Part shown: positions 1 through 64,000 of the stretch, in pieces | Numbering within the stretch: the stretch's first letter is position 1 | How the letters are laid out: every line of letters starts with the position of its first letter | NCBI GenBank assembly: GCA_903813345.2 | Contig: CAIIXF020000001.1 | Location: 7,936,001-8,000,000, forward strand | DNA length: 64,000 nt | Origin: Owenia fusiformis | Lineage: Eukaryota | Direction: 5' to 3' | Notes under the pieces: generated by a model | Databases searched by the model: none | What the model was told of the DNA's origin: nothing | The model's input: the letters and a program-made list of their open reading frames with translations, nothing else | Program-made: the position numbers and the translations under genes

Positions 1-244
1 TTCCCATTTGTTAGCAGAGAGCTCGTTCTGAGCTTTGAAATGATTGCAATGTCACTACAAGTATAGTTTGAAACAACAATCAGTTATTAGTATGGAATAA
101 TTTATTTCATTATGTTTTATACAATCAAGGCTTTAATAGTCTTTCACAAATCAAATTAAGTCACATATTATTTCCTGACAATCAAGGGATTTGATGATGA
201 AATCAAACAAGACCACTATAAAATCACAGTTGCAATGGGGAAAT

Positions 245-1440
245 GAGGATCCACAGCCCTGTGCTCACACAGTAGAATTTATCCACATTATGTTTGGAAA
301 GAATTAACTTTGTGCAGAAAAAATCTTTTTGTCCAAATTACAGTCGGTTACAAGGTCATTAAGTTACTCTGACTTAGACTTAGGTAGGTTTGTTACTGAG
401 TAAGTCCAACGACCACCGAGCGGTCAGTGTTTTCCACTGGTAGCCTCAAAACAGGGTTTGAAGAAAATGTGTAAAAGACCGACCATATCATGTAAAAGAC
501 TGAACATATTTGTAGCCTTAAAATATTAATAATTTGATTTTGAATGTCAATCGTTGGACTAGGCAACGTTTTTTACCGATTTTGTACCTTGCAACGAATG
601 GAAAGCAAACAAATTGGTCATGACCGTCTCCTCTCGATTAATTGTCCTGCCTTAGGTCCTAACCTATCATTAACCAACCTATCGTTTCTACGGGAATCTA
701 TCCTAATTCTTTACTGAAATTTAACAATTTCGAAACAAAAATGATTTGTTATCGTCATAGCCTATACTGAATACTGAACACGATATAATGTTACATGCGT
801 TCTCTTATCGGGATTAAAAGTGACTTACCATTTCAGTACACCATTAGAAAGCTTTTTTGTCATATCAAATGTAGTTTTTACCAGTTGACGTTTAACAACT
901 GAGAAATCAAACATAACGTTACGACGTCAACATCGACGATGTTTGTGTGTTTTTGTTATTGCGTTTCATATGAATGAACTTAATGCAATGTTATGTGCGT
1001 TTTTTTTTCCAAAGTGACTAACCAGGATGAAACTGGTCTTCTAACAACTGAAACATCACTTAAAAATATGACATTACACACCACGACGATGTAACGTTTT
1101 CATCGTGATTTGAAATTGATTAATTATACGTTTTTAAATCACGACCTAGTAAAGGTACTATAGTCATTGGATTCCCAGTTTTAGTTTTACTTCTAATTTT
1201 GCAATTTTTCATCTTTATGTAAAAGACCGTCAGCCGACCACCGACCACATGTACCCAACTGTGGAGAGTGACTGGTCGGCGGTTGGTGGTCGGCGGTCGG
1301 TGTTTTTCGTAAACCCTTTTCAACCACAAAACCTGCCATTAACTTTATATTATGAGAAAGTTCCCTGAAAATGAAATCCTACTTTTTCTTAAATGTTATA
1401 GAATAAACATTGAATTCCAAGTCAACTATGTGAGCACAGA
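245..1440 (+). repeat. Fragments of the HINE-like family seen at 54413-58217, split by the 453-1317 insertion
   Basis: gaggatccacagccctgtgctcacacag (~245-272) resembles the 5' end near 54420-54450; atgagaaagttccctgaaaatga (~1352-1374) matches the 343-bp repeat unit. Confidence 0.5.
453..1317. mobile_element. Degenerate non-autonomous DNA transposon (imperfect AGGGTTT...AAACCCT ends, CGACC/GGTCG subterminal repeats)
   Basis: agggtttgaagaaaa (453) versus ttttcgtaaaccct (ending 1317); ccgacc/ggtcgg motifs cluster near both ends; no clear TSD. Confidence 0.35.
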
Positions 1441-1919
1441 TGAAAAGAAACATAGAAAAATACAACCATTTTAAAACCGTTTAACCGTTCCGTTTAATGG
1501 AACAGCTCCCTACATTCTAAACAATGATCCAACACATGAAGACATGAAATGTTGAAAAACTTCAATAATGAAAAATATATTTTCCTTCTTAATTACATTG
1601 TGTTCATCATACTGTAACTGCTGTCACCCTACATACAAACATCATTTGACCAATAATTAGGCCTGCCATAATGGTATTCTGGTGATGTCCTGAAATCATT
1701 TACAATAATGAACATCCTCATTTTTACCAAGTAGTACTTTAAATCAGAATCCTAAGGGACAATTTGACATGTTTACTGAGCATTGCTTCTAACACTTTTC
1801 CATTCTGCTACTGAAGACTTTCTCTGCCTTGCAAATGAACTGATGTGATCTCTCACACTGTGATTCTACATACTCTCTATCCTTAGTGGCCACCTTAAAT
1901 GTGGGGGCAGATTATGATT

Positions 1920-2189
1920 AATTCAAATTATTGACAATAATTTCATTTATGGCAATGTGAGAGTCGGTTAAGGTTTAGGTATGAACAAGCCCTAAGAAGA
2001 CCATTCCCCGGTTATCCCAGGTAAATGTTTCTGGTAAGTTACACTGAACGAAACATCAAGCTTCAGATCTCGAGAGTACGAGATGAGACTTTAGACGAGA
2101 TATCGATAGGATTGTAGTTGGAGGGTTTTCTCCCTAGGTGCGTACAAAATCCATTAACATCAATGTAAGTTATACATTTCGATTCTTTT
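1920..2189 (+). repeat. Ngaro split direct repeat A1 (270 bp)
   Basis: Reads identical to 8209-8478 by eye (aattcaaattattgac...gattctttt). Confidence 0.95.
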
Positions 2190-3252
2190 TATCGACATTT
2201 ATCTCTTGTATATACATTTATCTATCGCTGAATCGTTTTGTGAAAATTGTATTGTAATATTTCACACAAAAAACGTCAGTTTAAAAAAGTTCAAAAAAAT
2301 TTCAAACACGTTTTATCTTTTGTCTTTATGACTTTGTAGTTTTATGTTTGAAGTATTCAATTGATATCTCGTACGTATGGTTTAAAACTTGAATTTATAC
2401 AAAAGAATTAATTTATTGATGAATATGGACACGTCACATTTTACTCGAGTCTCTACCTTACAGCTAGATGTAACTTCATCTATTTCGTATGTACTCGTAT
2501 TTCGTATGTAAAAATTGCTACACGCACCTAGAAATCATTTTATATTAATTATATTTAGGATGAAGCGTTGCTTGTCTGGTTTTAGATATTTCAAAATTTC
2601 TTTTCGGAGTTTGACACATGGTTAAATTTTCTCGCTGTAGCTAAAAATGGCTTCCGGTTCCAGACGTCAATAATGTAGGAAACTTTGAAATTATTCTCGC
2701 TTAAAGAAATCAAATATAACAATAGATTCAGACGGAGATGTGTGCTGATGTTTCTCAAATCTATACATAAAGATATATTTCATATTATTATGCCGTATTT
2801 CCTGTGTGTGTGACACATTGATTTACAATATTTACAACACCAAGGCAGCTAATCTTTCTACTCAAAGCCGGCATATAGAGAAGGTTTGGACCTAAGTAAG
2901 TCACATACATGTCCTCAAGTTACGTTCAATAGACTCCATCCAATCTAATAATAGATATTTCATTTATTTACGAGTGTAAGTAACCTTGTAGGCTATTAAA
3001 TAAATATTTCTATTCTATTTTATTATCCCATTCCAGAGATTTCTGGTTGTTATTGGGATTATTCATAGTACCATTAAGGTACAGATATCATTTTATTATT
3101 TGATATATATTTATCTCTTGAGAGAGCTATAATTATTCCTTTTCTTCTATATTTCTGACACCTTATTGCACATAATAAACTTTACTCTGAGGATAAGACA
3201 ATAGTCATTATTATCCTTACCTTTCTTCTCCCATTATACAAGACAATTAGAG

Positions 3253-3850
3253 ATGCCTAATGTTATTAGGGTCAGCATTATAGGCCACAGTTTTGTTCGG
3301 AAAATAGAAGAATCTAACCATTTTGACTTTAAATTAAAGGAAGACATAGTTAACTATAATACCATCATTGTATATACAATTAAACAATTTCAGATGATGT
3401 AAAATATAAAAATCCCTATCCAGATATGGCTATATTACAGCTAGGATAAAATGATCTGGTTCATAGATCATCTACCTTTGTTGCAAAAAATCTCATCACT
3501 TTGGCTGAACAATATTTAGATATACATCCTTCATTAAAAGCCTTTTATATTGGAGAACTATTTCAACGCTCATTGCATCCTTTCAAATCCTCGATCAATA
3601 CTGCTTCAGAAGGCATTCAATATAATTCAATATTTTATCTACCAATTTCAAATTGTTAAATGATATTCATCATCATAAGGGCAATAGACTTTTGTTCCTA
3701 CATCACCCACATACCACCCAATATAGAATCAATGGTCAAATTTGATAGATGACTCCTACGATCCCATACATCTCAATGCAAAGGGGAAAAGCGTTTCGTC
3801 AAGTCCTGGAAAGGCGCAGTCCTGAGATTTCTTGATTACATTTATTAGGT
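3253..3850 (+). pseudogene. Decayed SGNH/GDSL-type hydrolase carried by the Ngaro element
   Basis: Manual translation across frameshifts: MPNVIRVSIIGHSFVRK (block I, GHS), PDMAILQLG*NDL (block III), DPIHLNAKG from 3760 (block V, DxxH); in-frame stops and frameshifts present. Confidence 0.75.
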
Positions 3851-4009
3851 AATAATAATTAGACTTAACATTAGAAGAGACGGCTACTCTTCTCTAACCA
3901 AACATAAGCCAGAGAGTCGTTAACTTTTCACAATAGTTTATTCACTTAGTTATCCTTCTTAAGTACTATACTTATAATAGGAAATTTAGTTTCCTGTTTA
4001 CTTATATTT

Positions 4010-4587
4010 TATCATATTTATATTATGATAAATATATATTATTTTGTATATCATCTGCATTTATTCATGCAGTGTATACTATACCTTTAGACATGATATG
4101 TTATCATATTTATATTATGATAAAATTCATATTATTTTATATTTCATATTCATGCATTGTATGCTTTACCTTTATTCTTAAAGGTTATCATATTTATATT
4201 ATGATAATTCATATTACATTTATATCATATGCATTTATTCATGCATTGTATACTTTACCTTTATTCTTAAAGGTTATCATATTTATATTATGATAATTCA
4301 TTTTTTATATTTCATATGCATTTATTTATGCAGTGTATTCTAAATCATATTTATTATGATTAGCCTTATGGGCATCATATTTATATTATGATAATTCATA
4401 ATCTTTATATATAATATGCATTTATTTATGCAGTGTATTCTAAATCATATTTATTATGATTAGCCTTATGGGCATCATTTTTATATTATGATAATTCATA
4501 ATCTTTATATATCATATGCATTTATTTATGCAGTGTATTCTAAATCATATTTATTATGATTAGCCTTATGGGCATCATATTTATATA
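4010..4587. repeat. AT-rich tandem repeat (~80-bp units followed by three 100-bp units) inside the Ngaro element
   Basis: tagccttatgggcatc recurs at 4361, 4461 and 4561; atcatatttatattatgata recurs throughout. Confidence 0.9.
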
Positions 4588-4687
4588 CATCTAACATGGA
4601 GCATGTGCTTCTATTTATATTTATCTAAATGTTTTTATGTCTTGAAGTTGCTTACCCTCTATATAACTACTAATTATTTCACTGCAA

Positions 4688-5430
4688 ATGTCTGAAACTG
4701 AAGGACCTAACCCAAGTATTACTATTGAAGAGTATCACACTTCTAATACCCTGACTGCAGCCAAGTCTATGCCCACTTTAATAAGGGGCAACTTTACAAC
4801 AACTTTTCCCTTATCCCCTTTCCCTTCTTATTCCACTACATCTTCCATTCCAACCCAACATTTCATTCTCTCTAAATAGACCCACAGCATCTATTACTCG
4901 CCCTATTCCATCTTTTGCATCAAGCGCTAATATCCAACCCTACCCTTCCATCCCTCCAGTCTCTACTAACCTTTCAGCTTTTCATAATTCCCAACCCGTC
5001 TCTACAGCTTATGGATTAATTCCCAACACAAATGCCATGCTACAAGGACAGGTGTCAGTAGCTTCAATAAATCCAATTCCCAGTTTTTAACATATTACAT
5101 TACATTATTTGTCCATATTTCAGATTTTGCGGATTTACTTTAATTCATTTCTATGATATTCTTATATTTTGGTATTCATGTATTGATTCATGATTGTATT
5201 GAAGACAAAAACAATGATTATGTCCTCTGTGAGATGTAATCTGACAATTCTTTTGAATCAAAACATTTGAATTTAAACCCTTCAAAGAAGGGAAAATCCT
5301 TTCATTTCCAGAATGGGTCCGAGCATTCAGTATATTTATTGCTGTCTATACCCAAAGATTTCATGATCAAACCCCTCACCTCTTGAAATATATATCCCCT
5401 TGTCCCTTTAACCACACCTGCCCAACTTGC
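4688..5430 (+). pseudogene. Decayed gag-like ORF1 of the Ngaro element
   Basis: ATG at 4688, P/S/T-rich N-terminus, then FPEWVRAFSIFIAVYTQRF..PHLLKY (~5305-5395) and CPFNHTCPTC; broken by stops and an internal insertion. Confidence 0.65.
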
Positions 5431-5534
5431 AAAATGTTACTCTCGCAACAACGGCAGGCAAGCCCAATTCCCCAACAAAAAGCGCTCAGGTACTGGAGAC
5501 TCCAAAAAACCCTTCGGTGAACTTATGTCAACAC

Positions 5535-6665
5535 AAGTTGTTACTCCAGTTAAACCTGAAAGACTCAGATATTGGCTTGAAGGCTATGAACATCAAGAAG
5601 AAACAGTTCATGGTTTCTAGTACGGATTTAAATTTCCTCACTCTGATTTGCCAGAACATTACAACATTACTCATGATAATTTGTCATCATATCTAAGAAC
5701 CCAGAAGCTCTCAAAAAATTAAACAAAGAGCTTGAAGCTGGTAGAATACTTGGACCTTTTGACCAGCCACCATTTGATATTATTTCACCCTTATTTCTCG
5801 TTCCTAAAAATCTCCAGGTTAATTCTGTGTTATTCACAACTTATCACATCCCAGAGGCCAACCCATAATGATACTATCCCAGACGAAACTTCTACAGTTA
5901 AATATGCAACCGTACAACAAGCCATAGATATTATAAAACATTTAGGAAAAGGTTGCTTCTTGTGTATGACTATTAGAAGCTTGTTTGCTCATGGACATGG
6001 CAAAACAATCATTGCCACTTTATGTAACATAAACCCCTTTACCATTAAGCCAAAACCAAAGAAAGTCTCAAAGAGAACTTTTATCTGCTATAGGATTCCT
6101 TAGCTACTGTTGTTGTGTGATTCCTTTCGGTAGATCATTTATTTCATTATTTATTCATCTATCTAAAAATGAAGGAGCTACATTATAAAATCTTAATCAA
6201 CACTCCATCTATGCAGGATTTATTAATGTGGAAATAGTTTCTAATTCCCTTTAATGGGAAATCTATTTTCCTTACAGAAGAACAAGAGAACAATTGCATC
6301 TTTTACCGATGCTTCTACTACGATAGGCTTTGGAGCCGTTTGCAATAATCTTTGGTTTAAAGGGGAATCAAGGCCATTAAAAGGCCATCAGAATGGAAAG
6401 AATTGGACATCAATATTCTTGAATTATATCCTATTGTTACTGCTATACTTACATAGGCAAAACTTATGTCTGGACACACAGTTATCCTGCATTCTGACAA
6501 TGAAGCAGTAGTGAACATACCGAATTAAATTTTCTACCAGCAATCAAACGTCCATGCAACTCTTACTTCCTATATATTAAAATGTCTCTTAAACAATATC
6601 ATGTTCAAAGTGAACACATTGCTGGTATTCTTAATTCTGCTGCTGACGCTTTATCTAGAAACAAT
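5535..6665 (+). pseudogene. Decayed reverse transcriptase/RNase H of the Ngaro element (catalytic RT core apparently deleted)
   Basis: Motifs in shifting frames: TPVKPERLRYWLEGY, ELEAGRILGPFDQPP, NDTIPDETSTVKYATVQQAI; RNase H FTDASTTIGFGA, INILELYPIV, HSDNEAVV, HIAGILNSAADALSR. No YLDD found. Confidence 0.85.
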
Positions 6666-6667
6666 TT

Positions 6668-7533
6668 ATGTTACTTTTTATCTTTTAGAAGCACTTCAAG
6701 CTGCCCAAGCCCCGTCTACCAGAAAGTCATATGATTTATTAGTACAGTTCAACTCCCAGACAGGTATAGGTGAATTTCCTCTAACCCCAGCCTCTGCTAG
6801 CCTTTTTGCAGCACATCTTCGTTTAAAGAATTATCCCCCTAATTCATTCAAGTCAGTTCTGTCTGGTTTATCATTTTTATCATATTTTCACAATTAACAA
6901 TTTCAAGGATCCCACTACTTCTTATGTAGTCTCTCAAATAGTTTCTGGTTTTTGTAAACAAAATCCTAGCATAGACACTAGATTGCCAATCAACACAGCC
7001 TTGTTAGAACAAATGGTTTCTAAAACTTCTGAAGTAGATTTTGACCCTTTTGCTCAAGTCTTGTACAGAGCTATGTTATCTACAGCCTTTTTGGCTTACT
7101 AAGAAGTAGTGAGTTGACAAGTACTTCCGCAGGACACAACTTACAGTTAGAAAGTATTAAATTCTCTCCCGATGAAGCCTTTTTCATTATTACTTTTTCA
7201 CATTTTAAACATAGCTCATCTCCTGCTACGATATCAATTAATTCTCAATTACCATCTTGTTGTCCAGTATTACATATGAAGTTGTACCTGAACATAAGGT
7301 CCTTTAAATCAGGTCCTCTTTTCATTTATAGAGATGCTCCAGTGAATACTTCTGTATTTAACAATTTTCTTCACAAACTCTTTGTTCAATGTCAGGTAGA
7401 TCCTACCTTCTATAAATGCCACAGTTTGCGGATAGGCGGAGCTACATGGGCCACAAATCTTGGACTTGATGACTATACTATCAAAAGATTGGGATATGAC
7501 ATACATACATACATTAAAAAATATATTAGGTAG
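6668..7533 (+). pseudogene. Decayed tyrosine recombinase (YR) of the Ngaro element
   Basis: AQAPSTRKSY...DPT...DTRLPI...STAF/GLLRSSEL (catalytic R, 1-nt frameshift), HFKHS, CPV, YKCHSLRIGGATWA (HxxR), terminal KYIR; ORF-track pieces 6601-6897 and 7114-7533. Confidence 0.9.
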
Positions 7534-7544
7534 ACATTTATAAA

Positions 7545-7670
7545 CTCAGACTGGTGTCGAGTATGCAATTTTCATTAAAGCCCCAAAGTTGCTCAGACAG
7601 GTGTCGAGTATTCAATTTTCATGTAAACCCCAAAGTCGGCTCAAACAGGTGTCGAGCATGCAAATTTCAA
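7545..7670. repeat. Three ~48-bp tandem copies downstream of YR
   Basis: ctcagactggtgtcgagtatgcaattttc-like unit starting at ~7545, ~7592 and ~7640. Confidence 0.8.
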
Positions 7671-7976
7671 GTAGCTACTGTTTTTTCTTCATGATGTACT
7701 AGAAATTTAATTGAGATAAACCCGCACTTTCTGAATTCAAAAATTTTCATTCAATTCTAATTCCTTTATCTTACCTGAGATTGACAGCATATTACATTAC
7801 ATTACATTAATTTGTCCATCAATATTTCAGAATTTGCGGATTTACTTTAGTTCATTTCTATGATGTTCTTATAATTTGGTATTCATGTATTGATTTGTGT
7901 GTATCAATAAATGATTTAACTACTTTCTAATTAATCTTCTTTTCTTTTGGGCTCTCGCGAGAGATCGCGCATGGCC

Positions 7977-8211
7977 TTATTTTCGCCCAAGAAGATGAGT
8001 TGGAGATGGTATTATAATATATCCAATTGAGCTAATTAACAGTTATGTCAAATTGTAAACTCTTGTAGCTAATTAACTTAAATTAGCCATTATTTTCCAA
8101 GGTATTGTGTTTTGTGTTAATTGGCTCAATATTTATTTATATTAATTTTATATTAATAATTTTACATGTACGACTCTCACGGCCATATCTATACTCTACA
8201 TGAACATAAAT
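7977..8211 (+). repeat. Ngaro split direct repeat B1 (235 bp)
   Basis: Reads identical to 8519-8753; overlaps A2 by AAT. Confidence 0.95.
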
Positions 8212-8478
8212 TCAAATTATTGACAATAATTTCATTTATGGCAATGTGAGAGTCGGTTAAGGTTTAGGTATGAACAAGCCCTAAGAAGACCATTCCCCGG
8301 TTATCCCAGGTAAATGTTTCTGGTAAGTTACACTGAACGAAACATCAAGCTTCAGATCTCGAGAGTACGAGATGAGACTTTAGACGAGATATCGATAGGA
8401 TTGTAGTTGGAGGGTTTTCTCCCTAGGTGCGTACAAAATCCATTAACATCAATGTAAGTTATACATTTCGATTCTTTT
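8209..8478 (+). repeat. Ngaro split direct repeat A2
   Basis: Copy of 1920-2189. Confidence 0.95.
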
Positions 8479-8518
8479 CCCTCACCTCCTTCCCCAGCTT
8501 ACACCACCAGTTGGAGAT

Positions 8519-8753
8519 TTATTTTCGCCCAAGAAGATGAGTTGGAGATGGTATTATAATATATCCAATTGAGCTAATTAACAGTTATGTCAAATTGTAA
8601 ACTCTTGTAGCTAATTAACTTAAATTAGCCATTATTTTCCAAGGTATTGTGTTTTGTGTTAATTGGCTCAATATTTATTTATATTAATTTTATATTAATA
8701 ATTTTACATGTACGACTCTCACGGCCATATCTATACTCTACATGAACATAAAT
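8519..8753 (+). repeat. Ngaro split direct repeat B2 (element 3' end)
   Basis: Copy of 7977-8211. Confidence 0.95.
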
Positions 8754-9374
8754 CATATTTTTGTAATTTCCTATGTAGCCTCAATGCAATCCACTACCCA
8801 CTAATTACCTCCTTTAGGAACACATTTCAAAAGTTCATTGGCAGTTAGACTAATTAAATATGGAAGGGGGGGGGGGGGGGTTCTACAATGGGATAATCTT
8901 CATCCACTCATGCCCTAATAGAGGTTTAAAGGTATTGAATGGAGAACTGGAATTTTGGGAGTGATTTAGGATTCAACCTTAAAGCGCTCTTCATAATATG
9001 CTGAATACATGTGATGCATTATATACTATATTATGTATTATTAAGGATATTTAAAATTTAATATATATGTTAAACGTTCCATCCCTTAAATTTAGGACAT
9101 TTCACCAAAAGGTGCCTAATGATATTCATTTGTAAATATCAAAAAGTCAAGGTATTTAAAAATGTGATCTAACACCTTAATATATTCACCCTGGTTTACA
9201 GAGCGGACACATATTTCAACTTTTATTTTGTCTTTCTCACAATTTCTTAAAATCCATAGGGTGATTTATTTTTTTCCTATAATTCAATTTTTCTTATTTT
9301 ATTATACTGTACAATTTACATATAAAACCCATATAAATGATCAGTCATGACCAGCAAATCTGGAATGAAGACTG

Positions 9375-9743
9375 TGTAAAGACCCTCGATAGTAAGTTGC
9401 TACTACAGTTTCAGCTCAGGGGTACACTACAGCCCCCGGACAGGCGTGCCCTCAGGTTGTTACAGCTGTGTCAGAAGTGGGATTGCCCTTGTGAATCAGT
9501 TGCAGCAGGACATCACCTTTTTGGGGGTAGGGGTGGTGTAATGACCCTCATTAGGAAGTCGCTACTACAGTCACAGCTGTAGCGGCTAGTCCTTACAGCT
9601 CAGGGGTAGAGCGTCTGTCTTGTAAGCCGAGGGTCCTGGGTTCGATTCCTTGGGGCACTGAATTTAGCACACTCCCTTTCATGTCTAGTATCTGGCTCGT
9701 TACACCACAGCTACTATGATGGGCGTGCCCTCAGGTTGTTACA
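9375..9743 (+). mobile_element. Miniature LTR retroelement (TRIM) with tRNA-containing LTR, Helenus-like, copy 1
   Basis: Internally deleted LTR 9375-9464 (TGTAA..TTACA), degenerate PBS gtgtcagaagtgggat, PPT gggggtaggggtgg, LTR 9537-9743; homologous to 18783-19238. Confidence 0.85.
9589..9657 (+). pseudogene. tRNA-derived (Thr-TGT-like) Pol III cassette inside the LTR
   Basis: A box cagctcaggggtagagc, anticodon loop ctTGTaa (TGT at 9621-9623), B box ggttcgattcc (9639-9649); acceptor and T stems imperfect. Confidence 0.75.
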
Positions 9744-11003
9744 GTTGGATGAATATGGGATCTAAATGAGATATTTACTTTTGGTTTATTGTTTTTATTA
9801 ACATGGTTTGTTCATCTTATGTCATTATATTGTATGAAATGAATATCATATATAATCTTCCTTTGAATTTGTTCTGTTTTTATGCTGGTTGATCTTGCAC
9901 AATGTTATTATATAATTCCGGTGGTATAATTATGTATCACTACAAAACTTGAATATGTTTTGTAAAATTCTTCTCTCACACGTAACAGGATGTAAAATGA
10001 ATAAAAATTAACTTTGAAAACCTATAAAAAATTATGAATTTTATCTTGAGAGTACATTATTTCCAAATCAAAGCAATTAAATCTTTACAAGACACATGTG
10101 AGAACACTATCCCATGCATGCAACCCATTATATCAAAGTTTTAACAGATGCTATATCATGTCCACAATAGAAAACCTGCTTTATATGCCTCAGAGTTAGA
10201 GATAAAATACTTTTCAAACCTTACAATTTCCTATAGCCACATTAATCATTTGAAAGCAAGGAGAACAATTCAGGAATAAAAATTCTTTAGATAGTAGAAT
10301 ATAGCTAAAACTCATTTATGAATGAAATTCATTTTATTAGCATCATAAAAACTGATGTAGTAGTTGAATTATAAGATTAGATATAATTTTATACTAGGCA
10401 ACAAATTGTATTTGATTGCCAATAAATGATAGGAGAGATGTTAATAGCCTTCTTAATATGTGCCCGAGGTTCTTGAGAATTGTCATATTTTATCCTATTT
10501 ATAACGTACATCAGTCTCACGATTCTTGCAATCTTGCTGTTACAGACGTATTATATATGTAATACCAGCTCCGCAAGGCAACTTTTGAATTTCTGTATAT
10601 ATTTTCTTGTATAATAGAGAAGTATTGACTGAATACTGTAAAACTAGCACCAAATGACTGTTCTTCAAGAACGAGGGGCAACATGAAGGTACAAGGTAAC
10701 ATAAGCTTTAGTAAAATAAATTCAGTAAGAAAGCGCAAAAAGCAATAAATAAAAGTGTAAATTATTTTGATTCATTACAATTATCTTAATCTTTATCCAC
10801 CCACAAGAGATAAATAATTTATTCAATCATGACTGAATATTTCTGACCAATCTGATTGCTTAGTTAAGTTATTGTCCACCATTACTCAACAATGGAAACC
10901 AGAGAGTCAATTAGTTGAATTAGCCATTGTTCATTTACATTGATGAATCCCAGTCATGCATGTTAATATACCAACTATTAGTATTTAATTCATTATTCCT
11001 TAA

Positions 11004-11460
11004 AGTCCCCATGTAACTTTTGAAAATATGTTTTGTCATTGAAATTTACTATTTTTCATGACTTTTTTGCAACCACTGAAAAACGTTTTGAAAAATTGAA
11101 AAAAAAATCTTTGTCAATCTTTTTTTAAATATGCTGAACTTCAAAAATAAACTAATGTTGATTGTCTTTACAAGGTTAAAAGGAAGAATATATTTTGTCT
11201 CAAATATTATTGTACTATTGGTTTCTAAGAGAACTATAATTTTGAAATACATTTTTTCTAAACCATTTTCATGCATGTTATAGCTTGTTAAGATATGTGT
11301 GACCTCTAAAAGTTAATAAATTCATGATTTTTCGAACAAAAAGTCCTTCAAAAACCACTTTTTGAAATTAAAAAAGAAAGTTTCACATATCACACTTTGA
11401 TAACATTGGGCAATAATACTACAATATAAGCCAAAGTGGTTTAAACTTCACATGGGTGCG
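11004..11460. mobile_element. Possible TTAA-flanked MITE (Kolobok/piggyBac-like)
   Basis: TTAA on both sides; partial TIR cccatgt / acatggg. Confidence 0.3.
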
Positions 11461-11565
11461 TTAAGTAAATATTATATCCCTTATACAATCAAATGATGCA
11501 TATATTTTGTAATCTTTTTTTAATAATAATACTTAAATTAAATTAAAGTAATACAAACATAATAC

Positions 11566-11790
11566 CAGGGCTCTCACCAGGCTTTTAGACTGTGGCGCAG
11601 CACCACACTCTATTTAGCTCCCACCACACCCTATTGGCAAATCATGACTGTTTCCACAGTCTAAACTTGACTGAATATACAATAGCATGTAAAAAGGATA
11701 AAATATAACATAAATATGATTTATCACGATTGAACGGTAATGCTGAAGATGTTTACACCACACCCTAAATATTTCCTGGTGAGAGCCCTG
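11566..11790. mobile_element. MITE with 16-bp perfect TIR and 5-bp TSD
   Basis: cagggctctcaccagg ... cctggtgagagccctg, flanked by AATAC on both sides. Confidence 0.9.
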
Positions 11791-14229
11791 AATACATTCT
11801 TCCTAATAAGAGCCAAAAACAGCCAATGAAAAGTAACAGTATGAGCACAAATTGTACATTCTGGAAAATCTTAAAAATCTATAGTCTAAATGTTAGAGAA
11901 CAATTGTTTATAATGAGTCCCTGGATAGAGCAGGAAAAATGAAGATTACCTTAAATGGCAATGAGTCGACTAATCCTATAGCGTCTCATTTGCTTTCATT
12001 AGCATTTCCTGTCTAGAATATTTAGTTAAAAAGCTACATTAACAAACCAAGCATACAACAGTAGTAATTATGATGATTATAAAGAAAAGGCCAAGCAAAA
12101 GTAACTTGACAACTCAATTGAGAAGCAAATCCCAATGGTTGAATGTTTACAAAACATTCAATTAGCACTTATTCAAAGAATATACAGTACAGTTTGTATC
12201 ATCTATTTTTGCACCTATTCCTATTATTTACATTATTAAGGAGAATAGGTTTGGCATTAAGGTACAGAGTTCTTGCTATGTTGAGGATTTGAAAAGTACA
12301 TGCCAAGCTGTTGAGTATCTTATATACTCAGAGATATTATGACCAAACTAATAATCATAAGTTGGCACTGCTCTGTTGAGATGGGAACTTGGTAGGGCCA
12401 CACGAGAACAAAAGATATTTCAACCAAAGGCAATTAGTTCTGAGAGACAATGTTTTTTATGAAAAATATTTAGAAAATAAATTGAATTATTTGATTAAAA
12501 ATATTTAGAAAAGAAATTGAACTAATTGATTGAAGGTAGTATGTCTAAATATCTTCTCTGGTATTTGTTAATTTAGCAGCCCATATCCTACTGATTTTGC
12601 TTATTGTGACTCATGTTTCATTTTAAAATAACTTAAAATGACATGGTGAAACCAACCAGTGGCTGTTTTTATTAAAAATATAAGATTCCCGAATTATTCT
12701 TTCAACAATTGTATGTAACACTGTCATTATACAAGAAAAAAGATAAAAATGTGCCATAAATTCTGTAGAATCAAATCAAGCTGTTTGAGCAGCCATTTTG
12801 AATCAAAAGTAGGCCAATGTGACAATTCTTTAAAATCAATCATTTAAAACAATAATGAACCTCTACACAAGTTTGACAATGCTTGTCTAAATTTTATTAT
12901 ACATACATTTTACATTCGCCGGCGATTAACACATAGTTTTTTTTATTATATAAAGTACAAAGAAATCTTTGAAGAAAAGTGACTGGCTGAGTGACCTATC
13001 CAGGCTACTTTATAATTTCAGGGAATTTTAGTTATTGAGCAATTTACTGAAATCCATTAAACGATTCAATAATTTGTCAATGTATTTTTCTAAGCTTTCA
13101 GCTCTAATGACACAGAAATACACATATATTATCTCAAATCAATCCTTTCAAATGTTATGTTTCTTAAGGCTGTTTCAGTATATTTAAATCAATCTTTGGT
13201 TTCCTCAAGAACAAATCAGGCTAAATCATGTTGGCATAGTAACTATATAGCATCAATTCAGTTGTTCTGTTGTGATACATTAGAATTTCTGATTGATTAA
13301 TATGTGATCAAAAATATCAACATATTTCACACCTTCATTAATTTTTGAATAATCATAAAGAACATATTGCCCTGATCTTAGGGAATGTCCAGTAATGTAA
13401 CATAATGGGGCTATGGGAAGTTTTCCTCCAAAGAATACGTATATCTGCTTAATACGTCAACAGTGAGAAACCTTATAAACAACATATCAATAACCACTTA
13501 GTGACGACAGCATCTCCAAAATAAAAAAAAATTGCAAGGCCATCATCGCGTTGGGCAATTATCATTATAGTGTAATGATTGTCAAACATGCAGCAGTACA
13601 TGTGACAAACCATGTCTTTGAGAGATAAAGAGTTCTGATAGAATATTTCATTGTTTTGAATTGAGTTATACTTCAAAAAGTCACTTGATTTCATGCAGTA
13701 AAACCAGATTTTTCAAAAACACCTTATGATTGTTAAATGCTTGAGGTAATTATTTTTCTGGATTGTCACTTCAGTGAAAATTTCATTATAATTTGATCAA
13801 ATTGACATATAAGTGGTGTTATTGAATATATTAAAAGCTACCGATGTCCTGAAACATAAAAATATCAACCGTAAAATTTTTACCTCCAATAAAACAATTA
13901 CAGTAACTATAGTCCTAATACTAAGTACATATTCCAGTTTTCTGCAAGGAAAAATGCAAATTTGCGCAGATTTTTCACCATTTGTTGCAGAAATGTAAAT
14001 CTTTTGGAAAGAAAAATTTATCAGTTGCAAATAGATGAAACCAATGAATAAATCCCAAAAAATTCTGTAAATTCTTTTGTACGAAGTGGCAAACTCTGCA
14101 AAAATTCGCAGTTCCTTCATGTTAGCAAAAATGCTATTTCTTATTTAAATTATTAGATAGTTATGCATCGTTCTCTAATAACTAGCTTAGATAGATTGGT
14201 TAGATAGCTATAGGGCGCTATAGATACAC

Positions 14230-16214
14230 ACAAGAACACAAATGTGTACAAAATGTCCCCACCTATTGGTGATCCCGTCAAATGGTTATCCTAAAAATGA
14301 GTAGACAAGACTTTACCGACACAATTTGAGGACGGAAAATCCAAAATGGCCACCTTAAAATTTACCCAGAATGCCAAAGAATTAGTCAGTTCTAGATTTT
14401 CACACTAAGAACCACCCCTAAAAATTTGAAATTGATCCGTCACACAGTTAACCAGAAAACATGTAAACAAGACTTCAAAATCCAAAATGGCTGCCTTGAC
14501 ATTTATCCAGAATGCCAAAAAACTAATCTGTTCTAGATTTTCATACTAAGAATCATCCCTGAAAATTTAAAATTGATCCACCAAACGGTTCACCTGAAAA
14601 CGCGTAGACAAGACTTTACGGGCAAGATTTTAAGACAGAAAATCCAAAATGGCTGCCTTTACATTTATCCAGAATGCAAAAAAACTAATCAGATCTAGAT
14701 TTTCATACTAAGAATCATCCCTGAAAATTTGAAATTGATCTACCAAACAGTTCACCTGGAAATGCGTAGACAAGACTTTACAGACAAGATTTTAGGACAG
14801 AAAATCCAAAATGGCTGCCTTGACATTTACCCAGAATGCCAAAAAACTAATCAGAACTAGATTTTCATACTAAAAATCATCCCTGAAAATTTGAAATTGA
14901 TCAACCAAACGGTTCACGTAAAAACATGTAGACAAGTCTTTACGGGCAAGATTTTAAGACGGAAAATCCAAAATGGCTGCCTTGACATTTATCCAGAATG
15001 CCAAAAAACTAATCAGATCTAGATTTTCATACTAAGTATCATCCCTGAAAATTTAAAATTGATCTACCAAACGGTTCACCTAAAAACGCGTAGACAAGAC
15101 TTTACAGGCAAGATCTTAAGATGGAAAATCCAAAATGGCTGCCTTGACATTTATCCAGAAAGCCAAAAAACTAATCAGATCTAGATTTTCATACTAATAA
15201 TCATCCCTAAAACTTTGAAATTGATCTACAGAACGGTTCACCTGGAAATGCATAGACAAGACTTTACAGACAAGATTTTAGGACAGAAAATCCAAAATGG
15301 CTGCCTTGACATTTACCCAGAATGCCAAAAAACTAATCAGTTCTACATTTTCATACTAAGAATCATCTCTAAAAATTTGAAATTGATCTACCAAACGGTT
15401 CACCTGAAAACGCGTAGACAAGACTTTACAGACAAGATTTTAGGACGGAAAATCCAAAATGGCTGCCTTTACATTTACCCAGAATGCCAAAAAACGAATC
15501 AGATCTAGATTTTTATACTAAGAATCATCCCTGAAAATTTGAAATTGATCCACCAAATGGTTCACCTGAAAACACCTGAAAACACGTAGACAAGACTTCA
15601 CAGACAAGATTTTAGGACGGAAAAATCCAAAATGGCCGACAATAAAAAAGTGATTATGTGTTTTTGCTGATTTCTTCTTACAAAATTATCACATATAACT
15701 ACTGTTAACAATAACATAGGCTTTTATAACAAAGTACATCTGAAATTATTTATAAAGCTACTAAATAGTTAAAGTATGAAAACTCAAAAACACCATTCAA
15801 TATGATACAAAGTATTATCGTGCGCTAACTTTTCTAAAGACATTCAAAATGGCTGACATGACTGAGCTAACAGGTCCAAAACCTAATCAGATCTAGAATG
15901 AAGTGAGCTGAACAAGATGTTAAAGTTTTAAAAGCAACTGTGAAGCCGTTTTTCTTAAAGTTTGCAGACAAGGATTTTAGCATTTAACTTCAAAATGGCC
16001 GACAGGAAGTAGGTATCGAGTTAAGATTTTTTCATCCACATCTGTATGCACTCATAAGTTATCCCTGAAAATTTGAAGGTGATATCTGTAGCGGTTTTGG
16101 AGAAAACTCTCGGACGTACGGACGGACAGATGGACGGACGGACGTACGGGCGGACAGACAGACGGACGCGCCTAGGCCGACAATATGGCCCCACACTATG
16201 TGGTGGGGACATAA
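14230..16214 (+). mobile_element. Helentron-associated (HINE-like) element, family 1, with internal 162-bp tandem array
   Basis: Subterminal IR atgtccccacc (14253) / ggtggggacat (16202); GGAC/AGAC microsatellite at ~16112-16167; 3' hairpin ccccacactatgtggtgggg; second copy at 36643-38285. Confidence 0.85.
14290..15640. repeat. ~8 tandem copies of a 162-bp satellite monomer
   Basis: aaaatccaaaatggc at 14639, 14801, 14963, 15125, 15287 and 15449 (period 162). Confidence 0.95.
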
Positions 16215-16589
16215 CAAAGGACTTAAAATATATGCACTATTAGGGTCTGTATGATCTCGTTAGCTGGCAGAAACATATGCTCCAAAGGATGATCGTCTTG
16301 ACCAACAAGAGCATGCATGACATACTACCCAAGTGAGCAAAATAATCTCATAACATAGAGTACTTCACCTGGTTATGCTGTTCAAGTGAGAGTGCTAATT
16401 GGTAGAAATATGCCACTCTTCATGTGTCCAGTTCACCTCAAAAACAAATTAGATGCCTTCGGTTACTCATTATGAGAAACATCATCTCATATTATTTTAC
16501 TTAATTACAGTAATATTTAGTCTTATCTAGCTCGACATTCAGGAACCAACTCTCCAGGCGGTAGATGCTGATTGATATTTGCCTAGTCA

Positions 16590-16880
16590 TTAATATATCA
16601 GTCCATGGGGTGGATACGTGAAGGAAGTAGGTATAAAAAATAGACAACATGAGATAACAGTATTGTTATGTAGTTGTACTTTCTACATTATTAGATGGAT
16701 AAGTGTTTGTGTAATATACCTATAATGCCCTTTGGTAATCTAGGCATCCGTTAAATCAATATAATAGCCTCTTTAAAAACCTTCACTAACCCAAATCTAC
16801 ATATTTCTTTCATTTCCATATGTAATAGATTAGTTAAGTCTTGCACACGGACATAATTTCAAAACCACACCCAAATATTA
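16590..16880 (-). pseudogene. Possible highly decayed GIY-YIG endonuclease (Penelope-like) remnant
   Basis: Minus-strand fragments resembling C..TNL, KYV and TYPPHGL at plausible spacing; heavily mutated. Confidence 0.25.
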
Positions 16881-18782
16881 CTTTTTTCTTGTATATTTAC
16901 TCTCCTGGCTTACCCTTATTACTTTTATGTTAGTGGATTTATTGTCAAATATCCAATGGTTTTATTTAGTCAAACAAATATTTGGTCATCTCAATACATA
17001 TTATTTTATTCTATTCATACCTGATCCTATAGTTGTATTCAAAATGTGCTTTGCTCAAATGATTCTTTAAATATGAATGGACATGTGGCAAAATGGGTAA
17101 GACAGGTATTTTACAATATATGGCAAGAAACGTCCAAAGCAAAGCAAAACAAAACCCCAATATCTCAAACAATGATGCAATTGCAAGAGTTTCATGTTTT
17201 TCTTAATAACACTTAATTATTTTGATAGAGCAATATCTAAGCAGTCATATTGCCATGTGGTTATATTCTATAAAATGTCCTTAAGATGATGGCCCCGAGC
17301 CATTCCTCATTTTGAGCTATATTACCCACTCCTTAAAATAATATGCAGATCACAGAATGCTGTTTGTTTGCATCTCTCATACAAAAAGAAATGCAAACTT
17401 CCCCACCCATGGGATATACTTCTAAAGCTACAATCAGAGATATAAAGTTGACAAAAACAGAATCAACATTAATATATTAGCCTTAACATTAATGCTTCTT
17501 AAATGACTTCTTAAATAAAATCTGGTTTGTTCTTCAACTCAAACAGTGATGGTAGTAATAGGCATTGTTTCTTTATGTGTTCTTCATTGTTTTTGCTTAA
17601 TTTGACCCAGTACAGTATCAGATCATTTGTCTACAATTATAGATGTCAGTCTTTCCAGAAACGTTATGGGGAGGATCAATAAATAAGCTATCAACACAAA
17701 ATTATGTTATTTAAGATGAATGCAACCAATAGGTGGCTTAACAATCATGGAAAGTATAGTAAAGTATAATCTGTTGATCAATTTTGTCTTGTTTTTTTTC
17801 TCTCAATGGCTCATTGTTTATATTCTTATATGAAGCATGAGTGACATACAGTGAAAGACCAAGGGAATCACAGGAAAAAACATTAAAATATCCCAAAGTA
17901 TGATTGAATACGCCAGCAAACAAAGCCATACACATTCCATAAGTCATGGGACATTTCATATACTAAATATAGTAAAGCAAACTCATTACAACACATGTGA
18001 AACAATAAATTCATTTTTAATGAAAATGTTATTGTCATATAGACCACAATGTAATTAATGAGCTTTACTAATGTGAAAAGGTAATTTAAATGATATATAC
18101 ATTTTTGTCAATATTTATATATCATCTTTAATTCTGTTTTTAAAAGAATGAAATTGGTCATTTAACAACAATCTTTAATGTTTAGAGTATCTTCTTCTTT
18201 TAAATATTCCTCAATATTTTTTTGTACTTTACAAAGTTTTTCAATGACTTCAAAATGAATAAAATAATACATTGTCTTATAGTTTTGAATTATGTGTTCT
18301 GAATGAAAATGGGCAGAGGGAAATACTGTTTATCTATATGTGAAATCATTGTTTAGGATGTAAGGATTTGTTTTGTTAATAGTCAGATGACATCTAATCT
18401 TCCTCTTTAAACTATTTATAATAGTTTTTTATCTTTCACCTTTTTGCTCATAAATATGGAATATTAGATTTGTCAGGTCAGAATTCAAGTTTGGGATGAA
18501 GACAACATTTATTTGGAATCGTTAAAGCAATTTATTTTCTTGGCAAATCATAAACACATATTTAATCTACAAATCAACATTTTTAGAGAAAAAATATTTA
18601 TATTTAAGTTTAGAAATTTGCTGTTGTTTAAAATGGGGTAGTTTAAAAAAATTGCATTTTCAAAACACCCCGATTCAAAGGATCTAGTGCTCCCTCCATT
18701 ATGATCTCCCCATGAACAAAAATAAATTCATCTGATTTTTCAAAATAAATATACTGCTTTTATTATTACATTTATATGTACT

Positions 18783-19238
18783 TGTAATGACCTTCGATAG
18801 CAAGTCGCTACTACAGTCTCAGCTGTAGTGGCTAGCCTTTATGGCTCAGGGGTAGAGTGTCTGACTCAAGAGCGGGAGGTCCTGGGTTTAGCACATTCTC
18901 TTTCTAGTCTAGTATCTGACTCGGTACACTACAGCTCCATGACGAGCGTGCCCAAGGGTCGTTACATTGGTGTCAGAAGTGGGATTGCCCTTGTGAATCA
19001 GTTACGACGGGACGTCGTCTTCTAGGGGGGGATGGTGTAATGACCTTCGATAGCAAGTCGCTACTACAGTCTCAGCTGTAGTGGCTAGCCTTTATGGCTC
19101 AGGGGTAGAGCATCTGACTCGAGAGCGTGAGGTCCTGGGTTCGATATGGGGCATTGAATGTAGCACATTCTCCTTCGAGTCTAGTATCTAGCTAGGTACA
19201 CTACAGCTCCCCCACGAGCGTGCCCAAGGGTTGTTACA
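18783..19238 (+). mobile_element. Miniature LTR retroelement (TRIM) with tRNA-containing LTRs, Helenus-like, copy 2 (complete)
   Basis: TSD TACT on both sides; LTR1 18783-18966 and LTR2 19036-19238 (TGTAA...TTACA); PBS tggtgtcagaagtgggat 18968-18985; PPT agggggggatgg 19024-19035; 69-bp internal region. Confidence 0.92.
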
Positions 19239-19797
19239 TACTCGAGTATCTTGTTGACTATATTCAGCACTGTATTGATGAATGGACCATTTATTAGGAC
19301 CAATATTCAATCATAAAGCGTACAGGTGTAGAGATGCCAAACCAGGAAGTATTTTTGTGTCTGTCAAAATCCATTTGCATCCAACACATCCATACATCTT
19401 ATCCAAACATGTTATTAAGTAATTCTGTCAGAAAAAAATAATAAAAAATGTATAATCTTTTAATTTGAAGTACGATGTCTGATGTGATATACCATTTGTG
19501 TCATATTGTGAAATTATTTAAGTCAATGTTAAGTCAATAGAACACATCCAATGTCAAGTCAATATCCTTGCTGAACTTAATGACCTCCACCTCAGCCCAT
19601 GTGGGTCCAAACGCTTAAATATTTTCCAAAGTATTATGGGGCTTTGTATTCTTTATGTTACACCTAAAAATGATTCATTTTGTTCATGGGGAAATCATAA
19701 TGGAAAGTGCACTAAACCCCTTTTAATGTAAAGCTGATCAAACAAACTAAACATCAGGTCATGAAGATGAATTAGTCCTCTATCCCATAACATAGCA

Positions 19798-20160
19798 CTA
19801 ATATGCGGTATGTCTTCCTAGTGCTGCAATCAGAGCATCCATCCCACGGGGCCTGCTGTCATTTAAATGTCTAACCTGTCTACGCAAAATAAGGTCCCAC
19901 TACTCAATCAGAGGAGTATACAACTCTGCTAAATTTTGAGAGGCTGAGAGGGGATAGTGGTCACAAATTGTACTATCAGTCTCATCCCACATGTGCTCTG
20001 CAGGAGCCTGATCAGGTGACTTTGGTGCCTATGGTAGCTGCTCCACATTGCCTGCTCTGGGGAAATCCTGCATAATGCAGCTATCTGGCGCATGAGCTTC
20101 ATCATGCTGCAGTTGAAAGTTACGCCCAAACACTCTGTTTGCATGTTGTACTAGATGTAG
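19798..20160 (-). pseudogene. Tc1/mariner transposase C-terminal remnant
   Basis: Minus strand: QHDEAHA (cf. QDNA.PH), NVEQLP, SPD....EHMWDE, terminal RPRGMDALIAALGRHTAY*; frameshifted and abutted by the MITE at 20168. Confidence 0.75.
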
Positions 20161-20167
20161 GCCCAAA

Positions 20168-21376
20168 CAGTGGAGACGATAACCCCATTTAACGTGTAAC
20201 ACGGAGATTGCCATTTTGCACGTCAATTGACGTGAATCACGCCAATAAGCATAATGTCCATTGTAATTCATAATTTAAACACCAGGTTAATTAGAAGACC
20301 TAGTGTTTAATATATATGCAATCTAAGTAATATGTCTTTTATAGTACGTATACTTTGGTAAACATTAATGATATATTAAATCCAAGGGAAGTATTTCATT
20401 CCAAAGTTGTGGAGAAAAATGCCGTTCAATCTTGTGAATTTCCTGTCAATGTTACGAACCAATGAAGTCACCACCGAACTTGCATTCTTGGAAAGTCTAA
20501 ATCGATCGATGGAATGCTTTTTATTGCATTTTCTTCAAGTATTTAATCTAATCTAGCACTTGTATGCAGGAATTCGCGATCCTATGTGGGAAATTTGCGC
20601 TAGAACTAATCAAAGTTACCTCTCACGAATCCTAGAAAAACGCCATATTGGAATTACTAATACTCCTTCAATTGTCTAGATATCGTCTTTCCGACGGGTT
20701 TTACGACAAAATTGGTACTGACCCAATGGTATTTTAATCTCTTAACATAACGTGAGCCCCAATTCCGAGAAAAGACCACTGGAAATCACTAAAACGGGGT
20801 CTACTTTCCCTCTTCTTTTTGACCGGAAGTGTTTTCCTGACCTCCGTGTGTTGCCGATTTTTTCGTTTTTTCCTGGCTGGATTTAGTTTTAAACCTTCTT
20901 TACAATGATCTAATGATTACCCTAAATGAATTATAAACAATTTAAATTCCTATCCTCATTAGATCAGAATTTATTCATTTTCTTTCCATCATTTGTTTAC
21001 TTCCGGTTTGCTGTTGAAATATTTCTTGTAAACATTGACGTAAGCACATCATGATAGTTGTAAGTTCAAAATGCAACCCGGACAATAGCAAATGTTTATG
21101 ATTATAACTATTACATACGATGCAGATCATGATTTACCCACTAGTTTCCCAGTTTATAACTGCCTGTTGTCCTGCCGATAATATGTGAAACTTTTACAAG
21201 ATAAAAGTTTGCACGTCAATTGCCGTGCAAAATATTGCACGTCAGTTGACGGAAATGACGGCAATTGCCGTTATTATCTATTGACATGCGTACTTATGCT
21301 TCATAATTTCACGTCAATTGTCGTGCAACATGGCAATTGCCGTACTTCACGTTAAATGGGGTTATCGTCTCCACTG
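20168..21376. mobile_element. Non-autonomous DNA transposon with 29-bp perfect TIR and 5-bp TSD
   Basis: cagtggagacgataaccccatttaacgtg and its exact reverse complement ending at 21376; CCAAA on both sides; subterminal cacgtcaattg repeats. Confidence 0.93.
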
Positions 21377-22354
21377 CCAAAAGGTCACTGTATCTCTCAC
21401 CGCTGACATTACAGTTGAGACTCACCAAGGGGGTGCGACTCTCCTTGGTGAACACCACCTCAAATATGAACAGAACCACCTCCAAGAGCTACTTATAATA
21501 ACAATCAGTTGTATGTGCAAATATGAAGAGGAAATCGGGAGGCAATAAACATTGTTTAACAAATTATTATCATTTATAAGAATTATACCAAACAATTAAT
21601 AATTATAAAATATTCCATATTTGAGCAACTGTACATTTAGGTCATTTTACAATCATGATCGTTGAGAAATGCATATAATGTGACTAAATTCATGACTACC
21701 ATTATACATGCCATGAAATTATCATTTCACTATATGAGCAATAATGTGATGGTATTTTTACATGTTTCTTTTGTTATGTGATTGTTTCTCAATGGAATCA
21801 GAATCCATTCAATATACATACCAATAGGTTCCTTGTTGGATTAGTTCCAAAGAGTGATTGTAATTGATGAACATAAACATCTATTACTAATGATGCTGTC
21901 TGACTCTAGGGAAATATGACTATAGTCTACAACATCAGGCATCGAGTATGGAATAACATAGCATCACTATTATAGATATTTGTGCCTTGATTACATATTC
22001 TAGCCAAACAGACAAAATATGCTCTTGTCTCATCAAATGGACTCATAACAGTTTTCTCTTTTACCATGCGTAATATATTTAATGATTTGAGTACAATACA
22101 AAAAAGTTTTGCCAAAAAACTGTATCCTATTACAAAAAGAAAATGCTGACTTATACCTAACAGTGTGAGATACAGTATTGTTAGAGAATATAATAGATTA
22201 CTCTTCATGACGACCTACGGCTCTTGGGTAGATATATTATATTTGCCTCAAGATAATCCTAATATCCGGAACTTTATATAGATGAGATGTTTATCACATA
22301 CAAATCTTGCTCATCTGGTTCACATTGTTCAATTGGCCCATAAATTAGAATATA

Positions 22355-22850
22355 AAAAGTGGTGACATATTTTAATGGTCTCCATTTTTTATGGTGGTTG
22401 GGGGATGGCAGTTGGTGGTTGGCGGTATACGATCGGCATTTGTAACAAATTCTACAACTTCCAATAACTTAACAAATACTGTTTAGACTGACTTCCAATT
22501 TTTTTCAAAATCATATACATGTTTTTAGAAGTTCAAATCTGACTTTATATATATGAGTTGACCTTCAATGACCTTTTCAAGGTAAAAAAAGGTATTTTTT
22601 CAACTTGCTTCAAATTGACCACTTTTCAAAATCATCTACAAAATAAGTTATCAGAAGTTCAAATCTGACTTTAGATTTGAAATTTGACCTTCAATGACCT
22701 TCTCAAGGTCAAAAAAGGTATTTTTGCAACTTGCTTCAAATTGACCAATTTATTTTTTCAAAATCATCTACAAGTTCTTAGAAATTCAAATCTGACTTAA
22801 GATTGAACTATTGTAAGCAATTAGGTGGTGACATTTTGTCATGTGCTTCT
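22355..22850 (-). repeat. Dispersed repeat with ~125-bp internal tandem units; related ends at ~49895-49935 and ~50270-50300
   Basis: agaagttcaaatctgactt...ttgaccttcaatgacct repeated 2-3 times; gtggtgacatattttaatggtctcca resembles the reverse complement of ttggagactataacaatatgtcacc. Confidence 0.6.
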
Positions 22851-24006
22851 TTTTGTCATGCCTTGTGTTTTATTGGCTTTGCCCTGATTTTCTGTTCTTT
22901 CAGATATTCATTCACATTAGTATTTTTGAATCTTTGATTATAAACAGAGATAAATAAGCTCCTTCCCTTGTTTAAACCATCAAACAGATCGCAATTGTTT
23001 GCATTTTTTCTCATTGATATTTAAAGTAATAATGCAAATGGTACAAAAATGCACCAACATGCAAAATGGCAGCTATGAAGTAGCAGCCAGATATACAGTG
23101 CATCCAAAAAATGCAACAAGCAAAAACATGGTAAATCACAAAACCAGTGATGATTACATTAATTTCATTTAGTTTACCACGTGTCTCCTCTTTTCAATGA
23201 TATCTCATTTTAGGATTTAAGCCCTGTACTCAGTGCCATGTGGATTGACCATTCCTTGAAGGTGTTGTTTTCCAAAATGTGCACGAAATGCTTGCTTTGA
23301 GTGTAAAAATACCTTTTAGGAAATAACACATGAAAGGAATGGTCATTACACAATGCATTGACAGTGTTCGCGTTGACGCCGTTTTTTGCCATTTTTACGG
23401 AAATTTCAGAAGGTTATACGTAAAAATCAAAATCAACTTACGTCCCTAAGACGCAAAAATTATAAACTGCATCAAGATAACTTTTACTGCAGCACAGTAG
23501 CGGTGAAACATGATTTTCATCAAGATTTTCAAACTCACTACCTTGATATACAAGCAATGATCCAGGTATATTTATATCGACAAATCTGATTGGCTATCAT
23601 GGCTACCGAAGATTAACAGGGTTTCCAGTATGAGACATGGATTTTGATTGGTTCCGATATATTCCGGAAAATGCTGCAATCGAAATGGAAGATCAAAACA
23701 TACAATATTGCAGAAATCCCCTGTGGTGCCCCACAAATTGAAACGATTGTTTTTCACGATTATCTTTATTATTTCCACTAGGAACCATTATATTGATCTA
23801 ATGTTATACATCAAGATAATTGTTTAATGATAGATCGAGGTTTTTCATCTAAAAGTCTTCAGAATAAGTAAAAATGTTAATAAAAAGAAGCAAAACTTCA
23901 TGACCTTGATGTGACCTTCAAGATCGCAAGTTTGTAAAATGTGAAAACAAAACTCTTAAGGACAGGGTGCATGTTGGGAAATTTTCTGCACTCCTCAATT
24001 GAGTCA

Positions 24007-24329
24007 CATGTTATTTTTCAAACAAGAATAACTCCTTCCCCACATTGTCTACATCTTCCAGGTTTGCACAAAGAGTGCACTTATGTGCCTAGAAAAGCCT
24101 TGTGAGAAGATTTGTTTTGTAAAATGTATAAAAAATGAGAAAATTCAGTGAAAAAAATTTCTGAAAATTTTCTGAATTTTTTCACTGAATTTTCTTAATG
24201 TTTTTTATACACTTTATCAAAACATTCTTCTCACAAGTCTTTTCTAGGCATATAAGTGCACTCTTTGAGCAAAACTGGAAGATATAGACAATGTTGGGAA
24301 GGAGTGATTCTTGTTTGAAAAATAACATG
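24007..24329. repeat. ~320-bp near-perfect palindrome (foldback MITE-like)
   Basis: catgttatttttcaaacaagaat... mirrored by ...attcttgtttgaaaaataacatg; centre near 24167 with essentially no spacer. Confidence 0.9.
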
Positions 24330-24512
24330 GTGAATTGTTGGCTATATAACGGAATGCAGTTACATGAAATAGCTTGTTCTGATTGGCTGGTATGTATGAC
24401 ACACCTTGGCTAGCTATGTGTGAATTATTCATATATGACTGACCATGTATATATTATCTTGGTCAGCTGGAAAGTATAGCTATATCCTGCCCACTGATCA
24501 AAATACATAGAG

Positions 24513-25045
24513 ATTATCCTATATGAGGTTCAGGATATTGGGATTATCCCGAGGCAAATATAATATATTTGCCCGAGGGCCGCAGGTCCCGAGGGAAAAT
24601 ATATTATATTGGCCAAGGGATAATCCCAATATCCTGAACCGACTATAGGATAATATGTTTATCCCATACCAATCTTGGTCATCTGGTTCACATTGTTCAA
24701 TCGTGGAAATATTCTAGAATATTCATGTCCAGTTTTGTTTTCTTGGCCGTGGGCGGATTTTTTTGTTCTCTCAAAATATTCCCACATTTATTTTCTCGAA
24801 TTTTTTAAGTGAATGCTCCTTCCATTTTTTAAACCATCAAACAGATCGCCGTTGTCGTTTACAGTCATTACGCGAACGTTACAAATTATGAACAAATATG
24901 CGAGCGGCGATTATGACGTAGCGGGCAGATATACTATATCTGCCCGCTCGGAGCGGGACGTAAAGCTATATCTGCCCGCTGATGAAAATATAAGTTTTTA
25001 CAAACCGGCTTTATGTACCTGTAACACGTCCAAGTATGGGATAAA
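24513..25045. mobile_element. Hairpin-type non-autonomous element with GC-rich centre; degraded copy at ~22213-22334
   Basis: Inverted arms 24513-24654 around ccgagggccgcaggtcccgaggg; ttatcccatac (24659) / gtatgggataa (25034). Confidence 0.6.
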
Positions 25046-25186
25046 ACTATTTACAAACCTGCTTTATGTACATAAAACATATCCACATATGGGATAAAGA
25101 TTATCCACCCTACAATGTAAAAATATAGGATGTCAGTCACATGGGCCAGTCAGAACACTAGAAATTGCACCATTATTTAATAAATG

Positions 25187-25595
25187 CAGGGGTTTCACTA
25201 GAATTTTTCACAACAGGCTAAATAAATGAAAACAGGCAAAATTAATAGAAATCAAAAATTTAAGGTCTCATGATACTTACAGGAAATGACAAAACCATGC
25301 TGGATTTCAAACATTATTGGGCAAATTTTTCTGAAAAATTTAAAAGGTTCCGTTTAGTGACCTTTCCTAAGCTCCTACTTTTAGCTATTTTTCAGTCACA
25401 TTTTCAGAGGGCTGAAAACGTTATTTCATTATATTTAAGGTCATTCTGATTCTTTGTGATCCTGGTCATGTAAATGATATGTGGAACTAATTAAACTAAC
25501 TGGAGGTCAAAAGAGAACTCTGTAATCTTGGTTCAAAAAATTCAAAATCCAGCATGGTTTTGTCACTCTATGTTGCGCTGCTAATGAAACCCCTG
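25187..25595. mobile_element. MITE with CAGGGG TIR and 5-bp TSD
   Basis: caggggtttcactag ... ctaatgaaacccctg, AAATG on both sides; internal IR tgacaaaaccatgctggattt / aaatccagcatggttttgtca. Confidence 0.88.
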
Positions 25596-26449
25596 AAATG
25601 GACATATTTCTTTTTACAGCACAAGTCTCGCCCAATATATTTATGTATATATTAAATACAATATGCAAAAACATAAAAAATGCTGATCAATCTAATCATG
25701 CCAAAGTTTACATGTATGAGAACCAACTTTCTCACCAATCTCACCATCGCACTATGCTAGATATGGGGGTCAAATACAGATCATCAAAACATCTGTAGCA
25801 TTTGGAATTTATTCGTTTTATACATAACTGGCGTTGTGTTGGTCATTTTCTCGGTTTACATAATTGCTATCCTTGAGCATGCAGATGTTAAACACAACAG
25901 TATATAGGATTACAATGTATATTCAACTGAGAGGCCTAATTATGAACAGGATTAAATTATGTGATAATGCAGTATTATTGATTCATCTTCTGAGATTGGT
26001 TTCATTTCTTCAGTAAGACAAATTGCATTGATGTTTTAATTATCCCCAGGGCAATGATCGAGCAGTAAAATGGTCATGAAACAAATGTGCTTAATCCTGT
26101 CCTTGATAAGTGAGTGGGATTATGCCACTTGCATTCCCAGTTACTGATCACTTTAAGAGCCAGTATCATGATAAGTCTGATACATACCCAACACTGATTA
26201 GGAGGAATCGATAAAAGAATGCTTATTAATTAAAAGGGGTTATTCAGATCTTGGTCAAATGAATTCTGTGTAGTGTGTTATATAAGTTGTGTAGTGTAAA
26301 ACAGGATATAAGAACAAAAATATACAATTTGTGTATCAGGCTCTTTGAATTAATCGATACTCAGCAACTAAACACAAGGAAAAAAAGTGCAATTCAGAGA
26401 AGCAATCCTTCCATATAAAAGGAAATTCATACATAATTCAACAAGGAAA

Positions 26450-26750
26450 TAGAAGGCTGTGCCTGATCTTTGCTGTGAAAGGGTTTGAAGTGAACGCCAA
26501 GGGATCGCAAATCCAGATAAACCTGCTACATTTAACATTGAGGTTCCAATCGTAAAAATGCTTTCTGATCAATACTTCTCGTAGATCCAATCACCTCTAC
26601 ACTTTCCATTAGGAAGCAGGCTTTAAGGGTGATACGTTCAGAAGTAGACAGCGATTTTCATTATAAGTACTTGATAACCAAATTAGGTCATTCAGAATCA
26701 CTTCAACACACAAGATCACTTGCAGACATTCGCTTCATGGAGTAGGACAT
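26450..26750 (+). pseudogene. Possible decayed LINE (CR1/L2-like) ORF2 C-terminal remnant
   Basis: QALRVIRSEVDSDFHYKYLITKLGHSESLQHTRSLADIRFME resembles the post-RT tail pattern; weak. Confidence 0.3.
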
Positions 26751-28588
26751 TAAAATTGAGGCTTATACCATATATGACTCAATTTTTGAACTGGTACTTA
26801 AGCAAATATTATGCTGTCAATGTGAAGAGAATATACAATCCTGAGTGGACAACATAAATCTCTAAAGCATTGTTGCCTCACTCCTCTACCAGAATGTTTG
26901 GGAATAAGGTAAATATATTTTGCTTTTGCATTTAAAAGACCTACCTGTAATTCTAATCTCAAAACACAGATAAGGATTTAATTTATAATGCTCTGTTACT
27001 TGACCATCAATAGAAAGACACAAATTCTCCTTTTTGAAAATATCACATGCTTGGATACAACTGACAAATTCAGGAAAGACTATGACATAGCTGTCATTAT
27101 AATGTTCATGTTATACATTTTCTAATCATTTAAAAAGGTGCAATTTATTACCAACTTCAAGAAAAGCAAGTAATTTGATACAAATACACAGAATTTAAAA
27201 TGAACAAGTTATTTTTTTTAAATGTTATGATTTTTTCACCTACTGAACCTTTTTACAACATTTAATACAAAAATTTCTGAAGGAAAAATATCTTCATTCA
27301 TGTTTTACATGTTTAAAGATATAAAAGATACAGGCTTGGTCTGACAAATGAATTTAGACAGATATCTATGACCATGAGAATAAAACCATAAATACCCAGG
27401 TATCAAGAAAAAGAAAAAAGAAAAAAAGCCCCATAGGTTAAATTACATGGTCGCATCAATGTTTCAACAACAAAAAACTCATCTGAGCTCACTAACACTC
27501 ACATAATTATTTTGAAAGACATCATGGTTTATTGCAATCAAAATCCTGTGGTGCACTAGCAACAAGCCCGCGCAGTTGACATACGCTGTTACCTGACAAT
27601 TTTGACACCTTGTAATTAGCGGATGAACTGCTTTTGTTGAAAACGTGTGAGCATGTAATTTGCAACATATTGGCTCATAGTTTTTTTTGTGATACCTAGG
27701 GGGAATACTTATGACATATTATGCAATTCACCCGCACGTGGGTAGTTCAAAAATGTGGTCCAGACTTACTTTTTAAAAAGAGATGCTAATCAACATGGGC
27801 AAGTTTGTCTCATTGTAAACCAAAAACATTATGGCTTGATTAATTGACCAATATATTAACTATTGACTATCATGGATATTTTCAACATTTGCTTATACAT
27901 TACAGTGTTTTGATGGATAGCCAATAAGCATGCTTAACATTGATCAATGTAGTTTTGATATTTTTCTTTTATCCATACAAGCATATTACTTACATGGTCC
28001 CTGGTCAATATTGCATGGTAAACCTTTACTTGGTCTGAGTAGTTTTTGCGATTTATGAGGCCACTAAATGTGATAAACTGACATAAAGAAAGAAAGGATG
28101 ACAGCTATCCCATTGAACTGGGTAATAATCCTCTTCTGTGTATAGCATGGAAATGTAGATAGCATACTCTAAGTAGTTATTTATGTGCTAAAGGGCAGCA
28201 GGAAGTAAGAATGGGTCAGCATGATGATGAAATACAAGTGAATGTCTAACTATGATTACAGATTTTGTTAAAATATGCAATGCATCAAATGAGGATTAAC
28301 TTTTGATAAAAAATTAAACTGCAGATTTCCTTTGCTTACCTAAAAGAACTCACCCTATAGGAACTGACTTGATGTTAAGTCACATTTCAAATGTATGTAT
28401 GGATCATTTCAAGCTCATTGATAAATAGTTATTCTATCTTATAATAAGCACTTCCCCAATTCAAACCCATGGACAGTTGGGCAGATGGACAAAAAGGTGA
28501 CAGAAAAATTATTGGGCAATTCCATAGGCTCACTTTATTAACCAAGAAACAAGACACATGGTGATTACACCCTGAGAAGAGAAGCAGT

Positions 28589-29160
28589 ATCACACCGGAA
28601 TAGCCTGACAACGGTAAAGTCAGATACTGTTGTCACAAATGGCGAATATATAAGCACTAGTGCCAAAGGGAAAGGACCAAAAGTTGTAATGGAACTTAGC
28701 AAGAAAAAGCAAACTACATAACCGTCGCTTCAACCCTTCAATCACCTTGTCCTCGTTTCATGAGACTTTATCGCCGCTAATTTTGTGCATGTATTAAGCT
28801 CTTCTGATGATGTATCATATGAAATCCTAAGTTTGATCAAATTGGGTCGTGAATCTCTACAATATAGCGTCTTCGATATCGTCAATGACAATGGAATCTG
28901 AATTTAAAATAATTAACCATATGCCGTTGTCTTTGTAAATTATCCCAAATTCAGATTCCGTTGTCATTGACGATATCGAAGATGCTATACTGTGGCGACA
29001 GTACCGTTGTCAGGCTATTCTGATGTGAGTATGTATTATGTCTATATAGATAAGCGGAGGTCAACATTTGACAATGTCTATATGTCCTTATGATTGGTGT
29101 ACTCTAAGATGTTTTCTTTCTTTGTTCTATAACAATTTTAAATCCTTTCCCTTTGGCACT
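28589..29160. repeat. Cluster of three inverted-repeat pairs (foldback element remnants)
   Basis: gaatagcctgacaacggta / taccgttgtcaggctattc; 28863-28905 versus 28947-28989; agtgccaaagggaaagga / tcctttccctttggcact. Confidence 0.75.
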
Positions 29161-31679
29161 TGACTACATGCATGCATATTCAGTTTCTGCAAAAGATTGT
29201 CAAACCAATTTTGAAGCATATTCAACAACAAGGACAATAAACATAACAGAAAATTCTAATGCAGGCTTGTGAATTTGGAAATTTCTGAATCTTATTTCAT
29301 CAATACTTTCCATTTGTGACAGTGTAGCTCAATTAAAATTGTAAGGGAAACAATGACATGCTTTTTACTCTTTTACTTTCTTTAAAATCAATAGAAATTG
29401 ACAAACTGACATCAATCTCCTGTCCATAAAGATCAAATCTTGAATGAAGAAGGTGAATGAAAACTGAAAAGGTGAAATTAGCAAATTTCAGGATTTTGGC
29501 AGGTCACTTACTAAGCTGAGGATTTCTTATGCTTTTAAATTTTTAGAAAACAAGATTTGTAACAGTTTTTGTTGGGGTTCCAAGTTACTCTGAGGTTTTG
29601 AAATATATCTATAGTGCTCCCTATGAACAGAAACTTTCCTCATGGATGGTAAATGCCAAGAGCCTATTGGGAACAACTGCCAGGCTACCATTTTCTAATC
29701 ATTTTATTTAGCCTGGGATTTACAGTTTTTACACTATTATACCCCCAGGGGTCTGCATGTATTTTCTATGGTATCATGCATGGGTTATAAAAATATCTGA
29801 GTGTCTATGATGTATGTCTGGACATGTTGAAATAGAGTTGAGTTGTCCAGGAGTAAATAGTATTTTTACCATAAATTGAGAAGATTGTATCTGTTGAGTA
29901 ATGCTGTGTTCCCTAGTTCCCTGAAAAAGTAGTTCTTTGGATAACATAAAGGGGACAGCCAAGGAAATAATGAAGGGGTGTATCTTGTCTAATTCTACAA
30001 GCACTTGAAGTCTGAGGGTGTAAGAGAAACATTGATAGTTCAAGGCACTGAGACCAATTCGTATTCTTCCATGATTGATTGTAGATTTGCTTGCTTTTAA
30101 TGCGTATAGTTTATTTTTAAATAGATGGAGAGATACGATGTTCTGAAATAATTGGAAGAAATGACTTGTAATTATGTAATATTAAGTCTGCAAAAAGGTA
30201 CATTGAAGAAATCTTGAGCCATTTTCTTAAGCCATATCTGGTCTGCTTTTGGGAGAGGCTATCATGTAACATTGCCCCTGTCCATTCAGGTGGCAACAAT
30301 ATCATGATTATTGAGTAGCTTGTTATTATGGGGGATTAGATTTACTTTACTAGGCAGACAAGATTTTAGAATCAAAAATGGCCATCTTTTTAGCAGCATG
30401 CTCAAAAATAAATCAGTTCTCAAAAAATTGGTTTGCCAATAACAATATAGCCCTCAACGGTACAATAAAACCCATTTCCAGCAAACTATCAAACACTCAA
30501 GAAACAATGTCCAATGACCTCATACCCCCAACATCAGATAACCAGTATCAGATAATCCAATTCCACAAAATTATAAGATACATTCATATAGATCATAGAA
30601 CTGGAGAAGTGGAAACAGGATCTGAGTTAAGAGTGTCAGTAATGATTTTAATTATAGCTGATTGCATGCTATATGCATATTAAAAGCGTTAAAAACAACA
30701 AGCTATACTAGCAAATACTAAATCCTAGACATAAAGTCAGATGAACATGTCACAATTGGCTGATGAAAACATCATATATGCCTGTAATATATCTAATGCA
30801 CCTTCCTAACATGCAAATATCTACTTACAATTACATTAGACTAAGTTACCACACATGAGGTAATCAGGATCTTATATTCAGTCAGGATGTATTTGGATTA
30901 GATTAATGCATTAGAATTTGATATTTTGATTATCATACTTTTGAAGGGATATTTTGCCTGCTACTATATGGGTTTCATCTCACCTTAAAGTGGCAGCATT
31001 CATTTCAGATGTTGTTGTGTCAAAAGTCAATAAATTGAATTCCAAGTCCAGAATTATAGCCGGAAACCCCCAATGCCAATCTCTTATATTAGAGACTGCC
31101 AATATTTAAAATGAACAAAATTTAGCATGAGGAGAGAAGTAGTTATTAAGCTTTTGAGAATTTAGTACTCATTCAAAAGCACCTTCCACTTTGCATGAGA
31201 TGAAATGTGGTATGATCTTGCATGTGTGCTAGGTTCCTCAACTAGTTTTTATATTCAATGTTAGTATTCTTTTTAATGTATTCTTCAGCAAGCAATTTGG
31301 ATTGTGATAAAATGATTCCTAAATGGAGGAGATGGGAAGGACGTGTTGGGCAAGTTTCTTTGTCAGGTGATTTTTTGGAATTTGGAGAATTGTTTCTTTA
31401 CGTGATACGAATGGTATTTTCCCCCTCTATATTTTTGCCTAAAAACATGTCAGGTGTTAATAGAGCATCTGTTCTGTAGTATCTATAGTGTGACAATAAA
31501 TATAAATATTATTCAGGATAAACACCATCATTAATGGATAGAGAGTAATTCTATCACATCAAAATATGTTTATATTACATACAGTGTTTTTATAATATAA
31601 AGTGAAGAATAATAAATCAGATCTTGGATCATGTTCATCAGTTCCATATATACACAGTGCGGTAACCGTTATGATACTT

Positions 31680-32286
31680 CACTGGTTATTAGTATCAAGC
31701 GAAGGTAACCGACATCACCTTCTCATCAAAGATAGCGGACGGGAACTGTCAGTTTTGATATTTTTAGTTTTCATCGAATTAAACTTTGCTTTGATATTTG
31801 AACCAAATCAGACTCATGTCACATGGGAACTATGGAATATGATAATGTGTTCATACACCATGCGTGAGCGCCACAGTTAAAGGATATCTTCCAACGCTTA
31901 AGGGAAGGTAACTGGAAATGTAAGATACGGTTACGGTCATGTTAGTTTTCAATACATGGTAACGAGACATCTTAGCTCTTCATTATAAACTCTCATAACC
32001 TTACCGCATATCAGTCATCTTATCATCTGTAAAACCAAAATCCCAGTTACCTTCCCTTAAGTGGTGGAAGATATCCTTGAACTGTGGAGCCCACGCATGG
32101 TATATGAACAAATGATCATAGAGTTTCCATGTCATATAAGTCGGGTTTAGTTCAAATATCAAAGCAGTGCGTCAACTTTAAAGTAGATTAATTCAATGAA
32201 AACTAAAATTATTGAAATTGACACTTCCCTCCAACATATTAGATGCAAAGGTGACGGCTGTTACCTTCGCTTGATACTGACCAGTG
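31680..32286. mobile_element. Foldback MITE with long inverted arms and 7-bp TSD
   Basis: cactggt...agtatcaagcgaaggtaac mirrored by gttaccttcgcttgatact...accagtg; GATACTT on both sides. Confidence 0.85.
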
Positions 32287-34342
32287 GATACTTATAGTTT
32301 TTGTTTTGTGGCAATTACAACACTTTCTAAGATGGTGAGAAATAGATTGTTTGCCATTTTGCTCTGTTGATGAGTACATTTCATATTCATAATCTCATTC
32401 TCATAGAATATATTTTTCAAATTGCTAGCACAAATATTTCGAGAGGAATTTTCTGAAAAGTGGCAATTCATGCACACATGCTTTGACGGAAACAGGGTTT
32501 AGCTTCTTGACCTAGTGGTGAACCATATTGGAATTCATGTAATGCTAGATGTCTTTAATATCAGAAGATAAATAATATGCCTCAAATCAGCTCCTCGACC
32601 TTTTCTATATCTATGCACATGACAGAATCAAGATAAATGTCCAATTAATTGCAGAAAGGCATAGTAAAGATAGACAAATAGCTAATGCTACAGAAGCTAA
32701 TTAAAGGAAATGTCAAAACTGTTTGTTGATGTCAAAGTTGATAAGTGCAAATTTGACATGATTACACATGTGACAATATCTTCACCCAGAGTGTCAAGAT
32801 CAGGTCGCACATGCTAATAGACTGCATTACAATAGGATGGTTCCTGGAAACAAGTAAATGGCTAGTGCAATAAATGACTCCAAAATTGCTGTTTTTGTCC
32901 TGTTAATCTACCGCCAACTCAAAGATTGTTATGTCGTTAATGCCATAAATGTAATTTACAATCTACATGGTGCTACCTGGGATGGTGCTTAATGTATAGA
33001 AAAGTAGAATTCAATGGCTTCTAGGATTACATCCAAAGCCAATGTACTCGCTGTTTCTAAGAGCTCGTCATTAAAACACAAAAACATCTCATAATATGTC
33101 AGGTAATTTTATAAGTCAATAAAGTAATATACAATAAACAAATCACTGATATTGATAAAATCATTCATAATGTTTATTCAGGTATTTAGTAAATCCTGTG
33201 TTTATGAGCACCTTTCTCTGGTGGATACCTGCCTTCAGTGCACATTTTTCTCCCATTGACTCTCATGTTAAATAACTGTCTTATAATAAACATTTAATCT
33301 TGGCTAATTCATTACAATTGACCTATATTTCGTCTTTATTGAACATTGAAGAAAGAAGAAATGAACTTTTACTTGACAATATGTGAAATTTCATCAACTT
33401 TATTTAAGTAAAGTGTTTTTTCTCAATTATGGATATAATAATTAAATTATGTACATAATGTTTTTGACAGATCGAATCAAATTAAAAACAAGATTCAATT
33501 CAGAAAATAAAAATGAATCCTTAGTGGTGAATCTGAATACATGAATTGAAAGGAAATTCAATTTGGCTCCAATACAAAGCTGAGTTGAGACCAAAGTTGA
33601 GACCAAATATGACAAAACAAAATACCAGGACACCAAATCCTTTCTGTAGTAACATTTACCTATAGTGACAGCAAAAAATGTTCACTCTACACAGGCCTTA
33701 CTGTATATGACTTCATGACTGCAGTTCATGACATACTTGTAAATTATATCATTGGTCTTCAACTGTTAGACTACAAATAATGCTGTCACGGATGGACTAC
33801 ATTTAATTCTCTAAAGAATGTAGTCCAAAAAAACAAAAAACAAACTAGCGATTATAAAACCTTGTTGCCCCTTCTCATTAGTCTGAAAAGAGGTGTTGAA
33901 TAATTGCTTGAAAAAATGTTCATGGTGTGAGTAATAGTGTCTTCAGTAAGAGAGTTGTATTGATCCAAATTCAGCGTAGAGAATTAGAAAACAGCGCTGG
34001 TGCTGAAGTAATCATCCCATCACAATTAATTGTAATGCATGCAGCGTACAGAATTCATTTATTTGATTTAGTTGTTCATATCACTTTGGAAAATAAACGA
34101 GCACTCCGTTGGACATTTTTCTTCAAGGTTATATTCAGAAGAACTAATAATTAGATACATCTCATTATGTCCTGCAAATCTATCTTTAAGGCACTTGATT
34201 TCAATTCAATGTAATAGTGACACTGACAAAAGGTCTGTGAGGCAGTAACCATGGTAACCATATCTTAACTATTAAATAGCCAATTATGGTAATGGAAAGC
34301 TTCAAAATACATGTAATATTTTAAAATGGCCAATTTTGATTA

Positions 34343-34861
34343 TGGCCTAGTCACATATCCCGGCCGATGAGGTAACGATGAGCCAGCGATGCAATTTTCA
34401 CCGGAAAACACGTCGGCCGGTGCACGGCCGAGTATCGGCCGGTGTCCCGTGCATCTGAGACAACCAGAGGACGAGGTTTTTTAACAGACAGCGGCCGAGC
34501 TCCGACCGAGCTCCGGCCGATGTGGGACAGAGCATCGGCCGGTCACTGTCCAAAGCCCGTTAACAACCCGGCCGGCGATCGCACGGTGTCCTGTTACCTG
34601 CTCGGGTACCGGCCGTATTCCTTCTGATGTCCGGCCGACCTCCGGCCGGTAGTTGCTGCCACATCGGCAGAAAAAAACTACCATTTTGAGACAGACTCCG
34701 TACGGTCACCGGCCGGTGTTCGGTCGGTCGCCTGAAGATGTCCGGACGGAGTCCGTTCACGTCACCGAGCTCTGCTTCCGATGAGGAGAGCTCGGTGGCA
34801 CCAAAAAAATCCACCGAGCTCTACCGATGCCGGACATCGGCCGGGCTATGTGACTAGGCCA
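34343..34861. mobile_element. GC-rich PIF/Harbinger-type MITE
   Basis: TIR tggcctagtcacatatcccggccgatg / catcggccgggctatgtgactaggcca; TTA TSD; many CGGCCG motifs. Confidence 0.9.
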
Positions 34862-36495
34862 TTAATCTTAGCAATAAAAAGTTTCATTTCTAGCATTACC
34901 TTGATATATAAGTGGAATAGCATTGATATTTATCTTGGGGAATAAGGCAAACACTGCTTAGATGCAAAGTAAGTATTATAGCTAAAACCCCAAAATATCA
35001 TTCTATGATGAATTCCAACATGTACTCACAAATGCCAAAAGGAAAGGACCAGAACACATAGCAAGAGAAGAAAACATCTAAGTGTACACAAGCCATAAGG
35101 AAAACAAACCCCAACAATCTCAAATACCATAATCCAATGTCAAAATCTCAAATACACAAAAACACAAAGTTTTGAAAATTGAATTCTAAAAATGACATTA
35201 TGAGCTCTTTATTTCTAGGTATATAATGCTTACACAATTTTAAATATATATAAGCAGTACATTTTTATATTCCTTCTTTTGGATTAATAGACTGGTAATA
35301 TTGAGCCCATGTTCAAAATATGACTGAGCCTTTACAGTTATTTCCCAAGGCCAACAACTCAGGGTACCATTTTACTTGAAAGCCTCAGTAAACAAATGTT
35401 ACCAATAGCATTAACTTGATTAAAGAATTAAGTCACTGTATGCATGACACTTACACTATTGTCTATCAAGCTAGAATTTAATCGATCACTGCTTCAATCC
35501 ATCAAAGACAAATTTATAGTAAGGTTAACTGTCAATTTGTGAGATGAGCTAGCAAACAAACCCTGTGAGCCTCAAGAACATAAGCAGAAAGTAGCTAATA
35601 TTGGGCCCGAATCGATTTTACAGTTTTTGTTAATCAATATCATCAGATCATAAAGAATATATTACTACAATCATCCCAACAAAGCAAGCAAAGAAACTCA
35701 TCAATCCACAGACTTACTGGTCAAAGAACAAGCTAATTTTCATATTGTTCATGTGAAAAGATGTGTTAGCTTTGAGGTAGAAGCTTAATGCTAACTGCAT
35801 CTGAATTTCCATTGAGAAGAGAGTCAAAATATGAGAAATATTCATATTCCATGTTTCCAATATCCAACTTATTTATCAATGGTATTAGAAATCATCATTT
35901 TATATTAGGGGTGTGATGTATATAAAGGCATAACACAGCATAATTCAGTCTGATACTTAATCCTTAGACTTCACAATTGGGCAACTCATTAATCATTTCA
36001 GTTATTTGAAATAAAATAAAAAACAGCACATCGCATACCTTCATATAATACATTGTGATAAGTATGAGAATCTCACTGAACATGACATGATGTTGCAAGA
36101 TATATAGAGTATTTCCTCTATATAGCAAAGATCCATAAACCATGGGATATGATACCATATATCATGGTGTAAAAGATGTATTCATTGGTTTAGTGAAAAT
36201 TTGCCACTGGTTACAAAAATTCCATTATAATTTTGACAACAGTATCCCAGGAAAGCCATGATAACCGTGAAATAATGTAATTTAAATATAAGATGTCAGT
36301 TTGGGTTAACATGATGTATCTCCATTGTGTAAAAAACAATCTACAGTAAAAAAGATATGGAAACACCAATCAATCAATGTGAATCTTGTCTAATTTAATC
36401 TATGTCTCCTATACTGTTTAGTATTCTAGCTAGAAACTCCCAAAACTTGAATGAAAGTTAAGGCAACCTAGAAAGGTTAATGGACAAAGTATGTA

Positions 36496-37336
36496 CAGGG
36501 TGAGTCAAAAAAGGTAACCCAAACATCCAGTACGTCATAATTGACACAACTGAACCATATTCAATGTTCTTTCATTGGTCTATTTCTAACAGTCACAATT
36601 TTATGGCCATTTTACAAAACATGCTCAAAATCCCAAAACATAACAAGAACACAAATGTGTACAAAATGTCCCCACAAATGGGTGATCCCATTGAATGGTT
36701 ATCCTGAAAATAAGTAGACAAGACTTTACCGACACAATTTGAGGATGGAAAATCCAAAATGGCCACCTTAAAATTTACCCAGAATGCCCAAAAATTAGTT
36801 AGTTCTAGATTTTTATACTAAGAACCACCCCTGAAAATTTGAAATTCATCCATCAAACGGATAACCAGAAAACATGGAAACAAAACTTTACAGACAAGAT
36901 TTTAGAATGGAAAATCCAAAATGGCTGCCTTGACATTTACCCAGAATGTCAAAAAACTAATCAGTTCAAGATTTTAATACTAAGAATCATCCTTGAAAAT
37001 TTGAAATTGATCTACCAAACGATTCACCTGAAAACGTGTAGACAAGACTTTACAGACAAGATTTTAGGACGGAAAATCCAAAATGGCTGCCTTGACATTT
37101 ACCCAGAATGCCAAAAACTAATCAAATTTAGATTTTCATACTAAGAATCGTCCCTGAAAATTCAAAATTGATCTACCAAACGGTTCACCTAAAAACACGT
37201 AGACAAGACTTTACAGGCAAGATGATAAGCTTTTTTGATAAGGCGGGGACTAACACTTAAAGGTGACATAAGCCCATATTCTGTGAATTGTCCCCAGGTC
37301 TGTGCACTTCGTAGTTACCTTTTTTGGCTCACCCTG
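36496..37336. mobile_element. Tc1/mariner-type TIR pair (MITE) interleaved with a HINE-like copy
   Basis: ta-cagggtgagtcaaaaaaggtaac versus gttacctttttttggctcaccctg; 37226-37315 also matches 42062-42187. Confidence 0.65.
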
Positions 37337-38285
37337 GAATAAAGTGAACGTTTATTGTCAATGCCATCCTGTACTTCTCATGCAATCAATACTTGGGTAC
37401 CTTTTCCTTTATGTATATGTTTGATATCACACAGGTTTTACAAAGGTAAGAATATGTAAGCACAAGTGTCAAAGGGAAAGGACCAAAAATTATTAGAGAA
37501 CCTGGCAAGAAAAAGAAAACATTTACGTGAATACCAGTCATAGGGAAAACGAAACTCAACTATCCGAAACCATAATCTAACGTGAAATGAAACAATGTCT
37601 AATATCCTCCTCCCGGCCATCATTTAAGTTCCATTATCAAATTCCAGGACCACAACACCAAGGGATATTTCATACAGAAGCCATCGCGTGTTAAGGAATG
37701 AATATAAGTTGATAAACCAATACTCATAACGTCAAAAATAGTTGTAAATACTATAGAATTCATATAGTCTTAAATAATGTTAGAAAGATAGGGTGTATCT
37801 CTGAGGTATAAATCACTAATGTTCCATTTTACTTTAGGTGTATACATAGATGAACATATTCACTGATAACCATTCAAAGTACAAATGTAGTTATTCACTG
37901 GCAAAAGGACTGACTCCATGCTATAGCATAGGTGCAATGATTTCACTTAAGTGTTTTGCTTTAGCATGTATATCTATATCACAAATGAGATTTTTTAGCT
38001 TATATGTAAGAATGAGGTGAGTTGAACAAGATTTTAATAACTGTGAAGCCGTTTCAAACAAGGATTTTAGCATTTGACTTCAAAATGGCCGACAGGAAGT
38101 AGATAGCGAGTTGAAATTTTTTCATCCACATCTGTATGCACTCATAAGTTACCCCTGAAAATTTGAAGGTGATATCTGTAGCCGTTTGGAGGAAACTGCC
38201 AGACACTCGGAACGGATGGATGGACAGACAGACACAAACATGCCTAGGCTGACAATATGGCCCCACACTATGTGGTGGGGACATA
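36643..38285 (+). mobile_element. HINE-like family 1, second copy (5' part 36643-37222, 3' part ~38008-38285)
   Basis: Same acaagaacacaaatgtgtacaaaatgtccccac start, ~3 monomers of the 162-bp repeat and the same 3' hairpin as 14230-16214. Confidence 0.85.
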
Positions 38286-39459
38286 GTAACAAATTTATGT
38301 CAGAACACCACTAAAATTTCAACGCTACTTGCATTTTACATAAAGATCAGACTTTAAATCAAAATAATTTAGTATATGCATGTAATGGAGCTTGGCATAA
38401 ACAACTAAAAACAGCATTACCTCCCACATTCTGTCTGTCATGCAGCTGCTTTAACAGAAGTCTGGGTAACCAATTTATGACCATGATCTTTTAGTCTAAT
38501 AAATTCCTTAATGGTGTTGTATTGTATGGAAAATACTGGAATGCTCATATAAAAACATACAGGACACATGTTCAATGTAAGAAATGTATCCATGACACAA
38601 TAAATTTTGTAACCAATGATAATAAAGACCGCAATGTATAATATCTATAATACTGGAAAGAAAATCTAATGATTTTCATGGATTCAATAAACTACTTTAA
38701 AATAGATGGCATAATCATTTGGGTATTATTTCATAATGAAGTAATTCATTCCCTCTAAGCCAGCAGTCTTTAATTTTGTAATGATATAAATGAAGCTGAT
38801 ACATCAAAACGATTTTATCATTATCAAACATTCACAGATGGTGGGTGATGCATCATTTCAAAATATGTATTCCATTTTGTAAACTTTCAGAATTGTAAAT
38901 GCAATGGCCAAACGCTTGTATTTTTCACTCAAAATGACTGTCGTTTGTTTAAATGTATCAAATGAGAGGTATGGGAAGCAGAAAAAAGATGTAGCTATAT
39001 TGATATCATAGGAAAATATAATCAAAATATATTCTAAAATTAACACATTCATGTTATGTAGATTTGAAAATAATAGGTCTTAATTCATGAATAAATGCAA
39101 GGAGCTCATGCATCTCGAAATATGTTTGACGTATGTATTTAGTTTTAATATAGGTCTTGCTTTACGTCATTGTAATAATAATGATGTTTGCAATAATGTT
39201 GTGTCAGTCATGTTATTGTAATTTTCAGAGATGTGGCATATAATCACCTTTCAAATTTCTCCAATCATATGTTAATATGAAACAAAGGAAGTCCAAATGT
39301 ATATGATGACTGTCGATGAGTGTTAGAATATACACGTAAGAAACACATCATTACATGATTCAATTTTGAGTAGGTTGGTACTTAAAATACTATATACAGA
39401 TAACACAATCAAGACCTATCTGGACTCTTTTGCATATTGAGTTTTACCTCATAAAGCTA

Positions 39460-39810
39460 TAATTCCAAAAGTTCTGAAATCTTCAGAGGACATAAACTGC
39501 ACATCCAGTAACTACTACCACTTACATGTATTTGAAAGTTCTACTTTTTAAATTAACAAAGTGTCAGGTATTTAAAGAAAAGTAGATTTTTTACGTCTAA
39601 ATCGGCAATGTCTCAGGAACCAGGCTAAACTTGGGAAATGGCGATGACAGGTCAAATAGGCATAATGAATATGCATAAAATGAGTGTTGATTTGACTCAA
39701 TACAAATTCCAGTTTTAAACTGTGCGGCCAATGTTGACGGGCGGATGGACAAACGGAAGGACAGGCAAACGCCTAGTCGATCCCATAGGCTCACTGTGTG
39801 ATCTAAAAAT
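39460..39810 (+). repeat. 3' fragment of HINE-like family 2
   Basis: Matches the last monomer, the GGAC tract and the ataggctcactgtgtga end of 54413-58217. Confidence 0.75.
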
Positions 39811-40828
39811 ACAATTTTATAACCATCAAACTACACTCAATATTGCAAGAAGTATATCTTAACATCTAATATGAGCAAAAACACAGGAGATAGATCAAAA
39901 TTGTTTAAAAGTGATCAATTCTAATAATATTTAGTTAGACAATCAGGTTCCAATACTAGAGCTATGATAATACTTGATTGATTTTTTCCAGTCAAAATGA
40001 AGGCTTTAGAATTAGATTCAGGAGAAAGAAATAGAAAATTAGATAGAAACTCAGTTGAGCATGAAATAAAGCATAACTCTACCATTCTCAATTGAATATG
40101 GAAATTTAGTTTTCATTTGATAAAAGCATTGAGAATTTGTCTCTTTTGTTTATCAAAGAATGGATTTCCTCTCTTGCCTAACAGAGTAACATAACACAAT
40201 CACGTTGCACGTAAATACTTTAAGGCATAAGAACTTACAGGAGACATAAGACAGTAATTTGTGCCTGAATTTCTCAACAAACAATCATAAATTGCAGTGA
40301 TGCAATTGCCATTACTGATGCAATTAATAATACAATACATTGCTACATAAAATTCTCATTCCATTGCAATGTTAACAAGGATTAATATTTCATAGCTACG
40401 GTTCTTTTATTAGTGTTTCACAATATCAAATTATTGGGATTGATCCGAATACCAAGACTCCAATAGCCCTTTTAGTGTCAGCTCAAAGATACTTCGATAA
40501 TTCATTTTAGCTTTAGTACTGTCTATATTCTTGGACACTTTTATTTATTACTACAGAAATAATTCTTAATTGGCAATCAAGCATAATATGATGTAACTTA
40601 CTTAAGAAAATATCCAATAAAGGAATCCATAAATTCCATGTATGTACAAGTGCCAATGGTAAAAGTAAAAGGAAGAAAAAGAAAATGTTCAAGAGTACAC
40701 CAGTCATATTTAGTCAACCTAAAAATAAAATGCTTTATCCTTATTCAATCCTGATAAAATTTGATCTCAACATGATCTGGAGGACAATATTTCTTAAATG
40801 TTTTTGATTTTTTGAAAAACGGTCGGGA

Positions 40829-41550
40829 AAGGACCATGTGCAGTATGGCAAGTGATTTTAGGCATTTATATCTTTAACCATGAGTATTTTCTGGGCATAA
40901 ATACAGTGGTTTTTATTTTAAAAAATATGTTTTCTTTCAAGTGAAGTACCCATGATGATAAAAATATCAATCGAACAATTCAAAAAATTATGAATATGGA
41001 CCCCATGTCAACATTTTGAAAATATTGAACCTATTTACTCAAAAGAGGATCTTCTTTTTCTGATTTTTATTGCATGAAAAGATAATTCAACAAGGTTTCT
41101 AAAACATCTTCAAAAATAGAATGGTATTAAAAGTCTAGTTTTGAAGATATCAATTTTCGATGACCACAAGTATGCTGAAAACAATGGATGGCATGAGTTT
41201 CCCTATGGGAAAATAACATGGGATATGTGTTTTTTAATTTTAACGCATTTCAATACCCATCCCCTTTTCAGAAATTGTTAATATAGTGTAAAGGAGACTT
41301 TCGATATGTTTAAATCGAGAAAAACAAGATCCTCTTTTTAGAAAATAAGCCTAACATTTTTTAAAAAGTGCCAAGGTGGGGCCCTAATCCCAAATTTTTA
41401 GAGAGTTGAATTGATATTTTACTATCATGGGGACTTCACTTGAAAGACAACATATTGTTTTAATGAAAACCACTGTATTTATGGCCAGAAAGTACTCTTG
41501 GTGAAAGATATGACTGTCTAAAATCACTTGCCAAACTGCACATGGACCTT
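40829..41550. mobile_element. ~720-bp imperfect foldback element
   Basis: aaggaccatgtgcagtatggcaagtgattttag mirrored by ctaaaatcacttgccaaactgcacatggacctt; arms can be followed for over 200 bp. Confidence 0.8.
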
Positions 41551-44500
41551 TACTTGAAGTGTTAGTAAAAATCGATGCATGCAATTTGAGGTAAAAATGG
41601 ATGCGTTACATTTTATCAAGTTATTGTTTTGATGTTTTGCAAGGACAATATTGTTCAATTAACTTTTTATTCAAATCAGACCTCAATTAGAAGGTCAAAT
41701 AAAGGTAAACTTCTCGCTCATCCCCTTCGCTTTCAAAACCTTACACAATTTTGAAAGTTTTAAAAACGTCCATATAGGAAAATTTGAATTGTGATCATTA
41801 CACAATTATGACATCATGAATGCAATTGGTCCATCGAACAAAATGTGAAATTTTAGTGTTGTTCTGATCATTATTTCAAAAGTTATCCCAATTTCAACTA
41901 ACAGTGCAAGGGTAAAGTGTTTTGCCTTACAACGTATTTTGCGATGTCGGGATATATTTAACCTAAAAATATGGTAGATCACAACAAATTTTTCACAGAA
42001 AAATAGTATCACTGAAATGCACATAAAGAATTCTTTTAAATGATATATGAAACACATGGTTAGCTTTTTTGATAAGACAGGGACTAACACTTAAAGGTGA
42101 CAATGAAACTGGGGACAATTCAAGAAATATGGGCTAATTTAGCCCGTATTTCTCGAATTGTCCCCAGGTCCGTGCACATCATAATTACAATTACATGTTG
42201 AAGTGAGTGAAAAGACAGAGCCTTAAATGGAAAATTTAGACTAGCACATCATGAAGTAACCAATTCTGAAAAAATATCCATGTTTAAAGAAATGTAATTA
42301 TATGTATGTCTCCCGCATATAATATTAAATTATTTCTAACTCAAGGCCTCTTAAGCAAATTGTATCCCAGCTCAAGATCCCTAAGTGCCAAATACTTGAA
42401 GACTGGTGAGAATTTAGAATAAATGGAAAACCAAGGCATATATTCTGTCAATAGTAACTGTGTATTTAAATCAGGAAAACATATTTGCAACTGAAAGAAG
42501 GAAAGATTGATATTTGGCTATAAACTACATTAGTATTCAAAAAGGGAACAAGTTCCAATAAGATCAATATGAACCTAGAATATTTGTTTGACAAGAGAAA
42601 CATAGTCCTTCAAAGTGTATACATTCCATTGGGGACACCATTATTGATAATTCATAAATAGAGTGAGGAAAACCAAAAGCAATCTGGAATCATTATATAG
42701 GTATATACGTATGTATAGATTTTTCTGGTATTGTATGCATAAGACTAGGCAAGAATTCATTGATAAACTTAACCAATCTATATCAGACTATATGCCAAGC
42801 GTGGGAAAGCAACCATACTGCGGAAGTTTTTCTTCGATTAAAATAGAATTACAAAATCATGAAGACAATGAAAGATGCTGGTGAATAAACGGAAGTGGTC
42901 GAGGACATCAGAAATACTTAAGATTAAAATGTGAAAAATGTTGCTTAGTATAGCAAATATGTAACTTAAAATACATGAAAGAAGAGGATTTACAGCTTAA
43001 TAAAACATCTACAATGCTTACCAGAAATGATGTTATAATAGTTCAGATAACACATGTCAAATCAATTTAATAATTTCTAAATCTACACAGTAAAGATCAA
43101 CTTATAAAACACTTAATCATAAAACATTAATATGTCCAAAAAGTTTGGAAAGGGTAAAACTAAGGAGAGAGTGAAAGATAAGATGGAAAAAGAGGTAAGA
43201 TGTTATAATATAAATCATCTTAGAGATATCATTTTCAAACAATGATCTTAATGAACCAAAATGTATTGTCTAAACTGCTTCTTTGACATATAGCATTACA
43301 TAATGACAGACAACAAACAAGTGTAATCTAGTGGAAAATATGTATTATATATCATGTGATGGTCTGATACAAGAAGTGCCAGATCAATTAAATATCCCAA
43401 AAGTGGAACCATATCAACACCTGGCTTCCCAATACCAAAATAGCAATAAACAAACGCTAATGTAAAATATATACTTATTAATCACCAGTGATGTCATCAA
43501 TTAATTCAATATATTGCACTTTGTGCTTTTATGATTGCTCAGATTGCTGCTCATATTGTGTCTGTTAATCACCTCAGTGCAAATGTAAAATAATATAATA
43601 TAACAGATACATTGTTCACTTTGCCAATGAAAGCTATAGTAAACTTATAAAAGTGAGCAATGGTATTGTTATCGAATACTTCTATCCACTTTGTACCTTC
43701 TCATATCAAACAAGAATAATGTCTTAATTAAATCCCCTTCAAAGGTATTAGTTATTATGCAAAATACAGGTATGGAAGGTTATTTAAGTAAATTCTTCAG
43801 AAGTAATTCAGTTATTTATTATTGCAATATCCATAGTATTTTAAGAATTGGATAGAGTCTTATCTATCAGCAACTCCACAAAGTGGCAAATCCCAACGAA
43901 CAAAATATGTTTTGATAAATTTGCCTATAAAAATTACCCTATAAAATTTGAATCAAATTCGTCAACTGGTATTGGAGTTATCACCTCGACAGATGGACAA
44001 ACAAACAGACGGACAGATGAATTCGTCATATCTATATCCCCCTCCATGTTTGTTCCGTGAGATAATTATAACTGCTATTGTTTTGTTCCTTGGTTTAATT
44101 GTCTATCTATAGTGTCTATCTTAACTAAATTTGGAGTTTTTGACATCAACAGATCACAATTTGAGCATATATCAGATAGTATGATATGTGTGAACACGAG
44201 GGTTTTTGGTCCTTTACCAAACAGATTTTTTTTGCCAGGGAATCGAATACCTCATTTTTATGTTGGTAAACTGTACAACTCATTATGCACCTTATCCATA
44301 TTTCATAGTGTTGAAAGTGATGACACTGGTTAAAATCTTCATTGGGATTTAAATGATCATATGATAATAGATACATATACTGATCTTGACTTCTATAGTG
44401 GCTGTACTTTCTTCGGTCATTCATACAGTTAAGAACTGTGAGTCTTCATAAGCAAAATTCATTCACAATTTGTTATCCATTTATTGTTAACCAATGATAA

Positions 44501-47500
44501 TCTTACAATTTTTGAGTAAACAGTAGAGCTTGGTTGTTATCTCTAGATTTTTGAAATTATTTGACTAAAATGTCAAAGAGTTAAATAACAAATATATAAT
44601 TGAAGCCTCATTAGGTTTGAGTAAGTGAAACCAGTGAACTGAAACAGAAACATGAGGAGACATGTGAATGGCTCTAAGATATTGCTCAGCTATTACAAAG
44701 TACCGGTACATTGAATAATGGACCAATTCATAAAACATGAAACCTGACACTGAGTAATAATTGATTTCTCTTCAGTCCATGCTATCCAAGCCTAGTATAA
44801 TTTAGCCTAGGCGTCATATTCACAAGCCAAAGACCTTATTCTAATATATAAGTTAATGCTACCCACGTCTAATCAATGATAAAAATACAGGGCAGACATT
44901 TATAGTGATACAAAAATGAAGACATTGTTATCCAACAATAGAAGATGTGTCTATGATTTTAGAAGTTCACTTCCACAAAAAACTTCAGAAATCAATAGCT
45001 GAAGTGAATGCAGTCCAATTGCATGCAAGTGAACTACTTCAATAAACTATCTTTCTTATTCCCTTAATCTATTAACAAGACCAGCCAATTGGGATCAGAA
45101 CTAGGATGGACTGTGAATCTTGTGAATTGGGCTCCTAGGCCGAATTATCAACTAAACAAACAATTAATGCACTTAAAATTTAACTATGACATCATATTGT
45201 GGCATGCCATGGTAATATATTAGCATTTCTAATCTGAACAGCAGCTCGTGAAAGTTGTCTTCTTCAAATCAGTTGTACTATAAGATCATAAATTACAGGT
45301 AAACAACTGTGAAATCCCAAGATAAAATATTCATCTTTAGCTTTTATTAACATTTATTATAATCTGTTCCAGAGTACCACTGTCCATGTTACCAGAGCAA
45401 CCCATAACACAACTTTAATGTAATGGTGATAGCATAAAATTACCGGAGAAATATAACAATACATATTTCATGTTTTCAGTAATTATTTTGTAGTAATGAG
45501 TTTATGAATTTTGATACAAAAGAACATCAAATATTACAAGTAAACTTTACATGATTTCTACATTATCAAATGATCTTTATAATATAGGGTTTGGAATAGA
45601 ATTTTGAACAGTATCTACAAATAACACACATTTCTATACATATAAACTAATTGTGGTGATGTTATGGTGTTAAAAACTGGCTTGTCAACCACACATTTTT
45701 CAAAGTGCTCCGAGTTTTGGTAGAATGAGCATCAAAATATTTTAGAATATTATGAAAGGGGTTTTCAATAATTCAATATAGTAACAATTTCACATGAAAC
45801 CAAAGCAATGGAATGGGATATTTGCCAAATATCAAGAAATTAGGTAACGTTATATTTATTGGTTCGGTTGTACCAAATCAATACACTTCCATTTCTTATT
45901 GACATCACAGACTTGAAATAGTATCAAATACAAGCATAATAGAAACCCAATGCAATAATACAGTGTTCAATTGATTTTTCTTGTGGTACAGAATATGCCA
46001 TATCTAAAATACTAATTTGGCAGCAGAATCAGCAGATCCATTTGACCAATAGAGACCAAGGAAAATGCTGTGAAATTAAATTTCATTTGACAGAGAAGAT
46101 TGATACCCGATAAGATATTTTGGATATAAATGTAATGAACTGATAGTAATTTGATTTCTTACTCAATGTGCAAGTCTATAAGCTATATATGATTCCAGAT
46201 CTCTGACTACAAATGCTCCAAGCCCATTCAATTACCATTCTTGCACCATATAAGCAGGGATTCCATATAAAAATTTGCTAACTGATGTCAAGTACCTAAG
46301 GGCAAAAGATTTCAGAAAATGGTTTTACGAATATATTGCAAATAAGTAACTAAGTATAGACTGTTTAAGGTAAAAAATGCACTACCCTGGAATGAGGTAT
46401 GAGCTGAAAGTAGGCATGATTAAAAATGAAATAATGAAAATTTTGAATTTTCGTACAACAATATATAATATCAATGAATCAACATGCCTGAAAGTCTACA
46501 GGTAATCTGGGTATTGGTATATGAATACCAAGCAATTTTCAATAATTCATAATTTACTTAACTGTGTCATCATTATAACATGAGTATTTGTCATTTAAGA
46601 ACATTAGCAAAAATGCACTATTCAGTGGGCGCATAATGGTGAGTCAGGTTATTGTATAAATTGTGGTAAAATGCTAAGGAAGCAAAAGTATAAGCCAGAG
46701 CCAGTATGTATATTACCAGTACGTATGCCTATAAATGGATATGGGTATAAGTTTGTTGATTGGTGGATGAATGGATGGGTGGAAAAATAGATGAGTGGAT
46801 GATTCCATCAATTTAAGAAACACAGTAGAAAATTGAAAACCACAAGGAAGGTGACATAGAACCTCTTTTAAGAATCATAATAAAATCAATAGATTTCTTT
46901 AACAACTTTCTGCATGTGGTAATACTAGCATAGTAATAAATGTCATATGTTTTGTGGTTGCTGTTTTATTATAAATAGAACTGCTAGTATAACAGAAACC
47001 CAGATATAATTAAATAACTTATTACAACCATTATGTCATATCATCATCATTAGAGGTGTAACTATAGATGCATTTCCGTTGTGAATAAAAGATTAGTGAC
47101 GTATGTATGGCAGGAAGAAGAAATAAGGTAATACTTAGTGTATCCGTTTGTCGTAGTTAAATTTACTTCAGATGACTGTTTAGTAGTGCTATATGGGAAT
47201 AGGTAGTATTTGTAAATGAAAGTTTCATGCAGGAAACTTTCAAAAATATATGCGCCTGAAGAAGAAAGACAATGCGGTCTTGTCTACAGGTTTCAAGCCA
47301 AACCTCTGTCAATATGATTCTAGTTTTAGGTTACTTTTGTTAATTAGCAATACACCAAAATACAATCATTTTTTACAATGTTTAATGCATTACTATTTTT
47401 TATTTTGATGTATCAAATAGTTCTTGAAAGAAAAACTTAATTGCTTTAAGATGAGTGTTCCCCGTGTTATTTCTCCATTGAAAAATCTCATGCTATCCAT

Positions 47501-48704
47501 TGGTTTCAGTTCATTTTGGATATCCAAATTCAGTATCTTTCAAGTACCTGGAGCAATCAACTTTTCCTTTTAGGAAATCGAACATGTCTCAAAGCACATC
47601 CTAATTATGCATTCAACAATATAATAAAATGTTGCATTTCTGGGGAAAATTAGGTCAACATTCTTGAAAAGGTATGTTGATTGGACCATTGCCCCTTCAA
47701 TATCAACAAGGTCTGATTAACTAAATTATCATTATATATACTTTTCTTGATGATAATGAATGGATCTAAAAGATACACCCATGTTCATGATCAGAAAATA
47801 TTCATAATTCAAGTTAGAATTGTTTGAAATTGTTTGTGATAACCTACGTGCTCCTTTGATACAGTATTTGTGATTTGCTCTAATTTAATTGTGTATTACA
47901 AAGCTATACTTCAGAAAGATCTCAATATTAACAAAAAATCCTGTTTCCCGACCCAAGTTTAGAATATATGGAAGACAAGGATTCTGACAGTTAGTTTTAC
48001 TTGTTCATAATAACCTTTTGAACGTTAAAGATAAATCTAGTAATAAACATACAATTATGTATACCTGTCCATGCATCATTGATACCTAACCTGGGACACA
48101 TTCTGTTGAATCAGTAAATGGCAGTAGTAGTTTCATACTGAAATAAAAATGTCATTCTGTGATATGATTTTGTTTAAATTGTGATGTTGATTAAATGTAT
48201 AACAACGTTTGGATAAATAATAGTGGGCAATAATCAGTGTCTGGCATCTAAAATATTGATAATTAATTACTAAATAATTGAAATTAAATATAAAGCAAGA
48301 TGCTAAACTAGTACAAAAAATTCCCCAAAGAAACCTACAAATGAACTGAACAGTATTAGTAATGCCTGGACAGAGTTTTTTCAGGTTTAAGTGTTAACTC
48401 TAAACGTCTTACATTTACTAGGAATGAACTTCTCATCCTAACTTGTTTGTTTTCTCCCAGTGTTGTCTTAGGGCTTTCTGATAATTCACTTAGCATGACG
48501 ATTCATTCTGGTCATGATAGAAATCTTGAAATAAGAAAGACAAGATTCAGAGTCATTTAAATGTAATGTGGAACATGTTAAATGCATAGGAAATTGTGAT
48601 TTGATAATCAGCTTATCACAAATTATTACAAGAATCAAAAACTAAATTAAACCATTGTTATATGTTTTAATGTAGAAAAGATATATTCAATAATAATAAT
48701 TGAT

Positions 48705-48728
48705 ATAAACATACTTTTCTGCTTCCAG
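48705..48728 (+). promoter_or_regulatory. Putative splice acceptor in the DIRAS 5' UTR
   Basis: Pyrimidine tract cttttctgcttccAG ending 33 nt before the ATG. Confidence 0.7.
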
Positions 48729-48761
48729 GTTACAAAAGACCGTTCAATTCGTCTGCGGGTC

Positions 48762-49358
48762 ATGCCAGAGCAGAGCAATGATTACAGGGTTGTTGTCTTT
48801 GGAGCTGGAGGTGTCGGGAAAAGCTCACTTGTGTTACGGTTTGTCCGTGGCACGTTTAAGGAAAGCTACATTCCAACAATTGAAGACACATACAGGCAAG
48901 TGATCAGTTGCAATAAGCAGGTGTGTACGCTGCAGATCACAGACACAACAGGGTCCCATCAATTCCCTGCAATGCAAAGACTCTCCATCTCTAAGGGGCA
49001 TGCCTTCATTCTTGTCTACTCAGTCATCTCCAAGCAGTCAATTGCAGAGCTAAGTCCCATATGGCGTGAAATATGTGAAATCAAAGGTGATACATCACAA
49101 ATTCCCATTATGCTTGTTGGTAATAAATCGGATGAGTTATCACGCGAAGTATCAACAGCGTTAGGTATGGAGTTAGCCAAAAAGTGGGGATGTGGGTTCT
49201 TGGAAACCTCTGCTAAAACTAATCATAATGTAAAAGAACTGTTCCAAGAACTGCTACAGATGGAGAAAAGACGGACAATGAGTCTTCAGTTGGAAACAAA
49301 GAAATCAAAATCCCAAAAAAGGAAAGAGAAGTTAAAGGGTAAATGTTCCCTGATGTAA
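48762..49358 (+). CDS. DIRAS: GTP-binding protein Di-Ras (DIRAS1/2-like), 198 aa, single coding exon
   Basis: [21 protein letters not shown], effector [40 protein letters not shown], basic tail and CAAX box CSLM. Confidence 0.97.
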
Positions 49359-51056
49359 ATTATGAGCTGGGATATTCCACATAAACACATGAAATGTGAA
49401 ATAATACTGTAAATATAACTCATGTACATATTGGATATCATTAATTCAAGAGATATGATTGAAAACCAAAGTTGAAAAACAAATATTACAGAAACTTAAG
49501 ACAGTAAAAACACATTATTTATGATACTGGACTGTACATAGGATTTAATGGCAACACCAGAACACAGATAGGCTGACTTTATATGTTTCATTTGCTAGGC
49601 TACTCGATTATTGATGGTCCTGGAAACCTGAATGCACATTATCCTAGTTATTTGTTTTTAAATGACTGCTTTATCAAGAGCTTTTTTGTGTTTACATATG
49701 CTTTTTCATAATGGCTGTTACTTGACACTTTGTATGACAGATTTTAATATGTTTCTTATTGTGCAAAACAATGAAATAACAAGGCACTAACATGCAAAAT
49801 ATCACCACCTGCCATTTGTTACAGATGCCACATGCTAACCACCAAACACCGAATACCAAACACCAAACTTCAACCACTGAACATTGAACACTGTCCCCCA
49901 AAAAGTTGGAGACTATAACAATATGTCACCCCTTCTGGTGAAGTAACGACTGTAACTGTAATAGTCCCTCTGGAAACCAAATAATAAGTGATGTCTGTTA
50001 ATTGTTAGGTTTGAAACAATATGAAACAAACAGGACATGAAGATGACATGTCGCATTTCAGGCACTTCTTTTTAATTTATTGCAAATGGTAACAAAATGT
50101 TACTTGTTATTTGTTGTCATGGTAACCGATTTTGGCAGATATGTGTTGGAACTCATAACATGTTTATATATGTTCACAGTAAAAAGTCTAAACAGTACTT
50201 TTTTGGAAATTGTAAGAATTGTTGCAGACACCAACTGCCGACTGCCGACTGCCAACCGCCAAACACCATCCACAAAAAAGGTTGGAGACTATAGCAAATA
50301 CAAAAAATATAATATGTTACAATTTCTGATGGTGACATTATGAACTGTCCCAAATGTGAATAAACCTTAGCTTTTCACATATTTGATCAAATATCTGATA
50401 TGGGATTTTTGAACTATACTAGTATCAATTCTATTCCCTGTTTATTTCCCAGGAAAAATATGTTATTATAATGAATAGATATGTATTCATTGGATACTTA
50501 AGTAATGTCATGTTTCAAAATTGTTCAATCTAACTACCTTATCATAACAGTAATCTCAGCTGTATACCTTGAAAGATAACAGATAGATTCATTGATTGTT
50601 TGATTGATAGTTTATCAAAAACAATTTTCACACAAGACTTATTATTTATTTCACACAAGACTTAAATTTATCCAAATGACTGTGGCACATTCATATCTCA
50701 GATTAGATTTTATGACCATGGAATTTGGTGTGCCTTTTAGACTCATGTATTATTTTAAAAAAACCTACACTTATGTTGTAATCGCTCTTTACTTTGCTAA
50801 GGACATCTTCGACTTGTTAACATTTTTGAATTCTGTGTGTATAAAATGTTGATTTTCCAAATCTGAAAATAACTGTACATGTGATTCTTTGAATTATATT
50901 TGTAATTGGGGAAACGACAAAAGACATAGCATTTAATTGATTTGATTAATTGTTATTGTAATTACTATTTTCTGATCTGTATTTAATTTGTTATATTTGA
51001 AACACTGATACACCTCTTAAATTAATTCTCTCGGACATCCTATTGTATTGTGCAAT

Positions 51057-51237
51057 CATAGGCATAGCTAGGAAGGCAAGAGAAGGCATTACTGCCTCAC
51101 CAAATTTTACAGAAAAATGAATGTATCAATTTTGCCTCACCTATTTAAATTTGCCTTGCCTATTTTAATTTGCCTCACCTATTTAAATTTGTCTCCCTAA
51201 ATTTGCCTCACCTATTTTTAGTTCCTAGCTACACCCG
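51057..51237. mobile_element. Small MITE with internal ~19-bp tandem repeat
   Basis: ggcatagctaggaa / ttcctagctacacc ends; tttgcctcacctatttaaa repeated ~5 times. Confidence 0.6.
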
Positions 51238-51518
51238 AATGATACAAACATGAATAATACAAATAAAAGATCATCAATAATAGATGATAATTTCATAAGG
51301 CAGTTCTGTAATAAATTTATCTGGAGCTACAAGCTTTATCAATTAGGTAAAACCTATGCTGAATGCTTAAATCCCTAGAGGCCATAGAGGGGGATATAAG
51401 CAGAGTTTAACTATTTTCAATATGACATATCAATGCCCTACCCATATATATCGTAAAATGGTTGATGTTATAAACATCTCTACAAAAAGGATTTTTCACA
51501 AAAAGTGATTGGTGTTTC

Positions 51519-52834
51519 AACTAGACAACAGCAACGCCAAAGCGTAGCAAATCCCATCGAACAGCCATGGCTGCCATTTTTACAAACAAAGTATATAGCA
51601 TAAAATGGCAGCTATTTTTCAAAATGGCCACCTTCTACCAAAAGTGTCATTAGACAGTGTGCCATGCTTATAGTATTCACAAACCAAATATGAAGAAAAA
51701 CACTCTACTACTTTTCGAGTTATAAGTATTCACATACCAAATATGAACAAAATCTCTCCACTACTTTTCGAGTTATAGTCAAATACGTTAAAATGGTGGC
51801 CATTTTTCAAAATGGCCGCCTTCTACCAAAAGTGTCATTAGACAGTGTGCCATGCTTATAGCATTCACATACCAAATATGAACAAAATCGCTCCACTACT
51901 TTTCGAGAGAGCAAAAATCGTAAAATAACGAGTAAAGGCCGCCATTTTTCAAGATGGCTGCCATGTGCTTCTTTAATATCTACATTTCTAGCTTCTTTTT
52001 TTTGGATTTTTTTTTTTATTAAAAATATTTATTCTCTAAATTAAAATCAAATACATAATAACACTTGACACTTTTAATAAGTGTATCAGTGTGATAACAT
52101 TTAAATAGTAATCTGAGTCACATGGAAATGAGAAAAAAAGAACAATTAAAAATATTTACTCAGTCAAATGAGAATAAAATTGATTACAATTAATAAAATG
52201 TACATATATGTTTGTCAATAATTTAGTTCATTCATATTTTGATATCATATGAATTTTAAAATTTTTTTTAAAACAGTTAATGGAAGGTGATATTTTCAAA
52301 GAAGTTGGCAGACTATTCCAAAGCTGAGCACCTGAATATTTTATTTTTTCACGTGAAGACAATTTTGGAATCTTGTCTCATGTTCGTGATATATTATGTT
52401 TGGAGTAAAATAATTTTCAAACATGTCAAAAGGAAAGCCAACATGTTTTGTTGTGTATTGATAAAGAAATTTTGCAACTTCAAGCTTATGTATGTCAAAA
52501 ATGTCTAGGAAATTGAGTTGTTTAAAAAGAGGTGGGCTATGTGCTAAAAAGTCAGAATTAATTTATTAATGTCCTAAATAATTTTTTTACATTTAAAACA
52601 TATTGCTATTACGGTTTTACATATTGCACTAAATCGGCACTAAAATGGCCACCATTTTTAAATGAGTGGCCATTTTGAAAATCGGCTTTCAAGCAGAACA
52701 TCTACCCCCATCGGGTATATGTGTGCAAAATATGAACAAAATCAAGCCAACAGTATTTGAGTTATTGCCAGGACAGACGGACGGACGGAAGGAGGCGTTC
52801 CCTATATCCCTCCGAACTCCGTTCAATGAGATAA
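51519..52834 (+). mobile_element. HINE-like family 3 copy with internal tandem repeats
   Basis: aactagacaacagcaac...atcccatcgaac start; attcacataccaaatatgaacaaaatc repeats; GGAC tract and cctatatccctccgaactccgttc end; related to 58222-59093 and 61445-62454. Confidence 0.8.
51995..52562 (-). mobile_element. Insertion with poly-T start, probably a 5'-truncated polyadenylated LINE on the minus strand
   Basis: Absent from the homologous copy (62181: tctagctttattaatg is contiguous); begins with T tracts. Confidence 0.45.
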
Positions 52835-54686
52835 AAATACAGTACTACACAAAATACCATAATATCATAAAGAATGATTTCCTCTTGCACAGAGATTCTA
52901 CATTAAGTTAATGACTCAGATGCGAGTAGGTAGTTACCAATTTCACCACAAGGTGGCTCGTTCGGGTCAGATAGCATGGCGGGTATAGTAGAAAGTTCCT
53001 TTTTCCTTAATATTCATTTGTTTTAGTGGTTCAATTTTCATATCACCCTTATGTATCTAATGGGTATTCAAATTAAAATATGTCCAGTGTGTACTGAAGA
53101 TTTTGGTCCATGTTCAGGATGTACTGTTTCTCCTGTATATGACCCTAAGACTTCCCAAATGCACGCTAAATATGATCTAAACTTGAATTTCCTTATCTGC
53201 AGGATTACGTTCATGTGTAAATGCCATCTAGTGGCAATTACTATAAGTGATTATAATAAATGAAAATTCAGGACAGAACATGCAGTTTTATCAATAACAG
53301 TGTTTCCCTTTGAAATATGGTTAATTTAAACAATAACAAAGAACTTCATCAACTTCATCGGCGAGAAAGGTCACAGTTTAAAATTAATCTCAGAGTACAA
53401 GTTTTTTCGCAACATGCGCAGCCCTCTTATTACATTCAAATGATCCGCGCTGCATAAGCACAACTGGAAGTAGACGGAAAATGTAAGTTGTTGAACTATT
53501 TTAAACTTATAGCAACTGTTAACTATTTTATTGGTTTTATTGGTCCCAAATGTCCGGTCCCGAAATGGATAATTCCCATACCGTCCCCAAATATTTTGTC
53601 CTTTGGCATCCGTACATGGGGTCTATGTGGAATCTCCCCGAACTTGAAGTCACATTTTCAAAAAAAAAAATTTTAAAGTTGATAAACAATTTTTGAAACC
53701 ATATTTCTAGAAGTACTTTGATTTCATATATGACACCACTTTGACTGAATTTTGAATATTTAATGACGTAAATCAAGATAATATCTACTCGCATCTAGCA
53801 TATTCGAATGTGGCAATTTATGACCATAAAAGTAAAAATTTGAAAAAGTTAAATTCAAATGGCCATCATTCTGAAAATTATGAGGAATTAGCCTATAATA
53901 GAATTTAAATAAATAGTAACATGGATACAGAGAAGGTTTCAATATTTTCAATATTTAACAGTAGGAGCCAACAAAAATTTTAGTTTTCTGCATAAAAAAT
54001 TTGGTTGATATATTTACTTTGTTTTAAAAGTAAAATCATAACTTACAAATGTGAATATGAATATGACTGGAGTCGTTGAAGATCTCATTAATTTATTTTT
54101 CTCACAACATCATAATTGGGTACTAACTGCTGCAAACATTAGAGAAAATACACCTACTGGTGTTTTGCTTTAACATGAAATTATGATGTAAGAAATATTT
54201 TACAACAACAACAACATATTTTACAAAGACTTTATAAGTAAGTTTTAGCCACATTGCACCTTGAAATGAAAACCTAGAAATTATCCTAGACCCAAAGATT
54301 ATCCCCACTGACATTATGTTAAATAATGTTAATATGATTTAGTGTTTTGAGGATTACAATTTTAATACATATCACAATCTGCATGATCACAAGATCATCT
54401 AGGTGTATGCCAAACTAGATGAAAGGACCCACGGTTCTGTGCTCACATAGGGTAGAACCTGCTTTTTGTCAAATTTTATAGAGTAAACACAAAAAACTGT
54501 AATTCCCAGAGCTTTGAAATCTTCAGAGTGTTGCACATACAGCAACTACTACCACTTGTTCTACTTCAACAAAGTGTTTGATATTTACAGAAAATTTGAG
54601 TTTTTGACGTCAAAATCTGCAATTTCTTAGAAACCGGGCGAACTTAAGAAATGGCGATGATAGGTCAAACAGGCATTATGGATATG

Positions 54687-56748
54687 CAGAGCTGTCAAGT
54701 GTCCCGCGAATGGCGGGATTATCCCGCGAATTTGATCAAAATTAGGCTAATTCGCGTGTCCCGCATTGTCCCGCGAAGTCCCGCAAAATGTGGCTTTGAC
54801 CTCCGCGAATTTCCGAAATTGTTGCAATCCCCTATATTTTGATTATCTTATCTTATATAAGAAGCTAAGTTTTTGCACTTTTGAGGAGTAAAGTTTACCT
54901 AATTTTAAGTACCTAGCATGCTGTTGTTTGGTATCAAAATAAAGGGGAAGGGTTCAACTTTCATTTTAATTACGAAAATAGGGATGTAGGTCACAAATAG
55001 TTCCAACGTTGGGCTTTTTACTACCCGTGTGGCCTTCATCTCAGAACTGAGCAAATGTTAGCAAACGCGAATTACAATAAATGGACGCTGATATCTAGAA
55101 AGGGTTTGTATAAAAAACCGGGTACCGGGTAGTAAATCCTCCATGCTGGGTTCAAACTTGGTACCTGGTACCCGGTAAAAAAAAATGGGTACCCAAAAAA
55201 CGAAAAATACGAATATATAACATAATTAGATTATGAGAAAACGTGTAAGATTTGTTTTGAATTTGCAAAAATGTATGTAACATGATTCAAAATTGAGCTA
55301 GAAGCTTCAAATAAAAAGCATATTTTAAGGCACTTTTCTTCCTCTATCGTTATGGCCATATTTTCATTGGTTATGGGGGGGGGTGCGATCGCACCATCGC
55401 ACCCTCTCCTGGCTACGCCTATGACATTGTAAGACATAACAATTTACAATTCAGTGGACATTTTGTCATAAATTGGGATAACTTAAATTATGATTAATAA
55501 TCAAAATCTTACACGTTGCATCATGTAAATTAACACACGTCACCTCTCTGCTAAAGCAACGGTAGCTATTTACAGATTTAAATCATAATCAAAACAGTTC
55601 ATGTACCAACATACGAACTATTGAAAATAGAGTAAGATTGATTTGTCTTGTTTTTCAAATCGTCTTACAATGTCATTGGCGTAGCCAGGAGGGGGTGCGG
55701 CACCCCCCCCCCCTTCATTACCAATGGAAATATGACCAAGATCATAGAGGAAGAAAAGAGCCTTAAAATGCTTTTTATTTGAAGATTCTAGCTCAATTTT
55801 GAAGGAAGTTACATACATTTTTGTAAATTCAAAACAAATCTTACACGTTTTCTAATGATCTAATTATGTTGTGTATTCTTATATTTCGTTTTTTGGTTTT
55901 TTTCGACCGGGTACCAAGTTTGAACCCAGCATGGAGGATTTACTACCCGGTACCCGTTTTTTTATACAAACCCTATCTAGAAAATTAACCTCATTCCCTA
56001 TAATTTGATGTAGATTAATCGAACCCCTATATCATGGGCTTTCAATTGAAAGCCCATGCCTACAGTATATGAATAGGTACATTTTAATATATAAAATTAT
56101 GGGGGTAAGCGTTTCATAGTTGGTCACAACGCCAGAAGTGCAAAGTATTGTTCCGAATTTTTGAATTTCGTGTTAGATTACGGTAATCACACCTGAAGCA
56201 TGGTTTTTGTTTTTGATAAATTACAATTAAGTTTAATAATATTCCTATGCGTATTTTGTGAAATTGTGTTGACGTTTATTTAAGTTACAATGTAACGGTG
56301 CATTATATTTGATTAATCAGTATCTGAAAGTTTGATTTAAGTACTTCTACACGCTTTTACATTAGTCCCAATCACGCAAATCCCTTGAATGTCCCGGGAC
56401 ATCCTGCAAATTTAGGTGGATGTCCCGCGAAATCCCACAAATTTAGGGCACTTTGTCTAAAAAATCTGTCCCTCTATGAAGTTTTTGGTGGTACACCTGT
56501 TAACTGTCCCGCAATTAGGGTGTTTGTCCCTCGAATGGTCCCGCGAAATCCCGCGAATTTGATAAAAAAAATCTCCTATTAGCGCAATCACGCAAATCCC
56601 TTAAATGTCCCGCAAAATCCCGCGAATTTAGTAGATGTCCCGCAAAATCCCGTGAATTTAGTAGATGTCCCGCAAAATCCCGCGAATTTTGGGCACTGGG
56701 TCTAAAAAATCTGTCCCTCGAGAAAATCTTTAGGGGTTGACAGTACTG
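54687..56748. mobile_element. Non-autonomous DNA transposon with 6-bp TSD nested in a satellite monomer
   Basis: cagagctgtcaa / ttgacagtactg TIR; GATATG duplicated (sister monomers read ttatggatatgcataa); TCCCGC subterminal repeats at both ends. Confidence 0.88.
55101..55974. mobile_element. Foldback hAT-like MITE with 8-bp TSD nested in the previous element
   Basis: agggtttgtataaaaaa... / ...ttttatacaaaccct with ~300-bp inverted arms; ATCTAGAA on both sides. Confidence 0.88.
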
Positions 56749-58221
56749 GATATGCATAAAATGAATGTGAATATGACTCAATATGAATAGCAGTTTTAAT
56801 TTGTGCAGCCAATGATGATTGACTTTATACATGAGAAAGTTCCCTGAAAAGGAGTCCTACTTTTTGTCAAAATTATAGAGTAAACACCAAAAACTGTAAT
56901 TCCCAGAGCTTTGAAATTTTCAGAGGATATATGTTGCACATACAGCAACTACTACCACTTTTTTGAAAGTGCTACTTCAACAAAGTGTCTGATATTTACA
57001 GAAAATTTGACTTTTTGACGTCAAAATCGGCCATTTCTTGGAAACCGGGCGAACTTGAGAAATGGCGATGATAGGTCAAACAGGCATTATGGATATGCAT
57101 AAAATGAATGTGAATATGACTCAATATGAATAGCAGTTTTAATTTGTGCAGCCAATGATGATTGACTTTATACATGAGAAAGTTCCCTGAAAATGAGTCC
57201 TACTTTTTGTCAAAATTATAGAGTAAACACCAAAAACTGTAATTCCCAGAGCTTTGAAATTTTCAGAGGATATATGTTGCACATACAGCAACTACTACCA
57301 CTTTATTGAAAGTGCTACTTCAACAAAGTGTCTGATATTTACAGAAAATTTGACTTTTTGACGTCAAAATCTGCCATTTCTTGGAAACCGGGCGAACTTG
57401 AAAAATGGCGATGATAGGTCAAACAGGCATTATGGATATGCATAAAATGAATGTGAATATGACTCAATACGAATAGCAGTTTTAATTTGAGCAGCCAATG
57501 ATGATTGACTTTATACATGAGAAAGTTCCCTAAAAATGAGTTCTTCTTTTTGTCAAATTTTATAGAGTAAACACCAAAAACTGTAATTCCCAGAGCTTTG
57601 AAATCTTCAGAGGACATATGTTGCACATACAGCAATTACTGCCACTTATTTGAAAGTTCTACTCCAACAAAGTGTCTGATATTTACAGAAAATTTGACTT
57701 TTTGACGTCAAAAACGGCAATTTCTCGGAAACCGGGCGAACTTGAGAAATGGCGATGATTGACTTTATACATGAGAAAGTTAACTGAAAATGAGTCCTAT
57801 TCTTTGTCAAATTTTATAGAGTAAACACCAAAAACTGTAATTTCAAGAGTTTTGAAATCTTCAGAGAACATAAATTGCATATACAGCAACTACTACAAGT
57901 TATTTGAAAGTTCTACTTCAACAAAGTGTCTAGTATTTACAGAAAATTTGACTTTTTGACGTCAAAATCAGCAATTTCTCGGAAACAGGGCGAACTTGGG
58001 AAATGGCGATGATAGTTCCAATAGGCATTATGGATATGCATAAAATGAATGTGGATATGACTCAATCCGAATAGCAGTTTTAATTTGCGCGGCCAATGTT
58101 GACGGATGGACCAACGGATGGACGGACCAACAGACGGACCAACAGACGGGCCAATGGACGGACCAACGGACAGACAGACGGACGCCTGGTCGATCCTATA
58201 GGCTCACTGTGTGAGCCAAAA

Positions 58222-59093
58222 AACAGCAACTCCATGGAGTAGCAAATCCCACAGAACAAAACATGTTTTGATAAATAGCGGCCATACAAAATTTGAGGCA
58301 AATCCATCCACTGGTATTTGAGCTATCAAAGATTATGTTTTTATGAAACATGTTTGCCATTTTGAAATTTAGCTTTCATCTTTAGATTTCTTTTTAAGCA
58401 GAGCTCCTATGTCCCAAGCAATCGATATATAAAATTTAATCCAAATCTGTCAACAGGTACTTGAGTTATCAAGGATTACATGTTTAAAGAAAAATGGCTG
58501 AGATTTTCAAAAATAGCAGCCACCTCTCAAGCAGAGCTCCCATACCTCTAGGCATCAGTATATAAAATTTGAAGTACATCTATCCACTGGTATTTGAGTT
58601 ATCAAAAATTACCTTTTTATGAAAAATGGCAGCCATTTTGAAATTCAGCTGACGGCTTTGAGATTTCTTCTGAAGCAGATCTCCCTTTTCAATGGAATTT
58701 GAATTATCAAAGATAATGTTTTTTTATGAAAAATGGTGGCCATTTTGAAATATAGTGGCCATCTTGAAAATGCCTTCTTGATCAAGGCTCCTTTGTACCC
58801 AGGCAACAGCATATAAAATTTGAACCAAATCCATCCATTAGTATTGGAGTTATCAAAGATTATATTTTTTGTGGAAAATGGTCGCCATTTTTTAATTAAG
58901 CGGCCACATTGAAAATTCCTTCTTGAGCAGAGGTCGTACCCCCATAAGGCATAAACTTATAAAATTTTAATCAAATCCGTCAACTGGTGTTTGAGTTATT
59001 TCCCGGACAGACGGACGAACGTACGGACTGATGGCAGACGAATAGACGGGCAGCTTTCCTATATCCCCCTCGAACTTTGTTCGGTGGGATAAT
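58222..59093 (+). mobile_element. HINE-like family 3 relative directly abutting the family 2 element
   Basis: atcccacagaac / gttcggtgggat subterminal IR; degenerate ~125-bp repeats with aaaatggc..ccatttt; GGAC tract. Confidence 0.75.
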
Positions 59094-60239
59094 AAGTTTT
59101 ACATTAATATGATTGGAAATATTTGATAAATCAAGAAATTTAGTGACTTGAAGGTTTTTTCCATTGTGAATACTTGAATATACATGTAGTTCTAACAACA
59201 CAAGAGCTGCCATCTATTTATCAGTACATATAGCAACTGGTCAACTGGGTCCTCAATACAGCAAACTGTGTCCTGAGAAAATTTATACACCCACTGATGT
59301 TTTGCTTCATTGAAATTATGATGTAAGAAATATTTTAAAACACAAAGGAGGGGGAGATGTTTGTAGAATGAATCGGGCGACTTTTTCATGCATTTTGCTA
59401 ATGTTTTTCATCCAAAAAACATCAATACATTTTAAAACATTTTATTGACTATAAGATTGCTCCATATAATCTTCAAAAATACTTCTCATTTTCAAGGATT
59501 ATTTATGGATTATCACACACGTATTTTCATTTTTCAATCTTCAAAGGACTTGGAATCATTGATCATATTCGCTTTTGAATATGCTGTTTAAAATAGGTTT
59601 CATGTATGCCAATAATTTCTCAAATTGTGTAAATGGTCCACATTCCTTAATCCCTAGAATTTTCTCTTTGAGGAATTTCCCAAAGTAATCCAATGGTACA
59701 GTTCCAAGCAGATTTTGAAAGTAAATCTTTAATGCACACCTTTTGGGTTGCGATATCAACCAAACAACCCAATATGGTGTGTATTAAAAATTGGTGGCCA
59801 TTTCGAATATATCTTGAAAAGTCATGCACAGCTCTTTGTCTAAAGGGCATTGGCATATAAAATCTGAAGCAAAAAAAAGTATTTGAGTTTCCAAAAAGAA
59901 TTTTTAAATAATGGCGGCCATTTTGAAATCAGTGGTCAATTTGGTTCTTAAGCAGAGTCCTATGTCTTGAGGGCATCAGTATATAAAATGGGAACCAAAA
60001 TCCGTTGACATGTATTTGAGTTTTCAACAGGGGGGAATAACCCCAGGATTCAATGAGGACATACGCTGTAATGTAAATCTGTATTGAGAAGACATATCGT
60101 CACTGACTGGTCAAATCGACAGACAAACAATGATTAGGTTCCATAAATGTGAATAATATTAGAGCCTTTATAGGTTGGAACATCAATATTTGAAAGGAGT
60201 CAGAGCATGAGATTTTATGAAATATCAAGAATTTCATAC

Positions 60240-61440
60240 AATTTATGAACATAATGCCCAACAGTAAGAATGATGATGAGGTTAATCCAATTTCTGTTTT
60301 TGGTTTACTGGGGTTTTTGGTTGGGTAAATCTCCCTGTTTCTATTGCTAAAGGAAGTATACCAGTTCTTAACTGAGCTATTAAAGAGCGTTCACCCCTTG
60401 TCAATGATGATGTAAGTAAATATTGTTCTATTGGACAGTCATGTTTCAAAGTTAGGTAAGTCCTCAATTTGGGTTGTGATTCAATGTCTATACATAATTT
60501 TTCTTGTAATTTTAATTTTAGTTTTCTCTTAACAATGCTGATATTAACATATTGTTTCTGGTTATAATAATCATTCATCCCTAACTCATTGAAAATTGAT
60601 TTTATATCTAAACAATATCATTAGGTTGATTATAGTCATTATTCCATAATACTACTGTTTTCCCAGGGCATTATGAAGGAATAAAAATTGTATTGAATCG
60701 TATTCCATGAAAAATCGTATTGTCAACGGGAAAAAAATCGTATTGGAGCGTATTACATGAAAAAATCGTATTGTCCCCAGGAAAAATCGTATTGGAGCGT
60801 ATTAACCTATTTTTGGTTTCCCGTTTTTTTTTAATATTACATGTTTATTATGGAATAAATGGGTTATTTCTGGTCGGGATTGAATATGGGTTTTATTTCT
60901 CGAAAAATATGATATTGACCTTGGGCGGAAAATATGATACTGACCTTGGGCAATATCATATTGACACTCGGTCGCTGCGCTCCCTCGGTCAATATCATAT
61001 TACCCTTCGGTCAATATCACATTGTCCCTCGGAATAAATCCCATATTCAATCCCTCCCAGTAAATAACCTATATATATTAAATATTTTTTGGGTGAGTCT
61101 ATTATTTTCCATGAATGTGAATCTATTCCATAGACGCACAATATCTAGTGTTCTAGTGTCTTTCGGGGTAAGCCAGCCAGAATCGCTATATAGAGCAGGA
61201 ATTGAAGCATATCTATGAACGCCCATAAATGCACGTATGGCGCATTGGTGAATATTGTCACATTTTTTATAAGGTTTCGCTCCCCAAATCCCAGCACTAT
61301 AGTTCATAATGGGTAATACACATGCGTCAAACAGTTTGCTGAATGTCTGGAATGATAGTCCTTCGTGTGATCTGAATTTAGAAATAAGACCACCAAGTCC
61401 CCTGCTTGCTGCTGAGCTCAGATGTTCTGCTGTAAATGTA
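60240..61440 (-). pseudogene. Non-LTR retrotransposon ORF2 C-terminal remnant (RTEX/CR1-like), split by an insertion
   Basis: FSKLFDACVLPIMNYSAGIWG...AIRAFMGV...IVRLWNR...TQKIFN, then KSIFNELG...PKLRTY...IAQLRTGILPLAIETGRF. Confidence 0.8.
60639..61078. mobile_element. Double-hairpin non-autonomous element inserted in the LINE remnant
   Basis: gggattgaatatggg / cccatattcaatccc arms around ctcggtcgctgcgctccctcgg; ttattccataa / ttatggaataa arms around aaaaatcgtattg repeats. Confidence 0.7.
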
Positions 61441-61444
61441 TAGT

Positions 61445-62454
61445 TATATGGTTATAGTATTCACATACCAAATATGAGTTATAGTAAAAAACGTAAAAAT
61501 GGTGGCCATTTTGAAAAATGGCCGTCTTCTACCAAAAATTATCATTAGACAGTATGCCATGCTTATAGTATTCACATACCAAATATGAACAAAATCAATC
61601 TCACAACTTTATGAGTTATAGTAAAAGCGTTAAAATTTTCAAAAGTGTCATTAGACAATGTGCCATGCTTAGGGGAGGCATCAAAAGTTTGATGTCGGAT
61701 CGGAAACTAAATAAATCTAGTTTTGATTCTGACCCCCCCTCCCCCCAAAACTAAATACCATGAAAGTTGATATCGGACTTCCGGTTTGAGAATTTGAAAA
61801 ATTATTGCTACATGTAAACACAATCTAGTTTTTGTTAATCCTATTGTAATTTGAGGCTTTTAACAACTATAATAGAACAGAATCCATTGGAATGATCTTG
61901 ATGAAGAAAGCATCAGGCATCCTGAGTCGAAATTGCCAAAAATTTGAAATGTTGAAATTTGTCAGATAGCAAACTGAAACTCCCTCCCACCTAACTAGAT
62001 TTATTTAGTTTTCTATCCGACATTGAACTTTTGATGCCTCACCTTATAGTTTTCACATACCAAATTATGAACAAAATCAATCCCTTAATACTTTTAAAGT
62101 TACAGCAAAAATCGTAAAATAGCGTGTAAAGGTTGCCATTTTTTAAGATGGGTACCATGTGCTTCTTCGTTATCTATATTTCTAGCTTTATTAATGTTCC
62201 ATACAATGTTTTACATTTAAAACATATTGCTATTACAGTTTTACATATCGTACCTAAATTACTGTAAAATTGGCACTAAAATGGCCCCCATTTTTAAATA
62301 AGTGGCCATTTTGAAAATCGGCTTTCGAGCAGAACTTCTTCCCTCATAGGGTATACGTGTACAAAATATGAACAAAATCTTGCCAATGGTATTTGAGTTA
62401 TTGCCCGGATGGAGGCGTTTCCTATATCCCTCAGAACTTCGTTCGATGGGATAA
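61445..62454 (+). mobile_element. HINE-like family 3 copy (5' truncated)
   Basis: Colinear with 51700-52834, including the cctatatccc...gaacttcgttcgatgggataa end. Confidence 0.8.
61672..62043. mobile_element. PIF/Harbinger-type MITE with TTA TSD
   Basis: ggggaggcatcaaaagtt / aacttttgatgcctcacc; interrupts gccatgc-tta-tagt of the host repeat. Confidence 0.88.
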
Positions 62455-62703
62455 CAAGTCCACAGCTTATTACCTTGAACATCTGTGGTTAAAAAAATGT
62501 TCAATTTCATTAGTTTCCTGGACCACCTGTACTCGTTAACAGAGACATACCTTATTACATCCTTATATCAACCTGTTTGAAATTATGTAAAAACATAAAT
62601 ATTGTATAACCCACTAACATTTGCTTTTTATACAAATAAAGAGACGGCAAAACTAGTTAAAGCCTGTTATGTTTTTTAAGAAAATGATAAAACAGAATGG
62701 GTT

Positions 62704-62822
62704 TCAGTTTACACTGAACCAACGCGATGGGTGAAATTCCACAAACTTCTTAAGCAAAAACGCAGCGACATTCATAACCTCGATGGCGTTGTTATACTTT
62801 TAATAGATTTTCTGAGGTAAGT
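62704..62822 (+). promoter_or_regulatory. Candidate TSS and non-coding first exon of the second DIRAS paralog
   Basis: Inr-like TCAGTT at 62704, local CpG enrichment, consensus donor GAG|GTAAGT at 62816/62817. Confidence 0.4.
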
Positions 62823-63703
62823 GTAAATTTAATTTTTTGTGATAATATAGTCATGCGTTACCATATCACATGTTTCATGAACAACAAGGTACATTGAAAC
62901 ATGTAAAGTTAAACACATTCAGAAGTGTAACATCTCTGTTAGTGGAAGACTTCAGAGTACCAAGACAAACTGACTTCATGTTAAATAGCCTCTATAGAAC
63001 CTCAATACCACTGAAACCTGCAAAGTGGAAAATCTCAGAAATGGAACACTTTCTAGAGCTAACCAAAGGTGTTCCACTTAGACAGGTTTCACTGTAAGTG
63101 GATTGTTGTTTAAGTTGATAGGTCTAGTGAAATATTGAAATGTCATTTTCGTATTTTGCTACAATCTATATAATTATCACAATTATCACTATAATCTGCG
63201 CTGTCTATGACAAATAATTTTGATTGGTCAACAGTGTGTATGATATAACAATTTTTTATTTTTTGGACAATATTTCTGATATAAAATAAAAAAAGTAGTC
63301 TTCATATTTTACTTCAGTATAAGACAGCATCAGATACCTATCTAAGCATATAACAGACTCCAAATTGGTGGATAAGGCAAAGGTAAGACAAATAAAATTA
63401 ATTAAAAAAAAACACAATATACAATATATATAATTTACAATAATGCCATTTTTGAATTTAAAGCAGATGACATTTAATATTAAGAGTTGTAATGGAAAAT
63501 CACTTCAATGACATTGTTAAACCAAATTCAAAAAATGATTAAACTTAAAAGGTGAAAGTTTAATTGTTGTTTTATTTTCAAACAACAGGCCTATTTAAAA
63601 GTATTTCTTGGTAAAGTGCCTAATAGCTTAGACTGTATGAAACTTACTTACTTTTTTGTTTCCTTTGGCAGACTTTGGCATAGTTTGAGTAATAATTCTC
63701 AAG

Positions 63704-64000
63704 ATGCGCCCTGTAAAAGATAATAGGGACTACAGAATGGCTGTCTTTGGAGCAAGTAACGTTGGCAAAAGTTCGCTTCTTCTTCGCTTTATTGAAGGCA
63801 GATTCCGGGAAACGTACATTCCAACGATCGAAGACGTGTATCGTAAAACAATTTGCTGCAATGAAGGAGGTTGCTCAATGTTAATAACAGATACAACAGG
63901 CGCGTATCAATTTCCTGCTATGCAAAGACTCTGGATGACAAAAGGACATGCCTTCATATTTGTTTTCTCCGTCATTAGAAAACAATCATTAGAAGAGCTT
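63704..64000 (+). CDS. Divergent Di-Ras-like GTPase paralog, partial (runs off the window end)
   Basis: Open frame [99 protein letters not shown]; splice acceptor tttcctttggcAG at 63670-63671. Confidence 0.92.

Follow-up and report, generated by a model that had tools for sequence, protein, structure and literature searches.

The window analysed here is a 64-kb stretch of genomic DNA from the annelid Owenia fusiformis. The ORF at 48762-49355 codes for a Ras-family GTPase according to Pfam, and its product is 100% identical over the full length to O. fusiformis Di-Ras2, the next matches reaching 86% or less. Among the 30 ORFs of at least 90 aa in the window, Pfam found no reverse transcriptase, integrase or gag domain; Ras-family domains, all in the Di-Ras ORF, were the only ones detected. 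The 14 ORFs lying in 3205-7530 gave no Pfam match at E<=1. A by-eye reading of ORF 7045-7530 as a tyrosine recombinase was unsupported, as a search of PDB sequences returned short WD40-repeat matches and no significant stretch.

At 18783-19238 on the plus strand, the window possesses an LTR element with a total length of 456 bp (copy A). Its 5' LTR (18783-18966, 184 bp) and 3' LTR (19036-19238, 203 bp) were delimited by a repeat finder and alignment. Both have TG...CA ends, and a TGTAA/TTACA inverted repeat is present at the LTR ends. In a global alignment the two LTRs are identical at 171 of 184 aligned positions (K2P 0.075; blastn E about 1e-64 for the pair). They differ by 8 transitions, 5 transversions and a single 19-bp gap, which is situated in the 5' LTR. 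Between them lies a non-coding internal region of 69 bp (18967-19035), defined by sequence reading and alignment. It contains, one T past the 5' LTR, an 18-nt primer-binding site (PBS), TGGTGTCAGAAGTGGGAT (18968-18985, plus strand), and it ends in a PPT, AGGGGGGGATGG, with purines at 11 of 12 positions (19024-19035, plus strand), which adjoins the 3' LTR directly. The element is flanked on the left by TACT (18779-18782) and on the right by the same four letters (19239-19242), a target duplication (TSD) read from the sequence and not assigned to a strand. A random match of 4-bp flanks is expected with a probability of 0.006 at the base composition of the window. The first-pass annotation had described the TACT duplication, the TG...CA LTRs, the 18-nt PBS, the PPT and the 69-bp internal region. 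All of them were recovered in place, and its structural reading, an LTR element of TRIM size that has a tRNA-like LTR module and a 4-bp TSD, was right.

The longest open frame in copy A has 74 codons and runs across the 5' LTR and the internal region. A protein database search with this frame gave 1 candidate and 0 matches at E<=0.001. All cis features required for reverse transcription from a tRNA primer and for insertion by an integrase are shown to be present, and the element encodes nothing. Copy A is old, as judged from the 7% divergence of its LTRs. It is also dead, unable to act as a source copy, because the 19-bp deletion took the B box out of its 5' LTR. It is without evident effect on neighbouring genes.

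The PBS of copy A was compared with the tRNA-Leu-CAA-2-1 printed in a table of PMC10359600, where the entry is taken from GtRNAdb. All 18 positions are complementary to the 3' end of this tRNA, including the CCA, the tRNA being the printed one and not that of Owenia itself. The proposal in the first-pass annotation that the PBS corresponds to a tRNA-Leu 3' end is borne out by this match, and the primer site of copy A is shown to be of the tRNA-Leu(CAA) type. This 18-mer also occurs within a small RNA read of 20 nt from a thrips, reported in PMC5042526, which hints that this tRNA 3' end may be conserved across protostomes.

The LTRs of copy A were further searched for Pol III promoter boxes. 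The box consensus patterns are TRGCNNANNGG for the A box and GGTTCGANNCC for the B box. An A-box-like string, TGGCTCAGGGG, is present in both LTRs (18842-18852 in the 5' LTR, by motif search, and 19095-19105 in the 3' LTR, both on the plus strand) and in the 3' LTR it has 0 mismatches to the pattern. A B-box-like string, GGTTCGATATG, which agrees with the pattern at 9 of 11 positions, was found in the 3' LTR only (19138-19148, plus strand). The 5' LTR has no B-box-like match at up to 2 mismatches because the 19-bp gap removes most of it. The A box and the partial B box (ggttcgat) that had been pointed out in the second LTR were thus both found, at 19096-19111 and 19138-19145 respectively. Motif match and alignment to the second copy described below delimit a decayed tRNA-like module at 19086-19157 (plus strand) of the 3' LTR. 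The composite pattern YRGCNNANNGG-N25-45-GGTTCGA occurs only twice on both strands of the 64 kb, and both occurrences are the 3' LTRs of the two copies. The spacing from A to B box is 43 nt in each, as in a tRNA.

Dedicated tRNA searches did not recognize the module in copy A. ARAGORN at default settings reported 0 tRNAs in the whole window, and on the plus strand of copy A it found no tRNA at thresholds lowered down to 70%. Its minus-strand calls on copy A, at the 75% and 70% thresholds, were taken as noise as their identity shifts. Rfam gave no tRNA match in copy A at E<=10, either over 18500-19500 or over 19070-19180. A weak mir-1270 match in 18500-19500 was regarded as chance (20.4 bits against 90, E 0.21). 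By itself, the tRNA-like stretch of copy A is too decayed for tRNA detectors.

A blastn search of the window with the element identified a second member (copy B) at 9375-9743, on the same strand and roughly 80% identical. Its 3' LTR (9537-9743, plus strand, 207 bp) is identical to that of copy A at 163 of 203 positions. Its 5' LTR has been reduced by internal deletions to 90 remaining bp (9375-9464, plus strand). Two of these deletions are flanked by microhomology (short repeats CAGCT and GGTA), and an A-box-like string, CAGCTCAGGGG, is kept at 9412. The internal region (9465-9536, plus strand) is identical to that of copy A at 56 of 69 positions and includes, at 9466-9483, a PBS equivalent that matches the PBS of copy A at 16 of 18. 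A fully identical block of 34 nt covers most of the PBS and the next 16 nt. The internal region of copy B also contains a TTTTT at 9518, unlike copy A, which is free of T4 runs. Copy B is older still than copy A, or chimeric, because its own two LTRs are identical at only 72 of 90 positions and its flanks, ACTG and GTTG, form no clean TSD. The expectation that copies of the element carry TSDs therefore held for copy A (TACT) and failed for copy B. A profile search with nhmmer found no LTRs in the window beyond these four. Together with blastn, it gives 2 copies in the 64 kb of the window, without a solo LTR. The 500-bp flanks on both sides of both copies had no other match within the window, save for a 50-bp inverted repeat that surrounds copy A.

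The best-kept tRNA-like module is in the 3' LTR of copy B, at 9587-9661 on the plus strand, and was detected by Rfam, ARAGORN and motif search. It has a perfect B box, GGTTCGATTCC, at 9639. The Rfam tRNA family (RF00005) matches 9597-9652 over positions 9-63 of its 71-position model. The score is 30.1 bits, where the gathering score is 29, and E is 0.03 for the window and 5e-5 for a 111-nt stretch. This is the sole Rfam match at gathering thresholds in the whole 64-kb window. ARAGORN at a 95% threshold made a single call in the window, a tRNA-Thr(TGT) at 9587-9661, with 1 call among 10 shuffled windows as control; the cloverleaf has mismatches in three stems. These results show that the LTR module is tRNA-derived, the nearest tRNA being tRNA-Thr(UGU) by ARAGORN on copy B. 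The LTRs of copy A align with the copy B module column by column, and the tRNA origin of the copy A module is shown because the homologous LTR of copy B is tRNA-like. A tRNA search on the LTRs, as had been proposed in the first-pass annotation, thus succeeded in copy B (Rfam, ARAGORN at 95%) and failed in copy A with both programs. Three of the four LTRs in the window have the tRNA-like part, and in the fourth the A-box-like string of 11 nt survives. As it is present in a second, diverged copy, the tRNA-like part is an ancestral component of the family LTR and not a late SINE insertion, a case that would have refuted the first-pass annotation.

Taken together, the locus is very probably a Helenus-type TRIM copy that is old and inactive, with a tRNA-derived module in its LTRs, in the annelid Owenia fusiformis. 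From the published model of this class we infer that the family may be transcribed by Pol III and may depend on a Gypsy-type helper. In an intact family member, as distinct from the dead copy A, TFIIIC and Pol III would read the A and B boxes of the 5' LTR and transcription would start near LTR position ~51. The first ~50 bp of the LTR, including a hairpin, would then be the equivalent of U3. The transcript would continue through the element, where no terminator would stop it, as far as the 3' LTR or the flank, and the RNA would be packaged in trans by an autonomous Gypsy-type element. The primers of reverse transcription would be tRNA-Leu(CAA), bound at the PBS, and the PPT. The helper integrase would finally insert the TG...CA-ended DNA, giving a 4-bp duplication. 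Over its 456 bp, copy A has no T4 run on either strand, and TTTT is absent from the plus strand in just 31 of 1271 456-bp windows of the region. The element is GC-richer, and 13.6% of composition-matched shuffles of copy A are also without TTTT (P 0.14). Because so many shuffles share this feature, the missing TTTT weighs only weakly as evidence.

The hairpin has an 11-bp stem, is situated at 19060-19085 (plus strand) in the 3' LTR of copy A and has a predicted energy of -17 kcal/mol (z -4.2), and 0 of 200 shuffles fold as well. Its counterpart in the 5' LTR, at 18807-18832 (plus strand, alignment columns 25-50), has the same sequence and lies upstream of the tRNA-like part. Residue conservation along the LTR was assessed by comparing the 3' LTRs of copies A and B, two copies only. 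The hairpin (LTR columns 25-50) is identical at 24 of 26 positions, the LTR terminus at 20 of 24 and the LTR 3' end at 33 of 44. Inside the tRNA-like part, the A box/D arm is kept at 15 of 17 positions and the B-box stretch at 14 of 14 with a 3-nt gap, while the anticodon arm, at 11 of 20, is the worst kept. Boxes kept beside a decayed anticodon arm would fit selection for a Pol III promoter and not for a tRNA, a pattern that, with two copies, is no more than suggestive. The same inference, that the promoter rather than the tRNA is retained, is made in the text of PMC10886601 for the Helenus class.

This pattern bears on the alternative that the element is an ordinary TRIM transcribed by Pol II, in which an absorbed fragment of a tRNA-SINE is a passenger with no promoter role. 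The better conservation of the boxes, though seen in two copies only, is what is expected if they, and not the tRNA, are selected. The tRNA-like 43-nt spacing of the boxes in both 3' LTRs also argues against it. In its favour, the tRNA-like part of copy A is decayed and has no stable tRNA fold, the tRNA-like RNAs folding no better than shuffles (z -0.74 and +0.54). The LTR has no internal T-run terminator, and the text of PMC10886601 describes Pol III use as unvalidated for Helenus generally, Cassandra being the only TRIM in which transcription by Pol III has been validated. On balance this alternative appears unlikely.

It is less likely again that copy A derives by internal deletion from an autonomous LTR retrotransposon with the same tRNA-bearing LTRs, so that no separate non-autonomous lineage exists. 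TRIMs can arise in this way (Figure 1 legend of PMC10886601), and the search for a full-length relative covered the 64-kb window alone. Against this, copies that are ~20% diverged have the same short internal region, with the 34-nt identical block, which argues that they were propagated as a miniature element. The window moreover holds no coding LTR element, and a Pol III promoter is considered unlikely in the LTRs of long autonomous elements in the text of PMC10886601. A local tandem duplication of a tRNA-derived SINE and spacer, with no LTR element at all, would account for direct repeats that each have a tRNA-like head, and is hardly credible in view of the TG...CA ends with their TGTAA/TTACA terminal inverted repeats, the 18/18 tRNA-Leu PBS one base past the first repeat, the purine tract adjoining the second, the exact 4-bp TSD and the recurrence of the LTR-internal-LTR layout at a second locus.

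The reading as a Helenus-type TRIM can be placed against other known systems. Cassandra and Ajax follow the same principle, a Pol III promoter from a small RNA gene inside the LTR of a TRIM. Their module is 5S-derived, whereas that of Owenia is tRNA-derived, and the whole-window Rfam scan at gathering thresholds gave tRNA only and no 5S match. The hammerhead of retrozymes was also looked for, and no ribozyme family matched at E<=10 in 18500-19500 or at the gathering score in the window. Like the Owenia element, tRNA-derived SINEs (SINE2) have a tRNA-like head with A and B boxes. Unlike it, SINEs are without LTRs, PBS and PPT and are moved by non-LTR elements, while the Owenia element has all three together with a fixed 4-bp TSD. 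The LTR-PBS-PPT-LTR architecture is found at both loci, unlike in SINE2.

The closest match is Helenus (TRIMp3 class; Kojima 2024, Biology 13:119, PMC10886601), described there as TRIMs whose LTRs include sequence derived from a tRNA, and the name given in the first-pass annotation was that of the correct published class. According to the text of PMC10886601, Helenus elements measure between 311 and 1263 bp, include both a PBS and a PPT, and produce TSDs of 4 bp in animals and of 5 bp in a plant and in fungi. Their tRNA-like part probably does not code for a functional tRNA, and the origin proposed is SINE2 insertion into a TRIM LTR, many times over. The PBS regions of animal Helenus resemble only those of Gypsy elements, and Gypsy helpers are proposed. 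The Owenia element agrees with this description in all structural features. Its LTRs of 184 and 203 bp, its 69-bp internal region and its total of 456 bp are inside the published range, and copy B has the same layout. Both PBS and PPT are present in copy A. The tRNA-derived A and B boxes are supported by Rfam and ARAGORN in copy B and by motif alone in copy A, and the 4-bp TSD of animals is found in one of the two copies, copy A and not copy B. The host differs, as Helenus is listed from six animal phyla in Table 1 of PMC10886601 and Annelida is not among them. The word 'annelida' has 0 occurrences in the text of its supplement.

The element is thus probably a new Helenus-type family, in a phylum where the type was previously unlisted, the class itself having been published in 2024. 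Titles and abstract beginnings in a literature search, Repbase lying outside it, gave no report on TRIMs of Owenia fusiformis. For Helenus or TRIMp3, the 2024 paper (PMC10886601) was the only one on the class among the matches listed. The repeats of the Owenia genome were annotated automatically with RepeatModeler, RepeatMasker and LTR_finder (PMC9977687), and the matches to 'trim' in the text of that paper refer to read or domain trimming only and not to TRIM elements. If the assignment is true, Annelida would be the seventh animal phylum with tRNA-bearing TRIMs and the fourth lophotrochozoan one, beside Mollusca, Brachiopoda and Nemertea, which already have Helenus according to PMC10886601. 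The annelid occurrence would bear on whether such elements had many origins, as the 2024 paper proposes, or an ancient one. In genome annotation, elements of this kind give rise to spurious tRNA genes and to short repeats left without classification.

The Owenia element was compared with the published Helenus consensus sequences by text search of a 99,764-character file and by eye, with no computed alignment. Of 20 non-PBS k-mers (9-16 nt) from the LTRs and internal region, the consensus file lacks 17. For this reason the element appears, by k-mer text search, to have no close relative among the listed Helenus families. As Annelida is also unlisted, the first-pass annotation was plausible in suggesting a family new to this host. 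The three matching k-mers all lie within the tRNA-like part. The 12-mer AGCGGGAGGTCC from the 5' LTR of copy A occurs once, in Helenus-1_NGe-LTR; GCGGGAGGTC occurs twice, in Helenus-1_NGe and Helenus-2_TeGr; and GAGGTCCTGGGTTC occurs once, in the plant Helenus-1_SMo. The motif CCTTTAGCTC has 12 occurrences in the file. The PBS 18-mer was found once, at the start of Helenus-1_AcRu-I (sterlet). The first 19 nt of the Helenus-1_AcRu internal region (sturgeon), TT and the 18-nt PBS, are identical to those of the Owenia element. With Helenus-1_AcRu and Helenus-1_PolSpa (sturgeon, paddlefish), the identity ends with the PBS and no LTR k-mers are in common. The sturgeon likeness looks like use of the same primer tRNA rather than common descent.

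A different kind of likeness was observed by eye in the LTRs of Helenus-1_NGe and Helenus-1_LiLo (nemerteans), Helenus-1_CGi and Helenus-1_CVi (oysters) and LTR1_LCh (coelacanth), as printed in the consensus file. These five have the same order of LTR features as the Owenia element, namely a TGTA start, a short CTACT.../...AGTGG inverted repeat and CCTTTA-GCTCA opening the tRNA-like part. In the NGe, CVi and LCh LTRs the start is TGTAAT. Downstream of the tRNA-like module, the Owenia LTRs have no k-mers in common with those of NGe, LiLo, CGi, CVi or LCh. The internal regions of CGi, LiLo, NGe and LCh open with another PBS, TGGCGCCCA..., versus TGGTGTCAGAAG in Owenia. The primers given for bivalve Helenus in the text of PMC10886601 are Lys, His, Ile, Pro, Glu or Ser, not Leu. 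In the inner stem of the hairpin the pairs vary in a compensatory manner by eye, with CAG/CTG in Owenia and AGC/GCT in oysters. A tentative and rather doubtful possibility is that the Owenia element belongs to a single, very ancient Helenus lineage common to annelids, nemerteans, oysters and coelacanth, and is not an independent birth by SINE insertion into a TRIM. The TGTAAT-type terminus, the CTACT/AGTGG hairpin and the CCTTTA-GCTCA head would be the marks of this lineage. In the annelid branch, tRNA-Leu would have replaced tRNA-Lys as the primer, and the helper would have changed accordingly. The conserved hairpin that precedes the presumed Pol III start would be a so far undescribed functional component of these elements.

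The window possesses a second member of the family to which the Helenus-type TRIM at 18783..19238 (copy A) belongs. This member, copy B, is situated at 9375-9743 on the same strand and is about 80% identical to copy A. Copy B is the older of the two; its 5' LTR is shortened to 90 bp, and no TSD was found at its flanks. The internal region of copy B includes a TTTTT run. A window-wide Rfam scan gave only one significant tRNA-like sequence, and it lies inside the 3' LTR of copy B.

The internal regions of the two copies are unevenly conserved. A block of 34 nt, composed of 16 nt of the PBS and the following 18 nt, is 100% identical between 18970-19003 of copy A and 9468-9501 of copy B, while the remainder of the internal region is only about 60% identical. 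The block may serve as a signal for packaging or for matching to the helper.

Uneven divergence was also observed between the two LTRs of copy A (18783-18966 and 19036-19238). No mismatch was found in the first 75 aligned positions, while the last 109 positions contain 13 (hypergeometric P 8e-4). Several of the differences are CpG to TpG or CpA changes. This pattern could reflect gene conversion over part of the LTR or decay driven by methylation. Copy A is flanked on both sides by a 50-bp inverted repeat (18673-18721 and 19678-19727, 84% identical). As this repeat brackets copy A, the TRIM may be nested in another element, about 600 bp long and bounded by TIRs. No further copy of the inverted repeat was found in the window.

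Other features were also identified in the window. Two tandem arrays, at 14230-15636 and 36643-37229, are composed of units of about 162 bp, a period taken from self-match offsets, and the units are 80-88% identical both within each array and between the arrays. Self-matches within the window also defined a unit with split direct repeats at 1917-8770, in which 1917-2189 matches 8206-8478 (273 bp, 99.6%) and 7977-8233 matches 8519-8770 (257 bp, 97%). The unit encloses broken ORFs at 4785-7533, which gave no Pfam match at E<=1, and the PDB matches to its ORF sequence were all spurious. Its repeat layout is reminiscent of DIRS/Ngaro-type elements, but none of these searches supports assigning the unit a name. 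An intact, single-exon Di-Ras2 GTPase gene is present at 48762-49355, and its ORF product is 100% identical to an Owenia fusiformis protein. A second stretch at the window end (63728-63999) shows 68% DNA identity to this gene and is probably a paralogue cut off by the window edge.

Every full LTR of copies A and B carries, just 5' of its tRNA-like module, a hairpin with an 11-bp stem (18807-18832, 19060-19085 and 9561-9586). In copy A, folding gave -17 kcal/mol with a z of -4.2; 24 of 26 positions are identical in copy B, where one pair is broken. The consulted sections of the Helenus description (Kojima 2024, PMC10886601) make no mention of an upstream LTR hairpin. By-eye comparison with the published Helenus LTRs of oysters, nemerteans and coelacanth revealed, at the corresponding position, an inverted repeat that shares the CTACT/AGTGG core.
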